Shown here: one piece after another, positions 1-64,000 of the stretch | Numbering within the stretch: position 1 is the first letter of the stretch | Layout: the number at the start of each line of letters is the position of its first letter | Notes under the pieces: model-generated | The model's database searches: none | What the model was told of the DNA's origin: nothing | Seen by the model: the letters and a program-made list of their open reading frames with translations, nothing else | Sequence record: KT184316.1 | From: Enterobacteria phage XTG1 | Strand: one strand, 5' to 3' | Length of the DNA stretch: 64,000 bases | Translations under genes and position numbers: made by a program

Positions 1-1
1 T

Positions 2-463
2 TATGGAACTAAGACTACCAACTCTTTTGACTATGGAACAAAGACCACTAACACGACTGGTAACCACAACCATGTTGGCAGTGGGTCAACAAGTGCTGCT
101 GGTGCTCACAACCACAGATTGACCTATGAATCAGGTGGTGGTTTATCTGAAAGACCTGCAATGGTTTGGTCTTCAAGAAATGACCAATCATGGTACTCAG
201 CAGATGCTGTCTGTGAAGTCGCTGGTGCTCACAGCCACTCTTTCAGTGTTACCACTAACACAACTGGTAACCACAACCATACGGTTGGTATTGGTGCTCA
301 CAGCCACACAGTTGGTATTGGTTCACATACACACAATGGTACTGTAACAGTTTCTTCTTCTGAACATACGCATAGCGGGAACACTAATAGTGTTGGTGGT
401 GGACAAGCTTTCAACATTGAGCAGCCATCCTTTGTACTGTATGTATGGCAGAGAACAGCTTAA
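2..463 (+). CDS. Tail fibre protein, C-terminal fragment (5' end lies outside the window)
   Basis: Frame is open from the window start to the stop at 461-463; Gly/Ser/Thr-rich with repeated His-box motifs (GNHNH, GAHSHT, GSHTHN, EHTHS); C-terminus ...YVWQRTA parallels the next ORF (...MAWVRTA). Confidence 0.7.
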   Translation, partial: YGTKTTNSFDYGTKTTNTTGNHNHVGSGSTSAAGAHNHRLTYESGGGLSERPAMVWSSRNDQSWYSADAVCEVAGAHSHSFSVTTNTTGNHNHTVGIGAHSHTVGIGSHTHNGTVTVSSSEHTHSGNTNSVGGGQAFNIEQPSFVLYVWQRTA

Positions 464-468
464 TTTCT

Positions 469-495
469 TTACAGGGGCTTGATAGCCCCTTTTAA
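469..495 (+). terminator. Intrinsic terminator-like hairpin after the first tail-fibre gene
   Basis: aggggcttgatagcccct stem-loop followed by TTTT; also preceded by TTTACA, so it may double as a hairpin-embedded promoter. Confidence 0.5.
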
Positions 496-509
496 GAGGA
501 AAATTTATA

Positions 510-2894
510 ATGGCAGATTACAAGTTGAGTGAATTAAACTCAATCGATACAATCCGTTCAGATGACCTTCTTCATGTCAGAGTTAAAAAGAGACCTGAAA
601 TGCTTGGCGATGAAGACCGTCGAATGACCTATCAAGATTTCTTAGCATCTTTTAAACTTGAGAGATTTGTTCAGATTGCTGGTAGCACTATGACAGGTGA
701 CTTAGGGATTGTTAAGTTACTTTATGGTGGTAAGGTAGTATTTAACCCAACAGGCTCTTCTGAGATTAATATTGGGGATGTTTTAAAGACTTTTAAAATC
801 AACGCAAATGGCCTTAAACTGACTATTGCAGACACTTCAAGGTCGGCAACTGTTTATCATACTCTGAATAAGCCAAGCCCTAATGAACTTGGGATGAGAA
901 CTAATGAAGAGAATGATGCAAGGTATGCAAGACTAGCTATCACAAACACATTCTCTGGAACTCAAAATATTCAAGGTGATGCTAACTTACTTCGCCTTAG
1001 AAACCAAAATGCAAATAATGCACAATATATCGAAGGTGTAAACCTAGATGGCTCGGCTAGATGGTGGGTTGGTATTGGTAGTAATGGCTCTGACGAAGTA
1101 AAGCTGTACAATAACAAATACAACTCAGCCTTGACTGTTGCAAGTAATGTCTCTGTTAATAAGTCTTTAGCAATCACTGGTCAAGTTCAACCTTCTGACT
1201 TCTCTAACTTAGATGCTAGATACTTTACTCAGACAGTAGCTAATCAGAGATTTGCACAGTTAGCTGCGAATAACAATTTCACTGGCACTAACACGTTTAG
1301 CAGAAACCTACTTATTATCAGTGACAGTGCTGCTTTAAGGTTGAAAAATGCAACAACTAGCTCACTATTCATTCAGGGTGTTGACTCTCAGAACACTAAC
1401 AGGTGGTATGTAGGGAACGGGGATAACACAGCCTCTGTGCTGCTACACAACTATGTACACGGTTCAAATATCAGACTTGATGATGGCTATATCTCAGTCA
1501 ACCAGAACTTCAGAATCACTGGTCAAGTTCAACCTTCGGATTGGATTAATATTGACTCTAGATATATTCCGGCAGCAACTTTGAGTAACCTACCTAAGCT
1601 TAATGTTGCTAACACATTTGTGAATGTGCAAACTATTGTATCAAATAATGAAGGCGTAGTATTAAGAAACTTAACACAGGGGCAGCCACAATATATCCGT
1701 GGTGTTGATACCCAGAATGTATCTAGGTGGTGGGTAGGTGTGGGTGGCACAAATTCTACTGATGTGGCATTAAACAACAGCTACTCTGGGACTCAAATTA
1801 CTCTTATGCCTTCAGCGATTAAGGCTAATAAGAACCTAACCATTACTGGTCAAGTTCAACCTTCTGATTGGTCTAACTTAGATGCTAGATATTTTGTTAA
1901 AACTCAGTTATTAAACCAATCCTTAATGACTGTTTCTGTAGATAACCTTGAAAACCCTTCAGGTTTTAATCTTGGATATTCAGGTTTTGTCAGAAACAAT
2001 CAGGTTGCTAGTGGACTGAGAGAATTGGCAATTCATGTTGCTCACTCTAATAAGACTGCTGCACATGCAAGAGGAATCTCTTTTGTGTATGGCTCAAATG
2101 GACTGGCAACATTTACCTATGCCTATGACAAAAATGGTGACTATGCCGGAGAGGCACAGCTTTACACAACTGATTTTAAACCAACCCCTTCAGATATCGG
2201 TGCATACACTAAAGCTGAAACTGACCAGAAGATTGCACAGGCAGTAAGTGACTCTACAGACCTTAATAAAATCTACCCAGTTGGTATTGTAACGTGGTTT
2301 AACAGTAATGTTGACCCTAACACAGCGTTGCCTGGGTTAACTTGGACGTACCTGAATAATGGTGTTGGTAGAACTATCAGGATTGCAGCAGCAAACGGTT
2401 CAGATGTTGCTACAACAGGTGGTTCAGATTCTGTGACGTTAGCTGTTGGTAACTTGCCATCACACACTCATAGTTTCTCTGCTACCACTTCATCTTTTGA
2501 TTATGGTACGAAGAACACTAATAGTACTGGTGGTCATACTCACTCTGTAAGTGGTACAACAAGTGCTGCTGGTAACCACGCCCACCACTTAGGTCTGCTA
2601 TTGGTTAATGGTGGTGATGCTCAGTATGGTTACACAACTGTTAGCAACAGCAAGACAAGAACTCTTGACTGGCTTGATAGAAAAGATAACAAATTCCCTA
2701 ACACTAACACAACTGGTAACCATACACACACATGGTCTGGTACTACAAGTAACACTGGTGCTCACACCCACTCTGTAGGTATCGGTGCTCACACTCATAC
2801 AGTTAGTGGTAACACTGGTGGTACAGGTTCTGGTTCAGCATTCAGTGTTACTAACCAGTTCTACAAGTTAATGGCTTGGGTAAGAACTGCTTAA
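510..2894 (+). CDS. Tail fibre protein with internal repeats and His-box C-terminal domain
   Basis: 794 aa; strong SD aagagga before ATG; three copies of ITGQVQPSD(F/W)xN(L/I)D(A/S)RY; C-terminal HTHS/NHAHH/AHTHS/AHTHT motifs paralogous to the upstream fragment. Confidence 0.8.
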   Translation: MADYKLSELNSIDTIRSDDLLHVRVKKRPEMLGDEDRRMTYQDFLASFKLERFVQIAGSTMTGDLGIVKLLYGGKVVFNPTGSSEINIGDVLKTFKINANGLKLTIADTSRSATVYHTLNKPSPNELGMRTNEENDARYARLAITNTFSGTQNIQGDANLLRLRNQNANNAQYIEGVNLDGSARWWVGIGSNGSDEVKLYNNKYNSALTVASNVSVNKSLAITGQVQPSDFSNLDARYFTQTVANQRFAQLAANNNFTGTNTFSRNLLIISDSAALRLKNATTSSLFIQGVDSQNTNRWYVGNGDNTASVLLHNYVHGSNIRLDDGYISVNQNFRITGQVQPSDWINIDSRYIPAATLSNLPKLNVANTFVNVQTIVSNNEGVVLRNLTQGQPQYIRGVDTQNVSRWWVGVGGTNSTDVALNNSYSGTQITLMPSAIKANKNLTITGQVQPSDWSNLDARYFVKTQLLNQSLMTVSVDNLENPSGFNLGYSGFVRNNQVASGLRELAIHVAHSNKTAAHARGISFVYGSNGLATFTYAYDKNGDYAGEAQLYTTDFKPTPSDIGAYTKAETDQKIAQAVSDSTDLNKIYPVGIVTWFNSNVDPNTALPGLTWTYLNNGVGRTIRIAAANGSDVATTGGSDSVTLAVGNLPSHTHSFSATTSSFDYGTKNTNSTGGHTHSVSGTTSAAGNHAHHLGLLLVNGGDAQYGYTTVSNSKTRTLDWLDRKDNKFPNTNTTGNHTHTWSGTTSNTGAHTHSVGIGAHTHTVSGNTGGTGSGSAFSVTNQFYKLMAWVRTA

Positions 2895-2901
2895 TCCCTT
2901 G

Positions 2902-2955
2902 TTGACTGATTGTTAAGATGGTGTTAATATTCTTTATGGGTATTCTCACCATCTT
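2902..2955 (+). promoter_or_regulatory. Sigma70-like promoter (TTGACT-17-TAATAT) overlapped by a 9-bp inverted repeat
   Basis: TTGACT 2902-2907, TAATAT 2925-2930; inverted repeat aagatggtg (2915-2923) / caccatctt (2947-2955). Confidence 0.45.
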
Positions 2956-2973
2956 GGCTGATGAGGTGATTAA

Positions 2974-3171
2974 ATGCCTACAATCCTAGCAATTCTTCTA
3001 AAAAATCTAGGTAGCTTCTTCTGGAAACTCATTTTATCCCTTCTAAGTGAATACATGATTGAGAAAGTGTTCTTTAGGCTTGCAAGATACCTTGCGAGTA
3101 AAACAGACACACCTATTGATGATGAGTTCGTAGATAACTTAGAAAAAGCTTTTAAGGGGGAGAATAAATGA
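2974..3171 (+). CDS. Hypothetical small protein downstream of tail fibre
   Basis: 65-aa ORF with hydrophobic N-terminus, 4-nt overlap with next ORF. Confidence 0.35.
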   Translation: MPTILAILLKNLGSFFWKLILSLLSEYMIEKVFFRLARYLASKTDTPIDDEFVDNLEKAFKGENK

Positions 3172-3539
3172 AGTGGCTAGAGGAAGCTTTTAAAAATAAT
3201 ATTGGTGCAATTGTAGTTGGTATTTTTAGTGTTATTGGGATGTATACCACCATGCAAGTCTCGGATGGTAAGCAAGAAGTGTCTGTCACAACAAAGTTAC
3301 AGCAGTTAGATAATTATTCCAAAAGTAACTATTCAGCTATTCGTGATTTACAGTCTGACATGAGACTGATTCAGCTAGGGATGGAGAACCAGAAAGTTCA
3401 GTTAGAGAATGTTAAGGGTGAAAACGCAAAACTTACCAAAACTCTTGATAAATTCTCTGACAGTGTGAACAATCTGGCTCAATCAGTATCAGCCCTCCAA
3501 GCTATTACTGAAAAGAACACAAAGAATACTGAAAGATAA
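3168..3539 (+). CDS. Hypothetical membrane-anchored coiled-coil protein
   Basis: 123 aa; N-terminal TM helix (GAIVVGIFSVIGMY) then heptad-rich segment; possibly a fibre assembly or lysis accessory protein. Confidence 0.45.
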   Translation: MKWLEEAFKNNIGAIVVGIFSVIGMYTTMQVSDGKQEVSVTTKLQQLDNYSKSNYSAIRDLQSDMRLIQLGMENQKVQLENVKGENAKLTKTLDKFSDSVNNLAQSVSALQAITEKNTKNTER

Positions 3540-3545
3540 AATTTA

Positions 3546-3572
3546 AGGCTCCTTTTTACGGGAGCCTTTTTT
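3546..3572. terminator. Bidirectional intrinsic terminator between convergent genes
   Basis: aggctcc-tttttacg-ggagcct hairpin followed by T6; sits between plus-strand ORF end 3539 and minus-strand gene end 3576. Confidence 0.6.
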
Positions 3573-3575
3573 GTT

Positions 3576-4475
3576 TTACTTGCCTACTGACAGAGGTGCT
3601 TCAATCTTCCCTGCATGTTGGTAGTTGTTAATTCCACCAATAAAGTCACTTGCAGTAAGATGTTTTAAGTCACTTAAAGTGTTAAGCTGTACACCAATCT
3701 CAAAAGTAGGTGCATGGAACTCTTCATTGTTCATCAGTTCATAAACCTGCTTCATATGGTTCTGATAAATCTGAGTATCTCCAAAGACACCTATCAAGTA
3801 CCGTGGAGTGTATCCAGTCATCTTGCAAAGAACTTCTAAGATGAAGCCATAAGACGCAATGTTAAACGGAAGTCCTAAAAAGGTGTCTACAGAACGCTGA
3901 TACCATTGCAAATCCACTTCACCTTCATTAGTGATATAAATCTGAAACAGAACATGACAAGGTGCTAAAGCCATTGAGTTTGCTGCAATATCTGCTGCAT
4001 TCCAAGCATTAACAAGCATGTAACGGTCTGTGATATCACCCTTCATCTTCGTTACTAAGGTCTCTAACTGGTCTACAACACAACCATTATGACCTTCGAA
4101 GTTTCTCCACTGGACCCCATAGATTCTCCCACCTGCATCTTCTAACCAATCTTGTTCAGAAGAATAATTAGAACTTAACCATCGTTTAAAATCATCTGAC
4201 CAGATAGTCCAGCGTTTCCCATCATTTTCACCCCAAGTACGGTAACGAAGTTCACCAAGTTTATTCTCACCATTCAGGAACCATAAAGCTTCCCCAATGA
4301 CTTGCCGTGTAAACACCTGTTTAGATGTTAAGAGCGGGAAACCAGTTCGCATATCAAAACGAAACTGAGGTGGAGCAAATGCAGAGATAACATCTCCAGT
4401 TCGTGTAGTACGCAGTTCACCAACGGATAAAACATGGTTCAGGATATTTTTGTAACTTGAATCTGCTTGTGACAT
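3576..4475 (-). CDS. thyA: Thymidylate synthase
   Basis: 299 aa; thymidylate synthase family signatures in translation (…RQVIGEALWFLNGE…, …ALAPCHVLFQ…). Confidence 0.93.
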   Translation of the reverse strand: MSQADSSYKNILNHVLSVGELRTTRTGDVISAFAPPQFRFDMRTGFPLLTSKQVFTRQVIGEALWFLNGENKLGELRYRTWGENDGKRWTIWSDDFKRWLSSNYSSEQDWLEDAGGRIYGVQWRNFEGHNGCVVDQLETLVTKMKGDITDRYMLVNAWNAADIAANSMALAPCHVLFQIYITNEGEVDLQWYQRSVDTFLGLPFNIASYGFILEVLCKMTGYTPRYLIGVFGDTQIYQNHMKQVYELMNNEEFHAPTFEIGVQLNTLSDLKHLTASDFIGGINNYQHAGKIEAPLSVGK

Positions 4476-4476
4476 A

Positions 4477-5022
4477 TCAAAAGTGTCCTTTTACTTGTGG
4501 AACATAAATTTCAAAAGTTGCTTTACTATCCTCTGATGGTTTTGACTGTACCTTTGTAAATACACGGTTATCATACAGCTTCTCAAAGAAGTTTTCAAAA
4601 GGTAAATGCACAGTGGCCTCTTCAGTAACTTTATGGAAGACTGTATGGAACACCACACCAGCATACGGTAAAGCATTGACAAGGACACCTGCACCACCAA
4701 TTACAAAGACATCTTCATCAATAGAGCTATCAAGATACTTCAAAAATGCTCCAAATGACTCTTTACTGGCTTTAGCATACATTACATCATCTTTGCCAAA
4801 GTCTATACCTAAGTGTGGTACAGAGTTTGTTAAGATGAGGTTTGCACGTTCTGGTAAAGGCTTACTCCCCAGAGTCTTGAAAGTCTCATTACCCATCACT
4901 ACTAAGTTGTTTTTAGTGAGTCTCTTAAACTCTTGCATATCTTGCTTATGTCGAGGCCACGGCATACCAGTCGGTGTACCAAATTCACCGTTTTCACCAC
5001 TTGCAAATATTAGTTTAATCAT
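4477..5022 (-). CDS. folA: Dihydrofolate reductase
   Basis: 181 aa; N-terminal MIKLIFA…GMPW and central VVMGNETFK…ERANLILT motifs typical of DHFR; adjacent to thymidylate synthase as in T-even phages (frd-td). Confidence 0.88.
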   Translation of the reverse strand: MIKLIFASGENGEFGTPTGMPWPRHKQDMQEFKRLTKNNLVVMGNETFKTLGSKPLPERANLILTNSVPHLGIDFGKDDVMYAKASKESFGAFLKYLDSSIDEDVFVIGGAGVLVNALPYAGVVFHTVFHKVTEEATVHLPFENFFEKLYDNRVFTKVQSKPSEDSKATFEIYVPQVKGHF

Positions 5023-5279
5023 TTTGTAAACCCTTTCTTAATGAACCAGTTGATGACACTCTTCACAACTTTACTACGATGGTAGATAAAATGTGGAGAT
5101 GGTTGGTATGAACCATAAGCCCAGAAAGCGATAATTTCATTACACCCTGTGCATCGGGTACTTTCTTCAGCAATATGACCGTTGACTATTTCACTTACCT
5201 CACCTTGTAAGTCTGTACACCCACAATGTGGACAACGGATAGGTGTTCCATCAGACTCATAGCAGTGTTCAATTTTCAT
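5019..5279 (-). CDS. Zinc-ribbon protein
   Basis: 86 aa; CPHCGC…CTGCNE Cys4 pattern; 4-nt overlap with folA start. Confidence 0.45.
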   Translation of the reverse strand: MKIEHCYESDGTPIRCPHCGCTDLQGEVSEIVNGHIAEESTRCTGCNEIIAFWAYGSYQPSPHFIYHRSKVVKSVINWFIKKGFTK

Positions 5280-5795
5280 CTATTTAACCTCAAAAACTGG
5301 CTCAAGAACCAATATAAAGTCTACACAGTCATCTTCTTCATCCAGAATACCATCAAAGTTCTTAGGAACGAAGTCGAAGAGGCTCATAACAAAACAGTCA
5401 GAAGTGACCTTGATAGTTCCTCCCATGTTCTCTACAGTCAACACTGTACGACTTTCTTTTACCTCCCTCAGAAGATTACCCACAAAGTCATCTAAGAAGT
5501 ACTTCATCAATGACTTAAAACCTTTAGGATAATCTGTACCAGAGTATGTTTCAATCTGAGGTACAAGCTTAACATTTATATTGGTCTTTGTTAAGAATGC
5601 ACTAGAGAACATACTATCAGGTAGCTTACAAACAGTCTTTCCAGTACCTTCATGTTCAATCTCAACAAAACCAGCTTCATCGCCACATGTAACTATTTTA
5701 AAAGATGCTTCATTCTCATACTGTGAAGCCATAAACTTTTTAAGCATCGTTTTAAGGAAATCTGCATGGGCATCTTGTAAGAATATATCAATCAT
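5280..5795 (-). CDS. Hypothetical protein
   Basis: 171-aa ORF in tightly packed minus-strand operon. Confidence 0.45.
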   Translation of the reverse strand: MIDIFLQDAHADFLKTMLKKFMASQYENEASFKIVTCGDEAGFVEIEHEGTGKTVCKLPDSMFSSAFLTKTNINVKLVPQIETYSGTDYPKGFKSLMKYFLDDFVGNLLREVKESRTVLTVENMGGTIKVTSDCFVMSLFDFVPKNFDGILDEEDDCVDFILVLEPVFEVK

Positions 5796-5808
5796 AGTTA
5801 ATCACCTA

Positions 5809-6168
5809 TTATGGGAACAGACACTTTATGTCATCGTTTTTAAAAACAAAACTTGTGTAGTTGTGACCGTCAACATCCAGCCAAACAGCCTGAACATCTA
5901 CACCATCAAGATTGTGGTAAAGCTCTTTGATGAAGTGGTCTTTCACAATCTGGCTGCTAGTTGTTTCCAGCTTAATGTTAGATATTGCTGAACCTACAGC
6001 CATATAACCCATGACACGTTTCTTCTCAGTATGCTTAATCTTACCATCTTTGTAAGCCATAATGAGATTGGAAAGAATCTTCACACCATAATACTTTTCA
6101 AGGTGAGTAGGTACGCCATAAAAGCCTAATGCGAAGTTTTCAGAGTGGATAATGTTTTCACGTTTCAT
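5809..6168 (-). CDS. Hypothetical protein
   Basis: 119-aa ORF in tightly packed minus-strand operon. Confidence 0.45.
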   Translation of the reverse strand: MKRENIIHSENFALGFYGVPTHLEKYYGVKILSNLIMAYKDGKIKHTEKKRVMGYMAVGSAISNIKLETTSSQIVKDHFIKELYHNLDGVDVQAVWLDVDGHNYTSFVFKNDDIKCLFP

Positions 6169-6169
6169 A

Positions 6170-6469
6170 TTAATCTGCCAACCTTAAATTGAAATTAACA
6201 CCAAATTTTTCACATACTTCCAACATATACTCAAGGGAGACGTTACCAGTGAGATGGATTATGTTGGACACACGAGCCTGAGAGATACCACAAATTTTAG
6301 CAACTTGCTCTTGAGAAAGACCTCTGGATTTAATCTCTCTCTTAAAACGATGTGCAACGAAGTCTCTCATTTCGTCTACATCCATTGGACAAATATAACT
6401 CTCCATTTCAGCCTCTCTATCAGCCTCCCAATCATCTTGTGGAGCATAAGGGTCAAAAACCTCATTCAT
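6170..6469 (-). CDS. Helix-turn-helix (XRE-like) DNA-binding protein
   Basis: C-terminal LSQEQVAKICGISQARVSNI HTH; start moved to ATG at 6469 (SD ggaagaag) because the track start at 6499 is TTG. Confidence 0.5.
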   Translation of the reverse strand: MNEVFDPYAPQDDWEADREAEMESYICPMDVDEMRDFVAHRFKREIKSRGLSQEQVAKICGISQARVSNIIHLTGNVSLEYMLEVCEKFGVNFNLRLAD

Positions 6470-6674
6470 CTTTCTTCTTCCGTTTGCGTGAAGTATCAAT
6501 TAATGAGTCTATGTTTGTAGCTCTGACCTTTTCACGTTCATCATTAAGATAATCGTCAAGAGCCTTTTCAATCTGTGAATCATCCTGACAGATGACTGTA
6601 AAGACTGTAAAGCCGTCTGTATCGTCAATTATCTTACCATAACCGCTTCTGGGATGTAACTTTTTAAGAGCCAT
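6462..6674 (-). CDS. Hypothetical protein
   Basis: 70-aa ORF, acidic with basic C-terminus. Confidence 0.35.
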   Translation of the reverse strand: MALKKLHPRSGYGKIIDDTDGFTVFTVICQDDSQIEKALDDYLNDEREKVRATNIDSLIDTSRKRKKKDE

Positions 6675-6675
6675 A

Positions 6676-7059
6676 TCAAATACCTGTGCAGCTTCTGTTT
6701 TCTAAGAAATACTCAACACCATACATAGCTTTTTGCATCAAATCTTCTTTAAACTGGATACGATGATTGAGCATAGCCTGTACATCAATATCATCAGGGT
6801 GCTTCTCTTTAATATTTGCAGATTGCAGGAAATACTCTGCAAGAACACGATACTGATAGTCAGTTACCTTATCAGTCATCTCTGTTAAAGACTCTTCAGA
6901 GATTGGTTTCAGTAGCTCACCATTAGCTAGAGCAACACCTTTTACAATCTGACAAGTATCCTCTGGGACACCTGATAAGTTCACATTTGGCAGTTCTGTT
7001 GCATTGACTGGTAAATTCATTGCCATAATCATTGCAGCAGCCAATAAAATCTTTTTCAT
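6676..7059 (-). CDS. Secreted/periplasmic protein
   Basis: 127 aa; N-terminal signal peptide MKKILLAAAMIMAMNLPVNA. Confidence 0.5.
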   Translation of the reverse strand: MKKILLAAAMIMAMNLPVNATELPNVNLSGVPEDTCQIVKGVALANGELLKPISEESLTEMTDKVTDYQYRVLAEYFLQSANIKEKHPDDIDVQAMLNHRIQFKEDLMQKAMYGVEYFLENRSCTGI

Positions 7060-7170
7060 AATGACCTCAAAGTTATATTAAATTTTGTATTACGTTGAGT
7101 ATAAAAATAAGCTATAACACCTGACTTGTCAACAGATTTTATAGCTTATTTGGCAGATTTTTTATAAGGC

Positions 7171-7430
7171 TACTGCCATCCTTCCATACCTTACCTTACC
7201 ACACCTAACCATACCTAACCAAACTACACCATACAATACCTTGTTAAAAGACCCTTTTAAAGACCTTTTAAAAAGGTAAGTCTCATTTTAATGTAGCTGA
7301 GACTAACTACCCGCACTGAACCCGACCTTACCGAACCCTACCTCACAACACACCACCATACCGGACAAAACAGCACCTTATTAAAAGACCCTGTTTAAAG
7401 ACCTTTTAAAAAGGAGCCTCCGAAGAGGCT
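7171..7430. repeat. Intergenic repeat A: G-depleted tract of ACCTTACC/ACCTAACC-type octamers, palindrome ACCTTTTAAAAAGGT, conserved hairpin and minus-strand terminators
   Basis: Plus strand almost free of G over 7171-7245; perfect 15-bp palindrome 7264-7278; hairpin agtctca…tgagact 7280-7305; hairpin gagcctc/gaggctc 7412-7428 with T-tract on the minus strand; ~70-bp block near-identical to repeat B. Confidence 0.7.
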
Positions 7431-7441
7431 ACCTAGTCAAC

Positions 7442-7882
7442 TTAGAAAGGTTTTCTACGTTGCTTGTTAATGTTAGCTTTCATAGCAGCTAAATGGTTTT
7501 GCTGTTCAATCAGTCGTGAGCGTTCTTGATGGCTAAGTGCCATAGTGTTCACATTCTCAATCGCTTGAGTGGCTTGCTTTAAAGCTCGACCAATCTTGCC
7601 AGACATTTTACGTTTTGCAATAGTTGCTTGATGCTTAGGTTCAACCACACGATAACCAACACCCATTGAAGCAACCAGATAAATCTTCTCTTCTTTAAGA
7701 AGCTTCTCAATAAACTTCTCAAGTCGGTTTAGACGTGTAAGCGCATAAGCCTTCATTTCATCTTCGTACTTAACAATGTCACCTTGATAAGTTGGCTTCA
7801 CAATACCTAAGAAGGTGTCCATCTCAGAATGTGATACAGTGTCACCGTAACTGAACTTTGCTGCTAATGCTTTTGTATTCAT
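7442..7882 (-). CDS. Hypothetical protein
   Basis: 146-aa ORF; one of two genes bracketed by repeats A and B. Confidence 0.45.
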   Translation of the reverse strand: MNTKALAAKFSYGDTVSHSEMDTFLGIVKPTYQGDIVKYEDEMKAYALTRLNRLEKFIEKLLKEEKIYLVASMGVGYRVVEPKHQATIAKRKMSGKIGRALKQATQAIENVNTMALSHQERSRLIEQQNHLAAMKANINKQRRKPF

Positions 7883-7884
7883 AA

Positions 7885-8490
<606 letters not shown>

Positions 8491-8565
8491 TTAGTTGATT
8501 GTTAAGTTGTTTGTAAAGAACCCTCAATAGAAGACTCTTTAGAAACTTGGTAGATTTTTAATGTG

Positions 8566-8830
8566 GCTACTACCATCCACCCATACCTTACCGAACCTTA
8601 CCCTACCCTACCAAAACGCACCTAACCTAACCGGACACTACCTTATTAAAAGACCCTGTTTAAAGGCCTTTTAAAAAGGTAAGTCTCATTTTAATGTAGC
8701 TGAGACTAACTACCCATACTTTACCTGACCGAACTAGACCCTACCTCACCAGACATAACCGCGCCAAACCTTACCGCGCCATACATCACTTAAAAACCCT
8801 CTTAAAAGACTCTTAAGTGATGCTGGTGAG
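8566..8830. repeat. Intergenic repeat B (paralogue of repeat A)
   Basis: Same octamer tract; shared block ccttattaaaagaccctgtttaaag(g/a)ccttttaaaaaggtaagtctcattttaatgtagctgagactaactaccc; palindrome CCTTTTAAAAAGG 8667-8679; further inverted repeats catcacttaa…ttaagtgatg and ggtgagta…tactcacc. Confidence 0.7.
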
Positions 8831-8876
8831 TACCCGTTGGTTTATGCTGCTCAGTATACTCACCAAATTTTCTATG

Positions 8877-9065
8877 TCAACAACTTTCTAATAAAGTTTT
8901 ATGAAGATTTTGCTTAACAACCCGCCTCACATGCCTATGCTCTTTCTTAATAAAGAGTGACCTCTTCTTGATAGAGCGCCTATTCTTGTAAGTATTACTA
9001 GGATACTTATCATGAACCGGACAACAACTCCCCGGATTTGTAAACTTGATAATCTCTCTTTTCAC
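8877..9065 (-). CDS. Hypothetical small basic protein
   Basis: 62-aa ORF, Lys/Arg-rich. Confidence 0.3.
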   Translation of the reverse strand: MKREIIKFTNPGSCCPVHDKYPSNTYKNRRSIKKRSLFIKKEHRHVRRVVKQNLHKTLLESC

Positions 9066-10165
9066 TATTCATAATCCCTAATAACTAGCCCGACAGGGAA
9101 CTGTAAAGAACCCTTACGAGTCATCTTCTGGAACTGTACCGTTAAAGGTTTCCCGATAAACTCTTCAGGATGCTCAGCAAGATACTGTTTCTTCTCATGA
9201 GTAGTCTTCCATGAGACATCTACAAAGACGTTAGGAAGAGTCTCTACAACGAACTTACCGTGGCCACGCTTATCAGTCTTTACACCAGTCACTTTAAACT
9301 CTTCAGTGTGCATCTTCTTGTGCTTAATCAAGAAGTATGAACGGTGACAACACTCATAGAATGAGTCTTCAGAGATTGAACGGTACATTGCACCTTCAAA
9401 CTTAGCCTCAACCCACTTATCATGAGCTTCATCAAATTCTTCCCAAGAGTTCACACGGATAGTCTGTACAGGAACCACTCTACAGGTATCACCAAGCTCA
9501 ACAATGGGTGAATTATCAATAACTTCACGACGCTCAGGCCAAGATTTTGAATTGTCACAGATATCATACCAGTAGAATTTAAGAAGGTGGCGGTCTGGAT
9601 TGTCAGCATTCTTAATCATAGAGACAATATCTTCTAAGTCCCAACCATGAGCATAAATCTCACCATCAAAGTCTTCAACTTGTGGATGTAATTTAAGCAA
9701 CAAAAGCAAATCTGGAATTAGTTCTGCTGGAACGTTGTAAACAGTATTCTCACGAGAATAAGCCGTGAAGTTAACTAAATCAGCATCTCTTGAAATTCTA
9801 CAACGTACACCATCCAGTTTCGGTTGAGCATCAGCAGGGAACTTCAGATACTTTGCATGACTAACCTTTGCAGCATCATGAGCAAGCTGTACACCTACCT
9901 TCTCAGTATTCTGTGCAGACTCTTTTGTGTAAGCATAACCTTTACGGTCAACTTGCTTTTTATACTTAGCAGCAACTTCAAAGAGAGCTTGCTGTTCAGC
10001 ATTACGCTCATTCTTTTTACCGATGTTCTTAGGCTCTGCTGTGTACTCTTCAAACATCATCTTACCATTTTCTTTACCATAGGTTGTAATAACTTTGTCA
10101 CCTACAGCAACGCATGACCAGACGTTGAAGGAACCATCTTTATTTTGTTTGTATAGGATTGTCAT
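9065..10165 (-). CDS. ATP-dependent DNA ligase
   Basis: KLDGVRCR adenylation motif I (KxDG); start placed at the second in-frame ATG (10165), which has SD agagg; track start 10201 has no SD. Start is uncertain. Confidence 0.8.
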   Translation of the reverse strand: MTILYKQNKDGSFNVWSCVAVGDKVITTYGKENGKMMFEEYTAEPKNIGKKNERNAEQQALFEVAAKYKKQVDRKGYAYTKESAQNTEKVGVQLAHDAAKVSHAKYLKFPADAQPKLDGVRCRISRDADLVNFTAYSRENTVYNVPAELIPDLLLLLKLHPQVEDFDGEIYAHGWDLEDIVSMIKNADNPDRHLLKFYWYDICDNSKSWPERREVIDNSPIVELGDTCRVVPVQTIRVNSWEEFDEAHDKWVEAKFEGAMYRSISEDSFYECCHRSYFLIKHKKMHTEEFKVTGVKTDKRGHGKFVVETLPNVFVDVSWKTTHEKKQYLAEHPEEFIGKPLTVQFQKMTRKGSLQFPVGLVIRDYE

Positions 10166-10358
10166 TTTTAACCTCTGAGTGATACCAAGTATTGCAAGCA
10201 TTACATGCGTAAAGCTCTAAGTCATTTTTATCTGGTTTATGGAAACAGTTTGACCCACAACGACACCGGAATAGCTTACCATCAACACGAAGAATAAATG
10301 TTTCAAGCTCACCATCTTCTGTAAGAACTGCGTTCTTAAATTTATCTTCTACAGTCAT
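10140..10358 (-). CDS. Small zinc-finger protein
   Basis: 72 aa; CRCGSNC…CNACN cysteine cluster. Confidence 0.4.
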   Translation of the reverse strand: MTVEDKFKNAVLTEDGELETFILRVDGKLFRCRCGSNCFHKPDKNDLELYACNACNTWYHSEVKNDNPIQTK

Positions 10359-10612
10359 TTTCTCTTACCACCAATCTCTACGTCGATAACTTGAACATCG
10401 CCAGCAACATCAAACTTATGAATGATGCTTTCAACAGTGTAAGTCCAACCATCAATGCGAACCAACTCACCTTCTCGTGGGACGATTGGATTACGTTGAG
10501 CTACGGTTGTAGTGGAGTGAACAACATCATAACAATAGATGTAGTTTACTGAGACTTCCATCGTGAAAACCTCACTCAATAACCGTAGTGTGTGATTGTC
10601 CATTTTTGCCAT
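10355..10612 (-). CDS. Hypothetical protein
   Basis: 85-aa ORF, 4-nt overlap with downstream gene. Confidence 0.35.
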   Translation of the reverse strand: MAKMDNHTLRLLSEVFTMEVSVNYIYCYDVVHSTTTVAQRNPIVPREGELVRIDGWTYTVESIIHKFDVAGDVQVIDVEIGGKRK

Positions 10613-10808
10613 AGCTGTAAGATGTTGTTGTTTGAGAATTTGGACATCTTACAACAACAATATCTCTGCTTATAGCATCACCATGTAACTTGTATACTCT
10701 GCAATCTTGCATCTCTGGTGGGAGGCTGTAAGAAGCATTTTTATCTTCATAAGAAGGGTTGCAGCCAGATAGAAAAATAACACCAAGCGCAATTACTACT
10801 TTCCACAT
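10572..10808 (-). CDS. Small lipoprotein
   Basis: Signal peptide with lipobox (…VIALGVIFLSGCNPS); start placed at MWKV (10808). Confidence 0.5.
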   Translation of the reverse strand: MWKVVIALGVIFLSGCNPSYEDKNASYSLPPEMQDCRVYKLHGDAISRDIVVVRCPNSQTTTSYSYGKNGQSHTTVIE

Positions 10809-11465
10809 AACACTTCTCCTATTACTGTTCACGATGCTCTACTTCTCTGTATGTACGTCGATAATGAATGATAAGTGGTGCTAATTCATTGCTTTTAACA
10901 TTTGAACGTAACAGTTGCCAGTCAAAACCTTTACCAACTCTTCCATATAAATTAAAAAACTTAACTTTGCGTTTCATTTTCGGTATCCCCAATATTCAGA
11001 AGTCAATACTAATGCGTTCACCCTTAAGGACTCCAGTGCGGTCTCTTGCAATCTTGCCGTCAACAATAAGTATATGTGCAGCCCTTAAAGAGTCACCATT
11101 AAAAGCTTTTACGAACTTACTAGGCATCACTACAATGGACATCTCCTGAATCAACTCTGGAGTATAGCAGTTGTCGTGAAGTTGCTGAATAACGTCTGCA
11201 AGTGTCATTTTTGATGTCTCCAATACTCAATGTCAATAAGTTCTTGTGCAATGCTTTTCAGATTACCTTTCAAGAAAACCTTCTCAGAACCAGAAAGAGA
11301 TGAATTGTCAATTAACCTGTTCATTCTCTCAAACAATTTCTGTTTACGGTTCTTGATAGTTTCCTTTGAAGCACCTTTCATCATTGCTGCATGGGTTCTT
11401 CCACGGTGGCTCATAAGCCCTCCTATACAAGATACAGCATAAGGTACTCTTCCCTGAGCACCTTG

Positions 11466-11990
11466 TCAACTTAGTTTTGCAAACTCTCCGTGGAGTTTTA
11501 CAGCAGCTTCACAGTAAGCTTTATGGGCTTCTTCTGGTGTATCAAACATACCAAGATGATAGTTTTTACCTTGTAAACGTATCATTGCTCTAAACCTTTT
11601 GCTTATCTTCTGTACACCTTTTGGCAACCCAGATGGGGACTTTCTTGAACGATTGCAAGAGTTTTGTGAAGCTGTACAAACCCTTAAATTCAAGTACCTA
11701 TTGTCCCAACCGTCCCCATTCTTATGGTCAACCTGTAAGTTTTTATCAGGTAGATAGCCATCCACATATAGTATTGCTAGACGGTTAGCTTGGTAGCCTT
11801 TACCATCAAGCAATAACTGAACAGACTTGTGACCATCTGTGTTTATCCTATAATTTCCTGCCTTTTTGCCTCCAAAACGAGAGTTGAAGTTCTTATTGCC
11901 TCGTGATACCGGCTCTCTAAACTTCCAAGTAAAGACCCCTGTTTCGGGGTCGTAGTCCAATAGCTCCTTAAGACGAATTTCTGTAATCAT
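11466..11990 (-). CDS. HNH homing endonuclease with AP2-like DNA-binding domain
   Basis: HNH motif DHKNGDGWDNRYLNLRVCTASQN; C-terminal KRFRAMIRLQGKNYHLGMFDTPEEAHKAY AP2-like; abuts the 3' end of the DNA polymerase gene. Confidence 0.7.
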   Translation of the reverse strand: MITEIRLKELLDYDPETGVFTWKFREPVSRGNKNFNSRFGGKKAGNYRINTDGHKSVQLLLDGKGYQANRLAILYVDGYLPDKNLQVDHKNGDGWDNRYLNLRVCTASQNSCNRSRKSPSGLPKGVQKISKRFRAMIRLQGKNYHLGMFDTPEEAHKAYCEAAVKLHGEFAKLS

Positions 11991-12000
11991 TTCAATACCA

Positions 12001-14700
12001 TCAATGTACTTCCAACCAGCTCTTACCAACCTTTCCTGTGCCAGTTACAAGCGTCTCACTCTTCAAACCTAAATTCTTAGATGCCTGACCATACATCCAG
12101 TCAGTTATGGCTTTAACTTCTTGAGTCATACTTTCTGGGCATTCCCAACTGTTTTCATCGTGGTATGCCAGCAAAAGCCTAGCACCGATTGCTGGTTTTC
12201 GTCCATTTAATTTTGTCAATCCTTCTTCACATGTTCTTCTACAAGCAAGGTTAATCGCCTCATTTTGAATCTGAGCCTCTGAACCCATGAGCAAATAATT
12301 CAATAGCTTATGTGGAGATTTACACCACAACCAAGCTCCAGCAACCTTTACAAAACCCCCTTTAGAAATTGCAGCAGTCTTACCAAATACCTCTTCAAGT
12401 GCCTTTTTAGTTGCTTTGTAGTCAGCTTCCAAGTCATCTAGCAACTTCTTAATTTTAGGTAAACGAATAAAGTAAGTCTGTTTAGTCAGTGCACCTTCCT
12501 GAGTAGTTGCAGCTTTAATAGTTTTAGCAAACTTCTCATCACCTGCACCAAACAGCAGTGCATAGATACCATTCTTAGCTTTCTTACGACCTTTACTAAT
12601 CTCATGAAGAAGATTCTCATCCTGCGTTGCACGACAAGTTAAGATATCCTGCTCATCGTTCAAGCTAAAGTAGATACTGTTCAGTGTATGTGCATCAGTC
12701 CCTGAATAGACAACGTACAGGTCATTCTCAGAGTCATAGCGAAGGTACTTATCAATCTCTGGGTTGAGGTACTCATCAAAATGTTTGCAGTAATAGCGTC
12801 CATCTTCTTGACGAATGAACTCAATTTCTTCTTTACCTTGCGTCACCGCTTTGGTGAAGTCTTTATCACCCATAAAGTTACAAAGCAGAACTAGCTGGGC
12901 TGAGTTCATATCTACAGAGACAACGTTAGTACCTTCCTCACAAATCCACACTGCCCTCATTGGTTCCCCATAGACAGCAGCACCAGACGGTACGTTTACA
13001 ATACCATATTGTGTCATACGTCCAGTTGAAGTACCAAACACCATTGCACCAGCACTAAGGCGACCATCAGGACGAATCTGGTTCAACCAACCTTTTTCAT
13101 CATCCTTTGAGTTCTCAATAGTTCTGCGTCGGTGCATCAAAGTATAGTACTTAGCAATCTTCTGTCCAAGCTCACCTTCAATCGTATCATAAGATGATTC
13201 AGTAAGTTTTGGTGAAGTACGGATTAAGCAAGGCTCAAGCAAATCTGTGTACTTCTTCACAGACCAGTTATGCTCAATGTACTGAACACCTTCATGTTCA
13301 ACATAACTTAAACCACAACGTTCTACCATCTCCTGCCACTTAGGATGTTTTGTAATCATCTTTTTATTGTCTTTGAAACGACAAACTTTGACAGGGCGAC
13401 CGTCTGAGTCTTTCTTGTAGTTCCAGTCATCTGGAATCCAACCAACTGATTTCAAGTAGTCTTTAACAACTGCTACCTGAGTCATACGAGAAACTTCAAA
13501 CTCAATTGGTGTATATGGTGCATCAATCAAACCCGTGTAGCGACTTGACTCAAGTTCAAAGTGGTTAACAACGTGGCTGTTATAGTACTTCACGGTTTTG
13601 ACTGTTTTTACTGGCTTCCAGTCTTTGCATTTCTTACCAATCTTTGCGTTCAACTCATTGCAAATTGCACGAGCATCCTTCATTGCTACAAAGCCTTCCT
13701 TGTACTCTTCACCAGTTACAGAGTTGGTTGGTGTATAGCAATTTCTCTTTTCAATGTTAAAAATCTTTGTAGTTGGCTTACCAAATGGCTTGATTTCATA
13801 TGTCTGCATCTCACCATTACGTACCTGCTGACGATACTTTGTCTTAGGGTACTTGGTAATTCTTTTCAGTCCATCTGCATGACCAAATGCTTCAACATAC
13901 TCATTCCAAGCCTTTGCAAACTCTTCTCCAGTGACTTTACCTTTGGTCTTAATAGTTGGAGGTAGATGTGGTTCAACCTCTGAAGCAAGCTCATTAGTCA
14001 ACTTGTCAAGTTCCTTTACATGGAACTCCATAAGCTCTTTATCAGCTTTCCAGCCATTGATAGCTTGTTGACTCATCCAGAAAGATGTTTCTTTAGCTCG
14101 CATGTAGGTTTCATAAGTGTCTATGCCACACTTCTTAAGCTTCAGGTATTCATTATCCAGTGCACGTTTAGTTTTGGCGTTAATACGGATATCTTCTACA
14201 ACACGAGTGAAGATTTCTGCATTCCACACACCCCAATGTTCAATCTCTGGTTTACGAACACCAACACGAGCACCCCATGCAGCCAAACCATGAGCACCTT
14301 TATAACCCTTTGGAGTTGGTCTATCCATCCACTGAACACGAGACTGGATAAGAGAATCCTGAAAGAAATTACTCCACGGTTTACACTTTGGATTATCAAA
14401 GTTCCATAAATCAGGTGCAATGTGATTGAAAACCCACCAGTCATAACCGAGACCATTGTGAATGCAAAGACGTTTTGCCTTTAACGCAAACTCAATACCT
14501 TCACGTAAGCCACCCTTAATATACTTGGTATACTTGTGACCGAGGATAGGCTCATCTGTAAAGACCCACACAGGCGGCTCTTCATCGTCAGATTTATAGT
14601 CTGCAAAAGCCATTACGTGCACTTTAGTGAACTCAAGGAGTAAACCATCAGTTTCTGTATCACCAACTAAATGTAAGTTTTTAAAATCTACGTTTTCCAT
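12001..14700 (-). CDS. DNA polymerase, family A (Pol I/T7-like) with 3'-5' exonuclease domain
   Basis: Exo I motif GDTETDGL; Pol A motif A (DMNSAQLVLL), motif B (KAKNGIYALLFGAG), motif C (YHDE); start placed at MENV (14700) with SD gagggag. Confidence 0.9.
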   Translation of the reverse strand: MENVDFKNLHLVGDTETDGLLLEFTKVHVMAFADYKSDDEEPPVWVFTDEPILGHKYTKYIKGGLREGIEFALKAKRLCIHNGLGYDWWVFNHIAPDLWNFDNPKCKPWSNFFQDSLIQSRVQWMDRPTPKGYKGAHGLAAWGARVGVRKPEIEHWGVWNAEIFTRVVEDIRINAKTKRALDNEYLKLKKCGIDTYETYMRAKETSFWMSQQAINGWKADKELMEFHVKELDKLTNELASEVEPHLPPTIKTKGKVTGEEFAKAWNEYVEAFGHADGLKRITKYPKTKYRQQVRNGEMQTYEIKPFGKPTTKIFNIEKRNCYTPTNSVTGEEYKEGFVAMKDARAICNELNAKIGKKCKDWKPVKTVKTVKYYNSHVVNHFELESSRYTGLIDAPYTPIEFEVSRMTQVAVVKDYLKSVGWIPDDWNYKKDSDGRPVKVCRFKDNKKMITKHPKWQEMVERCGLSYVEHEGVQYIEHNWSVKKYTDLLEPCLIRTSPKLTESSYDTIEGELGQKIAKYYTLMHRRRTIENSKDDEKGWLNQIRPDGRLSAGAMVFGTSTGRMTQYGIVNVPSGAAVYGEPMRAVWICEEGTNVVSVDMNSAQLVLLCNFMGDKDFTKAVTQGKEEIEFIRQEDGRYYCKHFDEYLNPEIDKYLRYDSENDLYVVYSGTDAHTLNSIYFSLNDEQDILTCRATQDENLLHEISKGRKKAKNGIYALLFGAGDEKFAKTIKAATTQEGALTKQTYFIRLPKIKKLLDDLEADYKATKKALEEVFGKTAAISKGGFVKVAGAWLWCKSPHKLLNYLLMGSEAQIQNEAINLACRRTCEEGLTKLNGRKPAIGARLLLAYHDENSWECPESMTQEVKAITDWMYGQASKNLGLKSETLVTGTGKVGKSWLEVH

Positions 14701-14760
14701 TTTTACTCCCTCTAAAATCATTAACCTCATACATTACTGCAAAAAATTATAAAAAGCAAG

Positions 14761-14790
14761 TTGACAATGTACTTGACAAGGTGTTAATCT
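14761..14790. promoter_or_regulatory. Divergent-promoter motif: tandem TTGACAA boxes (TTGACAATGTACTTGACAAGGTGT)
   Basis: Near-identical 24-mer recurs at 61290-61313 in another divergent intergenic region; a related pair is at 50026-50047. Confidence 0.5.
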
Positions 14791-14957
14791 TTGCGAAGTG
14801 GGTTTTTACTTAAAAGGTTACTTAACAGTTTAACTATACAGATACTTTAAAACTCTTAAAAGATTATTTAATAGCTTTTAAAAAGCTTTAAAGTATAACG
14901 TATAGAATACGTTAAGATAAAAGATTAAAACTTAATAGTTACTTAAAAGAGGCTTAC

Positions 14958-15380
14958 ATGCAGAAAATGTTTGTTCACCCAGACATAGCTGACTTTGTTA
15001 GAGCTTTGCAGAAGTTGGAAGAACTTGACATTGCTGCTCAACGGGAATATGCTCACCATCACAGGAGAATGGTTGATATACAACATGAAATAGAGTTGTC
15101 TGAAAACTATGAAGATGACTTAAAATGCTCTGTATTTGAGCATATGAAAGATGTTGCTACAGCGAGACGTAAAGCTAAAGACACAGTTGCTTTACTAGAT
15201 TCTCTTAAAAAGAGGTTGCAAAGTGGTACAGACCTGTGTAATCTAGCATCACTGATTAACGATGTTGAAACTTCTTGGGATAGGCACTATTATCCACGTT
15301 CTGAAAAGACACTTGACTTTTCTTCATCCGAAAACTTAAAATGTTCTAGAAAGAAACTTAACCAACTGAGAGAGAAATAA
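14958..15380 (+). CDS. Hypothetical protein
   Basis: 140-aa ORF; first gene of the rightward block. Confidence 0.45.
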   Translation: MQKMFVHPDIADFVRALQKLEELDIAAQREYAHHHRRMVDIQHEIELSENYEDDLKCSVFEHMKDVATARRKAKDTVALLDSLKKRLQSGTDLCNLASLINDVETSWDRHYYPRSEKTLDFSSSENLKCSRKKLNQLREK

Positions 15381-15381
15381 T

Positions 15382-16182
15382 ATGAATATCGATGTAGAAA
15401 AGATGCTTGAAGAGAAAGGTGTTGATGAAGCATTCTTAATCAATGCCGTAGAAAGCATGGCTATGATTCTTCGTGGTAATAACTACACAGAACAGTTTAT
15501 GCCTGCAAGCTATAACTTGCCTGAAGACAAGTCTGATAACGGTGCTTTTGCAGAACAGGTCAACATGATGTTAACAGACACTACACTTGCTCTGGCATCT
15601 ATTGCGGTTGGTGTTGATGCACTTGCTGAGTTCATTTTTTATGAAATGCAAAAGAATGACTATATCAGGATGTCAGACGAAGATAAGGAACTGTTGCTGA
15701 CTAAGGACACTGATTTCATTATTGATACGCTTATCTCATCAACGAGTGCTGTTATGGCTGTTCTTGAGAAGCGTATGGAAGAGAAACTTTCACGATATGA
15801 AAAACTTGATTGGGGCGTAGAAGAATTAAACCCACGAATCAAAGAGATTATCCAGCAAACTAAAGAGTCTTTGGAAGAAGCTGTTGAAAATGACTCTGTA
15901 GCTGACATTGAACCACTTCAGGTGAAAGTTGCACTGATGATTCCAGCTATCTCTACGATGATGAATATCGTTGCACTAATCCAACTGTCACAGATGATGG
16001 GTGTGAGTATTGAGTTCATTGAGGAAATGACTGGTGGCGTTAGTATGCAAGCAATCAATGATGTTTTGGTGAACATTGGTGCTTCAATCATTGAAGAGAA
16101 ACTACGCATTAACTTCGGTGATGATTTTGTGAAGCAAATCTCAGCTATGGCTGAAAAAGAGTCTGCTGAGCAACTGCACTAA
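15382..16182 (+). CDS. Hypothetical acidic protein
   Basis: 266-aa ORF, 2-nt gap from upstream ORF. Confidence 0.45.
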   Translation: MNIDVEKMLEEKGVDEAFLINAVESMAMILRGNNYTEQFMPASYNLPEDKSDNGAFAEQVNMMLTDTTLALASIAVGVDALAEFIFYEMQKNDYIRMSDEDKELLLTKDTDFIIDTLISSTSAVMAVLEKRMEEKLSRYEKLDWGVEELNPRIKEIIQQTKESLEEAVENDSVADIEPLQVKVALMIPAISTMMNIVALIQLSQMMGVSIEFIEEMTGGVSMQAINDVLVNIGASIIEEKLRINFGDDFVKQISAMAEKESAEQLH

Positions 16183-16200
16183 GTCTTTATAAATCTTACA

Positions 16201-16225
16201 AGCCTCCTTAGTTGGGGGCTTTTTA
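16201..16225 (+). terminator. Intrinsic terminator
   Basis: gcctcc-ttagtt-gggggc hairpin followed by TTTTT. Confidence 0.55.
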
Positions 16226-16243
16226 GTAATTAAGGGAGATAAA

Positions 16244-16987
16244 ATGAGTAATATTATCGCATTTACTGGAAATGCACGTTCTGGAAAAGACACCTCATGT
16301 TCTATTGTGAAGAACATCTTAGAGGATGAGTATGGCTACAATGTTGCTGTAATGGCCTTTGCAGACAACCTTAAACTATCTGCATCAAAGATATTTGACT
16401 TGACTTGGAATGACCTGTACGGTGAAACTAAAGAGACTCCACAGGTTTTTGACTTATCATACTCTGAACTGATGTTTAAAGTTACGGAAGCTATGGAGTT
16501 CACCTTCAGAGATGAACGTTACCATATGGACTTCAAGCTTATGTCAGAGTTAACCGGACGATTAATCATGGAGCTTAAGAAGGTTGCTAAACCGACTCTA
16601 TTGACACGTCTGGGGTTTAGTAAAAAGTATAAATTCTCATCAAGACAAATTCAACAGATTTGGGGTACTGAAGTTGTCCGTAAAGTAATGGGCGACAAGT
16701 TCTGGTCTAAAGACCTTGAAAAAAGAATGGTTAGATTCCATGAAATGTGCTCACTTAGAAACCAATATGGTTTTGTCTTAATCAGTGATTTAAGATTTGA
16801 CTCTGAAGCTGAATGGCTGAGTAGATTTGCACACCAAACTATTGAAGTAAAAAGAGACAATGTGGGCAAAGTTTCATCACATGTTTCAGAAAATGGGATT
16901 TCTACAAAATATGAGCGTGACATTATTCATAATAATGGTACTCTTGCAGACCTTGAGAACAAGCTAAGAGCCATCATTAAAGTTTAA
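16244..16987 (+). CDS. Deoxynucleoside monophosphate kinase (T4 gp1-like)
   Basis: P-loop IAFTGNARSGKDT resembles the G-x-KRSGKDT loop of phage dNMP kinases. Confidence 0.7.
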   Translation: MSNIIAFTGNARSGKDTSCSIVKNILEDEYGYNVAVMAFADNLKLSASKIFDLTWNDLYGETKETPQVFDLSYSELMFKVTEAMEFTFRDERYHMDFKLMSELTGRLIMELKKVAKPTLLTRLGFSKKYKFSSRQIQQIWGTEVVRKVMGDKFWSKDLEKRMVRFHEMCSLRNQYGFVLISDLRFDSEAEWLSRFAHQTIEVKRDNVGKVSSHVSENGISTKYERDIIHNNGTLADLENKLRAIIKV

Positions 16988-16995
16988 AAGAGAGA

Positions 16996-17196
16996 ATGAA
17001 GATGAGAGTAAAAGACAATTTTAAAGTTATTGACCACCGTTTAGTGGAACTCTCATTTCTTTCCAATGAGGTAATGATTGAACGTCTTAAGAGAGTTGAA
17101 TCACGAAGGAAAGAGATTGCAGATGAAATTCATGAACTGGACAAGATTGAAAATGGATTGAAGGCAGAACTACAACGAAGAGGTGCTAATGTCTAA
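16996..17196 (+). CDS. Hypothetical coiled-coil protein
   Basis: 66-aa ORF. Confidence 0.35.
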   Translation: MKMRVKDNFKVIDHRLVELSFLSNEVMIERLKRVESRRKEIADEIHELDKIENGLKAELQRRGANV

Positions 17197-19174
17197 AGGT
17201 CGTAAATTGAAAGAGGCTGGTCAGTTTATTGGTCATTGTGCATGTCCACGTTGTGGTTCATCAGACGCTGGTTCAATCTATCATCATGACGATGATTCTT
17301 ATTCGATGACTTGCTTTAGTTGTAACAAAGGTTTCCCAGAGTGGGATTTTGATAAAGGACAAATCGTGAGCACTTATTCTACTGGTTCAGACAATAAAAA
17401 CCGTACTTTCCGTGGAATGGATTTAGACGATGTGAAAGAAAACCTTGAAGCAATGGACTTAAAGGACAGGAAGATTCCTGCAAAAGTTCTTGAGCGTTTA
17501 GGTATCAAGGTTGACATTGACAGTGATGGTGAAATTGACGCGCATTTCTACCCAACTTACAAACGCAATGAAGATGGCAAGCTAGAGCATGTTGGCTACC
17601 GTGTTCGTCACCGTTACCCAGAAGACCATCCAAAAGAGCACCTACGAGGTAAGTTAAAAGACTTTTCTGGTGGTGTTGGAGACATTAAAGGTGAACTGGC
17701 AATGTTCGGTTCATGGATTGCTCCAGAAGGTGGTAACCGTCTATTCATCTGGGAAGGTGAGATGGAATGTGCGACAGCAATCTATATGACTTCTCTTGCG
17801 ATTAAGGACAAGTCTCGTCGTAAAAATTACTGTCACGTATCTGTTCCATCAGGTGCAAACATCAAGTCTATCAAGGATAACTATCAGTACATTACATCAT
17901 TTGATGAGATTTACTTGTGCTTTGATAACGATGAAGCAGGTGCTAAAGCCACTAAAGAGGCTGCTGGTATCCTACCTATTGAGAAGGTTCGTTTATTCCA
18001 GTATCCAGAAGGCGTAAAAGACCTTAACGAGTGGTGGACAAAGTTCTATAAAGAGAAAGATACAGTTCTGGAAGGATTTAAGCAGCGTATCTACAATGCA
18101 CCTCGTTACTGTCCTGCTGGTATCAAGAACTTTGCAGATGGTTTTGAGGCAATGAAGAATCGTGGTCAGATTCCATTGATTCCTTTCCCAGAATCTTTCG
18201 GAGATTTGAACAGGCTGACTTATGGTGGTTACGGTTTAGGTGAGATTACAACTATTGCAGCACCATCTTCAGTAGGTAAGTCAGCTTACACTCGTGAGAT
18301 GATTTACTCAGCTTGGAAAGAAACTGATTATAATATCGGTGTAATTCCTGTAGAAGATACCTATGAAGAGTTGATGGAGATGCTCTGTGCAATCCACCTG
18401 AGCAAGCAGATTTCTGAGATTCCTTATGATGAACGGGATTGGGATGAATTAAAAGGAGCACACGCAGAACTTTCAAAAGGTCGTCGTATCCATATCGTTG
18501 ACCATCAAGGGGCAATTGACCAAGATAACCTGCTAGAGTTTGTTGACTATCTTGTTAACAGTTTAGACTGTAAGATTATCATTCTTGACCCTATCACGTT
18601 AGCCCTGTCACGTTCTGATACGGATGAAGAAGAAGTTTTGTCTGAGCTATTGCGTCGTTGCAAACGCTACCAGTATGCGCAGGTGAACGTCTGTCACGTT
18701 CGTAAGAGTGCAGGCGGTCAGAAGGCTAACTCCGAAGGTGGAGATATCTCTGAAGAGGATATTAAAGGTTCTGGTGCGTATTTCCAGATTTCTATGAACA
18801 ACATTCTGTTAATGCGTAACAAGGTTGACCCAGACCCTGTTAAGAAAAACTTGACAAAAATCAAGTTAACTAAATGCCGTCGTCACGGTAAGTCAACGGG
18901 TATTGCTGGTCATACTTGGTACAATCCAGATACAGGACGTCTCATTAAAGCATCTGGTTGTGGAGTTGACATTGATGGTGCAGCAGAAAATATTCGTCAA
19001 CAGTTTGGTATTGGTGAAGCTGAAGACCATTATGATGACTCTTTGCCTCATTATGAGGATGAAGTGTTTGACCGTGAGACTGGTGAAGTCTATACTGAAG
19101 AACAACGTCAAAGCTCAACGATTCCACCTGTATTAAGTGAGGATGCAGATGACTGCCCGTTTGAAACTGAGTGA
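17189..19174 (+). CDS. Bifunctional DNA primase-helicase (T7 gp4-like)
   Basis: N-terminal Cys4 zinc ribbon (CACPRCGS…CFSCNKG), TOPRIM-like centre, DnaB-type Walker A (AAPSSVGKS); start moved to ATG 17189 (track start is GTG). Confidence 0.88.
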   Translation: MSKGRKLKEAGQFIGHCACPRCGSSDAGSIYHHDDDSYSMTCFSCNKGFPEWDFDKGQIVSTYSTGSDNKNRTFRGMDLDDVKENLEAMDLKDRKIPAKVLERLGIKVDIDSDGEIDAHFYPTYKRNEDGKLEHVGYRVRHRYPEDHPKEHLRGKLKDFSGGVGDIKGELAMFGSWIAPEGGNRLFIWEGEMECATAIYMTSLAIKDKSRRKNYCHVSVPSGANIKSIKDNYQYITSFDEIYLCFDNDEAGAKATKEAAGILPIEKVRLFQYPEGVKDLNEWWTKFYKEKDTVLEGFKQRIYNAPRYCPAGIKNFADGFEAMKNRGQIPLIPFPESFGDLNRLTYGGYGLGEITTIAAPSSVGKSAYTREMIYSAWKETDYNIGVIPVEDTYEELMEMLCAIHLSKQISEIPYDERDWDELKGAHAELSKGRRIHIVDHQGAIDQDNLLEFVDYLVNSLDCKIIILDPITLALSRSDTDEEEVLSELLRRCKRYQYAQVNVCHVRKSAGGQKANSEGGDISEEDIKGSGAYFQISMNNILLMRNKVDPDPVKKNLTKIKLTKCRRHGKSTGIAGHTWYNPDTGRLIKASGCGVDIDGAAENIRQQFGIGEAEDHYDDSLPHYEDEVFDRETGEVYTEEQRQSSTIPPVLSEDADDCPFETE

Positions 19175-19426
19175 TAGTTATAAAAGAGAGGGGTTCACAC
19201 CCTTCTTTGAAGAAAAAAGTTTAAATAAATTTCAGGAAGAGTGTTTGACAAAGGTTGATAGGTTCTATAGAATGCTCTACATGAAATGTGATGGGGGTGT
19301 TGAGGTAGAAGAAAAGTTCCATCACAGTATTATCACAGTCACTATTACTATACCTGAACATAATATTGGTTGGCTGTTTATAATGAAAGAAAATGTGTTT
19401 GAATATCAAGTATATCGGAGAATATC

Positions 19427-19576
19427 ATGAAACACTCTAAAGCATTTGAAAAAGTTTTTGGGGACTCTTTAAAAGCCACTGCTGGAAAACCAGCAAAATA
19501 CTATGAAGAAAAACGTGTAAGAACTGGAAAAACTGCACGTAAAGCAGCTTCTAAAGATAAGCACAACTTCCAGTAA
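19427..19576 (+). CDS. Small basic protein (49 aa)
   Basis: Found by reading the sequence; SD ggag 8 nt upstream; below the track's size cutoff. Confidence 0.3.
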   Translation: MKHSKAFEKVFGDSLKATAGKPAKYYEEKRVRTGKTARKAASKDKHNFQ

Positions 19577-19583
19577 TTAATGT

Positions 19584-19612
19584 TTGACAATAGAGTATCA
19601 ACAAATTAGAAT
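19584..19612 (+). promoter_or_regulatory. Sigma70-like promoter TTGACA-17-TAGAAT
   Basis: TTGACA 19584-19589, TAGAAT 19607-19612; upstream of the SSB-like gene. Confidence 0.5.
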
Positions 19613-19648
19613 TGGTACTCTTCATAAATTGAGATAGAGGTTTAAATA

Positions 19649-20506
19649 ATGTCTAAAGTTGTTAAAATGAAAGCTCCGGTAGAGAAGTACAATGGTACTG
19701 AACGTCAAACTCTGCGTTACCTGCTGAAAGATGTCTGGTTTTATTACCTGAATACTTCACCACGTCCGGGAAAAGGTAAGTCTATTGATAAGAAATTCCC
19801 AGGAAAAGATTGTAACTACAGCGTATCAATTCTGGCAGAAGACGGTAACAAACTGTTTAAAGAGTTTACTAAGTCTAAGAAAAATCCAGAAGGATGGGAT
19901 AAAGTTACTACTGAAGCAGTTGATGCAGACGACTTCGAAGAGAAGTTTGGTTGTAAACCACCTTTTGAAGCAGACACTTACTACATCTTGAAAGTAAGTC
20001 GTGCAGCAGCTTATAAAGACGGTGCTGTATGGACAGCTAAACAGTCATTCCCTGTGATGCTGATTGAAGAAGTAAATGGTAAGCGTGTAGCTGTTAAACA
20101 GCCGATGAAGAAAATCAAAGCTCAAGCATCTGATAAACATGAAGATGACAAGAACTATGATGTAATTCATCCAGATATTGCAGTCGGTAACGGTTCTTTT
20201 GGTAGTGTGATTCTTTCTACTCACTTCTACACTTTTGAGAACAATGTTCTGACAAAACCTATTCAGGAACAGTTTATCATTGATACTCTTGTACCTTACA
20301 CTGGTGGTAACGGTGCTAATGGTGAACCTGAACTGGATGAAGATGAACTGGCTATGCTTGGTCTTGATGGTGTTGAAGATAACGGTGAAATCACTGAAGA
20401 AGACGCAACAGACCATAAACCTTCGAATGCTTCTGATGATGGTGACGATGAAGACTTGCCAGACCCAGATGACGAAGAAGATGAAGACTTCGATACAGAA
20501 GACTAA
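19649..20506 (+). CDS. Single-stranded DNA-binding protein (T7 gp2.5-like, inferred)
   Basis: 285 aa with a strongly acidic C-terminal tail (…DDEDLPDPDDEEDEDFDTED) and position beside the primase-helicase. Confidence 0.5.
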   Translation: MSKVVKMKAPVEKYNGTERQTLRYLLKDVWFYYLNTSPRPGKGKSIDKKFPGKDCNYSVSILAEDGNKLFKEFTKSKKNPEGWDKVTTEAVDADDFEEKFGCKPPFEADTYYILKVSRAAAYKDGAVWTAKQSFPVMLIEEVNGKRVAVKQPMKKIKAQASDKHEDDKNYDVIHPDIAVGNGSFGSVILSTHFYTFENNVLTKPIQEQFIIDTLVPYTGGNGANGEPELDEDELAMLGLDGVEDNGEITEEDATDHKPSNASDDGDDEDLPDPDDEEDEDFDTED

Positions 20507-20524
20507 TCTCTAAAAGTTACTTTA

Positions 20525-20551
20525 AAGCCCTGTACTCAGTATGGGGCTTTT
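20525..20551 (+). terminator. Terminator-like hairpin
   Basis: agccc…gggct hairpin then TTTTT. Confidence 0.4.
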
Positions 20552-20568
20552 TCATATGGAGAGCCATA

Positions 20569-21609
20569 ATGGAGAAGTACACATTAACAAAACTTCCCGA
20601 TTCAGTTACACATGTTTTTATTGACTCTGACAGTATTGCCTACAAAGGTGCTTGTGTAGTTGAGAAAGCAAAATATAAATATGTCAATAAACTCACAGCA
20701 GAAGAATCTGAGCCATTTGATAATGCGAAAGATGCTGCAAGATGGTTAGCAGACCAGAGAATCCTTGTGGAAGAACTTGGCCTGACATTTGATGAAGATG
20801 AATGGGAAAGACAGACTTGGAAAGAAGCTAAGAGTGAAAAAGAAGCTATCATGGCTACTCAACAGGTGCTTCAGGAATGGCTTAAGGTTGTTGGGAAAGA
20901 AAGAACTTGGGTAGGTTATTTAACAGAGAAAGGTGTACATAAACATAAAGACATTAAAGGTCTTGAGCACCAATATCAAGGTAACCGTAAAGATGCTGTC
21001 ACACCAACACACTTAGTTGCTTGTCGTGAGTATCTTCTGTCAAGACCAGAGTTCAAACTCTTAAAGGGTGGCTTCGAAGCCGATTCAATCGTAATTGCTA
21101 AAGCTGAAAAGATGGGTAAGAAAGCTGCTCTTATGAGTATTGACAAAGACCTTCGACAAGCTGAAGGAACTTATTGTATTGATATGACTTATGAAAAGTC
21201 ACCACTAATTTTTATCGCTGATAATAATGTTGGTGATATCTGGGATTGTCCTATCAAATCAAAACCAAAAGCTGCAAAAACAGTTGGTGTAGGTTTTAAA
21301 TTCTTGTGTTATCAGGCTGTTGCTGGAGATAATGCAGACAACTACTTCGGCCTAAAAGGTGCTGGTAAAGTAGCTGTGATGAATGCTTTAGATGGTAAAG
21401 AGACCTACAAAGAGTGTCTTGACGCTATCTATGAACTCTATGCTAAAAAAGACTCTTATACCTATGTGTCATGGGATGGACAGACTGTTACAAAGACACC
21501 GTTAGAGTTAATGGAACAGCATTTCTGGATAGCATATCAAGAGAGAAATCCAAAAGACAATTTCTCTTTCAAGAAATATAATTGGGAGCCGTGTATGAAT
21601 GAAGATTAA
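20569..21609 (+). CDS. 5'-3' exonuclease / RNase H (FEN-like)
   Basis: Acidic motifs VFIDSDSIAYK, EADSIVIA, LMSIDKDLRQ parallel the T4 RNase H / FEN active-site clusters. Confidence 0.55.
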   Translation: MEKYTLTKLPDSVTHVFIDSDSIAYKGACVVEKAKYKYVNKLTAEESEPFDNAKDAARWLADQRILVEELGLTFDEDEWERQTWKEAKSEKEAIMATQQVLQEWLKVVGKERTWVGYLTEKGVHKHKDIKGLEHQYQGNRKDAVTPTHLVACREYLLSRPEFKLLKGGFEADSIVIAKAEKMGKKAALMSIDKDLRQAEGTYCIDMTYEKSPLIFIADNNVGDIWDCPIKSKPKAAKTVGVGFKFLCYQAVAGDNADNYFGLKGAGKVAVMNALDGKETYKECLDAIYELYAKKDSYTYVSWDGQTVTKTPLELMEQHFWIAYQERNPKDNFSFKKYNWEPCMNED

Positions 21610-22096
21610 AGGATTTGGCAATTGCCCTACCTACGGTCATTGGGTATCTTTATGTGGGGAAGTTGACCCCACTAAACATTTTGGCTTTGTCTATTTAGTA
21701 CACTGTAAGAAGACTGGACAATATTATATCGGAAAGAAACAGCTTAATAGTGTGACTAAAAGAAAAGTTGCTGGCAAGACTCGGAAGAAGGTAGTCACTA
21801 AGGAGAGTGATTGGATGACTTACGAAACCTCTTCTGAGTATATTAAAAAAGATATTGAAAGCTTTGGAAAAGAATCTTTTGATTTTTACATTATTCAAAC
21901 CTACTACACAAAAGGTGGTCTAGTCTATGGTGAAGCAAACCTCCAACATAAATTCGATGTAATGACAAAAAGGATTGACTCTAATCTCAGACTCTTCTAC
22001 AATGCCAATATTGCAGCAATTAAGTTTATTACTAAAGAAACTTATGAAGATGCTGAAAAAAGAATCCATAAGGTAATGAAAGCAAATTGTGCTTGA
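21599..22096 (+). CDS. GIY-YIG-like nuclease domain protein (tentative)
   Basis: GFVYLV…TGQYYIGKK resembles the GIY…YIG motif; overlaps the upstream gene by 11 nt; other GIY-YIG residues not clearly seen. Confidence 0.35.
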   Translation: MKIKGFGNCPTYGHWVSLCGEVDPTKHFGFVYLVHCKKTGQYYIGKKQLNSVTKRKVAGKTRKKVVTKESDWMTYETSSEYIKKDIESFGKESFDFYIIQTYYTKGGLVYGEANLQHKFDVMTKRIDSNLRLFYNANIAAIKFITKETYEDAEKRIHKVMKANCA

Positions 22097-22102
22097 TAAC
22101 TA

Positions 22103-22348
22103 TTGAGAGAGAATAAAATGTTTAACAAAAGTAAAGCTGTGAGTCATGTAGCAAAGGTTGACAGCAAGATTGAAGAACTTGAGCGCATTCTTGCAAATGC
22201 CAGAGAGTCAATAATTAAAGAAGTTGAAGCTGTTGAATCCCAAATGCAGCACCTAATGCTTAAACGTCAAGAGTTACGTGAGCATCTGGAATATATTGAA
22301 ACACGAGAGCTAAAAGTTAACAGATTTTTAAGGAGTCCGAATGTTTAA
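22103..22348 (+). CDS. Hypothetical coiled-coil protein
   Basis: 81-aa ORF. Confidence 0.35.
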   Translation: MRENKMFNKSKAVSHVAKVDSKIEELERILANARESIIKEVEAVESQMQHLMLKRQELREHLEYIETRELKVNRFLRSPNV

Positions 22349-23096
22349 CTCAAGAGAATCAGTAAAAAACTGGAATCTTCGTTGCGGAAACACCCAAAAG
22401 CAACCTTACAGTGATGAGTATTGGGAATCTTTGAAATCCCAGTCTCTGTGTATGCTTGAAGAAGCAAAAGAGCTTGTAAAAGCAATTGAAGAGAAAGACC
22501 CCATTGAGACATTGGATGCTCAGGCAGATTTGCAATATGTTCTTGACGGTTTGATTTACCTGTCACAACATGACCACAACGGAGCTATGGAAGCTGTTTG
22601 CCATAATAATGACCTGAAGTACACAGGTGACTATGAAGAAGCTTTAAAACGTCTTGCAGACATTGAAAAGCGTACTGGTCAAGAGTGTATTATTCGAATG
22701 TCAGTGGTTGATGGTAAAGAGTGGTATGCGATTGTCCGTGCAGCCGATGGGAAGATTATGAAGCAATCAAATCTCCCTAAAGTACAGCTTGGTGAATACA
22801 TTGTAGAGCTTGAAAGCCAAGAACTTTTTGTGGTAGTATCTGAGACATGCGTTATCTGCAAAGGTATTGTAGGTAGCTTAAAGGATTTGGGTGTAGATGG
22901 TTTTGTAGAAGTTAATCCAATTACCTCTAAAGCAGATAAAGACTTCTGTAAAGAGAATGGACTATGGATTGCAGATATTGTCTACTATGATGGTGAGCAG
23001 TTCCATGTAACCTCATACCCGAAACTGAATTATGATGCTAATAACCTGAAGTGCTGGTTAAAAGGGGTTGGTTATAATGGATTCACAGAACATTAA
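22341..23096 (+). CDS. MazG-like NTP pyrophosphohydrolase domain protein (tentative)
   Basis: N-terminal EEAKELVKAIEE…DAQADLQYVLDGL resembles the MazG/HisE E-x-x-E…D metal-binding helix pair. Confidence 0.4.
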   Translation: MFNSRESVKNWNLRCGNTQKQPYSDEYWESLKSQSLCMLEEAKELVKAIEEKDPIETLDAQADLQYVLDGLIYLSQHDHNGAMEAVCHNNDLKYTGDYEEALKRLADIEKRTGQECIIRMSVVDGKEWYAIVRAADGKIMKQSNLPKVQLGEYIVELESQELFVVVSETCVICKGIVGSLKDLGVDGFVEVNPITSKADKDFCKENGLWIADIVYYDGEQFHVTSYPKLNYDANNLKCWLKGVGYNGFTEH

Positions 23097-23400
23097 TAAA
23101 GAGGGTGTGGCTCAGAAGAGCCACTTCTCAAACTACAATATTTCTATGACGGTGTTTATGAATGACCCGTTACTTGAAAAGTATGGTGAGACTCCAGATA
23201 CACTTCTGGATAATGAACAAGTTTTAAAAGCAGTCCTGTACAAATACGGGATTGACATTGAGAAAGAGTATTCTTTTGAAATCTGCCAACACAGGAATAC
23301 TTTTGGTAAAGTTGTGATGGCTCCACTTTTTATGGGTGTAGAAAGGACTGACTACGGTTGGTTATATCTAAAAAGAAACTTGGAGAAATACCGTGTTTAA
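23068..23400 (+). CDS. Hypothetical protein
   Basis: 110-aa ORF. Confidence 0.4.
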   Translation: MVIMDSQNINKEGVAQKSHFSNYNISMTVFMNDPLLEKYGETPDTLLDNEQVLKAVLYKYGIDIEKEYSFEICQHRNTFGKVVMAPLFMGVERTDYGWLYLKRNLEKYRV

Positions 23401-23728
23401 AGCAAAGAAGTTAGATTACGATGCCATTATCTCTGGTGCTAAATTAGGTGTTGACAGTCTCGGACGGGACGTTAAACACGGAGACACAGTTATGTACTGT
23501 GATGACCGAAGAGGAAGAAGTGCAATCTTGTTTGGAAAAGTTGTATGTAAAATACGCGGTAATTATGTTGTTTCAGATATGGATGGCAACGTCGCACAAA
23601 AGCTCAAAATAATCATGGATAGCAAGACTCCATCATGGCTCTTAAATTGTATGCACGCTTCATCTATCACAAAAGTAAGTGATAAGTTTTACGATATGTG
23701 GCAGAATGAGCAAATTTTCAAGATTTAA
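23393..23728 (+). CDS. Hypothetical protein
   Basis: 111-aa ORF. Confidence 0.4.
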   Translation: MFKAKKLDYDAIISGAKLGVDSLGRDVKHGDTVMYCDDRRGRSAILFGKVVCKIRGNYVVSDMDGNVAQKLKIIMDSKTPSWLLNCMHASSITKVSDKFYDMWQNEQIFKI

Positions 23729-23732
23729 ACTA

Positions 23733-23757
23733 GGGAGCCTCTTCGGAGGCTCTTTTC
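23733..23757 (+). terminator. Intrinsic terminator
   Basis: gagcctc-ttcg-gaggctc hairpin + TTTT. Confidence 0.6.
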
Positions 23758-23774
23758 ATCTGTAGGATTCGAAA

Positions 23775-26009
23775 ATGATTAAGACAATTAAAAAATCAAA
23801 TGGTACAGTAGTAAGCTTTGACCCAGAAAGACTGAATAAGTGGGCATCATGGGCAGATAAACGTGGAATTATCTGGTCAGAAGTCACTATGGAAGCTATG
23901 AAACGTGTCTATGAGGGTTGCACTACAAAAGAGATGCACCAAGCCATGATTGATGTTTGTGTTGATAAACAAACTCAAGAGTACTCAGATATGGCTGGAC
24001 GACTGCTTTTGGGTATTATCTACAAAGAAGCCTTTGGAGGCTTTACTAAGGTTCCTACGCTGATTACCTTCGTTAAAAATATGGAGAGAGCAGGACTTTG
24101 GGAGAAGATGGATTATTCACAGGAAGAGCTTGAATACCTGCAAGGTTACATCGTGCACTCAAAAGATATCTCTTACGGTTATGCAGTCTTGAAACAGTTC
24201 AGAGACAAGTACGGTATCCGTGATATTAAAACGGGAAGACTGTTTGAGTCACCACAATTTATGTTTATGGGTATGGCTATGAAAGCCTTTGAGAAGCAAC
24301 CAAAGCACCGTAGACTGCAAGATGTTATCAAGCTGTACACTTACTTATCTGACCTGAAGATTAACGCTCCTACGCCCTATTTAAACGGGTTAAGAGCAAC
24401 TAAATCAGGTTATGCGTCATGCTGTTTGATTAAGGCAAATGATACTGCTGAGTCTCTTGGTATTGCTGCAAAGGTTGCTTATGATATGACCACAAAGCAA
24501 GCTGGTATTGGTATGCTGATGGAGACACGTACTATTGGTGATGGTATCCGTCAAAATACGATTGAGCACATGGGTAAACTACCTTATTACAAGCTTGTAC
24601 GTTCATCTGTAGAGGCAAACAAACAGAAGAGTCGTGGCGGTTCAGCTAATAACTTCTACACTGCTCTAGACCCGCAGATTGAAGATTTACTGCGTTTGAA
24701 GCACCCTACAACGGTTCCTTCTAAACGTATTAATGAGATGGACTATTCATTCGGCACAAACGATTATTTCTGGCAGTGTGTTCAGTATGATACAGATTGG
24801 TTGCTATTCTCTTACAAAGATGCACCAAAACTCTATGACATGTTCTACACAGCATCTGCTGATGAGTTTGCTATGGCAGTTGGTCACGCAGTACATTCAG
24901 GAGTTAAGCACAGACGAGTAAAGGCTCGTGAAATTGCCAAGCTGTTTATTCAACAGCGTTATGCTACAGGTCGTGTGTATCCATTCTTCACTAACAATGC
25001 GAACACACATACACCATTTAAAGAACCATTGAAGATGTCAAATCTTTGTATGGAAATTGTGTTGCCAGTGTATGGTTTTGAGAAAGAGACAGACCTTTAC
25101 AGAGACGATGCTGTGAAAGAGGATGGTGAGGTGGCTCTTTGCTTCCTAGCTAGTTTGGTTGCAGGGAGAATTTCAGAAGATGAATACGCTGACGTTGCTT
25201 ATTATGCTCTTGCAATGGTTGACTCCGTTATTGACCTTATGGATTATCCGTATCCGTCGATGCGTAACCATGTTCAGAAGCGTCGTTCTGTTGGGATTGG
25301 CCTTACAAATGTGGCTCATTACCTTGCGAAGAACTACGTGAACTACTCTTCACGAGCAGGTAAGACGAAGCTTCATGAGCTTGCTGAAATGCACTCTTAC
25401 TACTTACACGAAGCTTCTTTAAGACTTGCTAAAGAACGTGGTGTACCTGAGTATATGCAGTTCACTAAGTATCCTGAAGGCTGGGTTCCTCCAAAGACAG
25501 CTAACAAGAAGATTGATGAGAAGCATGATGCAAAACTTCGTTATGATTGGGATGACTTAGCACAACGTATTAAAGAAAATGGTGGAATCCGTAACTCTGT
25601 ATTAGAGGCTTACATGCCTAATGAGAGTTCTTCACTGGCAACTAATACGACAAACGGCTTGTACCCAATTCGTGACTTTATTTTAACTAAAAAGTCTGCA
25701 ACTGGTAACGTACTGTTTATTGTTCCAGATTACGAAGAGTTGAAGTATGTCTATGAAATTGCTTGGGATATTGACACCTTTGACCTGATTGATTGTTATG
25801 CAATTGTTCAAAAGTTCACTGGTCAAGCTATCTCTTCAGATTTCTATGTTGACTACGCAAAAGCTAAGAAGGTATCATTGGCTCAAGCTTTGAAGTACAT
25901 GATTTATGCTAACTCAGTAGGTATGAAAACTATGTACTACCTTAACAGTCGCATTGGTGTAGGTAAATCTGCACTGCAAGATGCTTATTGCGAGGGTTGT
26001 GGTGTTTAG
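23775..26009 (+). CDS. nrdA: Ribonucleotide reductase class Ia large subunit
   Basis: 744 aa; N-terminal ATP-cone-like region and RNR large-subunit length/composition; followed by nrdB. Confidence 0.9.
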   Translation: MIKTIKKSNGTVVSFDPERLNKWASWADKRGIIWSEVTMEAMKRVYEGCTTKEMHQAMIDVCVDKQTQEYSDMAGRLLLGIIYKEAFGGFTKVPTLITFVKNMERAGLWEKMDYSQEELEYLQGYIVHSKDISYGYAVLKQFRDKYGIRDIKTGRLFESPQFMFMGMAMKAFEKQPKHRRLQDVIKLYTYLSDLKINAPTPYLNGLRATKSGYASCCLIKANDTAESLGIAAKVAYDMTTKQAGIGMLMETRTIGDGIRQNTIEHMGKLPYYKLVRSSVEANKQKSRGGSANNFYTALDPQIEDLLRLKHPTTVPSKRINEMDYSFGTNDYFWQCVQYDTDWLLFSYKDAPKLYDMFYTASADEFAMAVGHAVHSGVKHRRVKAREIAKLFIQQRYATGRVYPFFTNNANTHTPFKEPLKMSNLCMEIVLPVYGFEKETDLYRDDAVKEDGEVALCFLASLVAGRISEDEYADVAYYALAMVDSVIDLMDYPYPSMRNHVQKRRSVGIGLTNVAHYLAKNYVNYSSRAGKTKLHELAEMHSYYLHEASLRLAKERGVPEYMQFTKYPEGWVPPKTANKKIDEKHDAKLRYDWDDLAQRIKENGGIRNSVLEAYMPNESSSLATNTTNGLYPIRDFILTKKSATGNVLFIVPDYEELKYVYEIAWDIDTFDLIDCYAIVQKFTGQAISSDFYVDYAKAKKVSLAQALKYMIYANSVGMKTMYYLNSRIGVGKSALQDAYCEGCGV

Positions 26010-26064
26010 TTTTAATAACTATGAGGGTCGTAAAAGACCCTCTAAAATTAACTTTGGAGAGACT

Positions 26065-26322
26065 ATGAAAGACTTAATAGCAAATCACGAATGGCCCATA
26101 TACTTGTTCCACAAACCTCGGAAAACGATGTACTATGTGAGTAGCACAGACATGATGATAAAACAAAATGATGACTCATGGGTCGATGGTGTCTCTTACA
26201 TCTCTACAGCAGATGGTAAAATCTATGCAAGACCTTATGACATGTTTAACAAAGAAAATTGGGAAGTTTTAGACAGAAAACAAGCCTTAGAGATGATAAA
26301 GAAAGGAGAAATCACGCTATGA
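26065..26322 (+). CDS. Hypothetical protein between nrdA and nrdB
   Basis: Start moved to ATG 26065 (SD ggagag); stop overlaps the nrdB start. Confidence 0.4.
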   Translation: MKDLIANHEWPIYLFHKPRKTMYYVSSTDMMIKQNDDSWVDGVSYISTADGKIYARPYDMFNKENWEVLDRKQALEMIKKGEITL

Positions 26323-27392
26323 TTAACCAACACCCAATCTTTTTAGGTGGTGAGAGAAAGACATTTGACTCACTTAACAAGCACTACCCAAAAATCTTTG
26401 AACTCTATAAACAACAAAAAGCACAAGACTGGTCAGAAGATGAGTTCCCTTTTGAACAATCACGTCTTGATTTTGAGAGTGTACCAGCATCAATGTCAGG
26501 TGTAATGCTTGAGATTCTTAAGTGGCAGTGGGAAGCAGATACCCAAGTTGCTAAGAGTTTAGCGTTTGCTTTTGCACCATTCATCTCTGATGACATTTAT
26601 GCAACTGCAATTATGAAGCAGTCTGAGATTGAAAACCTACATGCTCTTACTTACTCGGAGATTGTAAGACAGTGTATTAAAAATCCTGAAACAATCTTAG
26701 ATGAGATTAACCAGAACATTGCTGTACAAGACCGATTAAAAACTGTGAATCGTGTTCTTGAAGAATTACTGGATGAAGGTATAAACTATCGACTGAGTTA
26801 TGTCCGTGACTCACTTCTGGATAAAGACCCTTTGCACTTCCATAAAGTGATTCTGAAAGGGCTGTTTGCAGTGACTGCACTTGAAGGCATATCTTTTATG
26901 GCATCCTTTGCATGTACTTTTGCACTTGATGCTCAAGATAAATTTCAGGGTATTGCTCAAGCTGTCCAGAAAATTATGCTTGACGAAATCCTTCACACTA
27001 AAATTGATATTGAAGTTTTAAAAGAAACTTTAAGAGATGATGAATGGCAGAAAGCTTTTCAACAAATTCTTCCAGAGATTAAAGTAATCTTAGATGAAGT
27101 AGTTGAAAGTGAAGAGAAATGGTCGTATTATATCTTCTCCGAAGGACGTGCTGTAGTTGGCTTGAATACAAAGCTTCTTCATGAGTGGGTTTACTATAAT
27201 GCTGCCCCACTGTATGATATGTTTGGCATTCCCAGAGGTTTTGTAGCTCCTAAAGAACCACCTTTGAAGTACATGATTAAGAAGATGGAAATTGATAAAG
27301 AGCAGAATGCTAATCAGGAGCAACAGAACGGTGCGTACCTGTTGAATACTGTTGTAGATGATTTGAATAGTGGATTTTTAGAGGTTCCTTAA
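26319..27392 (+). CDS. nrdB: Ribonucleotide reductase class Ia small subunit
   Basis: Di-iron/tyrosyl-radical R2 architecture; start moved to ATG 26319 (SD aaaggag). Confidence 0.88.
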   Translation: MINQHPIFLGGERKTFDSLNKHYPKIFELYKQQKAQDWSEDEFPFEQSRLDFESVPASMSGVMLEILKWQWEADTQVAKSLAFAFAPFISDDIYATAIMKQSEIENLHALTYSEIVRQCIKNPETILDEINQNIAVQDRLKTVNRVLEELLDEGINYRLSYVRDSLLDKDPLHFHKVILKGLFAVTALEGISFMASFACTFALDAQDKFQGIAQAVQKIMLDEILHTKIDIEVLKETLRDDEWQKAFQQILPEIKVILDEVVESEEKWSYYIFSEGRAVVGLNTKLLHEWVYYNAAPLYDMFGIPRGFVAPKEPPLKYMIKKMEIDKEQNANQEQQNGAYLLNTVVDDLNSGFLEVP

Positions 27393-27634
27393 TGACTTAT
27401 GTAATTTACTCCAAAACTGGATGCCCTCAGTGTGAGACTGCAAAGAATTTTGCAAAAGCTCGTGGTATTGACCATGTTGTGAGAATGTTAGGGCAGGACT
27501 ATGAACTATCAGACCTGATGGATATTGCACAGATGCCAGTTCGTCAGATGCCATTCATCATGAAAACTGATGGACAAAACCTAAAACCTGTTGGAACGCT
27601 ACAGAATTTTATGGCAGAGGTGAATAATGCTTAA
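27392..27634 (+). CDS. Glutaredoxin-like protein (NrdH/NrdC-type RNR reductant)
   Basis: 80 aa; CPQC redox motif near N-terminus; directly follows nrdB. Confidence 0.7.
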   Translation: MTYVIYSKTGCPQCETAKNFAKARGIDHVVRMLGQDYELSDLMDIAQMPVRQMPFIMKTDGQNLKPVGTLQNFMAEVNNA

Positions 27635-27833
27635 ACGCCTTTGGGAAGGTCTGGTTGTTGATGCACCAGCCATTGTGATTGGTATGCTTGTTGTTAACCT
27701 ATTTACTGATTTTGAACAAGGTTCATTGTTTGGAGCCATGTTACTATGGGTTATCTTTGAAATATTAGAGATACAGTTAGGCATCACTGAAAAACTTAGA
27801 AAACTCGTTTCTAAGTTTTCTAAAAAGATTTAG
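27627..27833 (+). CDS. Small membrane protein
   Basis: 68 aa with a central hydrophobic helix. Confidence 0.35.
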   Translation: MLKRLWEGLVVDAPAIVIGMLVVNLFTDFEQGSLFGAMLLWVIFEILEIQLGITEKLRKLVSKFSKKI

Positions 27834-27838
27834 AATGA

Positions 27839-27863
27839 AAGGGTCTCTTCGGAGACCTTTTTA
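27839..27863 (+). terminator. Intrinsic terminator
   Basis: ggtctc-ttcg-gagacc hairpin + TTTTT. Confidence 0.6.
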
Positions 27864-27881
27864 GCATGTAAAGGGGCAATA

Positions 27882-30026
27882 ATGAACAAAGTACAGATTA
27901 TTAAAAAGAACGGCTCACTTGAAGAACCTGATATCAAAAAAGTTTTAGCAGCAGTAGCTAAGTCAGCTAACAGGGTTGGATATAAAGAACTTCCACCAGA
28001 TGTTACCCAAGCTCTTGAGTCAGCATTTATGAGGATTCTGGTAAAGTCCACTAAGCAGAATAATTTGCTAATTTCTGTAAATGATATTCACAGTATTGTT
28101 GAGGGTGCTTTGGCAGAAGTCAATCACGAGATTTATGAGTCTTACTCAACATATAGAAATTACCGTAAAGAAGTTGCTCAAAATTGGGATGAGCTTTACC
28201 AGAAGACCAAAGAGACACTCTTCTTAGGTGACCGAGAAAACGCTAATTTTGACAGCAGTTTAATTTCTACAAAAGGTTCAATTATTCGTGGTTATCTGAC
28301 TAAAGAAATCTTTAAACAGTACCACTTAACACCAGAGGAACTTGAAGCCATTGAAAAAGGGTTTATCTATATCCATGATTTAAGAGACCTAATTTTTGGT
28401 GGTATCAACTGTTGCCTGTTTGACATTGGTAAAGTCCTGAAAGGTGGCTTTGAAATGTCTGGCATCGAATATTGTGAACCGAAGTCTGTACTGTCAGCCT
28501 TACAGGTTATTGGTGACGTAGTACTTTCAGCAACTGCACAGCAATTTGGTGGTTTTACTTTAGCAGAGATTGATAAGGTACTTGTACCGTATGCTAAGAA
28601 GTCTCTACGCTATCATGCTGAGAAAGCATCATCTTATGGTATTCCTAAAGAGCATTACCACAATTATGTAACGGAGCAGTTACAAATTGAATTAACTCAA
28701 GGTTTTCAGTCACTTGAAATGAAACTGAACACTGTACCTTGTAGCCGTGGTGATTTCGCATTCACAACTTTAACATTTGGTTTACTTGACTCAGACATGT
28801 CTAATGAAGACAACCGGCTACAATACATGATTGCAAACACCATTCTTGATGTTCGCATGAATGGACAAGGTAAGAGTAAGAAGCCTGTTGTATTCCCTAA
28901 ACTGGTTTATATTCATGACCAGAAGAGACACGATGAGAATATCTGTCAAGGCCAACTGTACAGTAAAGCTATTGAGTGTTGCTCTAAAGCAATGTATCCA
29001 GATTTCTTAAGCGTATCTGGTCATGGTGCTGTAGCAGAGGCTTTTGAGCGTTCTGGCAAGGTAATTTCACCGATGGGTTGCAGAGCTTTCTTATCCCCAT
29101 ATCTTAACGAGAATGGAGAAGAGTTCTACGTTGGTCGTGCTAACATTGGTGCTGTGTCTTTGAACTTACCAATGATTTACCAGTGTTCTAAAGAGAATGG
29201 TTTAGATTTCTGGAAAGAGCTTGACAAGTACCTAGATATGATTCGCAGCTTCCACAAGAAACGCTACGAAATGATTGCTAATATGCCAGCAAGCTCTAAC
29301 CCTCTTGCATTCACACAAGGTGGTCTGTACAAAGGGACCAAGAAACCTACTGACAAGGTTGGTTGGGATATCGTGAAGTCTTTCACAGCTTCTTTTGGGG
29401 TTACTGCGCTTGATGAGTTATCTGTTCTTGCTGAAGGTAAACGGCTGCATGAAGTTGGGAGCTATAGTTTTGCATACGATGTTCTGGCATACATTAACAT
29501 GAAAACTGAAGAGTTTAAAAATGAAGATGGCTTCTTATATGCTGTCTATGGTACTCCAGCAGAATCACTTTGTGGAACTCAGCTAAAACAGTTCAGAGAA
29601 ATGTTTGGTGTTATCAAAGGTGTTTCTGACAAGGAATACTTTACAAACAGTTTCCATATGAATGTTGCAGCAGACATCTCACCATTTGAGAAGCAGGACT
29701 TAGAAGAGCCATTCTTCCATATCTGTAGAGGTGGCAGAATCCAGTATGTCAGGGTAGCTAACCCAGAAAACTTACCAGCACTTAAAAGCTGTATTACCAG
29801 AGGGATGTTGAAAGGTTTCTATCAGGGACTTAACTTTGACTTAGCAATCTGTGAGCATTGTGGTAACAGACCAAAATCAGATGTTGAAGAGTGTGAAGTT
29901 TGTCACTCACATGATATCTCTGTGATTAACAGGGTGTGTGGGTATCTTGGATGGACTAAGATTAAAGGTGAATCCCGAATGAACGATGCAAAAATCGCTG
30001 AGATTCGTGACAGAGTTTCTATGTAA
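27882..30026 (+). CDS. nrdD: Anaerobic ribonucleoside-triphosphate reductase
   Basis: 714 aa; C-terminal Cys cluster CEHCGN…CEVCH followed by glycyl-radical motif RVCGYLG. Confidence 0.93.
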   Translation: MNKVQIIKKNGSLEEPDIKKVLAAVAKSANRVGYKELPPDVTQALESAFMRILVKSTKQNNLLISVNDIHSIVEGALAEVNHEIYESYSTYRNYRKEVAQNWDELYQKTKETLFLGDRENANFDSSLISTKGSIIRGYLTKEIFKQYHLTPEELEAIEKGFIYIHDLRDLIFGGINCCLFDIGKVLKGGFEMSGIEYCEPKSVLSALQVIGDVVLSATAQQFGGFTLAEIDKVLVPYAKKSLRYHAEKASSYGIPKEHYHNYVTEQLQIELTQGFQSLEMKLNTVPCSRGDFAFTTLTFGLLDSDMSNEDNRLQYMIANTILDVRMNGQGKSKKPVVFPKLVYIHDQKRHDENICQGQLYSKAIECCSKAMYPDFLSVSGHGAVAEAFERSGKVISPMGCRAFLSPYLNENGEEFYVGRANIGAVSLNLPMIYQCSKENGLDFWKELDKYLDMIRSFHKKRYEMIANMPASSNPLAFTQGGLYKGTKKPTDKVGWDIVKSFTASFGVTALDELSVLAEGKRLHEVGSYSFAYDVLAYINMKTEEFKNEDGFLYAVYGTPAESLCGTQLKQFREMFGVIKGVSDKEYFTNSFHMNVAADISPFEKQDLEEPFFHICRGGRIQYVRVANPENLPALKSCITRGMLKGFYQGLNFDLAICEHCGNRPKSDVEECEVCHSHDISVINRVCGYLGWTKIKGESRMNDAKIAEIRDRVSM

Positions 30027-30039
30027 AACTTGACATGGT

Positions 30040-30078
30040 GGTGTGAGTCTTGATAGGCTTACATCACCTTTTTTTATT
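30040..30078 (+). terminator. Terminator-like hairpin after nrdD
   Basis: Imperfect hairpin followed by T7. Confidence 0.4.
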
Positions 30079-30181
30079 GGATGTTAGATATGGCAGAGAA
30101 CATCATTGGCCTATTCATAGGTTCTGTCTTACTAGGGTTCTTTTTAGGACTCTCTTATTGTGAATTAAGAGGCAAGTTAAA

Positions 30182-30382
30182 ATGTTTAAAATATCAAAAT
30201 CGTTGATATACATTCTCCACATTCTAATCTTCTTCTTTGGGGTTAGTGTTATGGTATGGGGTTTTTCAGACCCACAGTGGAGTTTATCATATCATGGTCA
30301 GATGGATTTATGGTCATGCTTCAAACCATTTTTAGGGTTAGCCATAGCATTCAGTGTATTGCCAACTAAGGTGAAATTATGA
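30182..30382 (+). CDS. Small membrane protein
   Basis: 66 aa, two hydrophobic helices; lies between nrdD and nrdG. Confidence 0.4.
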   Translation: MFKISKSLIYILHILIFFFGVSVMVWGFSDPQWSLSYHGQMDLWSCFKPFLGLAIAFSVLPTKVKL

Positions 30383-30774
30383 TTAAGTTGAACAAAAAAC
30401 AGTTAGAGTGGATTAAAGATTATGCCTCAGAGTGCGGCTCTTGCGAAAAGAATCACGTAAGATATTCAACATTCCATGCGACCTTCACATTGTACATCAG
30501 CGACAACGTTCTAAGTGATTCCGTAGAAGATGGTGTAGCGTTACCTAATGAATTACTTGACAAATTAGCTGTAGTTACTGGAACGTGGAGTGAAGAAGAT
30601 GGTCACGAACTATCTGACAATGTTGTCTTCTACAGTCTTGAAAATATTATGAATCCAGAGTACATTATGTTAATGACTTGTGCACAAGACTGTGTGCCAT
30701 TACAAAACTTCATTAAAGAGCACTGTGAAGAATTTATTACTAAACAGGTTCCTTGTCAGGTGGTGTTTGAATGA
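30379..30774 (+). CDS. Hypothetical protein
   Basis: 131-aa ORF, 4-nt overlaps on both sides. Confidence 0.4.
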   Translation: MIKLNKKQLEWIKDYASECGSCEKNHVRYSTFHATFTLYISDNVLSDSVEDGVALPNELLDKLAVVTGTWSEEDGHELSDNVVFYSLENIMNPEYIMLMTCAQDCVPLQNFIKEHCEEFITKQVPCQVVFE

Positions 30775-31070
30775 GTAAAACAATTCGAAGAAAAGGTTTA
30801 AAGAACGTTCACGGACTCTATGAGTGGAGAAATGAGGTACGTAACAGAGAAAATGCTTCAGATGTCTACTTCCATTCTGATATGATGTCCAGAAAAGGTG
30901 GCTCTTACGACTTCACAAGCCAGCCTTGTAGAGAGATTAAGAAGGCTACTAAACGTCTTACAAGAACACAAATAAGGCAGCTTTCTAAGACATCCTTCTT
31001 AGATGAAGACTTTGACATTGACAGTAAGTCTCCGAAGAAAGCTGCTAAGAACACTTATATGTATTGGTGA
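30771..31070 (+). CDS. Hypothetical basic protein
   Basis: 99-aa ORF. Confidence 0.4.
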   Translation: MSKTIRRKGLKNVHGLYEWRNEVRNRENASDVYFHSDMMSRKGGSYDFTSQPCREIKKATKRLTRTQIRQLSKTSFLDEDFDIDSKSPKKAAKNTYMYW

Positions 31071-31079
31071 GGTAACTAG

Positions 31080-31565
31080 ATGAATTACATGGAGATTCGA
31101 CCATTTGACACAGCTAATGGTGAAGGGGTTCGTGTAAGCCTCTTCGTAGCTGGTTGTAAGCATCACTGTGAAGGCTGCTTTAACAGGGAGTCTTGGAAGT
31201 TTAATGCTGGTAAAGAGTTTACTTATGCAAACCTCTACGGTATCATTAAGTTAATGGATGATAATGCCATCAGTGGGCTGTCAATACTTGGTGGAGAACC
31301 TCTGGATGATAGAAACATTCAAGAGGTTACCAACATATGCAAACGTATTAAAACCGTTTACCCAGAAAAATCTATCTGGCTCTGGACAGGTTTTCAGTTA
31401 CATGAAAAAATTCACCTTGATGTGATGAAATATGTTGACGTGGTGATTGATGGTAAGTATGATTCATCTAAACCAACAGTTAAACCATATCGTGGTTCTG
31501 ATAACCAAAACCTCTGGAGAAAAGAGTATGGATGGCAAGGCGATTGTCAATGGAGAGCCGAGTAA
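31080..31565 (+). CDS. nrdG: Anaerobic RNR activating protein (radical SAM)
   Basis: CKHHCEGCFN (CxxxCxxC) radical-SAM cluster near N-terminus; size typical of NrdG. Confidence 0.85.
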   Translation: MNYMEIRPFDTANGEGVRVSLFVAGCKHHCEGCFNRESWKFNAGKEFTYANLYGIIKLMDDNAISGLSILGGEPLDDRNIQEVTNICKRIKTVYPEKSIWLWTGFQLHEKIHLDVMKYVDVVIDGKYDSSKPTVKPYRGSDNQNLWRKEYGWQGDCQWRAE

Positions 31566-31689
31566 GTCTCGTCGTAAAGTAGGTTATCGGTAAAGGGCAC
31601 TTTACAATGTTCTACAGAACAAACTTAACCGTTTGTGTCACTGAAAAAGAACTTAAAACATTTTGTGAAAAGATTGAGAGAGATATGAA

Positions 31690-31947
31690 ATGGGACTCTG
31701 GAATAGTTTTAAATCAAAAGTAAAAGCAGCACTAGCTTCATTAGGTATGCTCACTGGTGTTGATGTGACTCACCTTATGCAGAACTTCAATATGGATGAG
31801 AAGCTGGCTAATGAGATTATGAAAAGTATCTATGTAGGCCGTGGTAAAGGTGGTAAGAAACAAGCCCACCGTCCGTCTGGTGCAGCAGCTATTAAACGAG
31901 CAGCTAAGAAAGCTCGTAACCGTAAACGTAATAAGAAGGCTAAATAA
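31690..31947 (+). CDS. Hypothetical protein with highly basic C-terminus
   Basis: 85 aa; …AAKKARNRKRNKKAK tail. Confidence 0.4.
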   Translation: MGLWNSFKSKVKAALASLGMLTGVDVTHLMQNFNMDEKLANEIMKSIYVGRGKGGKKQAHRPSGAAAIKRAAKKARNRKRNKKAK

Positions 31948-31949
31948 TC

Positions 31950-32270
31950 ATGAGCAAAGTTTATAACACTCGCAAATTACAGATTTTCGTACTGTGCCAG
32001 TTTATGGCTAAAGAATATAACTTCTACTATTGCGGCACAGGTTTTATTAGCGACGATGATGGTTCATACCTACCATTTAAAGAAGCTGTGAAGCTCTTTA
32101 ATGAAGAGAAAAGCTCTAAGAAAGATATTGAAAAGGTTAAGCTAACCTACAGCAAGAAAGATAAGAAGATTATCTGCCTAGATAACTTTGTGAAAGTTAC
32201 TGGAGAAGCAAAAGAGTTTATGGATGAGAGTGAGATTTCATTCACAAGCATCTTGAAAGTAGCTCAGTAA
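31950..32270 (+). CDS. Hypothetical protein
   Basis: 106-aa ORF. Confidence 0.4.
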   Translation: MSKVYNTRKLQIFVLCQFMAKEYNFYYCGTGFISDDDGSYLPFKEAVKLFNEEKSSKKDIEKVKLTYSKKDKKIICLDNFVKVTGEAKEFMDESEISFTSILKVAQ

Positions 32271-32321
32271 ACAGATACTATAAGGGGACTGTAAAGGTTC
32301 CCTTTTTATTTTGGAGGTAAA

Positions 32322-32837
32322 ATGTATCTGTCAAACCTGAAACGTTCGGTTGCAATGTCAGTTCTAAGACTCAGCTTTGATGAGCGTCAAGAGTTTATAG
32401 ACTCCCACAAATATGACCCTTCAAATTCTAATCACATGGTTCTTTGGAATCGTGATAACTTCCGTGAAAGAGCACTTGTCCGTTATTACCCACACTACAC
32501 AATAGATAACCTGTATGAATGGTGTGTTGTGAAGAACACCATTGCAACACTGAACAATCTTTGCAGGTATACGGGTAAGCAAACATTTACATTAGGTCAT
32601 CACAAACCTGTTACAAAAGGTGGTGAACATCACTGTGCAAACTGGTTTATCCAAACTAAAACTGATAACCAGAAGCAAGGAGATAGCCTCCTAAGTATCC
32701 CTAAGATGACCTATGAAGAGCAAGAGAAATATATCAAAAATAATATGCCAGATGTGCTTGACAACAACTATACAGATTTGGCAATATATCTCCTGTTGAA
32801 GTTCGAGACAGTTTATAGGGCAACTTATAATGGCTAG
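32322..32837 (+). CDS. HNH-like nuclease (tentative)
   Basis: LGHHKPVTKGGEHHCANWFIQTKTDNQKQ resembles an HNH/His-Me finger core. Confidence 0.35.
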   Translation: MYLSNLKRSVAMSVLRLSFDERQEFIDSHKYDPSNSNHMVLWNRDNFRERALVRYYPHYTIDNLYEWCVVKNTIATLNNLCRYTGKQTFTLGHHKPVTKGGEHHCANWFIQTKTDNQKQGDSLLSIPKMTYEEQEKYIKNNMPDVLDNNYTDLAIYLLLKFETVYRATYNG

Positions 32838-33108
32838 AGAAAAGTGGGAGATTTTACCATTAGTCAGTGAAGGAGGTAATGGTTGTGAAATGTACATGAT
32901 ACGTGGTCATGTTCCAGAGCCAATTGCACTTGAGATGGTAAACAACTTTACAGATGGTTCTTACAAAGACTTAGGCGAACCAACTGTCAAGCAACAATGG
33001 GTTAAACCTGTACCAGACAGCACAGGTAACTGTAGTGTACTTTATCACGTTGTAGACCCTGCAAAATGCAAATCTGCAATGGCAGTAACAAACGTAACTT
33101 TTGATTGA
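32830..33108 (+). CDS. Hypothetical protein
   Basis: 92-aa ORF, overlaps both neighbours. Confidence 0.4.
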   Translation: MAREKWEILPLVSEGGNGCEMYMIRGHVPEPIALEMVNNFTDGSYKDLGEPTVKQQWVKPVPDSTGNCSVLYHVVDPAKCKSAMAVTNVTFD

Positions 33109-34001
33109 GAGAGAAAACTATGAAAACATCTATCCGTGTTACAGTTCATTCACCAACTAAAGGAACTCATGAAGAAGAGTTTAACATCATCCAATTTCCT
33201 TCTGGTGAGATTGGTGGACACTTTTCGCCAGAGTTTGTTGATTTCACTGCTTATGCAGCATCATCCATCAACAATGTGATTATGATTGTAAAAGGTTATG
33301 ATAAGGATACATTGTTTGCTGTGGCACTTGCTAAAGAAGCAATTGATGATTTAATTCCTCATGATTATGCTTTAAAGACTGTCATCTTTTACTACTTACC
33401 AAATGCACGTTATGACCGTCACATGTTTAAAGGCGACGCAGCAGCTTTAAAGGTTTTTGCTAAACAGATTAATGCAATGGGGTTTGGCGCAGTCTGTGCA
33501 GTTGACCCTCACAGCTATGTACCAGATAACCTGTTTAACTGCTTCCAGAGTATTCCTCAAAAGGAGATTGCAGTCCACTATGCAAATGACCCTCTAATTG
33601 ATTACTTAGTAGCCCCAGATGCAGGTGCTTCTAAGAAGATTGCAGAGACTGCTAAAGAGGTGGATAAACCATATATCACAATGTCTAAGGTGCGAAATCT
33701 TAAGACTGGAGAAATCACTGGTATGCGAATCCTTGACGATGTTGATTTGACAGATAAAACTGTCATGATTCTGGATGATATTTGTGATGGAGGTCGAACC
33801 TTCATAGAAGCAGCTAAACATCTTCGTGAAGCAGGTGCAAAACGTGTTGAGCTTTATGTAACACATGGTATCTTCTCTAAAGGTGTTGAAAACCTTCTTG
33901 ACAATGGTATCGACCATATTTACACTACAAACTCTTTAGGCGAAGCTAAAGACCGTGGCTTAACACATTATGGTCAAGTTACTGTAGCAAACCTTGATTG
34001 A
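33105..34001 (+). CDS. Ribose-phosphate pyrophosphokinase (PRPP synthetase)-like protein; candidate ADP-ribose pyrophosphokinase of a NARP1-type NAD+ reconstitution pathway
   Basis: VAPDAGASKK and VMILDDICDGGRTFIEAAKHLREAGAKRVELYVTHGIFS match Prs signatures; immediately upstream of a Nampt-like gene. Confidence 0.75.
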   Translation: MREKTMKTSIRVTVHSPTKGTHEEEFNIIQFPSGEIGGHFSPEFVDFTAYAASSINNVIMIVKGYDKDTLFAVALAKEAIDDLIPHDYALKTVIFYYLPNARYDRHMFKGDAAALKVFAKQINAMGFGAVCAVDPHSYVPDNLFNCFQSIPQKEIAVHYANDPLIDYLVAPDAGASKKIAETAKEVDKPYITMSKVRNLKTGEITGMRILDDVDLTDKTVMILDDICDGGRTFIEAAKHLREAGAKRVELYVTHGIFSKGVENLLDNGIDHIYTTNSLGEAKDRGLTHYGQVTVANLD

Positions 34002-34010
34002 AAGTTTATA

Positions 34011-34032
34011 GGGGCTTGAAAGCCCCATTTTG
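34011..34032 (+). terminator. Terminator-like hairpin
   Basis: ggggctt-gaa-agcccc then ATTTTG. Confidence 0.4.
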
Positions 34033-34046
34033 AGAGAGATTAAAAG

Positions 34047-35828
34047 ATGACTAAATCACTTTATGCAGTACCAGCAGGTTTAAACGCAGATGCTTACAAA
34101 TCTGGTCATGTTTACCAGTACCCTAGTGCAACAGAATATTTGATGTTCAACCTGACACCACGTAGCGACAAATGGTTTAACAGTCCATTAGCAATTGATG
34201 GTGTAGTCGCTTTTGGTATTCAACGTTTTGTTAAAGATTACTTGATAGACCACTGGAACGCTACGTTCTTTGAACGTGACAAAAAAGAAGCAATTGACGA
34301 AATCTTAGAAGTCATGAATGGTGTTCTGGGCAAAGATGCTATCGGTCGAGAGCATTGGGAAGCACTCCACGATTTAGGTTATCTACCAGTTGAAGTATAT
34401 GCTGTAGAAGAAGGTACAGTTGTCCCGATGCGTGTCCCAATGATTGTCTTCCAGAACACTGTTTCAGGCTTCCATTGGGTAGCAGGTTATCTGGAAGATG
34501 CTTTCTCTGCTGAGATTTGGAAGGCTTGCACCATTGCGACTATTGCATTGCACTACAAACGCATCTGTAAGAAGTGGGCTGACCTTACTTGTGACAATGA
34601 CTTACATTTACCTTATCAGTGCCATGATTTTGCTATGCGTGGTATGTCCGGCTTTACTGATGACGCATTTAACGCTGTAGGTCACTTAACCAGCTTTAAA
34701 GGGACTGATAGCTTCCCTGCTGTATACACGGCTAAACGAATCTATGGACAGTCCTACCCAATCTCTGATATTGGTAGTTCTGTACCAGCCACTGAGCACT
34801 CTGTAATGTGTGCAAACATTGCTTGGGAAGGTGGTAATGAGTTGATTGAAGAAGAAAGACGCTTTAAAGGTGAGTTACAAACCTTCCGTCGTTTCTTAAC
34901 AGAAACTTACCCAACAGGTATTGCAAGCATTGTTTCAGATACTTATAACTTCTGGAGAACTGTGTCAGAAATCTTACCAGCACTTCGTAAAGAAATTATG
35001 GAACGTGATGGCAAACTGGTAATTCGCCCTGACTCTGGAGACCCTGTACATATTGTCACAGGTTATAAAGCAATCCACTTAGAATGTGCTAAGAAGGCTT
35101 ATTACGAGCACCTAAGCAAGCTGGAAGCCAGTGACACAATGTTGAATGCTGTTCTGAACATGAAGCTTGAGAACATCAACTATGGTATTGCTGGATGGCT
35201 ACTGTCAGAAGGCTACGAGATGGTTGTTGACAGAGAAGACTTTGAAGTTGCTGATACAGTGATGTTGAAAAATGCTTATATGGTTGGTTCTGCAAACGTT
35301 GTAACACGTCCTGTAGCTGAGATTGATGGAGCTATTAAGACACTGTACAACATCTTTGGGGGAACTATTAACTCTAAAGGTTTTAAAGTACTGGATGAGC
35401 ATATTGGACTTATTTATGGCGACTCTATCACGTTGGAACGTGCAAATGAAATACTGAAGCGTTTGTATGAAATGGGTTTTGCAAGCTCTAACGTAGTGTT
35501 TGGTGTAGGTTCTTACACTTACCAGTACATGACTCGTGACACCTTTGCATTTGCTGTCAAAGCAACTCTTGCAAGCATTGGTGGTAAAGAGATTATGCTT
35601 GCAAAAGACCCTAAAACAGATAGTGGTGTTAAGAAGTCTGCTTTTGGTGGTGTAGCACCTATGTGGGATGGTGAAAATCTGAAAGCTGTAGATGGCTATG
35701 GGTTCCAGAGCTTTGCAGATGCACTTGAACATCCAGCTTGTGCTTTACGTCTAGTCTTTAGCGACTCTGAGCAGTTCGGCTACACAACTCTTGGTGATAT
35801 TCGAAATAATATTGACAAGCAGCTTTAA
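34047..35828 (+). CDS. Nicotinamide phosphoribosyltransferase (Nampt)-like protein; candidate nicotinamide ADP-ribose transferase
   Basis: 593 aa; called from overall resemblance of the translation to Nampt/NadV family proteins and from genomic pairing with the Prs-like gene; not alignment-verified. Confidence 0.7.
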   Translation: MTKSLYAVPAGLNADAYKSGHVYQYPSATEYLMFNLTPRSDKWFNSPLAIDGVVAFGIQRFVKDYLIDHWNATFFERDKKEAIDEILEVMNGVLGKDAIGREHWEALHDLGYLPVEVYAVEEGTVVPMRVPMIVFQNTVSGFHWVAGYLEDAFSAEIWKACTIATIALHYKRICKKWADLTCDNDLHLPYQCHDFAMRGMSGFTDDAFNAVGHLTSFKGTDSFPAVYTAKRIYGQSYPISDIGSSVPATEHSVMCANIAWEGGNELIEEERRFKGELQTFRRFLTETYPTGIASIVSDTYNFWRTVSEILPALRKEIMERDGKLVIRPDSGDPVHIVTGYKAIHLECAKKAYYEHLSKLEASDTMLNAVLNMKLENINYGIAGWLLSEGYEMVVDREDFEVADTVMLKNAYMVGSANVVTRPVAEIDGAIKTLYNIFGGTINSKGFKVLDEHIGLIYGDSITLERANEILKRLYEMGFASSNVVFGVGSYTYQYMTRDTFAFAVKATLASIGGKEIMLAKDPKTDSGVKKSAFGGVAPMWDGENLKAVDGYGFQSFADALEHPACALRLVFSDSEQFGYTTLGDIRNNIDKQL

Positions 35829-35842
35829 AAGTATATGATAAG

Positions 35843-35866
35843 AGGCTCCTACGGGAGCCTTTTTAA
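35843..35866 (+). terminator. Intrinsic terminator
   Basis: aggctcc-tacg-ggagcct + TTTTT. Confidence 0.6.
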
Positions 35867-35881
35867 TTTCTGGAGAAGATT

Positions 35882-36217
35882 ATGAAAATCAAAGAGATGA
35901 ACATCAACATCGTCTTAGAGGAACGTTGGGAGAACATCAAGAAACCTGAAAATGGTCATAAGTTCCTTAACAAAATTTTAGTAGCAGCTAAAGAAGAACT
36001 GACTGGTAAGATTGCAGCAGCAATCACAATAAAGGTCTGTGTAAAAGGTCTTCCAGACAATCACCAATTTGCACTTGACGAGTTTAAAGAAAGCTTCTAC
36101 AATCCAAATAAACAGATGCTTGAAAGTAACTTTGCAGTATCTACAAGTATCGTTCATGACAGAAGCTTTATCCTTTACAAAAACATGAGAGGTGAGTCAT
36201 GCAAGCATATTGGATAG
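35882..36217 (+). CDS. Hypothetical protein
   Basis: 111-aa ORF. Confidence 0.4.
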   Translation: MKIKEMNINIVLEERWENIKKPENGHKFLNKILVAAKEELTGKIAAAITIKVCVKGLPDNHQFALDEFKESFYNPNKQMLESNFAVSTSIVHDRSFILYKNMRGESCKHIG

Positions 36218-36375
36218 AAATTTTACTGTCACTTGGTAGTGTAGCAATATTTGTTTGCCTTCTTTGTAAGTACTTTGCAGAACACAAAAAGTGTGACTAC
36301 TGTAACGGAGAAGGGTATACAAGAGCAGGTTGTTGCCCTATTTGTGGTGGTTCTGGTAAAATGTTTAATAAGTAA
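36199..36375 (+). CDS. Small membrane protein with zinc ribbon (58 aa)
   Basis: MQAYWIEILLSLGSVAIFVCLL… TM helix then CDYCNGEG…CCPICGG; below the track's size cutoff, overlaps upstream ORF end. Confidence 0.3.
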   Translation: MQAYWIEILLSLGSVAIFVCLLCKYFAEHKKCDYCNGEGYTRAGCCPICGGSGKMFNK

Positions 36376-36403
36376 TTTAACAGTAAACTAAGAGGAAAGT
36401 ATT

Positions 36404-38770
36404 ATGCGCATGGTAAACGACCACGCAGAAGTGATTAAGAGTTCAACTTCTTTAGAGACGTCTCAAGCACAGATTACAATGACACCTGAGATGTTCAGCC
36501 TTTTGAGTTCTGGTGTATATACCTTTAAAGAAAGGGCAGTGATTCGTGAACTGTCATGTAACGCAGTAGATGCTCAGAAAGAAGCTGGAAAAGAGAACAT
36601 CCCATTCCATGTGCATTTACCTACTCGTTTTGAGCCTTACTTCGAAGTTCGTGATTTTGGAACTGGATTGACTCATGATAAAGTTATGAGTTTGTACCTA
36701 AACTATGGAGCTTCTACGAAGAATGACTCTAATGACTACATTGGTGCAATGGGTATCGGCTCAAAGTCACCATTTGCAATTGCTCAGTCATTCACAGTAT
36801 CGAGCTATGTTGATGGTGTTGTTAATAAGTACTCTGTTTATCTTGAGAATGGTATCCCTCAAGTAACTAAGCTGACAACTAACCCAACAAAAGAACCTAA
36901 TGGTTTAGCTGTACGTGTGGCAGTTGCTGACCACCGTATCTCAAAGTTCTTTGAAGAAGCTGGGAATGTGTACTCATACTTCACTGTAAAACCAGAAAGT
37001 AATATTGAGTACGACGATGTATTAGCAGATATGAACGTCATTGCTCGTGAAGAAGGTGTTTATGATGCCATGATTCATAAGCAAAGCTGGCGTTCTAGTG
37101 GTAACAAGACAGAGTTTAATGTGGTGATGGGTAACATTGCCTACCCTGTTAATATGGAAGCATTACTTGGCGATGATTTCTTCAAAGTATTGCCAGAATT
37201 TTTCCGTAGGAGTGTAGACCTTGTAAACATCTACATGCCTATTGGTTCAGTTGCTATTGCAGCTTCTCGTGAAGCATTACAGATGAATGACACGACAAAA
37301 AATGTTATCATTGAGGCTACTAAAAAGATAACTGAAGCCATTACAAAGGATGTTATCAAGAAAGTTAATAGCCAACCTACACTCATGGATGCTGCACAGG
37401 CTTATGCTGAGTTACGTTTGAACTCACGAGAGATGTTTAATGCTGTGTGTCCAAAGCTAGAGTGGGGAGGCGTTAAGCTTGATTCTCTGGAAGAAGAATT
37501 GCTAAACATTCGTCGTGGGATTATCTACGCAGAAGACGGCTCAGTCATTTATGAACGTGACGGTAAAGGTAATATTAAGGTTGATAGGAACGGAAACAAC
37601 ATCCCTAAAGTAGATTACCTTTATGACCCAGTTGCTTATGTCAAGTTCAACTCTTTAGAGAGTAAGATTCGTGCAACAGCACTTTCCTACACTCAAGAGG
37701 CAAGTATGTTCAATATCTTTGGTGCAATGCGTAAAAGCCAAATTGAACAGTTTTTGTTCGTGATTAATGACCGTCGCAATAAAAACGGTACTGAGAAGAC
37801 TGTAGGACGAAATCAAATCTTGCGTGGTGCATGTCGAGACTACGCTAACGAGTCAGGCCTGTTCCACAGATACAATGGTATTGTGTTTGTATTCTCTAAT
37901 GAGAAAGAGTTAGATGATTTAATCAATCTGCACAAACTTGATAAAAGCTTGTTAAAGATTGTGAAAATGTCTGATAAGGAGCACCATTATCAGCGTAAAG
38001 AAGCTGTGAGGGGCGTTGTAAAACTCTGGAAAGCTGTTCCAGCAGAAGCTGTAGCTTCATACAAAGAGGTATCAGAAGACCTAGACACAATTGAAGAGCC
38101 TCAGCTTTATATTAAGGCAGTAGGCGACACAGTTGATGGTAGATGTTTTTGCTCATCTCCAGAAGATGTAGCTAAGTCAGTTGCTAATGTTACAGGTAAG
38201 ACAGTCTATGTTTTCCGAAAAGCAAATTGGAAAAAGATACCAGAAGATTGGATTGAAGTAGATGAGAAACTCTTGAACGACAGCTTAACTGATGTTCACT
38301 GGATTAACCATAACAGATATATGACGCGTATCTATATGAATGGTGTCCTTGACCTTACAAGCAGTTGGATTATTGCCAGAAACTTTACGTTTAATAACAG
38401 GAAGATTTCTCGCGGGTATTGTTATTCAAGGGATACTATTAAGACAATCTTCTTAGAAGGGAATGAAGATGCTGTTGAGGCAATGTTTGGTAAGATTCAG
38501 TATGTGGCTGCACCGTTTGCATACACTTACACTATCAGTGTTCTTCAGGATTTGAAGTCATGCCTTGATAATGACACAAAACTGTACAAAAAGATTAAGA
38601 AAGCAGGCGACCGCATGGTTATCAAGCTGACAAACTATCTTTCAAAAAGAAAACAAGAAAACTTCTTGCTTTCACACTTAGATTGGAATAAAGTATCACC
38701 TATCGAAGTGAGTAAGTTTTTAGGCTTTGATGTGAAGTGTGTTCCAGAAGGGACTACAATTTACGATTAA
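36404..38770 (+). CDS. rIIA: rIIA-like protein with N-terminal GHKL-type ATPase domain
   Basis: 788 aa; N-box-like RELSCNAVDAQ, G1 box VRDFGTGL, G2 box GAMGIGSKSPF; followed by an rIIB-sized gene. Confidence 0.55.
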   Translation: MRMVNDHAEVIKSSTSLETSQAQITMTPEMFSLLSSGVYTFKERAVIRELSCNAVDAQKEAGKENIPFHVHLPTRFEPYFEVRDFGTGLTHDKVMSLYLNYGASTKNDSNDYIGAMGIGSKSPFAIAQSFTVSSYVDGVVNKYSVYLENGIPQVTKLTTNPTKEPNGLAVRVAVADHRISKFFEEAGNVYSYFTVKPESNIEYDDVLADMNVIAREEGVYDAMIHKQSWRSSGNKTEFNVVMGNIAYPVNMEALLGDDFFKVLPEFFRRSVDLVNIYMPIGSVAIAASREALQMNDTTKNVIIEATKKITEAITKDVIKKVNSQPTLMDAAQAYAELRLNSREMFNAVCPKLEWGGVKLDSLEEELLNIRRGIIYAEDGSVIYERDGKGNIKVDRNGNNIPKVDYLYDPVAYVKFNSLESKIRATALSYTQEASMFNIFGAMRKSQIEQFLFVINDRRNKNGTEKTVGRNQILRGACRDYANESGLFHRYNGIVFVFSNEKELDDLINLHKLDKSLLKIVKMSDKEHHYQRKEAVRGVVKLWKAVPAEAVASYKEVSEDLDTIEEPQLYIKAVGDTVDGRCFCSSPEDVAKSVANVTGKTVYVFRKANWKKIPEDWIEVDEKLLNDSLTDVHWINHNRYMTRIYMNGVLDLTSSWIIARNFTFNNRKISRGYCYSRDTIKTIFLEGNEDAVEAMFGKIQYVAAPFAYTYTISVLQDLKSCLDNDTKLYKKIKKAGDRMVIKLTNYLSKRKQENFLLSHLDWNKVSPIEVSKFLGFDVKCVPEGTTIYD

Positions 38771-38775
38771 AGTGT

Positions 38776-38805
38776 TTGACAAGGGGCTTCAAAGCCCCTT
38801 AGAAT
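38776..38805 (+). promoter_or_regulatory. Promoter TTGACA-N17/18-TAGAAT with a GC hairpin filling the spacer
   Basis: TTGACA 38776-38781; hairpin aggggcttcaaagcccct in the spacer; TAGAAT 38800-38805. Confidence 0.5.
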
Positions 38806-38849
38806 AGCCTCACAAATTGATTGATTAACTAACAAGAGAGAGTAATAAG

Positions 38850-39959
38850 ATGACTACTAAAACTAAAGCACAGATTGACGCAGAAATTTACAAACTGGTT
38901 AAAGAAGGTAAGCTGACCAAAACAGCTATTGCACAGAAATTTAACACTTCAACCCGTTCAGTTGGTCGTGCTGTAGAGCGTCATGAAGCAACCTTAAAAG
39001 GGAAGAAGAAGGTGACTTCTACACCAGCTACGAAGACTTTGAAGCAAGTTGCTAAGACTTTTAAAAAGAAAGCTGGCAAACCAGTTGAAAAGGTCGTTAA
39101 AGACACTGTACAGAAAGCTCCAGTAAATAAACTGCACGAAGCTATGCAGAAAGATGACAAGATTGAGTACATGATTACTGGTGATTCTGTAATTATGACT
39201 TATGGTTCAGAATCTGAAATTGTTGAGTCTACTCATCCGAACTATCAAGAGATTGTAGTTCATGTTGTGAAAGGTGAGTTCAAGAAAGCATTTGAACTGA
39301 TGAACATTCGTAAGTCTATCGAAAACTTCACTCAGGGTGCTATCACAATCAAAGGTGACAAGCTATTCTACGGTGCTGTTGAGATGCGTTCTACTCTGGT
39401 TGACCGTATCCTCCACATGATGAAGACTGGTGATAAAGGTTTTGAACGACTTGTAATGTTCTTCGAAAAACTGATGGAAAACCCATCTAAAGATTCTGTA
39501 GAACAACTTTGGGGATTCGTATCTCACCTTGATGTTGAAATTGATGAAGAAGGTTACATCATTGGTTGGAAGAAAGTCTCTACTCGTGAAGGCAAGTTGG
39601 TTGACTCCCACACCTACAAAGTACCTAATGATTTGGGTAACATTGTAGAAATGCCACGTTGGATGGTTGATAACAACCGTAACGTAACTTGCTCTCAGGG
39701 TCTTCATGTTGGTGCTTGGGATTATGTTCGTTGCTTCTCAGGTGATACAATCCTGAAGGTTCGTGTCCATCCACGAGATGTTGTATCTGTTCCGACTGAT
39801 TACAACGATATGAAGATGCGTTCATCCCGTTATGAAGTTGTAGCAATCGTTGATAATCAGCGTAAAGTGCTGAAAGCGTGGGATGGTAAGACTGAAGCTT
39901 TGCATGTCATCGTTGGCACTGCTGGTGAACTCATCTCTCAACGTAAACGTGAAATCTAA
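38850..39959 (+). CDS. rIIB: rIIB-like protein (by position and size)
   Basis: 369 aa immediately downstream of the rIIA-like gene; Lys-rich N-terminal region; no independent motif recognised. Confidence 0.4.
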   Translation: MTTKTKAQIDAEIYKLVKEGKLTKTAIAQKFNTSTRSVGRAVERHEATLKGKKKVTSTPATKTLKQVAKTFKKKAGKPVEKVVKDTVQKAPVNKLHEAMQKDDKIEYMITGDSVIMTYGSESEIVESTHPNYQEIVVHVVKGEFKKAFELMNIRKSIENFTQGAITIKGDKLFYGAVEMRSTLVDRILHMMKTGDKGFERLVMFFEKLMENPSKDSVEQLWGFVSHLDVEIDEEGYIIGWKKVSTREGKLVDSHTYKVPNDLGNIVEMPRWMVDNNRNVTCSQGLHVGAWDYVRCFSGDTILKVRVHPRDVVSVPTDYNDMKMRSSRYEVVAIVDNQRKVLKAWDGKTEALHVIVGTAGELISQRKREI

Positions 39960-39975
39960 TAAGTAATTTCTTAAA

Positions 39976-64000: not shown

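Follow-up and report, generated by a model that had tools for sequence, protein, structure and literature searches.

The tail-fibre locus

The window analysed here is the whole stretch of 64,000 nucleotides from Enterobacteria phage XTG1 (KT184316.1). It opens on two genes read from the plus strand: the 3′ part of the short tail fibre (STF) gene (2..463; translation of the last 153 amino acids plus stop), whose frame is open at the left edge and which ends in FVLYVWQRTA, and a complete long tail fibre (LTF) gene (510..2894; 794 aa) ending in FYKLMAWVRTA. We assign the pair with high confidence to a Felixounavirus (a Felix O1-like myophage) and regard it as the end of the STF and the whole of the LTF, both with tips of the T4 gp37 type. 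Positions 1-3600 are 98.8% identical to Felixounavirus LF82P3 and 97.7% identical to KhF1; both records, like those of all close relatives, annotate the two corresponding genes as tail fibres. The LTF is 100% identical to the annotated ‘tail fibers protein’ of XTG1 and aligns end to end with the tail-fibre family phrog_4277 (aa 1-794 against 780 profile positions, E = 0). The STF fragment is identical at 150-151 of 153 residues (98-99%) to the 395-aa STF of KhF1 and LF82P3, and the full-length KhF1 protein matched phrog_2097, ‘tail fiber protein’ (1e-137). The NCBIfam search returned no family for either fibre.

The orthologues of the STF and LTF are, respectively, gp76 and gp77 of Felix O1 (described in 2010), gp74 and gp75 of VpaE1 (2015), and gp52 and gp53 of Sf14 and gp26 and gp27 of Bas63 (cryo-EM, 2025). 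Virion proteomics and cryo-EM of these orthologues are in print (PMC3185647, PMC4690856, PMC12609058), and mass spectrometry of virions has identified Felix O1 gp77 and the two VpaE1 fibres. Together with the end-to-end PHROG matches and the annotation of relatives, these data support the earlier sequence-only reading that two tail-fibre genes lie here. The fibre genes, T4-like tips, HxH motifs and repeated shaft domains are already known, from GenBank annotation and from structural papers, and the XTG1 window itself adds little new significance because its genes and features have been published.

A GC-rich hairpin (GGGGCUU-GAUA-GCCCC, then UUUU) occupies the plus strand between the two genes (473..490) and folds at -16.5 kcal/mol (z = -3.4). 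In KhF2 the corresponding site carries a Rho-independent terminator in the depositors' annotation, and a consensus terminator scan did not call the hairpin; the element resembles a weak terminator or attenuator. Downstream of the LTF gene, the open reading frames at 2974-3171 and 3168-3539 matched only PHROGs of no known function; no Pfam or NCBIfam hit passed its cut-off. A family search of the adjacent open reading frames found no gp38- or gp57A-like chaperone gene adjoining the fibre genes. The 16-nt core of the element that follows the LTF gene is not a repeated motif within the window.

The LTF begins with a conserved domain (aa 1-129; 510..896, plus strand; 93-99% conserved in 120 homologues), which is presumed to bind the baseplate, after the cryo-EM description of Bas63 (PMC12609058). 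Three tandem beta modules follow (aa 130-238, 239-352 and 353-461; 897..1892, plus strand), each closed by an ITGQVQPSD..RY linker. There are exactly three copies of the pattern ITGQVQPSD[FW]xN[LI]D[AS]RY, at aa 222, 336 and 445 (nt 1173-1223, 1515-1565 and 1842-1892), with spacings of 114 and 109 aa. The thrice-repeated module at about 110-aa spacing that had been noted from the sequence is thus real, and it extends beyond the motif: whole modules of about 110 aa repeat, with pairwise identities of 40-42%. Three stretches of the LTF matched Pfam PF20744 (gp37_trimer; E 3e-78, 258 bits, cut-off 21.7), and a profile of the module matched residues 368-436 of T7 gp17 (4a0u, E 8e-9). AlphaFold2 (AF2) models the modules as three beta-rich domains, each mostly at pLDDT 77-93. 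In Foldseek searches with this model the best match was again T7 gp17 (4a0u; E 8e-4, probability 1.00), with weaker matches to T4 gp34 (E ∼ 0.03, probability 0.7-0.87). When the LTF and STF were searched with an HMM of the three modules, the LTF showed no fourth or fifth copy and the STF no copy at all, so that two of the ‘five beta domains’ of Bas63 are not recognizably homologous to the modules by sequence.

Beyond the modules lies a distal shaft domain (aa 462-585; 1893..2264, plus strand), which closes with a degenerate KPTPSDIGAYTKAETDQK linker. In tblastn searches aa ∼ 376-583 matched T4-like distal fibre proteins (gp36/gp37 of Aeromonas and RB49-type phages), and aa 544-583 gave a weak match to Pfam gp37_C. 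Felix O1, Z31 and CRP22 vary in this block. The most variable parts of the LTF among its 120 closest homologues are shaft modules 1 and 2, not the head; the shaft too may thus have a part in host interaction.

Tip architecture and predicted metal binding

The collar domain of the LTF tip (aa ∼ 586-646; 2265..2447, plus strand) is almost invariant in the 120 homologues and falls within a match to Pfam Gp10_C (aa 586-700) that was below cut-off. The needle, head and C-terminal strand follow (aa 647-794; 2448..2891, plus strand) and are homologous to the T4 gp37 tip (2xgf): phmmer aligned aa 647-773 with 2xgf at E 2e-19, and 2xgf was the sole match of a sequence profile (A1; E 1.2e-14). Six HxH motifs are present in the LTF, all within aa 652-763 (nt 2463-2471, 2535-2543, 2577-2585, 2721-2729, 2763-2771 and 2790-2798, plus strand). 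They align with T4 histidines 883/885, 915/917, 929/931, 966/968, 980/982 and 989/991, numbered from the 2xgf alignment and from PMC6957217; the 998/1000 site is absent, leaving six of the seven T4 sites matched. The head loop, which we class as type ‘I’, spans aa 693-737 (nt 2586-2720, plus strand).

The STF needle region (65..373, plus strand) is also rich in histidine pairs, with HxH at nt 65-73, 107-115, 230-238, 272-280, 299-307, 326-334 and 365-373; all 14 histidines of the 153-aa fragment belong to such pairs. The full-length STF of near-identical relatives (395 aa) has nine, two of which lie upstream of the window. KhF1 STF matched Pfam Gp10_C (1e-18) and, over aa 146-367, the T4 tip (2xgf, E 1e-26). 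Five of the seven motifs in the fragment align with T4 histidines 915/917, 929/931, 966/968, 980/982 and 989/991, and the T4 883/885 site aligns with a motif upstream of the window. The motif at nt 326-334 (GSHTHN) falls beside T4 998/1000, one column out of register in the alignment, and that at nt 365-373 (EHTHS) has no T4 counterpart. The STF tip as a whole thus has six aligned T4 sites, a seventh one column off, and two extra. Its head loop, the presumed receptor-contact segment (type ‘A’; 116..229, plus strand; RLTYESGGGLSERPAMVWSSRNDQSWYSADAVCEVAGA), is flanked by the central HxH motifs; in the alignment its T4 counterpart is the head segment from H931 to H966.

The HxH-rich C-termini described in the sequence-only reading exceed shuffled expectation in both proteins. 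For the STF fragment seven motifs compare with a mean of 1.19 (P = 5e-5); for the LTF the mean is 0.47 and none of 20,000 shuffles reached six. These shuffles rule out low-complexity chance as the source of either cluster. The same reading had proposed a T4-type metal-coordinating needle, and here too the data agree, on grounds of homology: both tips match 2XGF, with HxH motifs in register with the T4 histidines, and in T4 gp37 H929 and H931 bind iron (PMC6957217). Gene identity, homology and motif register together indicate that both fibres carry a tip of the T4 gp37 type. An AF2 model of the LTF tip (aa 560-794, single chain, 64-sequence alignment) reached only pLDDT 61, with an unstructured needle and only the collar confident. 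A monomer cannot represent an interwoven trimer, so the model counts neither for nor against the tip fold. Foldseek found nothing significant in the PDB for this monomer model (best match the C-terminal domain of T4 gp10, E 2.7). Since the monomer model is poor, the case for the tip fold is drawn from sequence homology and published trimer models.

These observations suggest the following structural model. Both proteins would be homotrimeric fibres, each anchored to the baseplate by its conserved N-terminal domain and each ending in a tip made of a collar, a six-stranded beta needle and a small head loop. Within the needle, each HxH motif, contributed by three chains, is predicted to enclose a single metal ion (Fe2+ in T4). 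The motifs are arranged around a single hypervariable loop, three on either side in the LTF and four and five in the STF, and the C-terminal strand is conserved; this layout is what would be predicted of a chain that reverses at the head domain, a topology consistent with the sequence. The head loop at the turn would touch the receptor, probably LPS sugars in this genus, and the chain would then return up the needle and finish close to the collar, in the conserved ..W.RTA strand. The extra length of the LTF would come from its three tandem T7 gp17 pyramid-like beta domains (PF20744), presumably joined by the ITGQVQPSD..RY linkers as short helix-and-turn pieces.

Head exchange and possible receptor specificities

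The C-termini of the two fibres had been called paralogous, and they are: the STF and LTF align at 35% identity over ∼ 230 aa (E 3e-22). The near-identity of the final residues (WQRTA and WVRTA) also stands as an observation, but it fails as a sign of recency, because ..LM.W.R.A is a family-wide C-terminal signature conserved in 64 diverse enterobacterial prophage tips. The head loops tell the two proteins apart, with 16% protein identity and about 43-46% DNA identity. Among relatives they are the most exchanged segments, and the His boxes and C-terminus are conserved. The STF loop, for example, is only 35-47% identical in nucleotide sequence to those of Felix O1, JH2 and VpaE1, between conserved flanks. 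In a comparison of the window with 33 related loci we distinguished at least eight STF head types, ten LTF head types and 11 combinations. In this set the head loops behave as cassettes with His boxes at their borders, and those of the two fibres are reassorted independently of each other.

Exchange also takes place between the two fibres. The STF and LTF of the Felix O1 group carry the same head (94-100% identity), which shows that intragenomic copying does occur in the genus; in JH2 the two heads are 71% identical. In Felix O1 and UAB_Phi87 the STF and LTF share a tract of ∼ 180 nt at 80-100% identity with flanks mostly at 33-66%, and in VpaE1_ev78 a swap of the LTF head cassette is confined to nt 2533-2798, from the second to the sixth HxH. 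We tentatively propose, at slightly less than even odds, that the heads of both fibres belong to a single pool of small recombining cassettes (about 100-270 nt, with His-box DNA at either end), which are reassorted independently between phages and can be copied from one fibre gene to the other within a genome. If so, a phage could switch between a ‘two receptors’ state, as in XTG1, and a state with ‘one receptor on both fibres’, as in the Salmonella-specific Felix O1 group. We found no description of such a head-cassette pool in the open-access literature on His boxes and Felixounavirus fibre recombination.

A related proposal, which we consider evenly balanced, is that the ITGQVQPSD..RY motif, besides serving as a structural linker, and the His boxes act as DNA homology anchors for exchange of modules and heads between phages and between fibre genes. 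The variable blocks of the LTF (modules 1, 2 and 3, the domain at aa 470-550 and the head) are each flanked by highly conserved islands; those at nt 1201-1260 and 2221-2280 are 88-100% identical in 10 of 10 relatives, and the motif copies 77-100%. The confined swap in VpaE1_ev78 and the shared tract in Felix O1 and UAB_Phi87, with its divergent flanks, point the same way. Codon identity at conserved residues is also higher in the motif (30/42) than elsewhere in the modules (37/85), and the three copies encode TGQVQP with the same codons. However, conserved DNA may reflect no more than strong protein constraint combined with codon bias; the breakpoints were read off identity profiles and are not statistical, and the codon test was post hoc and small. 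The anchor idea would not be a new principle, having reportedly been proposed in the 1990s for the T-even gp37/gp38 locus, and the cassette principle likewise echoes older T-even work.

Since the head loops of XTG1 are unrelated to each other, a single virion probably presents two different surfaces for receptor binding, and it is plausible, judging from this divergence, that the STF and LTF have two distinct receptor specificities. The role of the STF head as a receptor binder is only presumed, because in retracted Bas63 virions it sits against the tail sheath, between sheath domains (PMC12609058). This location would suit an arrangement in which the LTF alone is the true receptor-binding protein, and the STF is mainly a structural or trigger element, for example in sheath locking or in a second, irreversible contact, and does not determine host range. 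The BASEL paper describes the role of the short fibre in the genus as unexplored, and Felix O1 gp76 had a proteomic coverage of only 9% and was omitted from the list in the Felix O1 proteomics paper. We nevertheless think such a division of labour unlikely: the STF head exists in at least eight unrelated types that reassort independently of the LTF head, a pattern typical of receptor-contact surfaces under diversifying selection, and the STF tip is a closer match to T4 gp37 than the LTF tip. Least probable by far is the recent host-range duplication of the sequence-only reading, in which the two tips would have arisen within the phage lineage and still share one receptor: their common architecture, similar His boxes, almost identical last six residues and the copied heads of the Felix O1 group are outweighed by the divergence of tips and head loops given above, by the presence of both genes, diverged across the genus, in 33 of 33 typable related loci as well as in Bas63 and the Mooglevirus Sf14, and by the sharing of the C-terminal motif with diverse prophage tips. 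These comparisons indicate that the paralogy of STF and LTF is old, not recent.

Felix O1-like phages are used in Salmonella diagnostics and in biocontrol of E. coli and Salmonella. The map of conserved anchors and variable cassettes indicates sites at which an exchange of tips could give such phages new targets, and genomes with two heads or with a shared head offer a simple handle on whether the two fibres use one receptor or two.

Comparison with known fibres

The LTF shaft resembles the T4 gp34 rod (5NXH/5NXF/4UXE) in that beta domains alternate with short helix-and-turn linkers, a likeness also drawn by the authors of the Bas63 structure (PMC12609058). There is no match to gp34 at the sequence level, and the fold match is weaker than that to T7 gp17. 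Each of the three LTF modules aligns with residues 368-436 of the T7 gp17 pyramid (4A0T/4A0U). T7 gp17 has one pyramid domain followed by a beta-propeller-like tip, whereas in the LTF three stand in tandem, followed by one more shaft domain and a tip of the T4 type.

Homology to the T4 gp37 tip (2XGF) extends over collar, needle and head, and includes an FDYGTK segment and the hydrophobic C-terminal strand. The T4 tip ends a four-protein fibre (gp34-gp37), whereas the tips described here sit directly on a single-protein fibre. The LTF lacks the seventh T4 site (998/1000), the STF has two extra sites, and the head loops are unrelated to that of T4 in sequence.

The closest known systems are those of Sf14, Felix O1, VpaE1 and Bas63 (Escherichia phage JohannRWettstein); in Bas63, cryo-EM found a T4 gp37-like collar, HxH needle and head on both the STF and the LTF (PMC12609058). 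The gene order is that of the window (STF, LTF, two small open reading frames, td, frd), and gp26 and gp27 are about 64% identical to the fibres of the window (64.6% for gp27 and the LTF). The two LTFs belong to the same length class (784 aa in Bas63, 794 aa here), with ITGQVQPSD-type motifs at 223, 338 and 447 compared with 222, 336 and 445. Both have six HxH motifs, with one extra histidine beside the third in Bas63. The STFs differ more, as the window type has nine HxH motifs in 10 of 10 near relatives checked, and Bas63, like T4, has seven. The head types differ in both fibres, A and I in the window compared with E and L in Bas63.

The two fibre genes and their tips

The left end of the window encodes two tail fibres on the plus strand. 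The 3' part of the short tail fibre gene (STF; 2-463, open at the window's left edge) specifies 153 residues ending in ...FVLYVWQRTA, and the long tail fibre ORF (LTF; 510-2894) 794 residues ending in ...FYKLMAWVRTA. Near-identical relatives have an STF of 395 aa, with which the fragment agrees at 150-151 of its 153 positions; the full-length STF of a relative matches phrog_2097. LTF shows 100% identity to Enterobacteria phage XTG1's 'tail fibers protein' and is matched over its whole length by phrog_4277 (tail fibre). Window 1-3600 matched 259 phage records, nearly all Felix O1-like and from Escherichia, Salmonella and Shigella; its identity is 98.8% with Felixounavirus LF82P3 and 97.7% with phage KhF1. 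Both genes are annotated as tail fibres in KhF1 and Felix O1, 3' of baseplate genes; there, as in the window, they are followed by two small ORFs and, on the opposite strand, by thymidylate synthase and dihydrofolate reductase genes.

All 14 histidines of the STF fragment fall in seven HxH motifs (shuffle mean 1.19, P = 5e-5), and LTF carries six, confined to aa 652-763, a count reached by none of 20,000 shuffles. Both C-terminal regions match the T4 gp37 receptor-binding tip 2XGF (LTF, E 2e-19; STF, E 1e-26), which was also the sole match of a 64-sequence tip profile (E 1.2e-14). The LTF motifs at 652, 676 and 690 align on T4 His 883/885, 915/917 and 929/931, and those at 738, 752 and 761 on 966/968, 980/982 and 989/991. 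This numbering assumes that the T4 residue equals chain position + 784, and is consistent with H929/H931 being iron ligands (PMC6957217). LTF lacks a counterpart of T4's seventh HxH site. STF has nine HxH motifs in 10/10 near relatives examined, two of them upstream of the window; these are counterparts of T4's seven plus one extra at each end. A single hypervariable loop interrupts each series (3+3 in LTF, 4+5 in STF), the layout that a chain descending the needle, forming the head and returning would be expected to show. The AF2 monomer model of the tip was of poor quality and structure matching yielded nothing significant; homology to 2XGF and published trimer fits are strong arguments for the His motifs lying in a fibre-tip fold, as the sequence-only reading had proposed. 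The near-identical final residues to which it also drew attention are a family signature, since 64 diverse enterobacterial prophage tips keep the final ..LM.W.R.A strand.

The motif ITGQVQPSD[FW]xN[LI]D[AS]RY occurs at LTF aa 222, 336 and 445 (intervals of 114 and 109 aa), in agreement with the three copies at ~110-aa spacing reported earlier, and is also detected by a DNA repeat finder (family D2). The repeat unit is the whole module (aa 130-238, 239-352 and 353/354-461; pairwise identity 40-42%). Shuffles, motif counts and module identities thus establish that HxH clusters and repeats are real and far beyond chance. The three modules belong to Pfam PF20744 'gp37_trimer' (three stretches, E 3e-78). 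A module profile matched T7 gp17 residues 368-436 (E 8e-9; the solved C-terminal fragment is 371-553), which we take to be the pyramid domain. An AF2 model of aa 125-470 has three beta-rich domains, mostly at pLDDT 77-93, with short helices at the SD..N.D.RY linkers; in a fold search its best match was T7 gp17 (E 8e-4), with the T4 gp34 rod weaker.

Sequences outside the fibre genes

The 85-nt spacer 3' of the LTF stop (2892-2976) forms a very stable hairpin (-31.7 kcal/mol, z = -6.9) in which the LTF stop region is base-paired to the Shine-Dalgarno region of the following ORF; a sigma-70-like TTGACT-17-TAATAT site with TG lies there too. Its core inverted repeat, AAGATGGTG...CACCATCTT, occurs once in the window and is unaltered in nearly all related loci (one locus has a single substitution), even where the LTF N-terminus is only ~75% identical. 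The element may act as a promoter or operator, or in the control of translation.

Small ORF 1 (2974-3171, 65 aa) has a hydrophobic N-terminal segment and overlaps small ORF 2 (3168-3539, 123 aa), which has a similar segment and also a stretch resembling a coiled coil. At the DNA level the pair ranks among the best-conserved parts of the region (about 95-100% in 10/10 relatives, nt 2941-3240), whereas neighbouring genes are at roughly 85-95%. The only matches of the two ORFs were PHROGs 402 and 4038, both of unknown function. Small ORF 2 is called a holin in one GenBank record and is possibly a homologue of Sf14 gp55, described in the Sf14 paper as a virion-associated 'holin or lysozyme'; fibre assembly and lysis are candidate roles for the pair. 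A bidirectional terminator-like hairpin (3545-3568), at a place annotated as a terminator in KhF1 and KhF2, separates the fibre-side operon from the convergent td/frd genes (3576-5022, minus strand).

GC skew over 1-4000 is +0.02 in the fibre genes despite their plus-strand orientation, against +0.1 to +0.2 in most other plus-strand blocks, and probably reflects their Gly/Thr/Ser/His-rich composition. A tRNA cluster starts at 63474-63957, where ARAGORN calls Pro(tgg), Glu(ttc) and Met(cat); Rfam adds a tRNA at 63884-63957 and omits the Met gene (63727-63803).

Paralogy of the tips and apparent exchange of head loops

The STF and LTF tips are 35% identical across about 230 aa, their head loops 16% at the amino-acid and about 43-46% at the nucleotide level, and every typable related locus has both genes. 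By these measures the tips are paralogous, as had been suspected, the paralogy is old and the two head loops of this phage are unrelated; the recent duplication once suggested is rejected for the window. That the two fibres would have two receptor specificities is a reasonable inference.

A 60-nt stepwise comparison against ten annotated relatives revealed variable blocks (the STF head; all three LTF modules; the domain at aa 470-550; and the LTF head) with strongly conserved islands between them, formed by the collar, the C-terminus, the ITGQVQPSD..RY linkers and the outer His boxes. Over nt 657-2532 VpaE1_ev78 scarcely differs from the window, and it then diverges only within nt 2533-2798, bounds that are exactly the second and sixth LTF HxH. 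Such descriptive identity profiles suggest that His-box DNA may serve as a crossover site. The same idea was reportedly put forward in the 1990s for the fibre genes of T-even phages. Synonymous-codon identity was 30/42 in the linker motif versus 37/85 in the rest of the modules, in a small, post hoc test.

Head typing of the window and 33 related loci, some of them one phage present in two collections, distinguished at least 8 STF head types, at least 10 LTF types and at least 11 combinations, including A/I (this window), A/J, D/J, D/K and B/B. Two head types are shared by the two fibres within a genome. The STF and LTF head loops are 94% identical, in protein and DNA, in the Salmonella phage Felix O1 (L002 5080-8645), 100% in a UAB_Phi87-like locus of the same group of Salmonella phages, and 71% in JH2. 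In Felix O1 and UAB_Phi87 the shared tract spans about 180 nt at 80-100%, with flanks mostly at 33-66%, which looks like intragenomic copying of the head by a conversion-like event.

Some Felixounavirus LTFs are 840-855 aa long (IMG/VR loci L026, L028 and L029; P0045 and P0048); in the IMG/VR loci the tip is a variant that differs markedly, with just four HxH and a head loop of 67 aa (NRGTMEITGSFGYF...). The early end of the LTF frame in two further IMG/VR contigs, L018 and L032 (453 and 541 aa), may be due to a frameshift or an assembly error, or the gene may be truncated. The 10-nt 'cos' annotated inside the LTF CDS of KhF1 and KhF2 (L001 8146-8155; window ~2146-2155) looks like a dubious pattern match and not a real packaging site.

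Comparison with published fibres

The earlier observation on the two fibre genes was correct and its interpretation essentially so. Their biology is ordinary and already published, every element being known from the Felix O1, VpaE1, Sf14 and Bas63 papers; the sole, mildly new angle is the cassette-like sharing of head loops and their reassortment between the two fibres across the genus. In the Felix O1 genome paper (2010) gp76 and gp77 are both T4 gp37-like at the C-terminus and gp77 was detected in virions. The VpaE1 paper (2015) reports the same C-terminal likeness for gp74 and gp75, both detected in virions, with fibres conserved at the N-terminus and variable in the middle and at the C-terminus. 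The Sf14 cryo-EM paper (2025) describes two tail fibres of 391 and 792 aa, with domains like those of T7 gp17 and a distal tip resembling T4 gp37. In the Bas63 cryo-EM paper (2025), STF gp26 and LTF gp27 each have a T4 gp37-like collar, HxH needle and head, with seven HxH in STF and six plus one extra His in LTF, whose shaft has repeated beta domains with helix-and-turn motifs between them (PMC12609058); HxH counts in the Bas63 sequence agree with these. Compared directly with the Bas63 genome, the window's fibre genes are syntenic and ~64% identical, and the LTF motifs occupy the same positions (Bas63 223/338/447; window 222/336/445).

Follow-up and report, generated by a model that had tools for sequence, protein, structure and literature searches.

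The 64-kb stretch of DNA analysed here, referred to as the window, belongs to a Felixounavirus, a Felix O1-like myovirus of the Ounavirinae. Between positions 2000 and 6000 its identity is 97% with Felixounavirus LF82P3 and 94-96% with a large number of annotated relatives. A gene map was constructed from open reading frames and PHROG matches. It contains three short intergenic junctions (sites 1, 2 and 3), each flanked by genes that lie on the plus strand and that are conserved core genes according to their PHROG matches. The junctions and the translation start that follows the first of them are as follows.

2895-2973, site 1 junction, 79 nt, between the tail-fibre gene (510-2894) and a 65-aa ORF (2974-3171; phrog_402)
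2963-2976, plus strand, Shine-Dalgarno (SD) sequence GAGGTGA and ATG start codon of the 65-aa ORF 2974-3171
38771-38849, site 2 junction, 79 nt, between rIIA (36404-38770) and rIIB (38850-39959)
61812-61892, site 3 junction, 81 nt, between a 123-aa ORF (61440-61811) and a gene for a Ro/TROVE-like RNA-binding protein (61893-63308)

The 65-aa ORF at 2974-3171 is labelled as a holin in some relatives. The initial annotation had reported promoters overlapped by inverted repeats at 2902-2955, 38776-38805 and 61824-61859, and all three repeats are present at these positions. Their conservation was followed in a comparison set made up of three scans of IMG/VR viral contigs, with about 30 related loci per site.

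Site 1, between the tail-fibre gene and ORF 2974, contains the following elements.

2902-2907, plus strand, -35 hexamer TTGACT, separated from the -10 hexamer by a 17-nt spacer
2922-2930, plus strand, extended -10 element TGtTAATAT (TG at 2922-2923, TAATAT at 2925-2930)
2915-2923 and 2947-2955, perfect 9-bp repeat, AAGATGGTG and CACCATCTT, with a 23-nt loop
2912-2923, plus strand, 5' arm of the outer stem, GTTAAGATGGTG, containing the perfect core 2915-2923
2947-2958, plus strand, 3' arm of the outer stem, CACCATCTTGGC, inside the invariant block GGTATTCTCACCATCTTGGC
2926-2932 and 2938-2944, plus strand, inner 7-bp stem, AAUAUUC and GGGUAUU

As RNA, the perfect repeat is lengthened by one G-C and two U.G pairs to a stem of 12 bp (2912-2923/2947-2958). 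Together with the inner stem this gives about 21 bp of interrupted helix between the two cistrons, composed of 12 bp, a 2x2 internal loop and a further 7 bp, and four of the pairs are G.U. The stem runs from the promoter spacer to a point downstream of the predicted transcription start and encloses the -10 element; the inner stem-loop (2926-2944) holds most of the -10 hexamer as well as the predicted start. The sense RNA folds with -23.7 kcal/mol, compared with -12.8 for the antisense strand.

Both the promoter and the hairpin of site 1 are well conserved. The -35 hexamer TTGACT is kept in 28 of the 30 related loci and reads TTAACT in the other two, and the extended -10 element is also maintained, one locus having TAACAT instead. 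No change is seen in the arms or in the 20-nt block GGTATTCTCACCATCTTGGC in any of the 30 loci, and the variation falls in the loop, in the segment between the -35 hexamer and the arm, and in the segment before the ribosome-binding site. Covariation is absent from the 9-bp core in these 30 loci, where the arms do not vary. A compensatory change does occur in the inner stem, whose closing pair C-G is replaced by U-A in divergent groups, and one U.G pair of the outer-stem extension becomes C-G in a divergent group. In two divergent lineages the hairpin has a fold z-score of -6.9. A longer outer helix, pairing the region of the tail-fibre stop codon with the ribosome-binding site of ORF 2974, was considered and set aside, as it is better formed in one divergent group and absent in another. 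In Kolesnikvirus phages, the tail-fibre junction carries a TTGACA promoter-like site followed by a canonical terminator hairpin.

At site 2, between rIIA and rIIB, the hairpin is more compact.

38776-38781 and 38800-38805, plus strand, promoter TTGACA and TAGAAT with an 18-nt spacer, 11 of 12 consensus matches
38781-38788 and 38793-38800, plus strand, stem-loop AAGGGGCT-tcaa-AGCCCCTT, 8 bp with a 4-nt loop

The stem reaches from the last base of the -35 hexamer to the first base of the -10 hexamer, so that the spacer is filled exactly, as the initial annotation had described for this site. The promoter is conserved in 29 loci. The stem GGGGCT/AGCCCC is likewise kept in relatives, and a divergent group has a shorter form, GGGGCT and AGCCCC around the GNRA loops GAAA and GCAA. 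The stem GGGGCTT/AAGCCCC is also the stem of the T-tailed terminators of the same phage at 473-490 and 34010-34027. In this window the site 2 hairpin is equally stable in the sense and antisense directions. More distant relatives carry different hairpins between rIIA and rIIB: one contig, with an rIIB of 60% identity, has another hairpin, AAGTGGTCT/AGGCCACTT, that overlaps the -10 hexamer of a TTGACA promoter, and in Erwinia phage Prophecy there is a GGGCTG-GAAA-CAGCCC hairpin at a junction in which a recognisable promoter was not found.

Site 3 lies between ORF 61440-61811 and the Ro-like gene, and its stem overlaps both promoter boxes.

61824-61829 and 61848-61853, plus strand, promoter TTGACA and TAAAGT with an 18-nt spacer, preceded by an A/T-rich region
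61825-61833, plus strand, 5' arm TGACAGACT, overlapping the -35 hexamer
61851-61859, plus strand, 3' arm AGTCTGTCA, overlapping the last 3 nt of the -10 hexamer and ending approximately at the predicted start

The repeat consists of 9 bp with a 17-nt loop, and its predicted fold is equally stable on both strands (-15.6 and -16.0). Among 12 distinct relatives, AGTCTGTC is invariant while the spacer between the arms diverges freely, and 98% of cells are paired. The only changes are A-to-G and C-to-U substitutions in the 5' arm, which keep G.U pairs, and no pair is changed on both sides in these 12 sequences. A mirror promoter on the minus strand (GTGACA and TAGAGT with an 18-nt spacer, 61860-61831), which would place two promoters face to face, was rejected; it is weak, with 9 of 12 consensus matches, and is lost in divergent relatives.

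Such a repeat could arise by coincidence or as a by-product of the constraints on the promoter, and this applies mainly to site 3. Five of the nine positions of its left arm belong to the -35 hexamer and three positions of its right arm to the -10 hexamer; the hexamers are conserved for reasons of their own, and double-sided covariation is missing. Perfect repeats that span 9 bp or more and have a loop of 3-30 nt number 18 in the window, compared with 9.3 +/- 3.1 in dinucleotide shuffles. A lone 9-bp repeat is not significant because about nine are expected per window by chance. Against shuffled sequences, the folds of sites 1, 2 and 3 have z-scores of -5.9, -2.2 and -4.3, respectively.

The association with promoters was measured on every TTGAC-type/TAnnnT pair in the window, divided according to whether the -10 hexamer lies in coding sequence. 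After removal of repeated cassette copies, a stem scoring at least 9 overlaps the -35 to -10 core in 5 of 20 non-redundant intergenic sites and in none of 46 intragenic look-alikes (Fisher p=0.0017). The mean fold z-score is -2.39 for intergenic sites (n=28) and -0.19 for intragenic ones (n=46; Mann-Whitney p=5e-6). In both comparisons the intragenic control is imperfect, since hairpins are in any case more frequent in intergenic DNA. The overlap of stems with promoters exceeds chance, and the enrichment is clear. This enrichment over the look-alikes speaks against coincidence. So do the arm positions of site 3 outside the hexamers (GACT and CTGTC), which are paired in 12 of 12 distinct relatives as the spacer diverges, and the recurrence of the site 3 arm geometry with unrelated sequences elsewhere in the window. 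We consider coincidence an unlikely explanation.

Six further promoters of the window are associated with hairpins in a similar way.

7105-7151, minus strand, 13-bp perfect repeat AAATAAGCTATAA, enclosing TTGACA (7132), a 17-nt spacer and TATTTT (7104), with a 3' arm that enters a T-run
8823-8866, minus strand, 11-bp stem at the promoter TTGACA (8880), 16-nt spacer, TATACT, with the geometry of site 1
19592-19621, plus strand, 10-bp stem with the -10 hexamer TAGAAT of the promoter at 19584 in its loop
30037-30068, plus strand, 14-bp stem followed by seven T's, enclosing the spacer and -10 hexamer of TTGACA (30030), 18-nt spacer, TAGGCT
63319-63350, plus strand, 12-bp stem that begins shortly before the -35 and extends to the -10 hexamer of TTGACA (63327), 17-nt spacer, TAATAT
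63423-63451, plus strand, 7-bp stem AACCACT/AGTGGTT across the spacer and -10 hexamer of TTGACA (63418), 18-nt spacer, TAAAGT, with the geometry of site 3

The repeat at 7105-7151 has a z-score of -4.1, and its arms are invariant in 26 loci. At 8823-8866, the 5' arm lies in the spacer and the -10 hexamer and the 3' arm lies downstream. The stem at 63319-63350 (z-score -3.8) precedes the tRNA cluster and is terminator-like in the terminator scan. Relatives of the hairpin at promoter 63418 include two C-to-T wobble variants, and in a divergent group the stem is shifted to AACACT/AGTGTT inside the spacer. The arm geometry of site 3, in which the 3' arm begins at the fourth base of the -10 hexamer, is seen again at 63418 and in the cassettes at 45-49 kb, where the sequences are unrelated. 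The window also holds repeated cassettes at 44-51 kb, which are distinct from sites 1-3. Across these comparisons, promoter and hairpin persist together at the junctions, while sequence and precise offset change. The recurring design proposed in the initial annotation stands in that the layout recurs and is enriched at promoters, but its count of three was too low, with at least six more promoters showing it.

Dyad symmetry over a promoter is a familiar property of operators. Operator dyads overlap the promoters controlled by LacI and lambda cI and lie in the spacers of MerR-type promoters. The repeats could accordingly act on the DNA level, where they would be bound by a dimeric regulator of the host or the phage, or be extruded as cruciforms under supercoiling, and switch the promoter. 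Several observations are in line with this: the dyads are perfect Watson-Crick repeats lying over the -35 and -10 boxes, the arms of site 1 are strictly invariant with a 9-bp core that lacks covariation, the centre of the site 2 dyad falls in a long spacer (18 bp), which recalls MerR-type operators, and site 3 is symmetric, with the same stability on both strands. However, the arm sequences differ from promoter to promoter, and several regulators would be needed. When each arm was searched with mismatches in the window, none recurred except for the site 2 arm, which is a generic terminator stem. The centre-to-centre spacings of the half-sites, about 12, 26 and 32 bp, are inconsistent, and at 26 bp the two half-sites face opposite sides of the helix. 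At site 1, the helix extends only via G.U pairs and the inner stem covaries, which points to RNA, and the Erwinia phage hairpin between rIIA and rIIB occurs without a promoter. We regard DNA-level operators or cruciforms as unlikely. The role of an operator for the downstream promoter, which the initial annotation had suggested, is not borne out by these differing arms, the missing shared motif and the inconsistent spacings.

A role in RNA depends on where transcription starts. The promoters match the consensus at 9 of 12 positions at site 1, at 11 at site 2 and at 10 at site 3, with spacers of 17-18 nt. Placed about 7 nt after the -10 hexamer, the predicted starts are at about 2936-2938 for site 1, between the arms, at about 38812 for site 2, beyond the hairpin, and at about 61860 for site 3, just after the 3' arm. 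Since the predicted starts are inside the hairpin or beyond its 3' arm, the complete hairpin would be present only in RNA that enters from the upstream gene.

The hairpins of sites 1-3 differ from canonical terminators. None of the three has a T-run after the stem, the sequences that follow being GCTGATGA, AGAATAGC and CATCAAAC at sites 1, 2 and 3, and the terminator scan flags none of them. The site 2 stem is G-C in 5 of its 8 bp and has a 4-nt loop, and sites 1 and 3 have A/T-rich stems with loops of 23 and 17 nt. Because these loops are long, efficient intrinsic termination is unlikely at sites 1 and 3. The scan found no canonical terminator between the upstream genes and the promoters of sites 1-3, and the next terminators beyond the three sites are at 3545-3568, 39973-39996 and 63319-63350. 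A search of the entire window with Rfam covariance models yielded tRNAs and no other family at or above the gathering score.

Among one-sided arm substitutions in all promoter hairpins (about 30 loci), seven keep pairing only in the sense RNA and four only in the antisense RNA, and the bias is not significant, so that no weight is placed on it. There is one compensatory pair in all, and most pairs never vary. Without variation, such invariant pairs fit a constraint on sequence as well as one on structure.

Published expression data for Felix O1 can be related to these junctions. ORF78 is the 65-aa ORF at 2974-3171, ORF79 is a 123-aa ORF at 3168-3539, and the mass of gp77 is that expected for the 794-aa tail-fibre ORF. 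The sequence of the Felix O1 terminator t79 is identical to that at 3545-3568. In end-point RT-PCR, maximal expression was reached at 60 min for the tail-fibre ORF77, at 25 min for ORF78 and at 5 min for ORF79, and at 25 min for ORF1 (rIIA) and 10 min for ORF2 (rIIB) (PMC3185647, Table 3). ORF41, the first gene of a rightward transcription unit (PMC3185647), corresponds to 61440-61811 and adjoins the divergent region. On either side of site 3, ORFs 41 and 42 both have their maximum at 25 min and belong to the same class (PMC3185647, Table 3). The timing fits with independent promoters at two of the junctions, sites 1 and 2.

Sites 1-3 are real, conserved stem-loops nested in predicted host-type (sigma-70) promoters, and we lean, by a small measure, towards the view that they form compact stop/restart junctions. 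As double-stranded DNA, the repeat would be promoter spacer and flank, with the hexamers read by the host polymerase. As RNA, the full hairpin would form only in transcripts from the upstream gene, that is, the tail-fibre gene, rIIA or ORF 61440-61811. In such read-through RNA the hairpin might act as a terminator-like attenuator, as a protective 3' structure for the upstream message, or as both. The embedded promoter would then restart transcription of the downstream gene, and its own transcripts would escape the hairpin. The short length of the junction (<85 nt) would explain why the stem-loop sits in those parts of the promoter that tolerate sequence change. Promoter activity, start sites and the effect of the hairpins on RNA are predicted here from consensus matches and sequence, and an attenuating or stabilising role is our guess. 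Processing of the site 1 helix of about 21 bp by RNase III is conceivable. The initial annotation had suggested a dual role for the hairpins, and the half that concerns the upstream transcript is plausible by inference from the start positions, the sense stability and compensatory change at site 1, the kinship of site 2 with terminators and the promoterless hairpin of the Erwinia phage; the operator half is not supported.

At site 1, a translational switch that is compatible with the stop/restart layout was also considered. Here, GGGUAUUCUCACCAUC would pair either with the 5' arm or with the SD sequence and AUG of ORF 2974, an arrangement that we think improbable. The choice of partner would depend on the transcript: read-through RNA would use the 5' arm, promoter-initiated RNA the SD sequence and AUG, and translation would differ between early and late transcripts; this assignment of partners is equally doubtful. 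In the predicted fold of the promoter-initiated RNA, GGUGA and the AUG are sequestered with -14.3 kcal/mol (z-score -2.5; SD unpaired probability 0.21), and two divergent lineages are predicted to fold in the same way. The invariance of the 20-nt block in 30 loci, next to neighbours that vary, is expected of a segment with two partners, and the timing of ORF77, ORF78 and ORF79 differs. Yet the z-scores are modest, from -1.9 to -2.5, and the invariance of the block allows no covariation test. Moreover, the SD sequence is mostly paired in the read-through fold too (unpaired probability 0.15), in a helix with the stop-codon region, and this helix is lost in one lineage. The modelled folds are no more than suggestive of a translational switch acting at site 1 in addition to stop/restart.

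Taken further, the nested hairpins might operate as one-way valves, in which the junction is handled according to the origin of the transcript, at site 1 even up to the translation of the 65-aa ORF, which is holin-like or tail-fibre-associated. We hold this extended view to be unlikely. If it were true, the 65-aa protein would be made from one class of transcript only, and the junction would be a riboswitch-like device that depends on promoter origin.

The stop/restart layout itself has a known counterpart in the promoter-early stem-loops (PeSLs) of T4-type phages, described for RB49 and phi1 (Arbiol et al. 2010, PMC2839356) and for T4/PST and KVP40/nt-1 (Comeau et al. 2014, PMC4122927). A PeSL is an intergenic module of an A/T-rich region, a strong sigma-70-like promoter and a stem-loop (PMC2839356; PMC4122927). 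The stem-loops are situated between the -35 box and the -10 box, overlap them, or lie just before the start, and a role as an upstream terminator or attenuator combined with a restart promoter was proposed (PMC2839356). Both terminator and promoter activity have been measured (PMC2839356; PMC4122927). PeSLs are repeated, sequence-conserved cassettes of about 100 bp that lie beside orphan genes in hyperplastic regions and through which recombination takes place (PMC2839356; PMC4122927).

Sites 1-3 share with PeSLs the intergenic location, after the stop codon of the upstream gene and ahead of the ribosome-binding site and start codon of the downstream one, as well as strong sigma-70-like boxes, a stem-loop between or overlapping the boxes, and G-T pairs in the stems. 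Site 2 also has a polyG/polyC stem, and site 3 an A/T-rich upstream region. This region is clear at site 3 (AAAAAATAATTTTAAAAGGTG) and moderate at site 2, and site 1 is without it (CTGCTTAATCCCTTG). In contrast to PeSLs, the arms of sites 1-3 and the 20-nt block of site 1 are unique in the window, stand at junctions of conserved genes and are not repeated. Sites 1 and 3 lack a polyG/polyC stem, and the host phage belongs to another family, the Ounavirinae. Sites 1-3 are known from sequence alone, whereas the activities of PeSLs were measured.

A second comparison is with the Rho-independent terminators of the same phage at 473-490, 34010-34027 and 39973-39996 (PMC3185647, Table 2). With its stem GGGGCT(T)/(A)AGCCCC, site 2 is a member of this stem family and occupies the same position right after a stop codon, and the further examples at 30037-30068 and 7105-7151 have T-runs as terminators do. 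Sites 1-3 differ from these terminators by the missing T-run, in place of which site 2 has the -10 hexamer TAGAAT.

The early mRNAs of T7-type phages contain RNase III processing hairpins. The interrupted helix of site 1, with about 21 bp, is similar to these, and its cleavage could leave a protective 3' hairpin, whereas RNase III would need longer helices than those of sites 2 and 3.

No description of promoters embedded in hairpins was found in the literature on Felix O1-like phages. The annotations of the wV8 and KhF3 records mark only terminators, with nothing at sites 1-3. The feature is real but fairly ordinary: the stop/restart layout has been known from T4-type PeSLs since 2010, and sites 1-3 extend it without changing a concept. 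They would carry a PeSL-type stop/restart architecture beyond the T4-type phages and beyond repeated mobile cassettes. For engineering, such junctions may serve as compact natural parts that combine an insulator with a promoter. The Felix O1 genome paper listed five promoters and left open how transcription passes the terminators and at which places the secondary promoters lie (PMC3185647). For this group of phages, which is in wide use for typing and biocontrol, promoters with nested stem-loops would offer a concrete and testable answer to this question.

Between the small ORFs at 44500-51200 of the window lie two families of repeated cassettes. Family (a) consists of a TTGACA/17/TAAATT promoter followed by the stem-loop ATCAACGGGGAGGGAATGACCTTCCCC, which also occurs without this promoter. 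In family (b), TTTACA is followed by GGGGCTTAA..TTAAGCCCC, enclosed by an outer stem CTTTA/TAAAG. The copies are as follows.

44527, 47139, 48004: family (a), promoter and stem-loop
near 49595, 50170, 50760, 51090: stem-loop ATCAACGGGGAGGGAATGACCTTCCCC without the family (a) promoter
45019, 45838, 46439, 47509, 48304, 48638: family (b)

Both families look like true repeated cassettes of the PeSL type, the promoter-early stem-loop cassette of T4-type phages (PMC2839356). In contrast, the three hairpin-overlapped promoters at 2902-2955, 38776-38805, and 61824-61859 do not resemble repeated cassettes.

At the second of these promoters, situated at the rIIA-rIIB junction, the center of the hairpin (38788-38795) reads either CTTCAAAG or CTTTGAAG among near-identical relatives (loci L032-L060). 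Because the two variants are the reverse complement of each other, they suggest an inversion polymorphism of the hairpin loop, which would arise via template switching. The third promoter is palindromic, and a mirror-image promoter-like site, GTGACA/18/TAGAGT, is therefore found opposed to it on the minus strand (61831-61860). This mirror-image site is weak as a promoter, and it is not kept in divergent relatives.

Three further promoters, with hexamers TTGACA or TTGACC and TATGAT or TATCTT, are each situated directly 5' of a canonical T-tailed terminator.

35812-35875: promoter and adjoining T-tailed terminator
56110-56177, minus strand: promoter and adjoining T-tailed terminator
58170-58239, minus strand: promoter and adjoining T-tailed terminator

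As the terminator adjoins the promoter in each, the predicted start falls inside the 5' arm of the terminator. These predicted pairs represent one more arrangement in which transcripts begun at the promoter would not carry the complete terminator.

Two large intergenic regions, 7150-7420 and 8547-8800, contain copies of a module of 125-250 nt. On the transcribed (minus) strand, the module consists of a GGT-rich tract (GGTAAGGT..-type units) and then AAAGGTCTTTAAACAGGGTCTTTTAA hairpins.

In the stretch that follows the tail-fiber gene (window 2974-3539; L096 589-828), the 65-aa ORF 2974 (phrog_402) has a counterpart in the RB49-like phage ECD7, a homologue situated between holin t and gp37, the distal tail fiber. 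The holin assignment is unreliable, since the label is on ORF 2974 in some annotated relatives and on ORF 3168 in others.

A region of 1.48 kb (51392-52874) contains neither an ORF nor a tRNA. Numerous CTTGTTA/TGTTAA repeats, often spaced by 11 nt, are present, together with long imperfect inverted repeats. Examples of the former are listed here.

51896-51935: CTTGTTA/TGTTAA repeats
52140-52190: CTTGTTA/TGTTAA repeats
52229-52322: CTTGTTA/TGTTAA repeats

The region looks iteron-like and could serve as an origin of replication or as an array of protein-binding sites.

Both divergent intergenic regions share a twin -35 motif, GTTGACAAnGTACTTGACAAGGTG(T), in which two TTGACA hexamers lie 12 nt apart (14761-14790 and 61290-61318). 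Divergent early promoters were assumed, yet not located, in the Felix O1 paper (PMC3185647), and these twin motifs are probably the missing promoters.

Follow-up and report, generated by a model that had tools for sequence, protein, structure and literature searches.

Llp of phage T5 and the Cor proteins of T1, phi80, N15 and HK022 are lipoproteins of about 75–78 aa that have a lipobox plus two further cysteines and in which a Cys near the mature start pairs with one near the C-terminus. Proteins of this receptor-masking type occupy the inner leaflet of the outer membrane and, binding from its periplasmic side, inactivate the phage's own receptor, preventing superinfection and the loss of progeny on debris, and Llp is made early after infection. 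Genes for Cor/Llp adjoin those for tail fibers or receptor binding, and their occurrence follows the protein receptor, FhuA or BtuB; Cor occurs in 20 BASEL phages, all Drexlerviridae, Dhillonvirus, Markadamsvirinae or Tempevirinae (PMC13164509); on the T1 map, Cor lies directly after the tail genes. The o-spanins (Rz1-type) are likewise small outer-membrane lipoproteins of phages with Gram-negative hosts, and their genes, part of the lysis cassette, adjoin, overlap or lie within that of the i-spanin.

Functional analogies are offered by Imm and Sp (Spackle), two small proteins that the virulent phage T4 makes early and places in the envelope. Neither is a lipoprotein: Imm is integral to the inner membrane, and Sp is helical and soluble in the periplasm. 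Both are said to act independently of the receptor, as Lu and Henning reportedly found in 1994. Ltp, from the temperate phage TP-J34 of the Gram-positive Streptococcus thermophilus, is a lipoprotein with a helical repeat fold on the outer face of the cytoplasmic membrane, where it blocks DNA injection after adsorption.

Here we examined a small gene of Enterobacteria phage XTG1, a Felixounavirus (Felix O1-type, virulent), in a window of 64,000 nucleotides, the whole stretch of DNA that was analyzed. An earlier note, made from the letters of this stretch, had described a precursor of roughly 78 aa with a lipobox at 10572–10808, embedded in a replication-gene block, and had put it forward as a candidate for superinfection exclusion of the Llp/Cor type. 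These coordinates proved exact, and the strand, which the note left unstated, is minus: the ORF list and translation give an ORF of 10572–10808, stop codon included, encoding a 78-aa prolipoprotein from an ATG at 10808–10806 to a TGA at 10574–10572. The precursor reads MWKVVIALGVIFLSGC followed directly by NPSYEDKNASYSLPPEMQDCRVYKLHGDAISRDIVVVRCPNSQTTTSYSYGKNGQSHTTVIE. A Shine-Dalgarno sequence, AGGAG, was read at 10820–10816 on the same strand, 7 nt 5' of the ATG; it falls within the 13-nt gap that separates the lipoprotein gene from the preceding one, just behind the latter's TAA stop (10824–10822). Because of this AGGAG, the ATG at 10808 is preferred as the start to an in-frame GTG at 10832. 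Its orthologues in Felix O1 (ORF213) and Mushroom (gp042) are annotated in those genomes, and a family HMM built in this work found one copy in the window (108 bits, E 1.5e-32).

The surrounding genes, all on the minus strand, are in order a DNA polymerase (12001–14730), an HNH/AP2 endonuclease (11466–12029), three small genes, the lipoprotein gene, two small genes and an ATP-dependent DNA ligase (9065–10201). From polymerase to ligase the block runs in one direction, with short gaps or overlaps between genes, and the replication-gene setting claimed earlier was thus upheld, with the polymerase and endonuclease on one side and the ligase on the other. A promoter and terminator scan gave a result not above shuffled expectation, and a literature search for Felixounavirus transcription timing found no paper or transcriptome; gene order by itself suggests expression of the early, replication-gene type. 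Relatives are placed similarly: the family gene follows the replicative helicase in Acinetobacter phage BP10, lies two genes upstream of nrdC.11 in the T4-like phages Aeh1 and Ahp1, and, in Vibrio phage JSF12, sits in a small-gene run that lies upstream of thymidylate synthase. An early-region setting was observed in every family looked at.

The first 15 residues (MWKVVIALGVIFLSG; 10764–10808, minus strand) form the signal peptide, with K3 in the n-region and the core VVIALGVIF. It leads into the lipobox L13-S14-G15-C16 (10761–10772), in which Cys16, predicted to receive the diacylglyceryl/acyl modification, would begin the mature protein. Read directly, the sequence agrees with the PROSITE PS51257 rule, with K3 within residues 1–7, uncharged residues 6–11, the stretch F12-L13-S14-G15-C16 and the Cys at position 16. 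The bacterial-type lipoprotein signal is accordingly complete in its positive n-region, hydrophobic core, lipobox and Cys at about 15–35. A six-frame lipobox scan of the 64-kb window returned three distinct ORFs, namely the lipoprotein gene (for which both candidate starts were listed), the o-spanin, and a short GTG-start ORF lacking support.

Among collected homologues with the core motif, 181 of 184 have a lipobox despite differing signal peptides, and the lipid Cys is invariant in family alignments of 99 and of 117 sequences. Orthologues begin variously with MWK, MNNKVKSCVK or MLKLL and all retain the lipobox, which in the family takes forms including LTGC, LAGC, LVGC, LTAC and LSGC; Pfam LPAM_1 matches eight members. 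Together, the ORF, the AGGAG, the L13-S14-G15-C16 lipobox and this conservation bear out the precursor proposed from the sequence. The +2 residue is Asn in our protein (CNP) and variable in the family, with Asp the commonest (53 of 181) and found, for example, in the E. coli phages W70 and A7_1 (CDQ) and BF17 (CDA). Asp at +2 is the inner-membrane retention signal of E. coli.

The lipoprotein matched phrog_902, a function-unknown family, over residues 1–76 (E 1.3e-16), and all close and distant homologues in a large protein collection carry the precomputed label PF16225:DUF4884. Since a local, older Pfam copy gave no DUF4884 match for any of 117 members, the DUF4884 assignment rests on the precomputed table, whose labels use a newer Pfam (PF08139.18, against.17 locally). 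NCBIfam and PADLOC models did not match the family, and a literature search for DUF4884/phrog_902 lipoproteins found no paper. We are highly confident that the gene encodes a genuine DUF4884-family lipoprotein. In an exhaustive HMM search, 1,184 representatives passed a threshold of E ≤ 1e-3 and 643 passed one of E ≤ 1e-10, almost all of them 75–110 aa long; the resulting family size of about 1,200 clusters refers to clustering at 50% identity.

Members were seen in Felixounavirus, Straboviridae, Demerecviridae, Vequintavirinae, Stephanstirmvirinae, Asteriusvirus and Obolenskvirus, that is, in Felix-like, T4-like, T5-like, rV5-like and jumbo phages and in Acinetobacter myoviruses. Among the matches listed, the Straboviridae members are Aeromonas phages only, with no T4-type coliphage. 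All 20 family genomes examined by record belong to virulent phage groups infecting Gram-negative bacteria, and the conserved domain is shared by phages whose hosts are Vibrio, Aeromonas, Acinetobacter, Klebsiella and E. coli and whose tails and receptors differ. A search of 5,426 complete E. coli genomes gave no family match, and one of 72,556 plasmids gave a single match. The motif VVRCPNS[SQ]T was found at one locus among 185,579 species genomes, in Hylemonella, where the copy lies in an island and adjoins a secreted EEP-family nuclease-like protein, a single anecdote.

The mature domain of 63 aa (10575–10763, minus strand) consists of a linker of about 12 residues followed by a five-stranded beta domain, as modeled by AlphaFold2 with the 117-sequence alignment. 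The model has a mean pLDDT of 74.4, a moderate confidence that falls to 53–66 in the C-terminal third, and places strands at mature residues 4–7, 22–27, 35–39, 44–51 and 54–61. The DUF4884 core motifs are all present: L29-P30 (10719–10724), which opens the conserved core and is invariant in alignment A1 and at least 90% conserved in alignment A2; D35-C36-R37-V38-Y39, a form of the motif D-C-K/R-I/V-Y; and V52-V53-R54-C55-P56-N57-S58. Cys36 (10701–10703), the first Cys of the mature core, and Cys55-Pro56 (10641–10646) occupy invariant columns, as does Cys16. In the model, Cys36 stands immediately before strand 22–27 and Cys55 immediately after strand 35–39, and a Cys36–Cys55 disulfide that staples two ends of a beta hairpin is the most likely pairing. 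No fold match was found for the domain, and a PDB sequence search with the family profile returned signal-peptide matches only.

The mature part has a dN/dS of 0.049 against the orthologue of Salmonella phage Mushroom (dS 0.84) and of 0 against that of phage heid (dS 0.14), and the lipoprotein is thus under strong purifying selection and not arms-race diversification. By tblastn, the protein occurs in 585 phage records, of which the 196 at 60% identity or above are Felix O1-type phages; it is an already catalogued gene with identical or nearly identical counterparts in nearly 200 deposited Felix O1-type genomes. Some metagenomic contigs (P0013, P0014) hold frameshifted 64-aa copies, from which it follows that the gene can be lost, and several deposited genomes leave it unannotated or give it another start. 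Both observations would suit a chance ORF or a nonfunctional remnant that resembles a lipoprotein. However, the dN/dS of 0.05, the strong Shine-Dalgarno sequence and the invariance of the lipid Cys, the Cys pair and the Pro across some 1,200 clusters argue against such an origin, which we consider effectively refuted by conservation.

The comparison with Llp and Cor was made at several levels. The precursor shares with them a length of about 77 aa, the lipobox and two further cysteines, and its early-type gene context recalls that of llp; at +2 the Felix version carries a residue other than Asp, which would allow sorting to the outer membrane. One jumbo-phage record names its homologue 'lytic conversion lipoprotein', and this same homologue gives a weak match to phrog_1119 (E 9e-4), the family that T5 Llp matches at 1.1e-19. 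The window lipoprotein itself did not match phrog_1119, and Cor/Llp proteins lack the PF16225 label. A first hhalign comparison gave 80% probability against Llp, through the signal peptide only, and homology to Llp was rejected; with mature parts only, the values were 1.6% against Llp and 0.4% against a 25-sequence Cor/Llp profile, and the mature-part Cor/Llp profile score of 10.8 fell within 30 column-shuffled controls (6–16). The weak similarity is therefore a signal-peptide effect. In Llp and Cor, the Cys pair spans from near the mature start to near the C-terminus; in our protein the two cysteines are 19 residues apart, and the Llp fold (PDB 8A60 chain B) did not match the lipoprotein model.

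Genomic position and distribution point the same way. Llp/Cor genes stand beside tail or receptor-binding genes, whereas the lipoprotein gene lies between polymerase and ligase; about 8 kb separate it from the tail-fiber genes in heid, a related phage. Llp is narrow (34 records, all of at least 90% identity), in contrast to the 585 records of the DUF4884 lipoprotein in many phage families, which cover unrelated receptors and include many members with Asp at +2. The genome table of the T1-like phage Henu8 names both Cor and a DUF4884 protein, as a table entry and not as sequence; no DUF4884 member was found in T1 or within the initial 8 kb of phage grams. Felixounavirus isolates require the LPS core oligosaccharide as receptor and not a protein channel (PMC13196588), and Llp-style plugging is ill-suited to them because the LPS core is not pluggable from the periplasmic side. 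Family, mature-part homology, fold, position, receptor, spread and +2 sorting thus all speak against the receptor-blocking analogy drawn earlier, and we judge it improbable that the protein masks the phage's own receptor in the manner of Llp and Cor. What survives of that proposal is a small secreted lipoprotein made with the replication genes, for which envelope protection or superinfection exclusion in some form is still the leading guess; a block of the phage's own receptor is not supported.

A part in lysis, as an o-spanin-like or lysis-timing lipoprotein acting late, was also weighed, since o-spanins are small lipoproteins too and the Hylemonella homologue weakly matches phrog_456 'Rz-like spanin' in its N-terminal part (E 1.7e-5). 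A complete, overlapping spanin pair is already present in the window at 41810–42317, consisting of an i-spanin (41810–42157; phrog_1152, E 1.4e-41) and the o-spanin, a lipobox ORF at 42051–42317 that overlaps it; the lipoprotein was therefore rejected as the o-spanin. Unlike o-spanin genes, the DUF4884 gene has no i-spanin partner and lies apart from the holin, which in phage heid is near the tail-fiber genes. It has no adjacent or embedded transmembrane partner, its neighbor proteins being soluble and unrelated between phages, and it sits in the replication block rather than among late genes. A lysis function appears very unlikely.

By analogy and by elimination, we tentatively favor a role in receptor-independent exclusion or envelope protection, as possible rather than probable. 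Lipoprotein biogenesis proceeds from Sec export through Lgt, LspA and Lnt to Lol sorting. The precursor would take this route, with lipidation by Lgt on Cys16 and cleavage by LspA before Cys16, leaving a 63-aa mature protein tethered through the linker of about 12 residues to a periplasm-facing membrane; relatives with Asp at +2 are predicted, by the E. coli +2 rule, to be retained on the inner membrane. The disulfide between Cys36 and Cys55 would likely be made by DsbA. Because the lipoprotein would be made with the replication genes, it may act in the envelope of an already infected cell, a step that we propose with low confidence. There, the beta domain could attach to the penetrating apparatus of a second phage or to some conserved component of the periplasm or envelope, and binding would block a post-adsorption step, in a manner comparable to T4 Imm/Sp or Ltp and unlike the Llp plug. 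Phages whose hosts and tails are unrelated share the same core, and residue +2 varies, which argues that the action is not receptor-specific. The likeness to these systems is one of function: Imm and Sp have no sequence or structural relation to the DUF4884 lipoprotein, and Ltp, whose design would fit the Asp(+2) members, belongs to a temperate Gram-positive phage and adopts a helical repeat fold. Among the searches made, no structural or sequence relative with known function appeared.

The tethered domain may instead serve host takeover or counter-defense, favoring the infection under way and with no effect on later phages. Its target would be a conserved host protein of the envelope or periplasm, which it would inhibit or hijack; candidates include a nuclease or protease, an enzyme of the cell wall, a sensor of envelope stress or a membrane-sited sensor for abortive infection. 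This agrees with the family's confinement to virulent phages and the lack of matches in the E. coli genomes searched, with purifying selection in place of arms-race diversification, and with the position among early accessory genes. The core common to phages of distant Gammaproteobacteria would imply a conserved host target, and the Hylemonella copy beside a nuclease-like protein is a lone pointer in the same direction. Against it stand the lack of a PADLOC or NCBIfam match and of a conserved neighbor gene that would point to a pathway, and the failure of a pairing with an exported Vs.1-like SLT protein. Exclusion would be useful to temperate phages, yet the family is absent from the prophage-bearing genomes searched, and a lytic-cycle function fits this at least as well. 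We hold host takeover to be a serious possibility, though one that falls clearly short of being probable.

Roughly 1,200 clusters of one small lipoprotein, carried by virulent phages of several Gammaproteobacteria and kept under purifying selection, have no assigned function. With considerable reserve, we suggest that DUF4884 may be a widespread class of envelope effectors of virulent phages, a disulfide-stapled mini beta domain displayed on either periplasmic membrane face, whose target could be one conserved host envelope component or the incoming DNA-delivery machinery. If so, these effectors would provide receptor-independent exclusion, or neutralize an envelope-sited defense, in Felix-, T4-, T5- and rV5-like and jumbo phages. 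Typing, biocontrol and therapy cocktails make use of Felix O1-type, rV5-type and jumbo phages, and an early envelope-altering protein could affect the mutual interference of phages in cocktails. Caution is warranted with the labels 'Llp/Cor' and 'lytic conversion lipoprotein' where they derive from signal-peptide-driven matches. For the window itself the consequence is small, the gene being an ordinary one of a known DUF family.

The exported SLT/Vs.1-like protein of the window is encoded at 40060–40608. Its pairing with the lipoprotein was rejected, as Vs.1 homologues occur in 2,127 phage records; T-even records (T2, JS10) are among the Vs.1 matches listed and absent among the lipoprotein family matches listed. 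No recurrent neighbor domain was found around family genes in metagenomic contigs. In four phages, an upstream gene for a protein of about 100 aa overlaps the start of the lipoprotein gene by 4 nt, and these upstream proteins are mutually unrelated.

The lipoprotein gene occupies exactly the interval proposed in the earlier note, 10572-10808, and lies on the minus strand (ATG 10808-10806, TGA 10574-10572). The ATG at 10808 is favoured over an in-frame GTG at 10832, because a Shine-Dalgarno-type AGGAG is located 7 nt upstream of the ATG, within the 13 nt that separate this codon from the TAA of the upstream gene. The 78-aa precursor begins with MWK-VVIALGVIF-LSG-C, which on direct reading comprises a positive n-region, a hydrophobic core and an L-S-G-C lipobox with Cys at position 16, and satisfies the PROSITE lipoprotein rule, as expected from the earlier description of a precursor of roughly this length with a lipobox. 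The replication-gene setting that had been described was also found. In this Felix O1-type myovirus (genus Felixounavirus), the gene lies between those for DNA polymerase (12001-14730) and ATP-dependent DNA ligase (9065-10201), in the order polymerase, HNH/AP2 homing endonuclease (11466-12029), three small genes, lipoprotein, two small genes, ligase. The whole block is encoded on the minus strand, its neighbouring genes a short gap apart or slightly overlapping, and the lipoprotein stop codon is overlapped by the GAGG of the next gene. A 3.1-kb stretch around the gene matches 259 phage records at 80-99% identity, nearly all of them Felixounaviruses, with Escherichia, Salmonella, Shigella and Citrobacter as hosts. 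The orthologues Felix O1 ORF213 and Mushroom gp042 are annotated as "unknown" or "hypothetical", and the sequence in Felixounavirus LF82P3 is 100% identical. Within the same block, the DNA polymerase gene is intact (909 aa), and its end is overlapped by the HNH and AP2-domain endonuclease gene that comes immediately after it; the annotation of Salmonella phage Mushroom splits the polymerase into two pieces, gp036 and gp037, which marks the polymerase region as a hotspot for mobile endonucleases.

The open reading frame goes beyond chance. A six-frame scan of the whole window for lipoboxes returned three distinct ORFs, counting once the lipoprotein, which was output under both candidate starts; the others were an o-spanin at 42051-42317 (+), the sole other credible lipoprotein of the window, and one unsupported short ORF. 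For the mature part, dN/dS was 0.049 in comparison with the orthologue from Salmonella phage Mushroom (dS 0.84), and comparison with phage heid gave zero amino-acid changes at a dS of 0.14. The signal peptides of orthologues are quite different (MWKVVIALGVIFLSGC, MNNKVKSCVKAMVALVVIFLAGC and MLKLLTLVMTILLVGC), with the lipobox kept in all. Two metagenomic relatives, P0013 and P0014, are 64-aa versions that have the first 44-46 residues in common and then continue in a different frame (…CCCQMSKLSNNNIL); as frameshifted copies, they indicate that the gene can be lost in some Felix-type phages. The lipoprotein gene is an ordinary real gene, whose sequence is already present in public phage genomes and whose family is catalogued as a DUF and a PHROG.

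The protein matched phrog_902, annotated as of unknown function (E 1.3e-16), and tblastn revealed relatives in 585 phage records, about 196 of them Felix-type genomes. Members occur in T4-like Aeromonas phages (Ahp1, Aeh1, phiAS5), T5-like Vibrio phages (JSF12 and a large set of 114-kb phages), Vequintavirinae (W70, A7_1, CR3, phiTE), Klebsiella Stephanstirmvirinae, jumbo phages (Asteriusvirus, Erwinia and Yersinia phages) and Acinetobacter myoviruses. A family profile search of a 5.8-billion-protein collection yielded 333 proteins, and 1.84 billion representatives searched exhaustively with HMMER yielded 1,184 at E<=1e-3 (643 at E<=1e-10), nearly all of them 75-110 aa in length. In the precomputed table nearly every listed family member, with the exception of P0013, P0014 and P0031, carries the label PF16225, named DUF4884 in contig look-ups. 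The DUF4884 match was reproduced in none of 117 family members with our local Pfam-A copy, which is the older (PF08139.17 versus PF08139.18 in the table); these version numbers suggest that the table derives from a newer Pfam with a broadened DUF4884. A literature search found no paper on the phrog_902/DUF4884 family.

Alignments of the family revealed four invariant residues, the lipid-bearing Cys16, Cys36, Cys55 and Pro56, together with nearly invariant Leu29-Pro30, Val53, Asn57 and Lys68. The consensus consists of the lipobox, a linker of about 12 residues, Y-x-LP-x-G/E-L-x-DC-K-I-Y, a further 12 or so residues, and VVRCPNS-x-T-x-T ... GK. The mature 63 residues were modelled with AlphaFold2 from 117 aligned sequences (mean pLDDT 74.4), giving, with moderate confidence, a small beta domain of five predicted strands. 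In the model, the two cysteines bracket a hairpin, Cys36 immediately preceding one of its strands and Cys55 immediately following the other, a placement that would fit a disulphide staple and, in turn, a periplasmic location. Some members, including P0106, P0113, P0117 and P0120 (107-137 aa), are extended at the C-terminus by a Pro/Thr-rich spacer and then one to three (V/I)(D/N)G(K/E)(T/S)Y(K/R) motifs; this extension had no Pfam match.

The earlier note had proposed that the lipoprotein blocks the phage's own receptor in the manner of T5 Llp or Cor. Llp belongs to phrog_1119 ("Cor superinfection exclusion protein"), of which the window lipoprotein is not a member. A first profile comparison with Llp gave 80%, with the alignment covering the signal peptide and a short C-x-x-Y stretch; for the mature parts alone the probability was 1.6%. 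Against a Cor/Llp profile of 25 sequences (T1 Cor, T5 Llp and 23 database relatives) the mature lipoprotein reached 0.4%, with a score of 10.8 that falls inside the 6-16 range of 30 column-shuffled controls. Fold comparison with Llp gave no match, and whereas in Llp and Cor the pairing is between a Cys close to the mature start and another close to the C-terminus, the partner here lies 19 residues downstream. Cor directly follows the tail genes in phage T1. More generally, cor cassettes lie downstream of the tail-fibre cluster and track the use of FhuA or BtuB, and the 20 BASEL phages with Cor are all Drexlerviridae, Dhillonvirus, Markadamsvirinae or Tempevirinae (PMC13164509). Felixounavirus isolates require the LPS core oligosaccharide (PMC13196588), an outer-leaflet glycolipid that a periplasmic lipoprotein cannot plug. 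Llp is confined to 34 records at at least 90% identity, whereas the present family keeps one core across unrelated hosts and tails. Sorting signals also differ within the family: Asp is the commonest +2 residue (53 of 181), ahead of Glu, Ser, Asn, Thr and Gly, and enterobacterial phages have CDQ in W70 and A7_1, CDA in CR3, POP15, BF17 and a Klebsiella phage, and CNP in the Felix group. Under the E. coli "+2 rule", Asp at this position keeps a lipoprotein in the inner membrane, so that with a 12-residue tether these members would be out of reach of an outer-membrane channel. Family, mature-part homology, fold, polymerase-ligase position, receptor, breadth and sorting all argue against Llp/Cor membership, which we reject, and a receptor plug of this kind is unlikely. 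The exclusion role is not supported in its Llp/Cor-specific form; a looser role in envelope protection is possible, and the observation itself is confirmed.

ORF6 of T1-like phage Henu8, an 86-aa product of the early region, is listed as a "DUF4884 domain-containing protein", and ORF45, adjoining the tail genes, as a "Cor superinfection exclusion protein" (PMC12210894, Table 2); if ORF6 is a true family member, a DUF4884 lipoprotein and Cor coexist in one phage. By sequence, no family member was found in T1 or the first 8 kb of phage grams. In Escherichia phage fEgEco12 (PP777464.1), genes at 2501-2752 and 3114-3389 of locus L014 are both called "lytic conversion lipoprotein", a label that appears to derive from signal-peptide similarity; g526 is a DUF4884 homologue, and g528, two genes away, an unrelated Cys-rich lipoprotein (phrog_31263). 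In jumbo phages, several genes for small lipoproteins are grouped in a single early region.

In all phages examined, the family gene lies within a run of small co-directional early- or replication-type genes. In Acinetobacter phage BP10 it follows the replicative helicase; in Aeh1 and Ahp1 nrdC.11 is two genes downstream of it, and the run also has a NAMPT gene; in Vibrio phage JSF12 the run ends with the genes for thymidylate synthase and DHFR; and W70, CR3, BF17 and a Klebsiella phage have it in small-gene arrays. Because the flanking genes are non-homologous from phage to phage and metagenomic contigs showed no recurrent neighbour domain, we consider it a stand-alone accessory gene. Carriage among the records examined is restricted to virulent phage groups, and the family was not found where prophages would be expected to reveal it: 5,426 complete E. 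coli genomes gave no DNA match, and 72,556 plasmids gave one match. The latter (Acinetobacter baumannii NZ_CP062920.1, 109453-109575) is partial, covering residues 1-41 at 49% identity, and the 113-kb Acinetobacter "plasmid" is possibly a phage or phage-plasmid that was submitted as a plasmid. The motif VVRCPNS[SQ]T, a narrow pattern and hence a partial census, occurred at one locus in 185,579 species genomes, the sole bacterial-genome copy found (92 aa, 5956-6234 of locus L009 in Hylemonella gracilis ATCC 19624, contig NZ_AEGR01000062.1). Its setting has the appearance of a genomic island, with another lipoprotein and a large ATPase-like gene nearby, and the copy is convergent with a 488-aa secreted protein, judged by eye to be of endonuclease/exonuclease/phosphatase type.

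The observations establish a conserved, translatable gene with a canonical lipoprotein signal, a conserved Cys pair and an early-type context. By established lipoprotein biogenesis, the precursor would be exported, lipidated at Cys16 and cut by signal peptidase II, with Cys36-Cys55 oxidised and the Felix version sorted to the outer membrane by the Lol pathway. Made alongside the replication genes, the lipoprotein could alter the envelope of the already infected cell by binding either a conserved component of the periplasm or envelope or the machinery with which a second phage penetrates, resulting in receptor-independent exclusion or protection from lysis-from-without. T4 Imm/Sp and Gram-positive Ltp would be alike in function, with no homology. 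We put this mechanism forward tentatively, by elimination and analogy. An equally serious candidate, to which we give the same limited credence, is a periplasmic inhibitor serving host takeover or counter-defence, unrelated to exclusion; strong purifying selection and the lack of a match in the E. coli genomes searched fit it at least as well as they fit exclusion. The significance of the gene itself is modest; the wider value lies in the lipoprotein family, which is both very large and well conserved and was found here in virulent phages.

Assignment of the lipoprotein as a spanin was rejected, as a classical overlapped pair lies elsewhere, at 41810-42317 (+). The i-spanin (41810-42157, 115 aa) is a type II membrane protein with an N-terminal transmembrane segment, matching phrog_1152 "Rz-like spanin" (E 1.4e-41), and the o-spanin is an 88-aa lipoprotein with an MSGC lipobox, matching phrog_4180 and, weakly, phrog_456. 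Nearby, a 182-aa homologue of T4 Vs.1 (40060-40608, +) has a Sec-type signal peptide and a weak SLT transglycosylase match under the Pfam cut-off (E 5.6e-4). Present in 2,127 phage records and unlinked to the lipoprotein family, it deserves attention as a putative exported cell-wall enzyme in a Felix-type phage. A 261-aa Macro-domain protein (43314-44099, +; Pfam E 1e-7) possibly binds or removes ADP-ribose, and is hence a candidate for a counter-defence function.

Follow-up and report, generated by a model that had tools for sequence, protein, structure and literature searches.

Introduction

Homing endonuclease genes (HEGs) of the HNH-AP2 type have already been documented beside phage DNA polymerase genes, and the phage group examined in the current study was among the first such examples. 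The genome of Felix O1 carries six HNH HEGs (PMC3185647), and HNH-AP2 endonucleases in 'Bacteriophage Felix 01' are credited to Magnani et al. 2004 in a citing passage of PMC5318435. HNH-AP2 HEGs were located near DNA polymerase genes in 29% of neighbourhoods examined, and HEGs have been found to be markers of genetic-exchange boundaries (PMC10448857). The best match of known structure to the nuclease described below, I-HmuI from Bacillus phage SPO1 (1U3E), is a nicking enzyme that likewise targets or accompanies a phage DNA polymerase gene (PMC3428280, PMC3017599).

Here we describe an HNH-AP2 gene in a window of 64,000 nucleotides, which is the entire stretch of DNA analysed (Enterobacteria phage XTG1, sequence record KT184316.1). 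The window derives from the genome of a Felixounavirus (a Felix O1-like myophage), and at the nucleotide level it is 96% identical to LF82P2, another Felixounavirus, and 94.5% identical to phage ekra. The HNH-AP2 HEGs of Felix O1 are from the same genus, and they share the HNH_3 plus AP2 architecture of the window gene. In ekra, JK55, Alf5, Mushroom and other phages, this gene carries the annotation 'HNH (homing) endonuclease'. In the literature searched, we found no biochemical characterisation of HNH-AP2 enzymes from the Felix O1 group, and no description of the insertion-site polymorphism, the polymerase 3' haplotype block or the conserved hairpin that are presented below.

The endonuclease gene and its probable start codon

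The longest open reading frame (ORF) at the locus spans 11466..12029 on the minus strand (187 amino acids, TTG start at 12029) and is located just 3' of the family A DNA polymerase gene (12001..14730, minus strand, 909 amino acids, Pfam DNA_pol_A, stop codon TGA at 12003-12001). The first-pass annotation described this ORF as an HNH endonuclease with an AP2-like tail directly downstream of the polymerase gene, and the ORF, its domains and its position were all confirmed. An overlap between the two genes, which had also been considered, amounts to 29 nt and requires the TTG start, whereas comparison of alleles favours an ATG codon at 11990. Specifically, L017 has a homologous allele with an in-frame stop codon just upstream of the equivalent ATG, which makes this ATG the more probable start.

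The most likely extent of the endonuclease gene is thus 11466..11990 (minus strand, 174 amino acids). Since its ATG resides 10 nt past the polymerase stop codon, there is probably no overlap. The intervening spacer (11991..12000, minus strand), whose sequence was read directly, contains no obvious Shine-Dalgarno sequence before the ATG. Start codons of other alleles in this slot, meaning the insertion site downstream of the polymerase gene, are positioned from 16 nt before to 13 nt after the polymerase stop codon, and one allele has a TGATG stop/start overlap with the polymerase gene. We infer that translation of the endonuclease is coupled to that of the polymerase.

Domain architecture of the encoded protein

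The Pfam model HNH_3 (PF13392) matches residues 80-124 of the 187-residue ORF with 46.9 bits, above the curated cut-off of 24.8 (E 2e-12), and the segment with the His-Me finger residues reads VDHKNGDGWDNRYLNLRVCTASQNSCN. The ORF also matches PHROG family phrog_99 ('HNH endonuclease') at 1.7e-59. The Pfam AP2 model yields 25.8 bits with the single sequence (E 1.3e-5), which is below the gathering cut-off of 33.3, and assignment to the AP2/ERF family is instead made with a structure-matching profile built from nine HNH-AP2 alleles. The C-terminal 55 residues of this profile (117-171) match the solved AP2/ERF domains of WRI1 (7wq5, 7e-11), ERF096 (5wx9, 2.5e-6), AtERF1 (2.5e-5; 1gcc/2gcc ~3e-5) and TEM1 (4.4e-5), and residues 48-130 match I-HmuI (1u3e) with an E-value of 2.5e-8.

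Residues D88, H89, N97, N101 and N113, which include the catalytic His (DH) and the structural or metal-binding Asn residues, are the same in all nine alleles compared. Both this D-H...N...N...N series and the AP2 core are invariant although the alleles have no more than 42-54% identity to one another. From these matches, the protein is predicted to combine a His-Me finger nuclease of the I-HmuI type, whose catalytic residues are all retained, with a DNA-binding domain of the AP2/ERF type. A tblastn search detected no further HNH-AP2 copies within the window.

Polymorphism of the insertion site

The first-pass annotation interpreted the ORF as a selfish-element insertion into a conserved gene. 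Comparison with relatives supports the mobile nature of the ORF, but places the insertion in the intergenic spacer between the polymerase gene and the next gene, g69 (11205-11414), rather than inside a gene. Among 21 loci compared, 13 carry an HNH-AP2 gene (four allele families) and eight carry none. At this same site, some relatives have an empty slot and some have the window allele, and others have HNH-AP2 alleles of at least three further kinds, with 39-54% amino acid identity. The window allele is thus one of at least four allele families in the slot, and Felix O1 carries an HNH gene of a different family there. In GenBank, 24 records match at least 80% of the window allele, and 144 of about 260 Felixounavirus-like records match at least the 3' end of the gene. 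The record for vB_SflM_004 matches the gene in four fragments only, which suggests decay in that phage.

The spacer between the polymerase gene and the next gene is 61 nt at the empty sites of LTH02, L005, L006, L008 and L011, compared with 586 nt in the window. This net gain of 525 nt corresponds to 531 nt in place of 6 nt of spacer, inserted after the polymerase stop codon and before a conserved element that starts with TTGACA and precedes g69. The ORF is very probably a free-standing HNH-AP2 homing endonuclease gene residing in a Felixounavirus genome. An intron or intein was also considered and rejected, given that the polymerase gene is uninterrupted in the window (99% amino acid identity to relatives), the ORF lies past its stop codon, and Rfam yields no match in 10800-12400. 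The polymerase gene of some relatives is split at motif B.

A divergent block at the 3' end of the polymerase gene

Sequence divergence is found immediately next to the insertion, as would be expected for a free-standing HEG. In the last 300 nt of the polymerase gene, nucleotide identity to HEG-less genomes is 71-85%, versus 89-100% (mostly at least 93%) farther upstream. On the downstream side of the insertion site, identity over the first 300 nt is 93-100% in the four cleanest HEG-less genomes. The divergent haplotype block spans 12001..12310 (minus strand), with its left boundary ~237 to 310 nt from the stop codon. About 50% of codons differ from those of HEG-less genomes in this block, versus about 12% upstream. 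These differences comprise 34-41 synonymous and 10-12 non-synonymous changes per 100 codons within the block, and about 100 synonymous and 4 non-synonymous changes per 800 codons upstream of it.

This block may be a co-conversion tract, in which case the target of the endonuclease would lie within it. However, its tie to a particular allele is imperfect. Allele B occurs together with a window-type polymerase 3' end in L014 and L015, and the HEG-less L008 has the polymerase 3' type of the HEG-carrying L003. Because polymerase haplotype and HEG allele are not strictly linked, the block could have been generated by general mosaic recombination rather than by co-conversion due to this enzyme.

Selection on the protein and alternative roles

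The window and each same-allele relative that was translated (L001/ekra, L007 and L009) have an intact endonuclease ORF. The window and ekra alleles differ by 29 synonymous and 10 non-synonymous codons, and by this measure the protein is under purifying selection. Such selection, together with catalytic residues that are kept across divergent alleles, would also be expected of a domesticated or defensive nuclease that cuts co-infecting competitors, or that serves replication or recombination near the polymerase gene, without copying itself. Some allele occupies the slot in about half of relatives, and there is precedent for the recruitment of HEG-related domains in phage conflicts (PMC10448857). 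Nevertheless, many close relatives whose flanks are 93-99% identical lack the gene, which is therefore dispensable. Furthermore, the presence of several unrelated alleles in one slot, along with a linked flanking block, is a pattern of homing and allele turnover rather than of a fixed function. A domesticated or defensive role in place of homing is unlikely, and exclusion of competitors and homing are in any case not mutually exclusive.

HEGs commonly decay after fixation. The gene might accordingly be an inactive relic of a past invasion, with an ORF that is open by chance and old indels that are shuffled by ordinary recombination, and the fragmented match in vB_SflM_004 is suggestive of such decay in that phage. 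This explanation is very unlikely for the window gene given its intact ORF in all translated same-allele relatives, the ratio of synonymous to non-synonymous changes (about 3 to 1 per codon count), and the invariance of the catalytic motif and AP2 core across alleles.

A shared 3' module and the adjoining downstream element

The nucleotides at 11466..11572 (minus strand), which encode the last AP2 helix and the C-terminus (...TPEEAHKAYCEAAVKLHGEFAKLS, followed by the stop codon), form a module that retains 90-97% nucleotide identity across the otherwise divergent alleles of the slot. When measured in windows along the gene, identity to the window allele is 19-60% in mid-gene and 90-93% in the last 60 nt. 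Most of the 144 GenBank matches noted above cover just the 3'-most 64-107 nt of the gene, and the HNH gene of Felix O1 in this slot has its last 106 nt in common with the window allele (90.7% identity). A paralog at another slot does not carry the module. This shared segment seems to let alleles replace each other.

Junction comparison at the 21 loci also defines a conserved 55-nt element that extends from the insertion point to g69 (11415..11469, minus strand). This element begins with TTGACA (11469-11464), which encompasses the endonuclease stop codon (TGA, 11468-11466), and ends with the ribosome-binding site of g69. We infer that the TTGACA element serves as a promoter, and this role remains tentative because a consensus scan called no full sigma-70 promoter there.

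A conserved hairpin inside the gene

A terminator scan flagged a GC-rich, terminator-like hairpin, GACCCC-GAAACA-GGGGTC, at 11934..11951 (minus strand), which is followed by TTTACTTGG. The hairpin has a predicted ΔG of -12.8 kcal/mol, is present as a single copy in the window, and resides within the coding region at codons D-P-E-T-G-V. Every Felixounavirus allele and paralog has identical stems, even though rare codons are needed to encode them, and the arrangement of GACCCC-N6-GGGGTC plus a U-rich tail begins some 40-50 nt inside the ORF. A 141-nt segment surrounding the start codon folds no more stably than shuffled sequences (z 0.77), and only the local hairpin stands out. The possibility that the hairpin is common to the whole HNH-AP2 family was rejected, as about 50 homologues from outside Felixounavirus have the same peptide motif but lack the hairpin. 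It is likewise absent from T5 hegE, whereas separate versions of it occur in T5 hegJ and in one gene of a Burkholderia phage.

We tentatively propose, as a possibility that is still rather doubtful, that Felixounavirus HNH-AP2 genes hold a nucleic-acid control element in the form of this 6-bp GC hairpin, maintained by nucleotide-level selection against codon bias. The element could act as an attenuator, a terminator, or a stabiliser of mRNA 3' ends. If so, it would keep endonuclease expression low and make insertion right behind essential genes (polymerase, exonuclease) tolerable. The hairpin and the shared 3' module of about 100 nt would then constitute a cassette architecture in which nuclease and recognition cores swap within one slot.

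Homing endonucleases can also autorepress, as I-TevI does. By this precedent, the window protein might be mainly an AP2-based DNA-binding regulator that, for example, represses itself or its neighbours via the G4/C4 palindrome in its own gene, with nuclease activity being secondary. Although the GACCCC...GGGGTC palindrome is kept inside all Felixounavirus alleles, and AP2 domains prefer GC-rich DNA according to the part of PMC10448857 that cites Magnani 2004, this explanation is highly improbable because the nuclease residues are strictly conserved, the palindrome could equally work as an RNA hairpin, and regulation would add to homing rather than replace it.

Other nuclease-like ORFs in the window

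Three additional regions of the window were proposed in the first-pass annotation to be selfish insertions. The first of these, an ORF at the end of the RNase H/FEN gene (21599..22096, plus strand, 165 amino acids), indeed encodes a GIY-YIG (SegE-like) domain (PF19835 SegE_GIY-YIG, 98.9 bits versus a cut-off of 25, E 3e-28) with visible GFVY...YYIG motifs, and overlaps the exonuclease gene (20569-21609) by 11 nt. However, 214 of the 257 records with a match cover at least 80% of this region. Among the more distant Citrobacter and Shigella phages sampled, such as Michonne, Sf13 and KPS64, the ORF remains within the match, although at megablast sensitivity a small number of the records that diverge most (Sf14, Moogle and EcSzw_1) match over the exonuclease part only. 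By its distribution, this catalytic-domain gene is fixed in the phage group and is not a polymorphic insertion.

The second ORF (32322..32837, plus strand, 171 amino acids) is conserved and has a possible degenerate H-N-N (beta-beta-alpha) motif. It matches a family of unknown function (phrog_3500, 5.6e-92), and weak signals of an HNH protein come from phrog_2214 (2.5e-6) and the IscB HNH region (E 0.013). A Pfam search yielded no HNH match, and fold searches were not significant. Among 5.8 billion proteins, 20 homologues were found, none with a Pfam nuclease domain and 19 with no Pfam match at all. A GH..N..DN motif is invariant. An AF2 model (pLDDT 68) places a beta-beta-alpha unit at residues 89-121. 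The protein is only weakly HNH-like. Its gene is full length in 226 of 231 records and, by this distribution, is not a mobile insertion. PDB sequence searches with this ORF and with the GIY-YIG ORF returned nothing useful.

The third region comprises three small ORFs (30182..31070, plus strand; 66, 131 and 99 amino acids) between nrdD (27882-30026) and nrdG (31080-31565). They match phrog_11929 (membrane protein), phrog_4382 and phrog_1774/DUF5499, and Pfam and PHROG profiles reveal no nuclease signature in any of the three. The ORFs occur in the same order as VpaE1_119-121. The first two are present in 187 records and the third alone varies. Coverage of the stretch containing all three ORFs reaches at least 80% in 88 records. 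Judging from these matches, they are resident accessory genes.

Apart from the variable third ORF, the near-general presence of these regions at the same sites in relatives argues against their proposed origin as selfish insertions. Relatives do carry other HNH genes at two of the loci. One (ekra_48, wV8 gp113) separates the exonuclease gene from the GIY-YIG gene, and the other, which is MobE-like (VpaE1_117), directly follows nrdD. Both are absent from the window, and by comparison of these genomes they are the real variable endonuclease genes of those two loci.

A model for spread of the endonuclease gene

We propose that the endonuclease gene lacks its own promoter and would be expressed at a low level from the polymerase transcript, with translation occurring by termination-reinitiation at the polymerase stop codon. 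In cells that are also infected by a HEG-less relative, the genome of this relative would be nicked or cut by the enzyme in or near the 3' end of the polymerase gene. Recombinational repair from the HEG-carrying genome would then copy the HEG and the flanking polymerase 3' segment, whose silent differences might shield the carrier from self-cleavage. HNH-AP2 alleles may replace each other by recombination between the polymerase 3' end and the shared last ~100 nt.

As a marker of a recombination boundary, the gene has practical consequences. Felixounavirus phylogeny or taxonomy based on the polymerase gene should omit its last ~300 nt, or its last ~1 kb in some relatives. Among therapeutic Felix O1-like phages, variation in the endonucleases carried is to be expected, both in this slot and in a small number of other fixed ones. 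The details of possible further interest are the nucleotide-level conservation of the hairpin and the shared 3' module.

Comparison with known systems

I-HmuI shares the DH..N..N His-Me finger of the window nuclease core. However, it is encoded in a group I intron of the DNA polymerase gene and has another C-terminal DNA-binding region, whereas the window gene is free-standing and intergenic and its product carries an AP2 tail. In genomic arrangement, the window gene resembles the T4-like Seg and MobE systems of 'intronless homing' with co-conversion of flanking markers (PMC2790892), in which an intergenic HEG likewise resides beside an essential DNA-metabolism gene. Presence/absence polymorphism, a divergent tract on the essential-gene side and probable read-through expression are common to both. 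Seg proteins are GIY-YIG enzymes and MobE is an HNH protein without AP2, unlike the HNH protein with AP2 described here, and homing has been demonstrated for the T4 examples, whereas for the window gene it is deduced from comparison of genomes.

The HNH endonucleases of T5 (hegJ/P-TflX, hegE/F-TflV and others) are full-length homologues of the window protein with 38-40% identity and a similar N-terminus (MITQERLKEL..Y.P.TG.F). They belong to a different phage family and have different insertion sites, such as that of hegJ between the replicative helicase and primase genes, and their AP2-like tail is more diverged. The ICP1-like 'IPA-HNH' HEGs (Barth, Dunham and Seed 2023, PMC10448857) also combine an N-terminal HNH with a C-terminal AP2 domain, and they are enriched beside DNA polymerase and ribonucleotide reductase genes and located at the boundaries of recombination blocks. 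Their domains are too diverged for the Pfam HNH_3 model to recognise, in contrast to the window protein, which is a canonical member of this family.

An HNH-AP2 gene directly 3' of the DNA polymerase gene

The region around the main ORF matches 262 phage records, nearly all from Felix O1-like myophages of Escherichia, Salmonella, Shigella and Citrobacter, with Felixounavirus LF82P2 (96%) and Escherichia phage ekra (94.5%) as top matches. Because the matches are to Felix O1-like phages and the equivalent gene pair of ekra is annotated alike ('DNA polymerase' and 'HNH endonuclease'), we assign the window to a Felixounavirus genome. In its longest form (11466..12029, minus strand, 187 aa from a TTG), the ORF lies directly 3' of the family A polymerase gene, pol (12001..14730, minus strand, 909 aa). 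The sign of the GC skew flips near 15 kb (window ~15000), at the switch from minus- to plus-strand genes at the start of pol; the sign changes a second time at about 51-53 kb, where the 52-53 kb interval shows a sharp positive spike.

The domain architecture described in the first-pass annotation, an HNH endonuclease with an AP2 tail, is correct. The ORF matches HNH_3 above the Pfam threshold, AP2 below it (25.8 bits versus 33.3), and a PHROGs family annotated 'HNH endonuclease' (1.7e-59). As an independent check of the AP2 assignment, nine alleles from related phages were aligned and the resulting profile was compared with PDB sequences. The C-terminal ~55 residues of the profile resemble plant AP2/ERF domains (WRI1, 7e-11; ERF096, 2.5e-6; AtERF1, about 3e-5), and residues 48-130 resemble the nicking homing endonuclease I-HmuI (2.5e-8). 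Full-length homologues of the protein were found in 1,902 phage records by tblastn.

The suggested overlap of the ORF with pol requires the TTG start and is unlikely to be real. The alternative start, an ATG at 11990, follows the pol stop codon (TGA, 12003-12001) after 10 nt, and a homologous allele (locus L017) carries an in-frame stop immediately 5' of the equivalent ATG. The ATG is thus most likely the conserved start, yielding a protein of 174 aa.

The insertion site is polymorphic among relatives

Twenty related loci were gathered: two from GenBank records, and 18 from IMG/VR contigs retrieved with the 69-aa protein encoded by the downstream gene, g69. The end of pol and the start of g69 (window 11205-11414) were located in each. 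In five of these, the spacer is only 61 nt long and consists of the pol stop, TTAGTA and a conserved 55-nt element with TTGACA at its start and the g69 ribosome-binding site at its end. The corresponding distance in the window is 586 nt, which places a net insertion of 525 nt exactly between the pol stop and TTGACA, such that the TGA stop codon of the endonuclease gene falls within this hexamer. The window allele is also present at three other loci, nine carry other HNH-AP2 genes in the identical slot, and three hold an unrelated small ORF instead. The other HNH-AP2 genes represent at least three further allele families (39-54% amino acid identity to the window protein), starting from 16 nt before to 13 nt after the pol stop, in one case through a TGATG stop/start overlap. 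Thus, the proposed insertion next to pol is borne out by comparison across related phages, whose sites are empty or hold either the same allele or a different HNH-AP2 allele.

In GenBank, 24 records contain 80% or more of the window allele; the number rises to 144 when a match to its 3' end suffices, and in most of these the match covers only the 3'-most 64-107 nt. On the latter count, about half of the ~260 relatives have an allele of some kind in this slot. Across all pol-slot alleles, the last ~60-100 nt (window 11466-11572; 4840-4949 in L003-L016) are 90-97% identical in nucleotide sequence, beside a remaining protein with 39-54% amino acid identity; in the comparison that gives the gene middle 19-60% nucleotide identity, the 3' module reaches 90-93%. 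This pattern suggests that alleles may be replaced via recombination within the 3' end of the gene. A paralog located at an exonuclease gene does not share this module.

Five loci (L004 and L017-L020) carry an extra ORF of ~70 aa between the pol/endonuclease region and g69. Because its C-terminus resembles that of the 75-aa window ORF at 10996-11223 (…GGKIAKDKTGYLKGE…), we consider it a local paralog or duplication of that ORF.

A divergent block at the 3' end of pol

Compared with genomes lacking the homing endonuclease gene (HEG), the first 2,400 nt of the window pol exhibit 89-100% nucleotide identity (mostly at least 93%), the last 300 nt exhibit 71-85%, and the first 300 nt past the insertion point exhibit 93-100% (the four cleanest HEG-less genomes). 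The last 100 pol codons differ from these genomes by 34-41 synonymous and 10-12 non-synonymous changes, and the preceding 800 codons by about 100 and 4, respectively. Among genomes with the window allele, the block is 97-99% identical. Its divergence matches a putative co-conversion tract or immunity haplotype beside a free-standing HEG, and the one-sided nature of the divergence suggests that the endonuclease target resides in the 3' end of pol. However, linkage of this haplotype with the HEG allele is imperfect: L014 and L015 combine a different HEG allele with a window-type pol end, and the pol end of HEG-less L008 is the type found in HEG-carrying L003. This imperfect linkage indicates that general mosaic recombination also contributes to the block.

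The window and ekra alleles differ by 29 synonymous versus 10 non-synonymous codons, and the D-H...N...N...N motif is invariant in all nine aligned alleles. Together, this excess and this motif indicate purifying selection on the endonuclease, a protein evidently selected to work.

At L003 (3121-3882) and L008, pol is split at motif B (between …KNGIYA and LLFGAG…; approximately window pol codons 725-737, ~12520-12560) by an insert of ~700 nt encoding a 160-aa endonuclease VII-type HNH protein. A group I intron match here is sub-threshold (RF00028, 26 bits, E 2.6e-4). In most 100-nt windows, the last ~1 kb of pol at these two loci shares only 73-88% identity with the window, whose own pol is uninterrupted.

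A conserved hairpin within the endonuclease gene

A perfect hairpin, GACCCC-GAAACA-GGGGTC (dG -12.8 kcal/mol), resides 39 nt past the ATG (window 11934-11951, minus strand), where it encodes D-P-E-T-G-V. It is followed by UUUACUUGG, a U-rich tail. A terminator scan flags the hairpin, and the window has no other such site. All 12 stem bases are retained in 19 of 19 Felixounavirus-type HNH-AP2 genes examined, a set that includes the four pol-slot allele families and the exonuclease-slot paralog; the loop varies. The hairpin observation draws on the window and on loci L003-L018, L026-L030, L053, L058, L060, L061, L089, L095 and L107. The stem requires the rare codons GAC, CCC, GGG and GTC, whose frequency product in the window's long genes is ~1e-4. 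Outside the Felixounavirus group, about 50 homologues share the peptide motif but encode it with other codons that do not form the stem. The hairpin is missing from T5 hegE, and hairpins of different sequence occupy its position in T5 hegJ and in one gene of a Burkholderia phage. The structure is possibly an attenuator or a 3'-end stabiliser for the transcript of the upstream essential gene, or it might serve as an operator for the AP2 domain. Short gene-conversion tracts are another candidate reading.

Other candidate endonuclease loci

The secondary ORFs listed in the first-pass annotation (21599-22096, 32322-32837 and three at 30182-31070) are real, but they are not polymorphic insertions. 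The ORF at 21599-22096 indeed encodes a GIY-YIG domain protein (Pfam SegE_GIY-YIG, 3e-28) and shares 11 nt with the exonuclease gene. However, its region is covered to at least 80% in 214 of 257 records, and matches still span it in more distant Citrobacter/Shigella phages such as Michonne, Sf13 and KPS64, such that it behaves as a fixed gene rather than a polymorphic insertion. At megablast sensitivity, the match is limited to the exonuclease part in a small number of records, which are among the most divergent. Many GenBank relatives, as well as PHROG phrog_447, label the protein 'NAD synthetase', a name that, given the strong SegE_GIY-YIG match, looks like a propagated mis-annotation. The variable element at the junction of the exonuclease and GIY-YIG genes is an HNH-AP2 gene of ~490 nt found in ekra (ekra_48), wV8 (gp113), HY02, VpaE1 and many others; the window junction (21599-21609) is an empty site for this gene.

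Domain and PHROG profile searches with the three ORFs of the nrdD-nrdG interval gave no nuclease signature. The first two are present in 187 records, and the third alone is variable. In VpaE1, the true HEG at this locus is MobE-like, an HNH gene immediately 3' of nrdD, and a homing endonuclease is also annotated in this stretch in warpig, NJ12, JH2 and GEC_vB_NS7. The window is empty of a homing endonuclease gene at 30027-30181, after nrdD.

Relation to known homing endonucleases

The comparative evidence supports a homing interpretation of the main ORF. By analogy with I-HmuI, T4 MobE/Seg and related free-standing HEGs (PMC2790892, PMC3428280, PMC3017599), expression of the gene would depend on pol, through read-through and translational coupling. 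During mixed infection, its product would nick or cleave HEG-less genomes near the 3' end of pol, and repair would then copy the HEG and the adjacent pol segment.

The T5 heg genes are among the full-length tblastn homologues of the window protein (about 39% identity). Six HNH homing endonuclease genes were reported in the Felix O1 genome paper (PMC3185647), and a passage of PMC5318435 cites Magnani et al. 2004 for AP2-bearing HNH endonucleases in 'Bacteriophage Felix 01'. A 2023 survey treats HNH-AP2 HEGs as an established family that marks the boundaries of genetic exchange and has a DNA polymerase gene nearby in 29% of neighbourhoods (PMC10448857). The main element is thus an ordinary example of an already-known kind, in the phage group where this kind was first noticed.

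Follow-up and report, generated by a model that had tools for sequence, protein, structure and literature searches.

The adps–namat gene pair of a FelixO1-like phage is an orthologue of the founding NARP1 example in phage Bas63

The window, by which we mean the whole 64,000-nucleotide stretch of DNA that was analysed, is a segment of a Felixounavirus genome, collinear with phage Bas63 (JohannRWettstein) at 91–98% DNA identity. It matched 249 phage records, nearly all of them named as Escherichia, Salmonella, Shigella or Citrobacter phages or as Felixounavirus, and the matched records whose taxonomy was examined belong to the Ounavirinae. A first-pass annotation had described two adjacent, co-oriented ORFs coding for a Prs-like protein and a 593-residue Nampt-like protein, and both were found at the positions and on the strand that it gave. 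We refer to them as adps and namat. According to the published NARP1 vicinity criterion, a Namat homologue lies within ten genes of adps; here, the two genes share a strand, with namat starting 45 nt past the adps stop codon, and the gene order and flanking genes are the same as in Bas63. The region has the following features:

32322–33108, + strand: two co-oriented ORFs (171 and 92 residues) upstream of adps, from the ORF list
33107–33114, + strand: GAGAGAGA ribosome-binding motif before adps, read from the sequence
33120–34001, + strand: adps, predicted ADP-ribose pyrophosphokinase of the Prs family, 293 residues, from the ORF and homology
33120–33614, + strand: divergent N-terminal allele patch of adps, codons 1–165, from DNA and amino acid identity to Bas63
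34011–34031, + strand: intergenic hairpin GGGGCU-UGAA-AGCCCC followed by AUUUU (stem-loop, 34011–34026), from folding and conservation
34047–35828, + strand: namat, predicted nicotinamide ADP-ribose transferase of the Nampt family, 593 residues, from the ORF and homology
34161–34199, + strand: putative selectivity-clamp loop (SCL) of Namat, residues ~39–51, RSDKWFNSPLAID, with K42 and W43, from alignment to SPbetaL1 R40
35064–35327, + strand: lineage-specific Namat insertion, residues ~340–427 (~77–88 residues), predicted compact alpha/beta subdomain
35508–35540, + strand: putative selectivity-clamp helix (SCH) motif of Namat, GSYTYQYMTRD, residues 488–498, which fits the published Namat consensus
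35840–35868, + strand: intrinsic terminator after namat (stem-loop, 35840–35863), from a terminator scan and folding

The mechanically defined adps ORF opens at a TTG codon (33105) that shares bases with the stop codon of the ORF upstream, and this gives the length of 298 residues reported earlier. All annotated relatives, however, use the ATG at 33120 (293 residues), which is preceded by the GAGAGAGA motif; the same motif also stands ahead of namat (34032–34039). The ATG is the likely start of adps. Between adps and the preceding terminator (32282–32304) lie the 171- and 92-residue ORFs, which match PHROGs 3500 and 4726, both annotated as of unknown function, and which Bas63, Sf15 and SUSP1 have in the same place; the longer one also shows a weak HNH-like match. 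No Macro or RyR domain (Pfam) was found in the four ORFs between position 31690 and adps, in the two downstream ORFs or in rIIA, and without such a gene alongside, the locus has the plain two-gene form of NARP1. An Rfam scan of the window returned tRNAs only, with no known RNA element inside the adps–namat region, and the annotation of Bas63, over the 40 kb examined, contains no Nmnat.

Both Prs signatures noted earlier, VAPDAGASKK and VMILDDICDGGRTFIEAAKHLREAGAKRVELYVTHG, are present in the 298-residue translation, and the family matches agree with them: Pfam PF00156 and PF14572, and PHROG 619, annotated as 'ribose-phosphate pyrophosphokinase' (E = 1e-97). The placement of the protein within this family draws on pairwise identity, table listing, profile scores and equivalog cut-offs. 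The window Adps is identical to Bas63 Adps (bas63_0079) at 230 of 293 positions (78%); with the KhF1 protein, an entry of the supplementary Prs/Adps table of Osterman et al. (bioRxiv 10.1101/2024.02.11.579819), identity rises to 99.3%. Indeed, wV8, HY02 and KhF1, which carry the Adps allele of the window, all appear in those supplementary tables, with the partner Namat labelled 'Adps-associated'. Against a profile built from four Adps proteins of NARP1 loci with published experiments, all from outside the Ounavirinae, the window and Bas63 Adps scored 169.0 and 168.6 bits, and E. coli Prs 105.2 bits. Conversely, the window Adps fell below all NCBIfam Prs equivalog cut-offs, with 42–103 bits against 296–536 (for instance, 91 against 297), and it barely passed the subfamily model TIGR01251 (119.9 bits, threshold 113). 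These comparisons suggest that the protein belongs with the phage-specific Adps clade and not with cellular Prs. The catalytic lysine of SPbetaL1 Adps, K162, whose replacement by alanine inactivates the enzyme, aligns to K190 of the window protein, in the motif SKVRNLKTGEI, and is kept in all six of the Adps proteins compared. The residues that are invariant in our Adps/Prs alignment are also retained, among them the His of DPHS and those of the ARxDR motif. There is no Adps structure in the PDB, and the NAR paper describes it as unresolved. We also considered the altered phosphate-binding loop (DDICDGGRT; E. coli Prs has DDMIDTGGT), with its Arg binding the diphosphate of ADP-ribose, as an Adps signature; this was rejected because the loop varies among Adps proteins (SSFGGT in SPbetaL1, DGGGT in DyoEdafos and DGAAS in ICP1).

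The Nampt-like protein matches Pfam PF04095 and PF18127 and PHROG 448 (E = 4e-202), and is identical to Bas63 Namat (bas63_0080) at 585 of 593 positions (99%). Its best matches by sequence among solved structures are those of SPbetaL1 Namat (9w5w and 9w5x, E = 5e-128), and its predicted structure superposes best on the same two entries (target-normalised TM of 0.95), ahead of true Nampt enzymes. The catalytic and NAD-contact residues are all kept: D15, Y17, F195, R198, D221, A248, H251, R327 and D329, of which D15, Y17, F195, R198, D221, H251, R327 and D329 correspond to the SPbetaL1 core residues D13, Y15, F189, R192, D215, H245, R306 and D308. Also kept are G458, D459, G488, S489, T496, R497 and D498. 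Two elements bear on the specificity of the enzyme. In the SCL, the third position is Arg, Lys or Tyr, and either this residue or the next one stacks on the adenine; with Lys, it is the following residue that does so, and Bas63 Namat is given as an example (Lan et al., PMC12774641). The SCL stretch is identical in the window and Bas63 proteins. In the published SCH consensus, GS-X-phi-X-phi-X-phi-TRD, positions 3 and 7 are aromatic; in the window they are Y490 and Y494. The third phi is Met in both the window and Bas63, where Asn or Val is the usual published residue. 

The first-pass annotation was right in making the Nampt-like protein about 100 residues longer than canonical Nampt: it has 593 residues, against 491 in SPbetaL1 Namat. 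Relative to the latter, the extra length consists chiefly of an insertion of ~77 residues (at about 351–427), together with ~14 residues at about 258–272. For the main insertion, structure prediction gave a small subdomain with high confidence, and no structural relative of it was detected.

The intergenic hairpin has a 6-bp GC stem (−11.5 kcal/mol, z = −2.7) that is invariant across Felixounavirus and Mooglevirus, with a variable loop and T-tract. It fell below the threshold of our terminator scan and was not called, although in the annotation of AYO145A the same element is a rho-independent terminator. Covariation was absent, the stem being invariant in all five sequences, so that the five-sequence alignment speaks neither for nor against pairing. 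Tentatively, the hairpin may be a weak terminator-like or attenuator element. The terminator that follows namat is of a different kind, with a 10-bp stem and a T-run (−17.2 kcal/mol); shuffling the sequence 200 times gave no fold as stable, and a terminator is annotated at the matching position in Citrobacter phage Mordin. Of the earlier proposal that each gene has its own terminator, the part concerning namat therefore stands firmly, and the part concerning adps only to the extent of the sub-threshold hairpin. The further suggestion that the genes may be expressed separately is not borne out, as no promoter-like site was found in the 20 nt between the hairpin and the namat start codon. Given this short distance, and since the nearest promoter-like match (33898–33926) is upstream of the hairpin, it seems more likely that adps and namat are co-transcribed, with partial termination at a leaky hairpin.

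The discovery of NARP1 was made with genes 79–80 of Bas63, and the pair in the window is an orthologue of this founding example; it is thus already described and not new, and calling it a candidate NARP1-type module, as was done at first, undersells how established it is. By the proposed mechanism, a host defence NADase (SIR2, TIR or SEFIR) would split NAD+ into ADP-ribose and nicotinamide. Adps, a diverged enzyme of the Prs family, would use ATP to pyrophosphorylate ADP-ribose at its free ribose, giving ADPR-pyrophosphate (ADPR-PP). Namat, an enzyme of the Nampt family whose pocket entrance would clamp the adenine ring, would then replace the pyrophosphate with nicotinamide and so form NAD+ directly, with no NMN intermediate, and the restored NAD+ would allow the phage to replicate despite the defence. 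In Bas63, removal of genes 79–80 causes a ~20-fold loss of plating on SIR2-HerA, the wild-type phage partly restores NAD+, ADPR-PP is seen only when wild-type Bas63 and the defence are both present, and the rescue still occurs in a host without pncC and nadR, genes of NMN salvage (Osterman et al., bioRxiv 10.1101/2024.02.11.579819). Because the Bas63 protein 'did not purify well', all biochemistry was done with SPbetaL1 proteins, and none in vitro with Ounavirinae enzymes: these proteins convert ADP-ribose and ATP into ADPR-PP, and ADPR-PP and nicotinamide into NAD+. The phenotype and the in vivo detection of ADPR-PP thus come from Bas63, and the enzymology and structure from the SPbetaL1 homologues. 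SPbetaL1 NARP1 counters type I Thoeris, DSR1, DSR2 and SEFIR, and NARP1 of phage FADO gives rescue against DSR2. No paper combining Felixounavirus and NARP1 came up in our literature search. On the basis of orthology and of the conserved catalytic and specificity residues, we conclude that the gene pair is very probably the NARP1 of a FelixO1-like phage, in its plain two-gene form. Judged from sequence, the activity of the window Adps allele would be expected to equal that of Bas63 Adps.

Could the pair instead serve classical NAD+ salvage, with a true PRPP synthetase and a true Nampt producing NMN that host enzymes turn into NAD+? Nearly all public records name the proteins 'ribose-phosphate pyrophosphokinase' and 'nicotinamide phosphoribosyltransferase', both proteins score above the Pfam thresholds, the score of Adps with TIGR01251 is just sufficient, and SPbetaL1 Namat does make NMN from PRPP when ADPR-PP is not present. 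However, when PRPP and ADPR-PP were supplied together, Namat made NAD+ only, and SPbetaL1 Adps gave no product in a control assay for which the legend lists ribose-5-phosphate and ATP. The persistence of the Bas63 rescue in a host without pncC and nadR and the accumulation of ADPR-PP also speak against classical salvage, as do, in the window itself, the Adps scores below every Prs equivalog cut-off and the Namat-specific adenine clamp motif. We regard classical salvage as extremely improbable.

A second alternative accepts a NARP1-like pair but supposes that the divergent N-terminus of Adps alters its role, through another NAD+-derived substrate, through regulation or through evasion of a host factor directed at the Bas63-type allele. 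The patch that suggests this is sharply bounded: DNA identity to Bas63 is 64–79% within codons 1–165 and 87–98% on either side, and at the protein level it is 67% over residues 1–165 and 94% over residues 166–293. Moreover, the identity of the patch to each of the other Ounavirinae alleles in the comparison is only 67–70%, against 76–78% among those alleles themselves, across genera. Felixounaviruses have at least two widespread alleles, with about 154 records at least 90% identical to the window and 94 records at 60–80%. Fast positive selection was considered as the source of the patch and rejected, since the patch combines saturation at synonymous sites (pS 0.76) with a pN of only 0.20; these values point to old divergence and recombination under purifying selection. 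They also weigh against an altered role, together with the unchanged length of 293 residues, with no indels, the retention of the residues invariant in the Adps/Prs alignment, the unchanged partner Namat, and the place of the allele among the Prs/Adps homologues in the tables of Osterman et al., next to an 'Adps-associated' Namat. An altered role for Adps therefore seems very unlikely to us. Somewhat less improbable, though still unlikely, is that the Ounavirinae-specific Namat subdomain and the recombining N-terminal alleles of Adps are functional additions to NARP1, for regulation, for contact between the two enzymes or for escape from a host factor; we found no discussion of either in the NARP1 papers examined.

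With NARP1 as the preferred reading, the database names of adps and namat in hundreds of Felixounavirus records are misleading. FelixO1-like phages are used in typing and therapy, and a NARP1 counter to NAD+ depletion by SIR2, TIR or SEFIR systems would be useful to know of when host range is predicted. As a discovery, the locus carries little weight, close relatives being already in the supplementary tables of the original paper (Osterman et al.).

Among known systems, the closest is that of Bas63, from the same genus, with the same intergenic hairpin and a 99% identical Namat that has the insertion and the two clamp elements as well. The two differ in the N-terminal 165 residues of Adps, which at only 67% identity represent a different allele, and in bas63_0081, a small gene downstream of namat that is absent from the window. 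The system of the Bacillus phage SPbetaL1 (PDB 9w5w and 9w5x; Lan et al., PMC12774641) also has adjacent adps and namat genes in that order, and shares with the window the catalytic lysine of Adps, all NAD+-contact residues of Namat and the SCH pattern. In contrast, identity is only ~30% for Adps and 46% for Namat, the SPbetaL1 SCL stacks R40 on the adenine, the counterpart in the window being K42 and W43, the SPbetaL1 Namat is without the ~77- and ~14-residue insertions, and the SPbetaL1 genes overlap by one base, without a hairpin between them. The Adps and Namat core is also common to NARP1-AP of Vibrio phage Gary, which adds the Macro-domain phosphatase Adpp, and to NARP1 with RyDEP of Mycobacterium phage DyoEdafos. 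Such extended operons are recognised by a gene for the Macro-domain phosphatase or for a RyR-domain glycosidase in or next to the operon. The window has neither a Macro nor a RyR gene next to adps and namat or between them and so, by the published logic, its NARP1 would be expected to fail against aRES, the maker of ADPR-1''-phosphate. With NARP2 of Vibrio phage KVP40 and with cellular Nampt (human NAMPT; Haemophilus ducreyi NadV, PDB 9ke8), Namat shares its fold and catalytic core. True Nampt enzymes, however, use PRPP and are without the aromatic adenine clamp, and NARP2 joins Nampt to an NMN adenylyltransferase and not to a Prs-like partner, whereas the window Namat has the clamp motif and its partner is Adps.

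The first-pass annotation had placed two adjacent, co-oriented genes, one Prs-like and one Nampt-like, in this part of the window, and both open reading frames are real. They are listed here with the features discussed alongside them.

Features of the adps-namat region
32322-33108: two small ORFs (171 and 92 aa) between the preceding terminator and adps
33120-34001, plus strand: Prs-like ORF (adps), 293 aa from the ATG at 33120, or 298 aa from a TTG at 33105
34047-35828, plus strand: Nampt-like ORF (namat), 593 aa
35064-35327: insertion in Namat, residues ~340-427, after the RPDSGDP strand

The length of 298 residues first assigned to the Prs-like protein holds for the TTG at 33105. The ATG at 33120 is the more plausible start, because the upstream ORF ends in a stop codon that the TTG overlaps, a GAGAGAGA motif, also found before namat, precedes the ATG, and adps starts with ATG in every annotated relative.

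NARP1, in which Adps and Namat rebuild NAD+ from ADP-ribose and nicotinamide, was discovered in genes 79-80 of Escherichia phage Bas63, also named JohannRWettstein (Osterman et al., bioRxiv 10.1101/2024.02.11.579819). Without these genes, plating of Bas63 on SIR2-HerA falls about 20-fold, and NAD+ recovers in part with the wild-type phage. The rescue persists in the absence of host pncC and nadR, and the route therefore bypasses NMN; ADPR-pyrophosphate was seen only when phage genes and defence were present together. Because the Bas63 protein purified poorly, the enzymology used the homologous pair of phage SPbetaL1 (all Osterman et al., 10.1101/2024.02.11.579819). The window Namat is identical to bas63_0080 at 585 of 593 positions, and Adps to bas63_0079 at 230 of 293. 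The Adps proteins of wV8, HY02 and KhF1 appear in the supplementary tables of the same study, with their partner Namat proteins labelled 'Adps-associated' (10.1101/2024.02.11.579819); the window Adps is 99.3% identical to that of KhF1. This homology and the conserved defining features described below support the original reading of the pair as NARP1-type Adps and Namat.

By Pfam, PHROGs and NCBIfam, the two proteins belong to the Prs and Nampt/NAPRTase families. None of the curated NCBIfam cut-offs for Prs equivalogs is reached by the Prs-like protein; the one Prs model of NCBIfam that it passes, and then narrowly, is TIGR01251, a broad subfamily model. We aligned both proteins with NARP1 loci taken from published experiments (SPbetaL1, FADO, DyoEdafos and ICP1) and with E. 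coli prs. The profile search and inspection of substrate-pocket residues proposed by the first-pass annotation both agreed with its reading. Against a profile of the four non-Ounavirinae Adps proteins, the window's own Adps scored 169.0 bits, that of Bas63 168.6 and E. coli Prs 105.2, and K162 of SPbetaL1 Adps, whose mutation inactivates the enzyme, aligns to window K190. In Namat, the residues that crystal structures show to be catalytic or in contact with NAD+ (Lan et al., PMC12774641) either match those of SPbetaL1 or are replaced conservatively (A362 by S460, F392 by Y490). The published Namat-specific helix motif reads GSYTYQYMTRD, and the clamp loop carries K42 and W43, an arrangement described for Bas63 (Lan et al., PMC12774641). 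The AlphaFold2 model of the window Namat (pLDDT 92.6) fits Namat crystal structures best, with a target-normalised TM of 0.95; HdNadV and mammalian NAMPT, both true Nampt enzymes, rank lower.

The roughly 100 extra residues remarked on earlier in Namat are mainly the insertion, plus about 14 residues at ~258-272. A high-confidence prediction folds the insertion as a small, compact alpha/beta subdomain; a structure search returned no significant match for it, and it goes unmentioned in the paper on the Namat structure (Lan et al., PMC12774641). Within the phage collection it is confined to Ounavirinae-type records, and in metagenomes long Namat forms reach related ~85-92-kb phages. The same loop also bears insertions, differing in length and sequence, in other Namat lineages; the site therefore tolerates insertions.

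By nucleotide comparison, adps encodes a mosaic protein. Codons 1-165 (33120-33614) form a sharply bounded patch of 64-79% DNA identity to Bas63, flanked by 87-98% on either side; amino acid identity is 67% inside the patch and 94% beyond. The patch is about equidistant (67-70%) from the Bas63-type, Mooglevirus and Suspvirus alleles, which are 76-78% identical to each other across genera, and the C-terminal half of Adps tracks genus relationships. Synonymous sites in the patch are saturated (pS 0.76; pN 0.20), a pattern that looks like the transfer of an old allele by recombination rather than recent positive selection. At least two adps alleles are common among Felixounaviruses, and the FelixO1 Adps in Osterman's table looks, on inspection, like a chimera of both.

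The spacer between the genes holds a GC hairpin followed by a short U-run; two genera share exactly the same stem, and the loop and U-tract vary. The suggestion that the genes may be expressed separately is not supported: between the hairpin and the start of namat there are only 20 nt, which contain nothing like a promoter. We infer that the hairpin is a leaky terminator or a stabilising element. The spacer also appears to be a homing site. An HNH homing-endonuclease gene lies there in several relatives, namely SUSP1 (3491-3982 of the stretch compared) and, per annotation, VpaE1, skuden and GEC_vB_BS, and a comparable gap of ~470 bp is seen in several other records. Unlike SUSP1, the window (34002-34046) and Bas63 lack the gene. 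The 171-aa ORF upstream of adps has a weak HNH-like match; it and the 92-aa ORF hold the same position in Felixounavirus, Mooglevirus and Suspvirus.

Elsewhere, families of 44-99-nt intergenic repeats precede many small ORFs at 44500-51200. Every repeat has a promoter-like stretch containing TTGAC, a GC-rich hairpin (e.g. GGGGAGGGAATGACCTTCCCC) and a ribosome-binding site (CTGGAGA/TAGGAGA); the repeats resemble an expression cassette reiterated in the small-gene region. A tRNA cluster begins at 63474-63957 (tRNA-Pro, tRNA-Glu and tRNA-Met by ARAGORN; one further tRNA, 63884-63957, by Rfam), consistent with the tRNA array of FelixO1-like phages.

By megablast, 249 phage records match the gene pair, 210 of them at 90-99% identity. 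Nearly all carry names of Escherichia, Salmonella, Shigella or Citrobacter phages or of Felixounavirus, and those whose taxonomy was examined are Ounavirinae. The window is collinear with Bas63 (MZ501086) over ~39 kb at 91-98% identity. This alignment skips ~740 bp at window ~29079 (17828-18570 of the Bas63 stretch), where the split nrdD of Bas63 holds an intervening sequence that carries a homing-endonuclease gene; nrdD appears uninterrupted in the window. The two phages share their upstream neighbours (an NrdG-type radical-SAM activase and small ORFs without assigned function) and downstream neighbours (two small ORFs, then rIIA). They differ in bas63_0081, a 114-aa ORF without a Pfam match just 3' of namat in Bas63 (25509-25853), which is absent from the window (~35829-35881). 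In the extended operons of later preprints, the pair is joined by a Macro-domain phosphatase, giving the aRES-countering NARP1-AP, or by a glycosidase with a RyR domain. A Pfam scan found neither domain in the ORFs flanking adps-namat, so that the window NARP1 is, by gene content, the plain two-gene form. The pair is thus a known system, in the same phage genus where NARP1 was discovered, and its novelty is limited to small details.

Follow-up and report, generated by a model that had tools for sequence, protein, structure and literature searches.

In phage T4, rIIA and rIIB lie next to each other in this order and are non-essential counter-defence genes against RexAB; their mutants have an established r (rapid lysis) plaque phenotype, and rIIB has its own middle promoter, PrIIB, besides being reached by read-through. 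Genes 1 and 2 of Felix O1 (rIIA/rIIB) are among the closest Felixounavirus counterparts of the pair described here, and the 2010 paper on the Felix O1 genome reportedly annotated the rII genes, with rIIA as gene 1. Functional data come from related phages. In Bas63 (Escherichia phage JohannRWettstein), deleting g84 or g85 abolished plating on QatABCD hosts, with an EOP lowered by 1e4–1e5, and complementation restored it (preprint 10.1101/2024.10.10.617714). In SUSP1, knockdown of rIIA or rIIB lowers the EOP on RexAB hosts only (PMC11879866), and on lambda RexAB hosts the loss of plating is strong for rIIB and modest for rIIA (PMC11879866 supplementary file 23). Both orthologues are dispensable on naive hosts (PMC11879866; preprint 10.1101/2024.10.10.617714), but SUSP1 rIIA scored as 'Semi-Fit' even without Rex (PMC11879866), which, together with its modest effect on RexAB, suggests that rIIA may have a second role.

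The window analysed here is the whole 64 kb stretch of Enterobacteria phage XTG1 (KT184316.1), a Felixounavirus genome (Felix O1-like myophage of E. coli/Salmonella). Its rII region is 97.9% identical to that of phage fjerdesal, at least 80% of it is covered in 210 phage records, and the pair is already named rIIA/rIIB in many of the GenBank records listed for near-identical phages. As a whole, the region is best explained as the rII counter-defence locus of Felixounavirus, a reading to which we give a probability of about 0.9. The preliminary description of this DNA had placed three ORFs here, of 58, 788 and 369 aa, the first of them overlapping the end of the preceding gene; all three were found at those coordinates, and the overlap amounts to 19 nt shared with a 111-aa ORF. 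The features are as follows.

35812..35839, + strand: putative sigma-70-like promoter, TTGACA-16-TATGAT (consensus scan, 11/12 matches)
35840..35863, + strand: intrinsic-terminator-like hairpin, GGCTCC-TACG-GGAGCC plus T run, closing the upstream NAD-salvage genes
35882..36217, + strand: 111-aa ORF, phrog_4262 (profile E 2e-68, full length)
36199..36375, + strand: 58-aa ORF, predicted membrane-anchored mini-protein, phrog_3931 (E 3e-32, full length)
36211-36267, + strand: predicted N-terminal TM helix of the 58-aa protein, aa 5-23 (Kyte-Doolittle)
36292-36357, + strand: predicted DnaJ-type zinc centre of the 58-aa protein, aa 32-53 (CxxCxGxG repeats at aa 32-39 and aa 46-53)
36404..38770, + strand: rIIA, 788 aa (phrog_612, T4 rIIA BLASTP, GHKL motifs)
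36548-36571, + strand: rIIA N-box, E49-x3-N53-x2-D56 (motif in translation)
36653-36667, + strand: rIIA G1 motif, D84-x-G86-x-G88 (motif in translation)
36743-36760, + strand: rIIA G2 motif, G114-x2-G117-x-G119 (motif in translation)
38776..38805, + strand: putative promoter with stem-loop, TTGACA-18-TAGAAT (11/12 consensus positions)
38850..39959, + strand: rIIB, 369 aa (phrog_609, T4 rIIB BLASTP, fold matches)
38865-39002, + strand: predicted helix-turn-helix domain of rIIB, sigma-region-4-like, aa 6-51
aa 52-93 of rIIB, + strand: predicted disordered Lys-rich linker
39129-39956, + strand: conserved alpha/beta C-terminal domain of rIIB, aa 94-369
39973..39996, + strand: putative intrinsic terminator at the end of the rII unit (a terminator in the annotation of phage KhF3)

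Membership of the two large proteins in the rIIA and rIIB families, for which a failed profile search had been named as the refuting outcome, was strongly borne out by PHROG (E 3e-189 and 2e-89, respectively), and BLASTP against the T4 proteins, predicted structures and existing annotation agree, giving four independent lines of evidence. In rIIA, aa 1-770 match positions 1-716 of the 725 in the phrog_612 profile (E 3.3e-189). By BLASTP, aa 24-317 align with T4 rIIA 22-307 (32% identity, E 2e-36); the N-terminal ∼ 300 aa are homologous in the two phages, and the C-terminal ∼ 470 aa gave no pairwise alignment to T4 rIIA. The protein is 98% identical to Bas63 gp84 and 63% identical to SUSP1 rIIA. 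It consists of a GHKL ATPase plus transducer-like module (∼ aa 28-325, nt 36485-37378) followed by a lineage-specific part (aa 326-788). The N-box, G1 and G2 motifs, which the preliminary description had also noticed, do not vary among 50 aligned homologues, the most distant at 21% identity, except for the near-invariant G88, and ATP binding and hydrolysis are predicted from the conserved catalytic residues E49, N53 and D84. A search of the rIIA profile against PDB matched the TRAP1/Hsp90 N-domain (E 7e-6), with weaker NCBIfam matches to HSP90/sacsin; PF13589 is recorded on many rIIA homologues and the query itself had no Pfam match at E<=0.1. The AF2 model has a pLDDT of 85.7. The first ∼ 325 residues of rIIA are a GHKL ATPase of the Hsp90/MORC/MutL type with a transducer-like second domain. 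Identity to the GHKL ATPases that carry a transducer domain (Hsp90/TRAP1, MORC, Topo VI-B, MutL) is only 10-14%, and the protein lacks the client-binding and C-terminal dimerisation domains of Hsp90, the CW and coiled-coil domains of MORC and the endonuclease domain of MutL, its C-terminal 460 aa being family-specific.

The rIIB gene starts 79 nt downstream of rIIA on the same strand, the two genes being adjacent and in the same order as in T4. Its product matches the phrog_609 profile (E 1.7e-89) and is homologous to T4 rIIB over the full length (aa 11-339 against 13-312, 37% identity, E 1e-61), although the Lys-rich linker is longer in XTG1; between aa 49 and 100 there are 15 K/R and 3 D/E. 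PF26926 is recorded on its 98%-identical cluster (P0001) and on nearly all listed rIIB homologues. The BFVD fold matches are all rIIB proteins (E down to 1.5e-41), the AF2 model has a pLDDT of 85.5, and no solved structural relative was found for the C-terminal domain. Residues F204, N211, G235, K241, G263, R270, V273, C281, G284, L285, H286, P308 and V312 are invariant among 51 sequences. Identity is 83% to Bas63 gp85 and 80% to SUSP1 rIIB; the 3' half of the gene is notably more diverged from Bas63 (59-88% nt identity) than its flanks. Neither rIIA nor rIIB has a TM segment (maximum KD19 1.29 and 0.69, compared with 2.32 in the 58-aa protein), and both are predicted to be soluble. The helix-turn-helix domain of rIIB suggests contacts with DNA or RNA polymerase rather than action at the membrane, which counts against the mechanism proposed below.

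The gene order in Bas63 is the same as in XTG1 (PRPP synthetase, NAMPT, 111-aa ORF, 58-aa membrane ORF, rIIA, rIIB, SLT-like ORF and PNK), except that Bas63 has one additional small gene between NAMPT and the 111-aa ORF; otherwise its rIIA and rIIB differ from the window pair only by alleles. The promoters and terminators listed above are consensus matches backed by conservation. The one at 35812..35839 overlaps the end of the NAMPT gene, is directly abutted by the terminator-like hairpin and likely starts a unit of the 111-aa ORF, the 58-aa ORF and rIIA. The 111-aa ORF belongs to this unit as its first gene, a small correction to the preliminary description; it was found in 257 phage records, with coverage of at least 80% in all, and its SUSP1 orthologue agp079 scored as 'Not Fit' (PMC11879866 supplementary file 16). 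As judged from these signals, rIIA and rIIB form one unit with terminators at both bounds, and rIIB can be transcribed both by rIIA read-through and from its own putative sigma-70-type promoter. Service of rIIB by a promoter of its own as well as read-through is a likeness to T4, whereas the XTG1 phage uses plain sigma-70-type promoters.

The 58-aa ORF has a good Shine-Dalgarno sequence (GAGAGGTGAG) and encodes a protein with a single strongly hydrophobic segment (aa 5-23, Kyte-Doolittle 19-mer mean 2.32) followed by a basic juxtamembrane stretch. With positive charges following the TM helix, the zinc finger is predicted to face the cytoplasm. It had been described as a TM plus CxxC-CxxC ORF: the TM segment and Cys motifs are present, but the motif is more specific, with two repeats of the DnaJ-type zinc finger, CxxCxGxG. 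Two exact repeats suffice for one tetrahedral zinc centre, a likeness to the DnaJ central zinc-finger domain (PF00684) and to small DnaJ-like zinc-finger membrane proteins, although DnaJ has four repeats and in the 58-aa protein a J domain is lacking and the finger is joined to a single TM helix; it is not a member of PF00684 (DnaJ_CXXCXGXG), scoring 13.6 bits (E 0.08) against a cut-off of 32.7 bits. In an alignment of eight sequences the Cys/Gly pattern is kept and most other residues are changed. The gene was found by tblastn in 262 phage records, and in four genera of Ounavirinae (Felixounavirus, Suspvirus, Mooglevirus, Kolesnikvirus) it immediately precedes rIIA; the family is narrow, as 1.84 billion representatives yielded only about five clusters of full length. 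On these sequence grounds we consider the 58-aa ORF a real, co-transcribed and position-conserved gene.

In the proposed mechanism, RIIA and RIIB would act as one ATP-driven complex, a suggestion supported by natural RIIA-RIIB fusion proteins: the phrog_609 profile (1055 positions) is matched by rIIA at positions 31-299 and by rIIB at 755-1048, and RB43 has a 1049-aa 'RIIA-RIIB' protein. The GHKL domain would undergo ATP-dependent N-terminal dimerisation, like Hsp90, MutL and MORC, and early in infection the complex would work at the inner membrane or close to it, preventing or neutralising a collapse of membrane potential which the defence triggers and which would otherwise abort infection. 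Protection against Rex-type abortive infection, also named in the preliminary description, has been demonstrated for the orthologous Ounavirinae pair in SUSP1 (PMC11879866), and analogy with the Bas63 and SUSP1 orthologues supports a counter-defence role for XTG1 rIIA/rIIB.

Several other readings were weighed against this one. A jumbo-phage comparative analysis proposed that rIIB is a negative regulator of phage transcription (PMC7824862); it would then be primarily a transcription factor, with rIIA as its ATP-dependent partner and anti-defence as an indirect result of altered gene expression. The basic linker and the lack of TM segments in both proteins would fit this, as would a weak Pfam match of rIIB to HTH_Tnp_ISL3 (E 1.4e-3) and the several HTH Pfam families found on some homologues (P0058, P0063, P0067). 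However, every invariant or nearly invariant residue of rIIB falls in the C-terminal domain (F204 to Y328) and none in the helix-turn-helix, many homologues align over only the C-terminal 55-65% of the query, and rIIB has no known DNA target. Expression of rIIB alone is toxic and triggers a gasdermin/CARD system (PMC10312443), an observation that is compatible with a direct effect on the cell, though no proof of one. We regard a primarily transcriptional rIIB as unlikely, though the least unlikely of the alternatives. The 58-aa protein could also be dedicated to the rII system of Ounavirinae as its third subunit, a membrane anchor or adaptor co-translated with rII from one early transcript and recruiting the soluble RIIA and RIIB to the inner membrane. 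Its gene directly precedes rIIA in all four genera, even where rIIA identity is only 36%, and the two appear to be co-transcribed, as neither a terminator-like site nor a promoter match of consensus grade lies between them; the 58-aa protein has the TM segment that rIIA and rIIB lack, and its finger would lie in the cytoplasm, where both of them are. Yet synteny across a single subfamily may be mere inheritance, the 111-aa ORF and NAD-salvage genes being just as syntenic. The gene is absent from T4, whose small gene upstream of rIIA, rIIA.1, is unrelated, and from most of the ∼ 2,900 rIIA-bearing phage records, and the sole similar protein outside Ounavirinae (Krischvirus FL04) is encoded beside glutaredoxin, not rII. 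Moreover, PhageMaP identified g84 and g85, not g83, as counters of QatABCD (preprint 10.1101/2024.10.10.617714), and the SUSP1 orthologue of the 58-aa gene is 'Not Fit', i.e. dispensable in the laboratory (PMC11879866 supplementary file 16). A three-part system, which if true would offer a way to approach the association of rII proteins with the membrane, long unexplained, seems improbable to us, and the 58-aa gene is regarded as an accessory gene, at most a candidate member of the rII mechanism.

The PHROG and RefSeq product names, 'RIIA/RIIB lysis inhibitor', and the historical r plaques of T4 rII mutants would suggest instead that the pair acts in T4-type lysis inhibition and lysis timing, not anti-defence. 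In T4 genetics, however, true lysis inhibition needs rI, rIII and the holin t, and the rapid lysis of rII mutants depends on host and prophage; the T4 RefSeq note likewise attributes the rII phenotype to specific prophage effects. Neither knockdown nor deletion makes much, if any, difference on hosts without defence systems (PMC11879866; preprint 10.1101/2024.10.10.617714), and a literal role in lysis inhibition is very improbable. With the counter-defence reading preferred, XTG1 rIIA/rIIB are an ordinary, already annotated anti-defence pair whose near-identical copies have been tested experimentally in sister phages, recently shown to counter QatABCD and RexAB, so that the locus itself adds little. 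Modestly useful are the model-based structural confirmation of the conserved part of rIIA as an Hsp90/MORC/MutL-like GHKL plus transducer ATPase module, the conserved rIIB C-terminal domain without a solved relative, and the record of an always-adjacent small membrane zinc-finger gene and a conserved promoter-embedded hairpin, both cheaply testable in Bas63 or SUSP1, for which genetic tools exist.

The hairpin was found exactly where an rIIB promoter with a hairpin in its spacer had been proposed (38776-38805). The 18-nt promoter spacer is entirely hairpin, AGGGGCTT-CA-AAGCCCCT, with a GC stem (38782-38789 / 38792-38799). It folds alone with -11.6 kcal/mol and in a 45-nt context with -14.2 kcal/mol, at a modest z of -2.2; the case for a real element rests on conservation rather than on folding energy, the hexamers and stem being shared, with a variable loop, by Felixounavirus, Suspvirus and Mooglevirus. 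It resembles the PeSLs of the T4-like phages RB49/phi1 (PMC2839356, PMC4122927) in that a G-tract/C-tract stem-loop sits between the -35 and -10 of a strong sigma-70-like promoter, and in that the whole occupies a short gap between genes which ends in a Shine-Dalgarno sequence and ATG. By the published definition (PMC2839356), the promoter and stem-loop are both present, but PeSLs are a repeated family that flanks ORFans in hyperplastic regions and mediates recombination (PMC2839356, PMC4122927), whereas the XTG1 element does not belong to a multi-copy family marking recombination: it is the only promoter-embedded hairpin within the 64 kb and lies between two conserved genes, with the boundary of divergence from Bas63 inside rIIB, away from the element. 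In Erwinia phage Hena2, the most distant relative, the hairpin is kept and the hexamers are absent, which points to a probable role of the hairpin by itself, at the RNA level or in termination. The element probably has two functions, attenuating the rIIA transcript or stabilising its 3' end, and providing rIIB with a promoter of its own.

The rII locus of XTG1 is already known and annotated, with experimental tests on close orthologues in the literature. The segment 36100–40100 is covered over at least 80% of its length by 210 phage records, nearly all of them from Felixounavirus (hosts E. coli, Salmonella and Shigella), and Escherichia phage fjerdesal matches it with 97.9% identity across the entire segment. 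Many of these records already name the two large genes rIIA and rIIB; the KhF3 record lists the small upstream gene as a 'putative membrane protein' and also annotates the terminator 3' of rIIB, and the genome numbering of Felix O1 starts at the rIIA homologue, gene 1 (PMC3185647). The coordinates assigned to the 58-, 788- and 369-aa ORFs in the preliminary description are all correct. The locus is laid out as follows.

35812–35839, putative promoter TTGACA-16-TATGAT, near-consensus match
35840–35863, terminator hairpin of the NAD-salvage genes
35882–36217 (+), 111-aa ORF
36199–36375 (+), 58-aa ORF
36404–38770 (+), rIIA, 788 aa
38776–38805, hairpin/promoter element in the rIIA–rIIB spacer
38850–39959 (+), rIIB, 369 aa
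39973–39996, terminator ending the rII unit

Judging from the order of these signals, a transcription unit appears to run from the promoter at 35812–35839 through the 111-aa ORF, the 58-aa ORF, rIIA, the hairpin/promoter element and rIIB to the terminator. The promoter abuts the NAD-salvage terminator, its end coinciding exactly with the start of the hairpin, which makes 35812–35863 a compact junction between two counter-defence units; transcription from this promoter would begin within the hairpin or immediately beyond it.

The identity of both large proteins, for which profile searches had been proposed, is borne out by the PHROG profiles: phrog_612 matches rIIA end to end (E = 3e-189) and phrog_609 matches rIIB (E = 2e-89). 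The N-box, G1 and G2 motifs reported for the 788-aa protein were located as E49xxxN53xxD56, D84xG86xG88 and G114xxG117xG119, and their residues are invariant in 50 homologues (down to 21% identity), except for the nearly invariant G88. The N-terminal ~300 residues of rIIA align with T4 rIIA (32% identity, E = 2e-36), the remainder giving no pairwise alignment to the T4 protein, and this conserved part was found by tblastn in 2925 phage records. A profile built from the 50 homologues matches the TRAP1/Hsp90 ATPase domain (E = 7e-6), aligning IRELSCNAVDA with IRELISNGSDA and VRDYGTGL with IQDTGVGM. Comparison scores for rIIA, each followed by its accompanying value, were as follows.

Comparison of rIIA with GHKL-type proteins
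TRAP1, 18.0, 311
MORC2, 17.4, 267
MORC3, 16.8, 256
Topo VI-B, 16.6, 304
SMCHD1, 16.5, 266
MutL, 14.9, 247

Histidine-kinase CA domains scored only about 6. These scores agree with a published account in which rIIA has a GHKL ATPase at its N terminus and a variable domain at its C terminus (PMC7824862). A single-sequence PDB search with rIIA gave no match, and rIIA has no hydrophobic segment of transmembrane (TM) grade. PADLOC returned a weak GHKL-type match of rIIA to TmtA and nothing pointing to a defence system.

The rIIB protein shows 37% identity to T4 rIIB over the entire T4 protein (E = 1e-61). Its AF2 model (pLDDT 85.5) has three parts: a three-helix HTH (aa 6–51), a disordered basic linker (pLDDT <50 over aa 55–90; 15 K/R versus 3 D/E in aa 49–100) and an alpha/beta C-terminal domain. 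Single-sequence PDB searches with rIIB yielded noise, and the profile search, though it worked for rIIA, was likewise unsuccessful. Pfam-A gave no family for rIIA at E ≤ 0.1 and weak HTH matches only for rIIB. PF13589 is carried by many rIIA homologues and PF26926 by rIIB homologues; since the Pfam copy lacked PF26926 and rIIA falls below the PF13589 filters, these results are not evidence against membership in either family.

The anti-defence role proposed for the rII pair is correct and had already been established in two recent functional-genomics studies, both on orthologues. In the Felixounavirus Bas63 (JohannRWettstein), deletion of g84 or g85, which are rIIA and rIIB, lowered plating on QatABCD hosts 1e4–1e5-fold, and complementation restored it (preprint 10.1101/2024.10.10.617714). 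In the raw data of the SUSP1 knockdown study, rIIB guide 4 brought a drop from about 1e10 to 5e6 on RexAB hosts, and the rIIA guides had modest effects (PMC11879866). The mechanism favoured here is an ATP-driven complex of RIIA and RIIB that would block the membrane depolarisation set off by the defence. The RIIA fold, its conserved catalytic residues and RIIA–RIIB fusions have been demonstrated; action at the membrane is suggested by analogy with the T4/Rex literature.

Protein identity to Bas63 is 98% for rIIA and 83% for rIIB. The 3' half of rIIB (39000–39959) is a divergence hot spot with 59–88% nucleotide identity to Bas63; the sequence on either side, rIIA and the next gene downstream included, shows 93–99%. 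T-even RIIB is the trigger of a bacterial gasdermin/CARD system (PMC10312443), and a possible cause of the divergence is diversifying selection, since some defence systems sense this protein.

As the preliminary description had it, the rIIA–rIIB spacer carries a promoter, here called promoter-like, with a hairpin: TTGACA-18-TAGAAT fits the consensus at 11 of 12 positions, and a GC hairpin takes up its entire spacer. Folding in context gives a z-score of just −2.2, so hairpin energy alone is weak evidence and conservation the better argument. Suspvirus and Mooglevirus retain both hexamers and the GGGGCT/AGCCCC stem with a different loop, and Erwinia phage Hena2 has the hairpin GGGCTG-GAAA-CAGCCC in the same place without recognisable hexamers. 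The element shares the architecture of the promoter-early stem-loops (PeSLs) of T4-like phages (PMC2839356). A reading of it as one of many PeSL copies was rejected, as it is the single instance in 64 kb; nor is it the recombination junction behind the unequal Bas63 identities of rIIA and rIIB, as the divergence lies inside rIIB. With a sole copy and the mosaic boundary elsewhere, the element is PeSL-like and not a member of the PeSL family.

The 58-aa ORF is a real gene. It has a strong Shine–Dalgarno sequence, its product is matched full length by phrog_3931 (E = 3e-32), and it occurs in 262 phage records. In Felixounavirus, Suspvirus, Mooglevirus and Kolesnikvirus it immediately precedes rIIA; the Kolesnikvirus copy escaped tblastn and was recognised by eye. 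Sequence drift leaves just 5–19 codons identical to those of the other genera, but all four zinc-ligand Cys and the Gly residues persist, so that the architecture is preserved. Two CxxCxGxG repeats form a single predicted DnaJ-type zinc centre, placed on the cytoplasmic side by the positive-inside rule; the protein falls below the threshold of the Pfam DnaJ zinc finger family. The family is narrow: a set of 5.8 billion proteins held close relatives only, and 22 matches, mostly generic CxxCxGxG repeat proteins, came out of an exhaustive search through 1.84 billion representatives. T4 rIIA.1, considered as a counterpart, has neither a TM segment nor Cys and was rejected. For the 58-aa protein, participation in the rII system is unlikely and finds no support: the SUSP1 orthologue agp080 scored 'Not Fit' (PMC11879866), and PhageMaP named g84 and g85, not its Bas63 orthologue g83, as QatABCD counters (preprint 10.1101/2024.10.10.617714). 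The sole similar protein outside Ounavirinae, in the RB49-like Krischvirus FL04 (L006, 2495–2653), adjoins glutaredoxin and not rII, a hint that small zinc-finger membrane proteins of this kind travel separately from rII; it has 52 aa, a TM segment and two CxxCxGxG repeats, and is encoded immediately 3' of the glutaredoxin gene.

The preceding gene, whose overlap with the 58-aa ORF had been noted, is the 111-aa ORF (phrog_4262), conserved in 257 phage records. Its end always overlaps the 58-aa start by 19 nt, suggesting translational coupling. Its SUSP1 orthologue, agp079, is dispensable under laboratory conditions (PMC11879866).

Directly upstream of the rII unit (33105–35828) lie genes for a PRPP-synthetase-like protein and for nicotinamide phosphoribosyltransferase, the counterparts of Bas63 g79/g80, which were shown to act against Sir2-HerA and, less strongly, against retron Ec86 via NAD+ regeneration (preprint 10.1101/2024.10.10.617714). 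Since this pair adjoins the rII unit, the region is a counter-defence gene cluster. Beyond the rII terminator, 40060–41281 holds two genes overlapping by 23 nt: the first encodes a 182-aa protein with a signal peptide and weak similarity to SLT lytic transglycosylases (Pfam E = 5.6e-4; phrog_600), and the second a protein of 231 aa from the polynucleotide kinase family (phrog_3970, E = 6e-135). At the window end (63474–63803) is a tRNA cluster, Pro-TGG, Glu-TTC and Met-CAT, typical of Felix O1-like phages.
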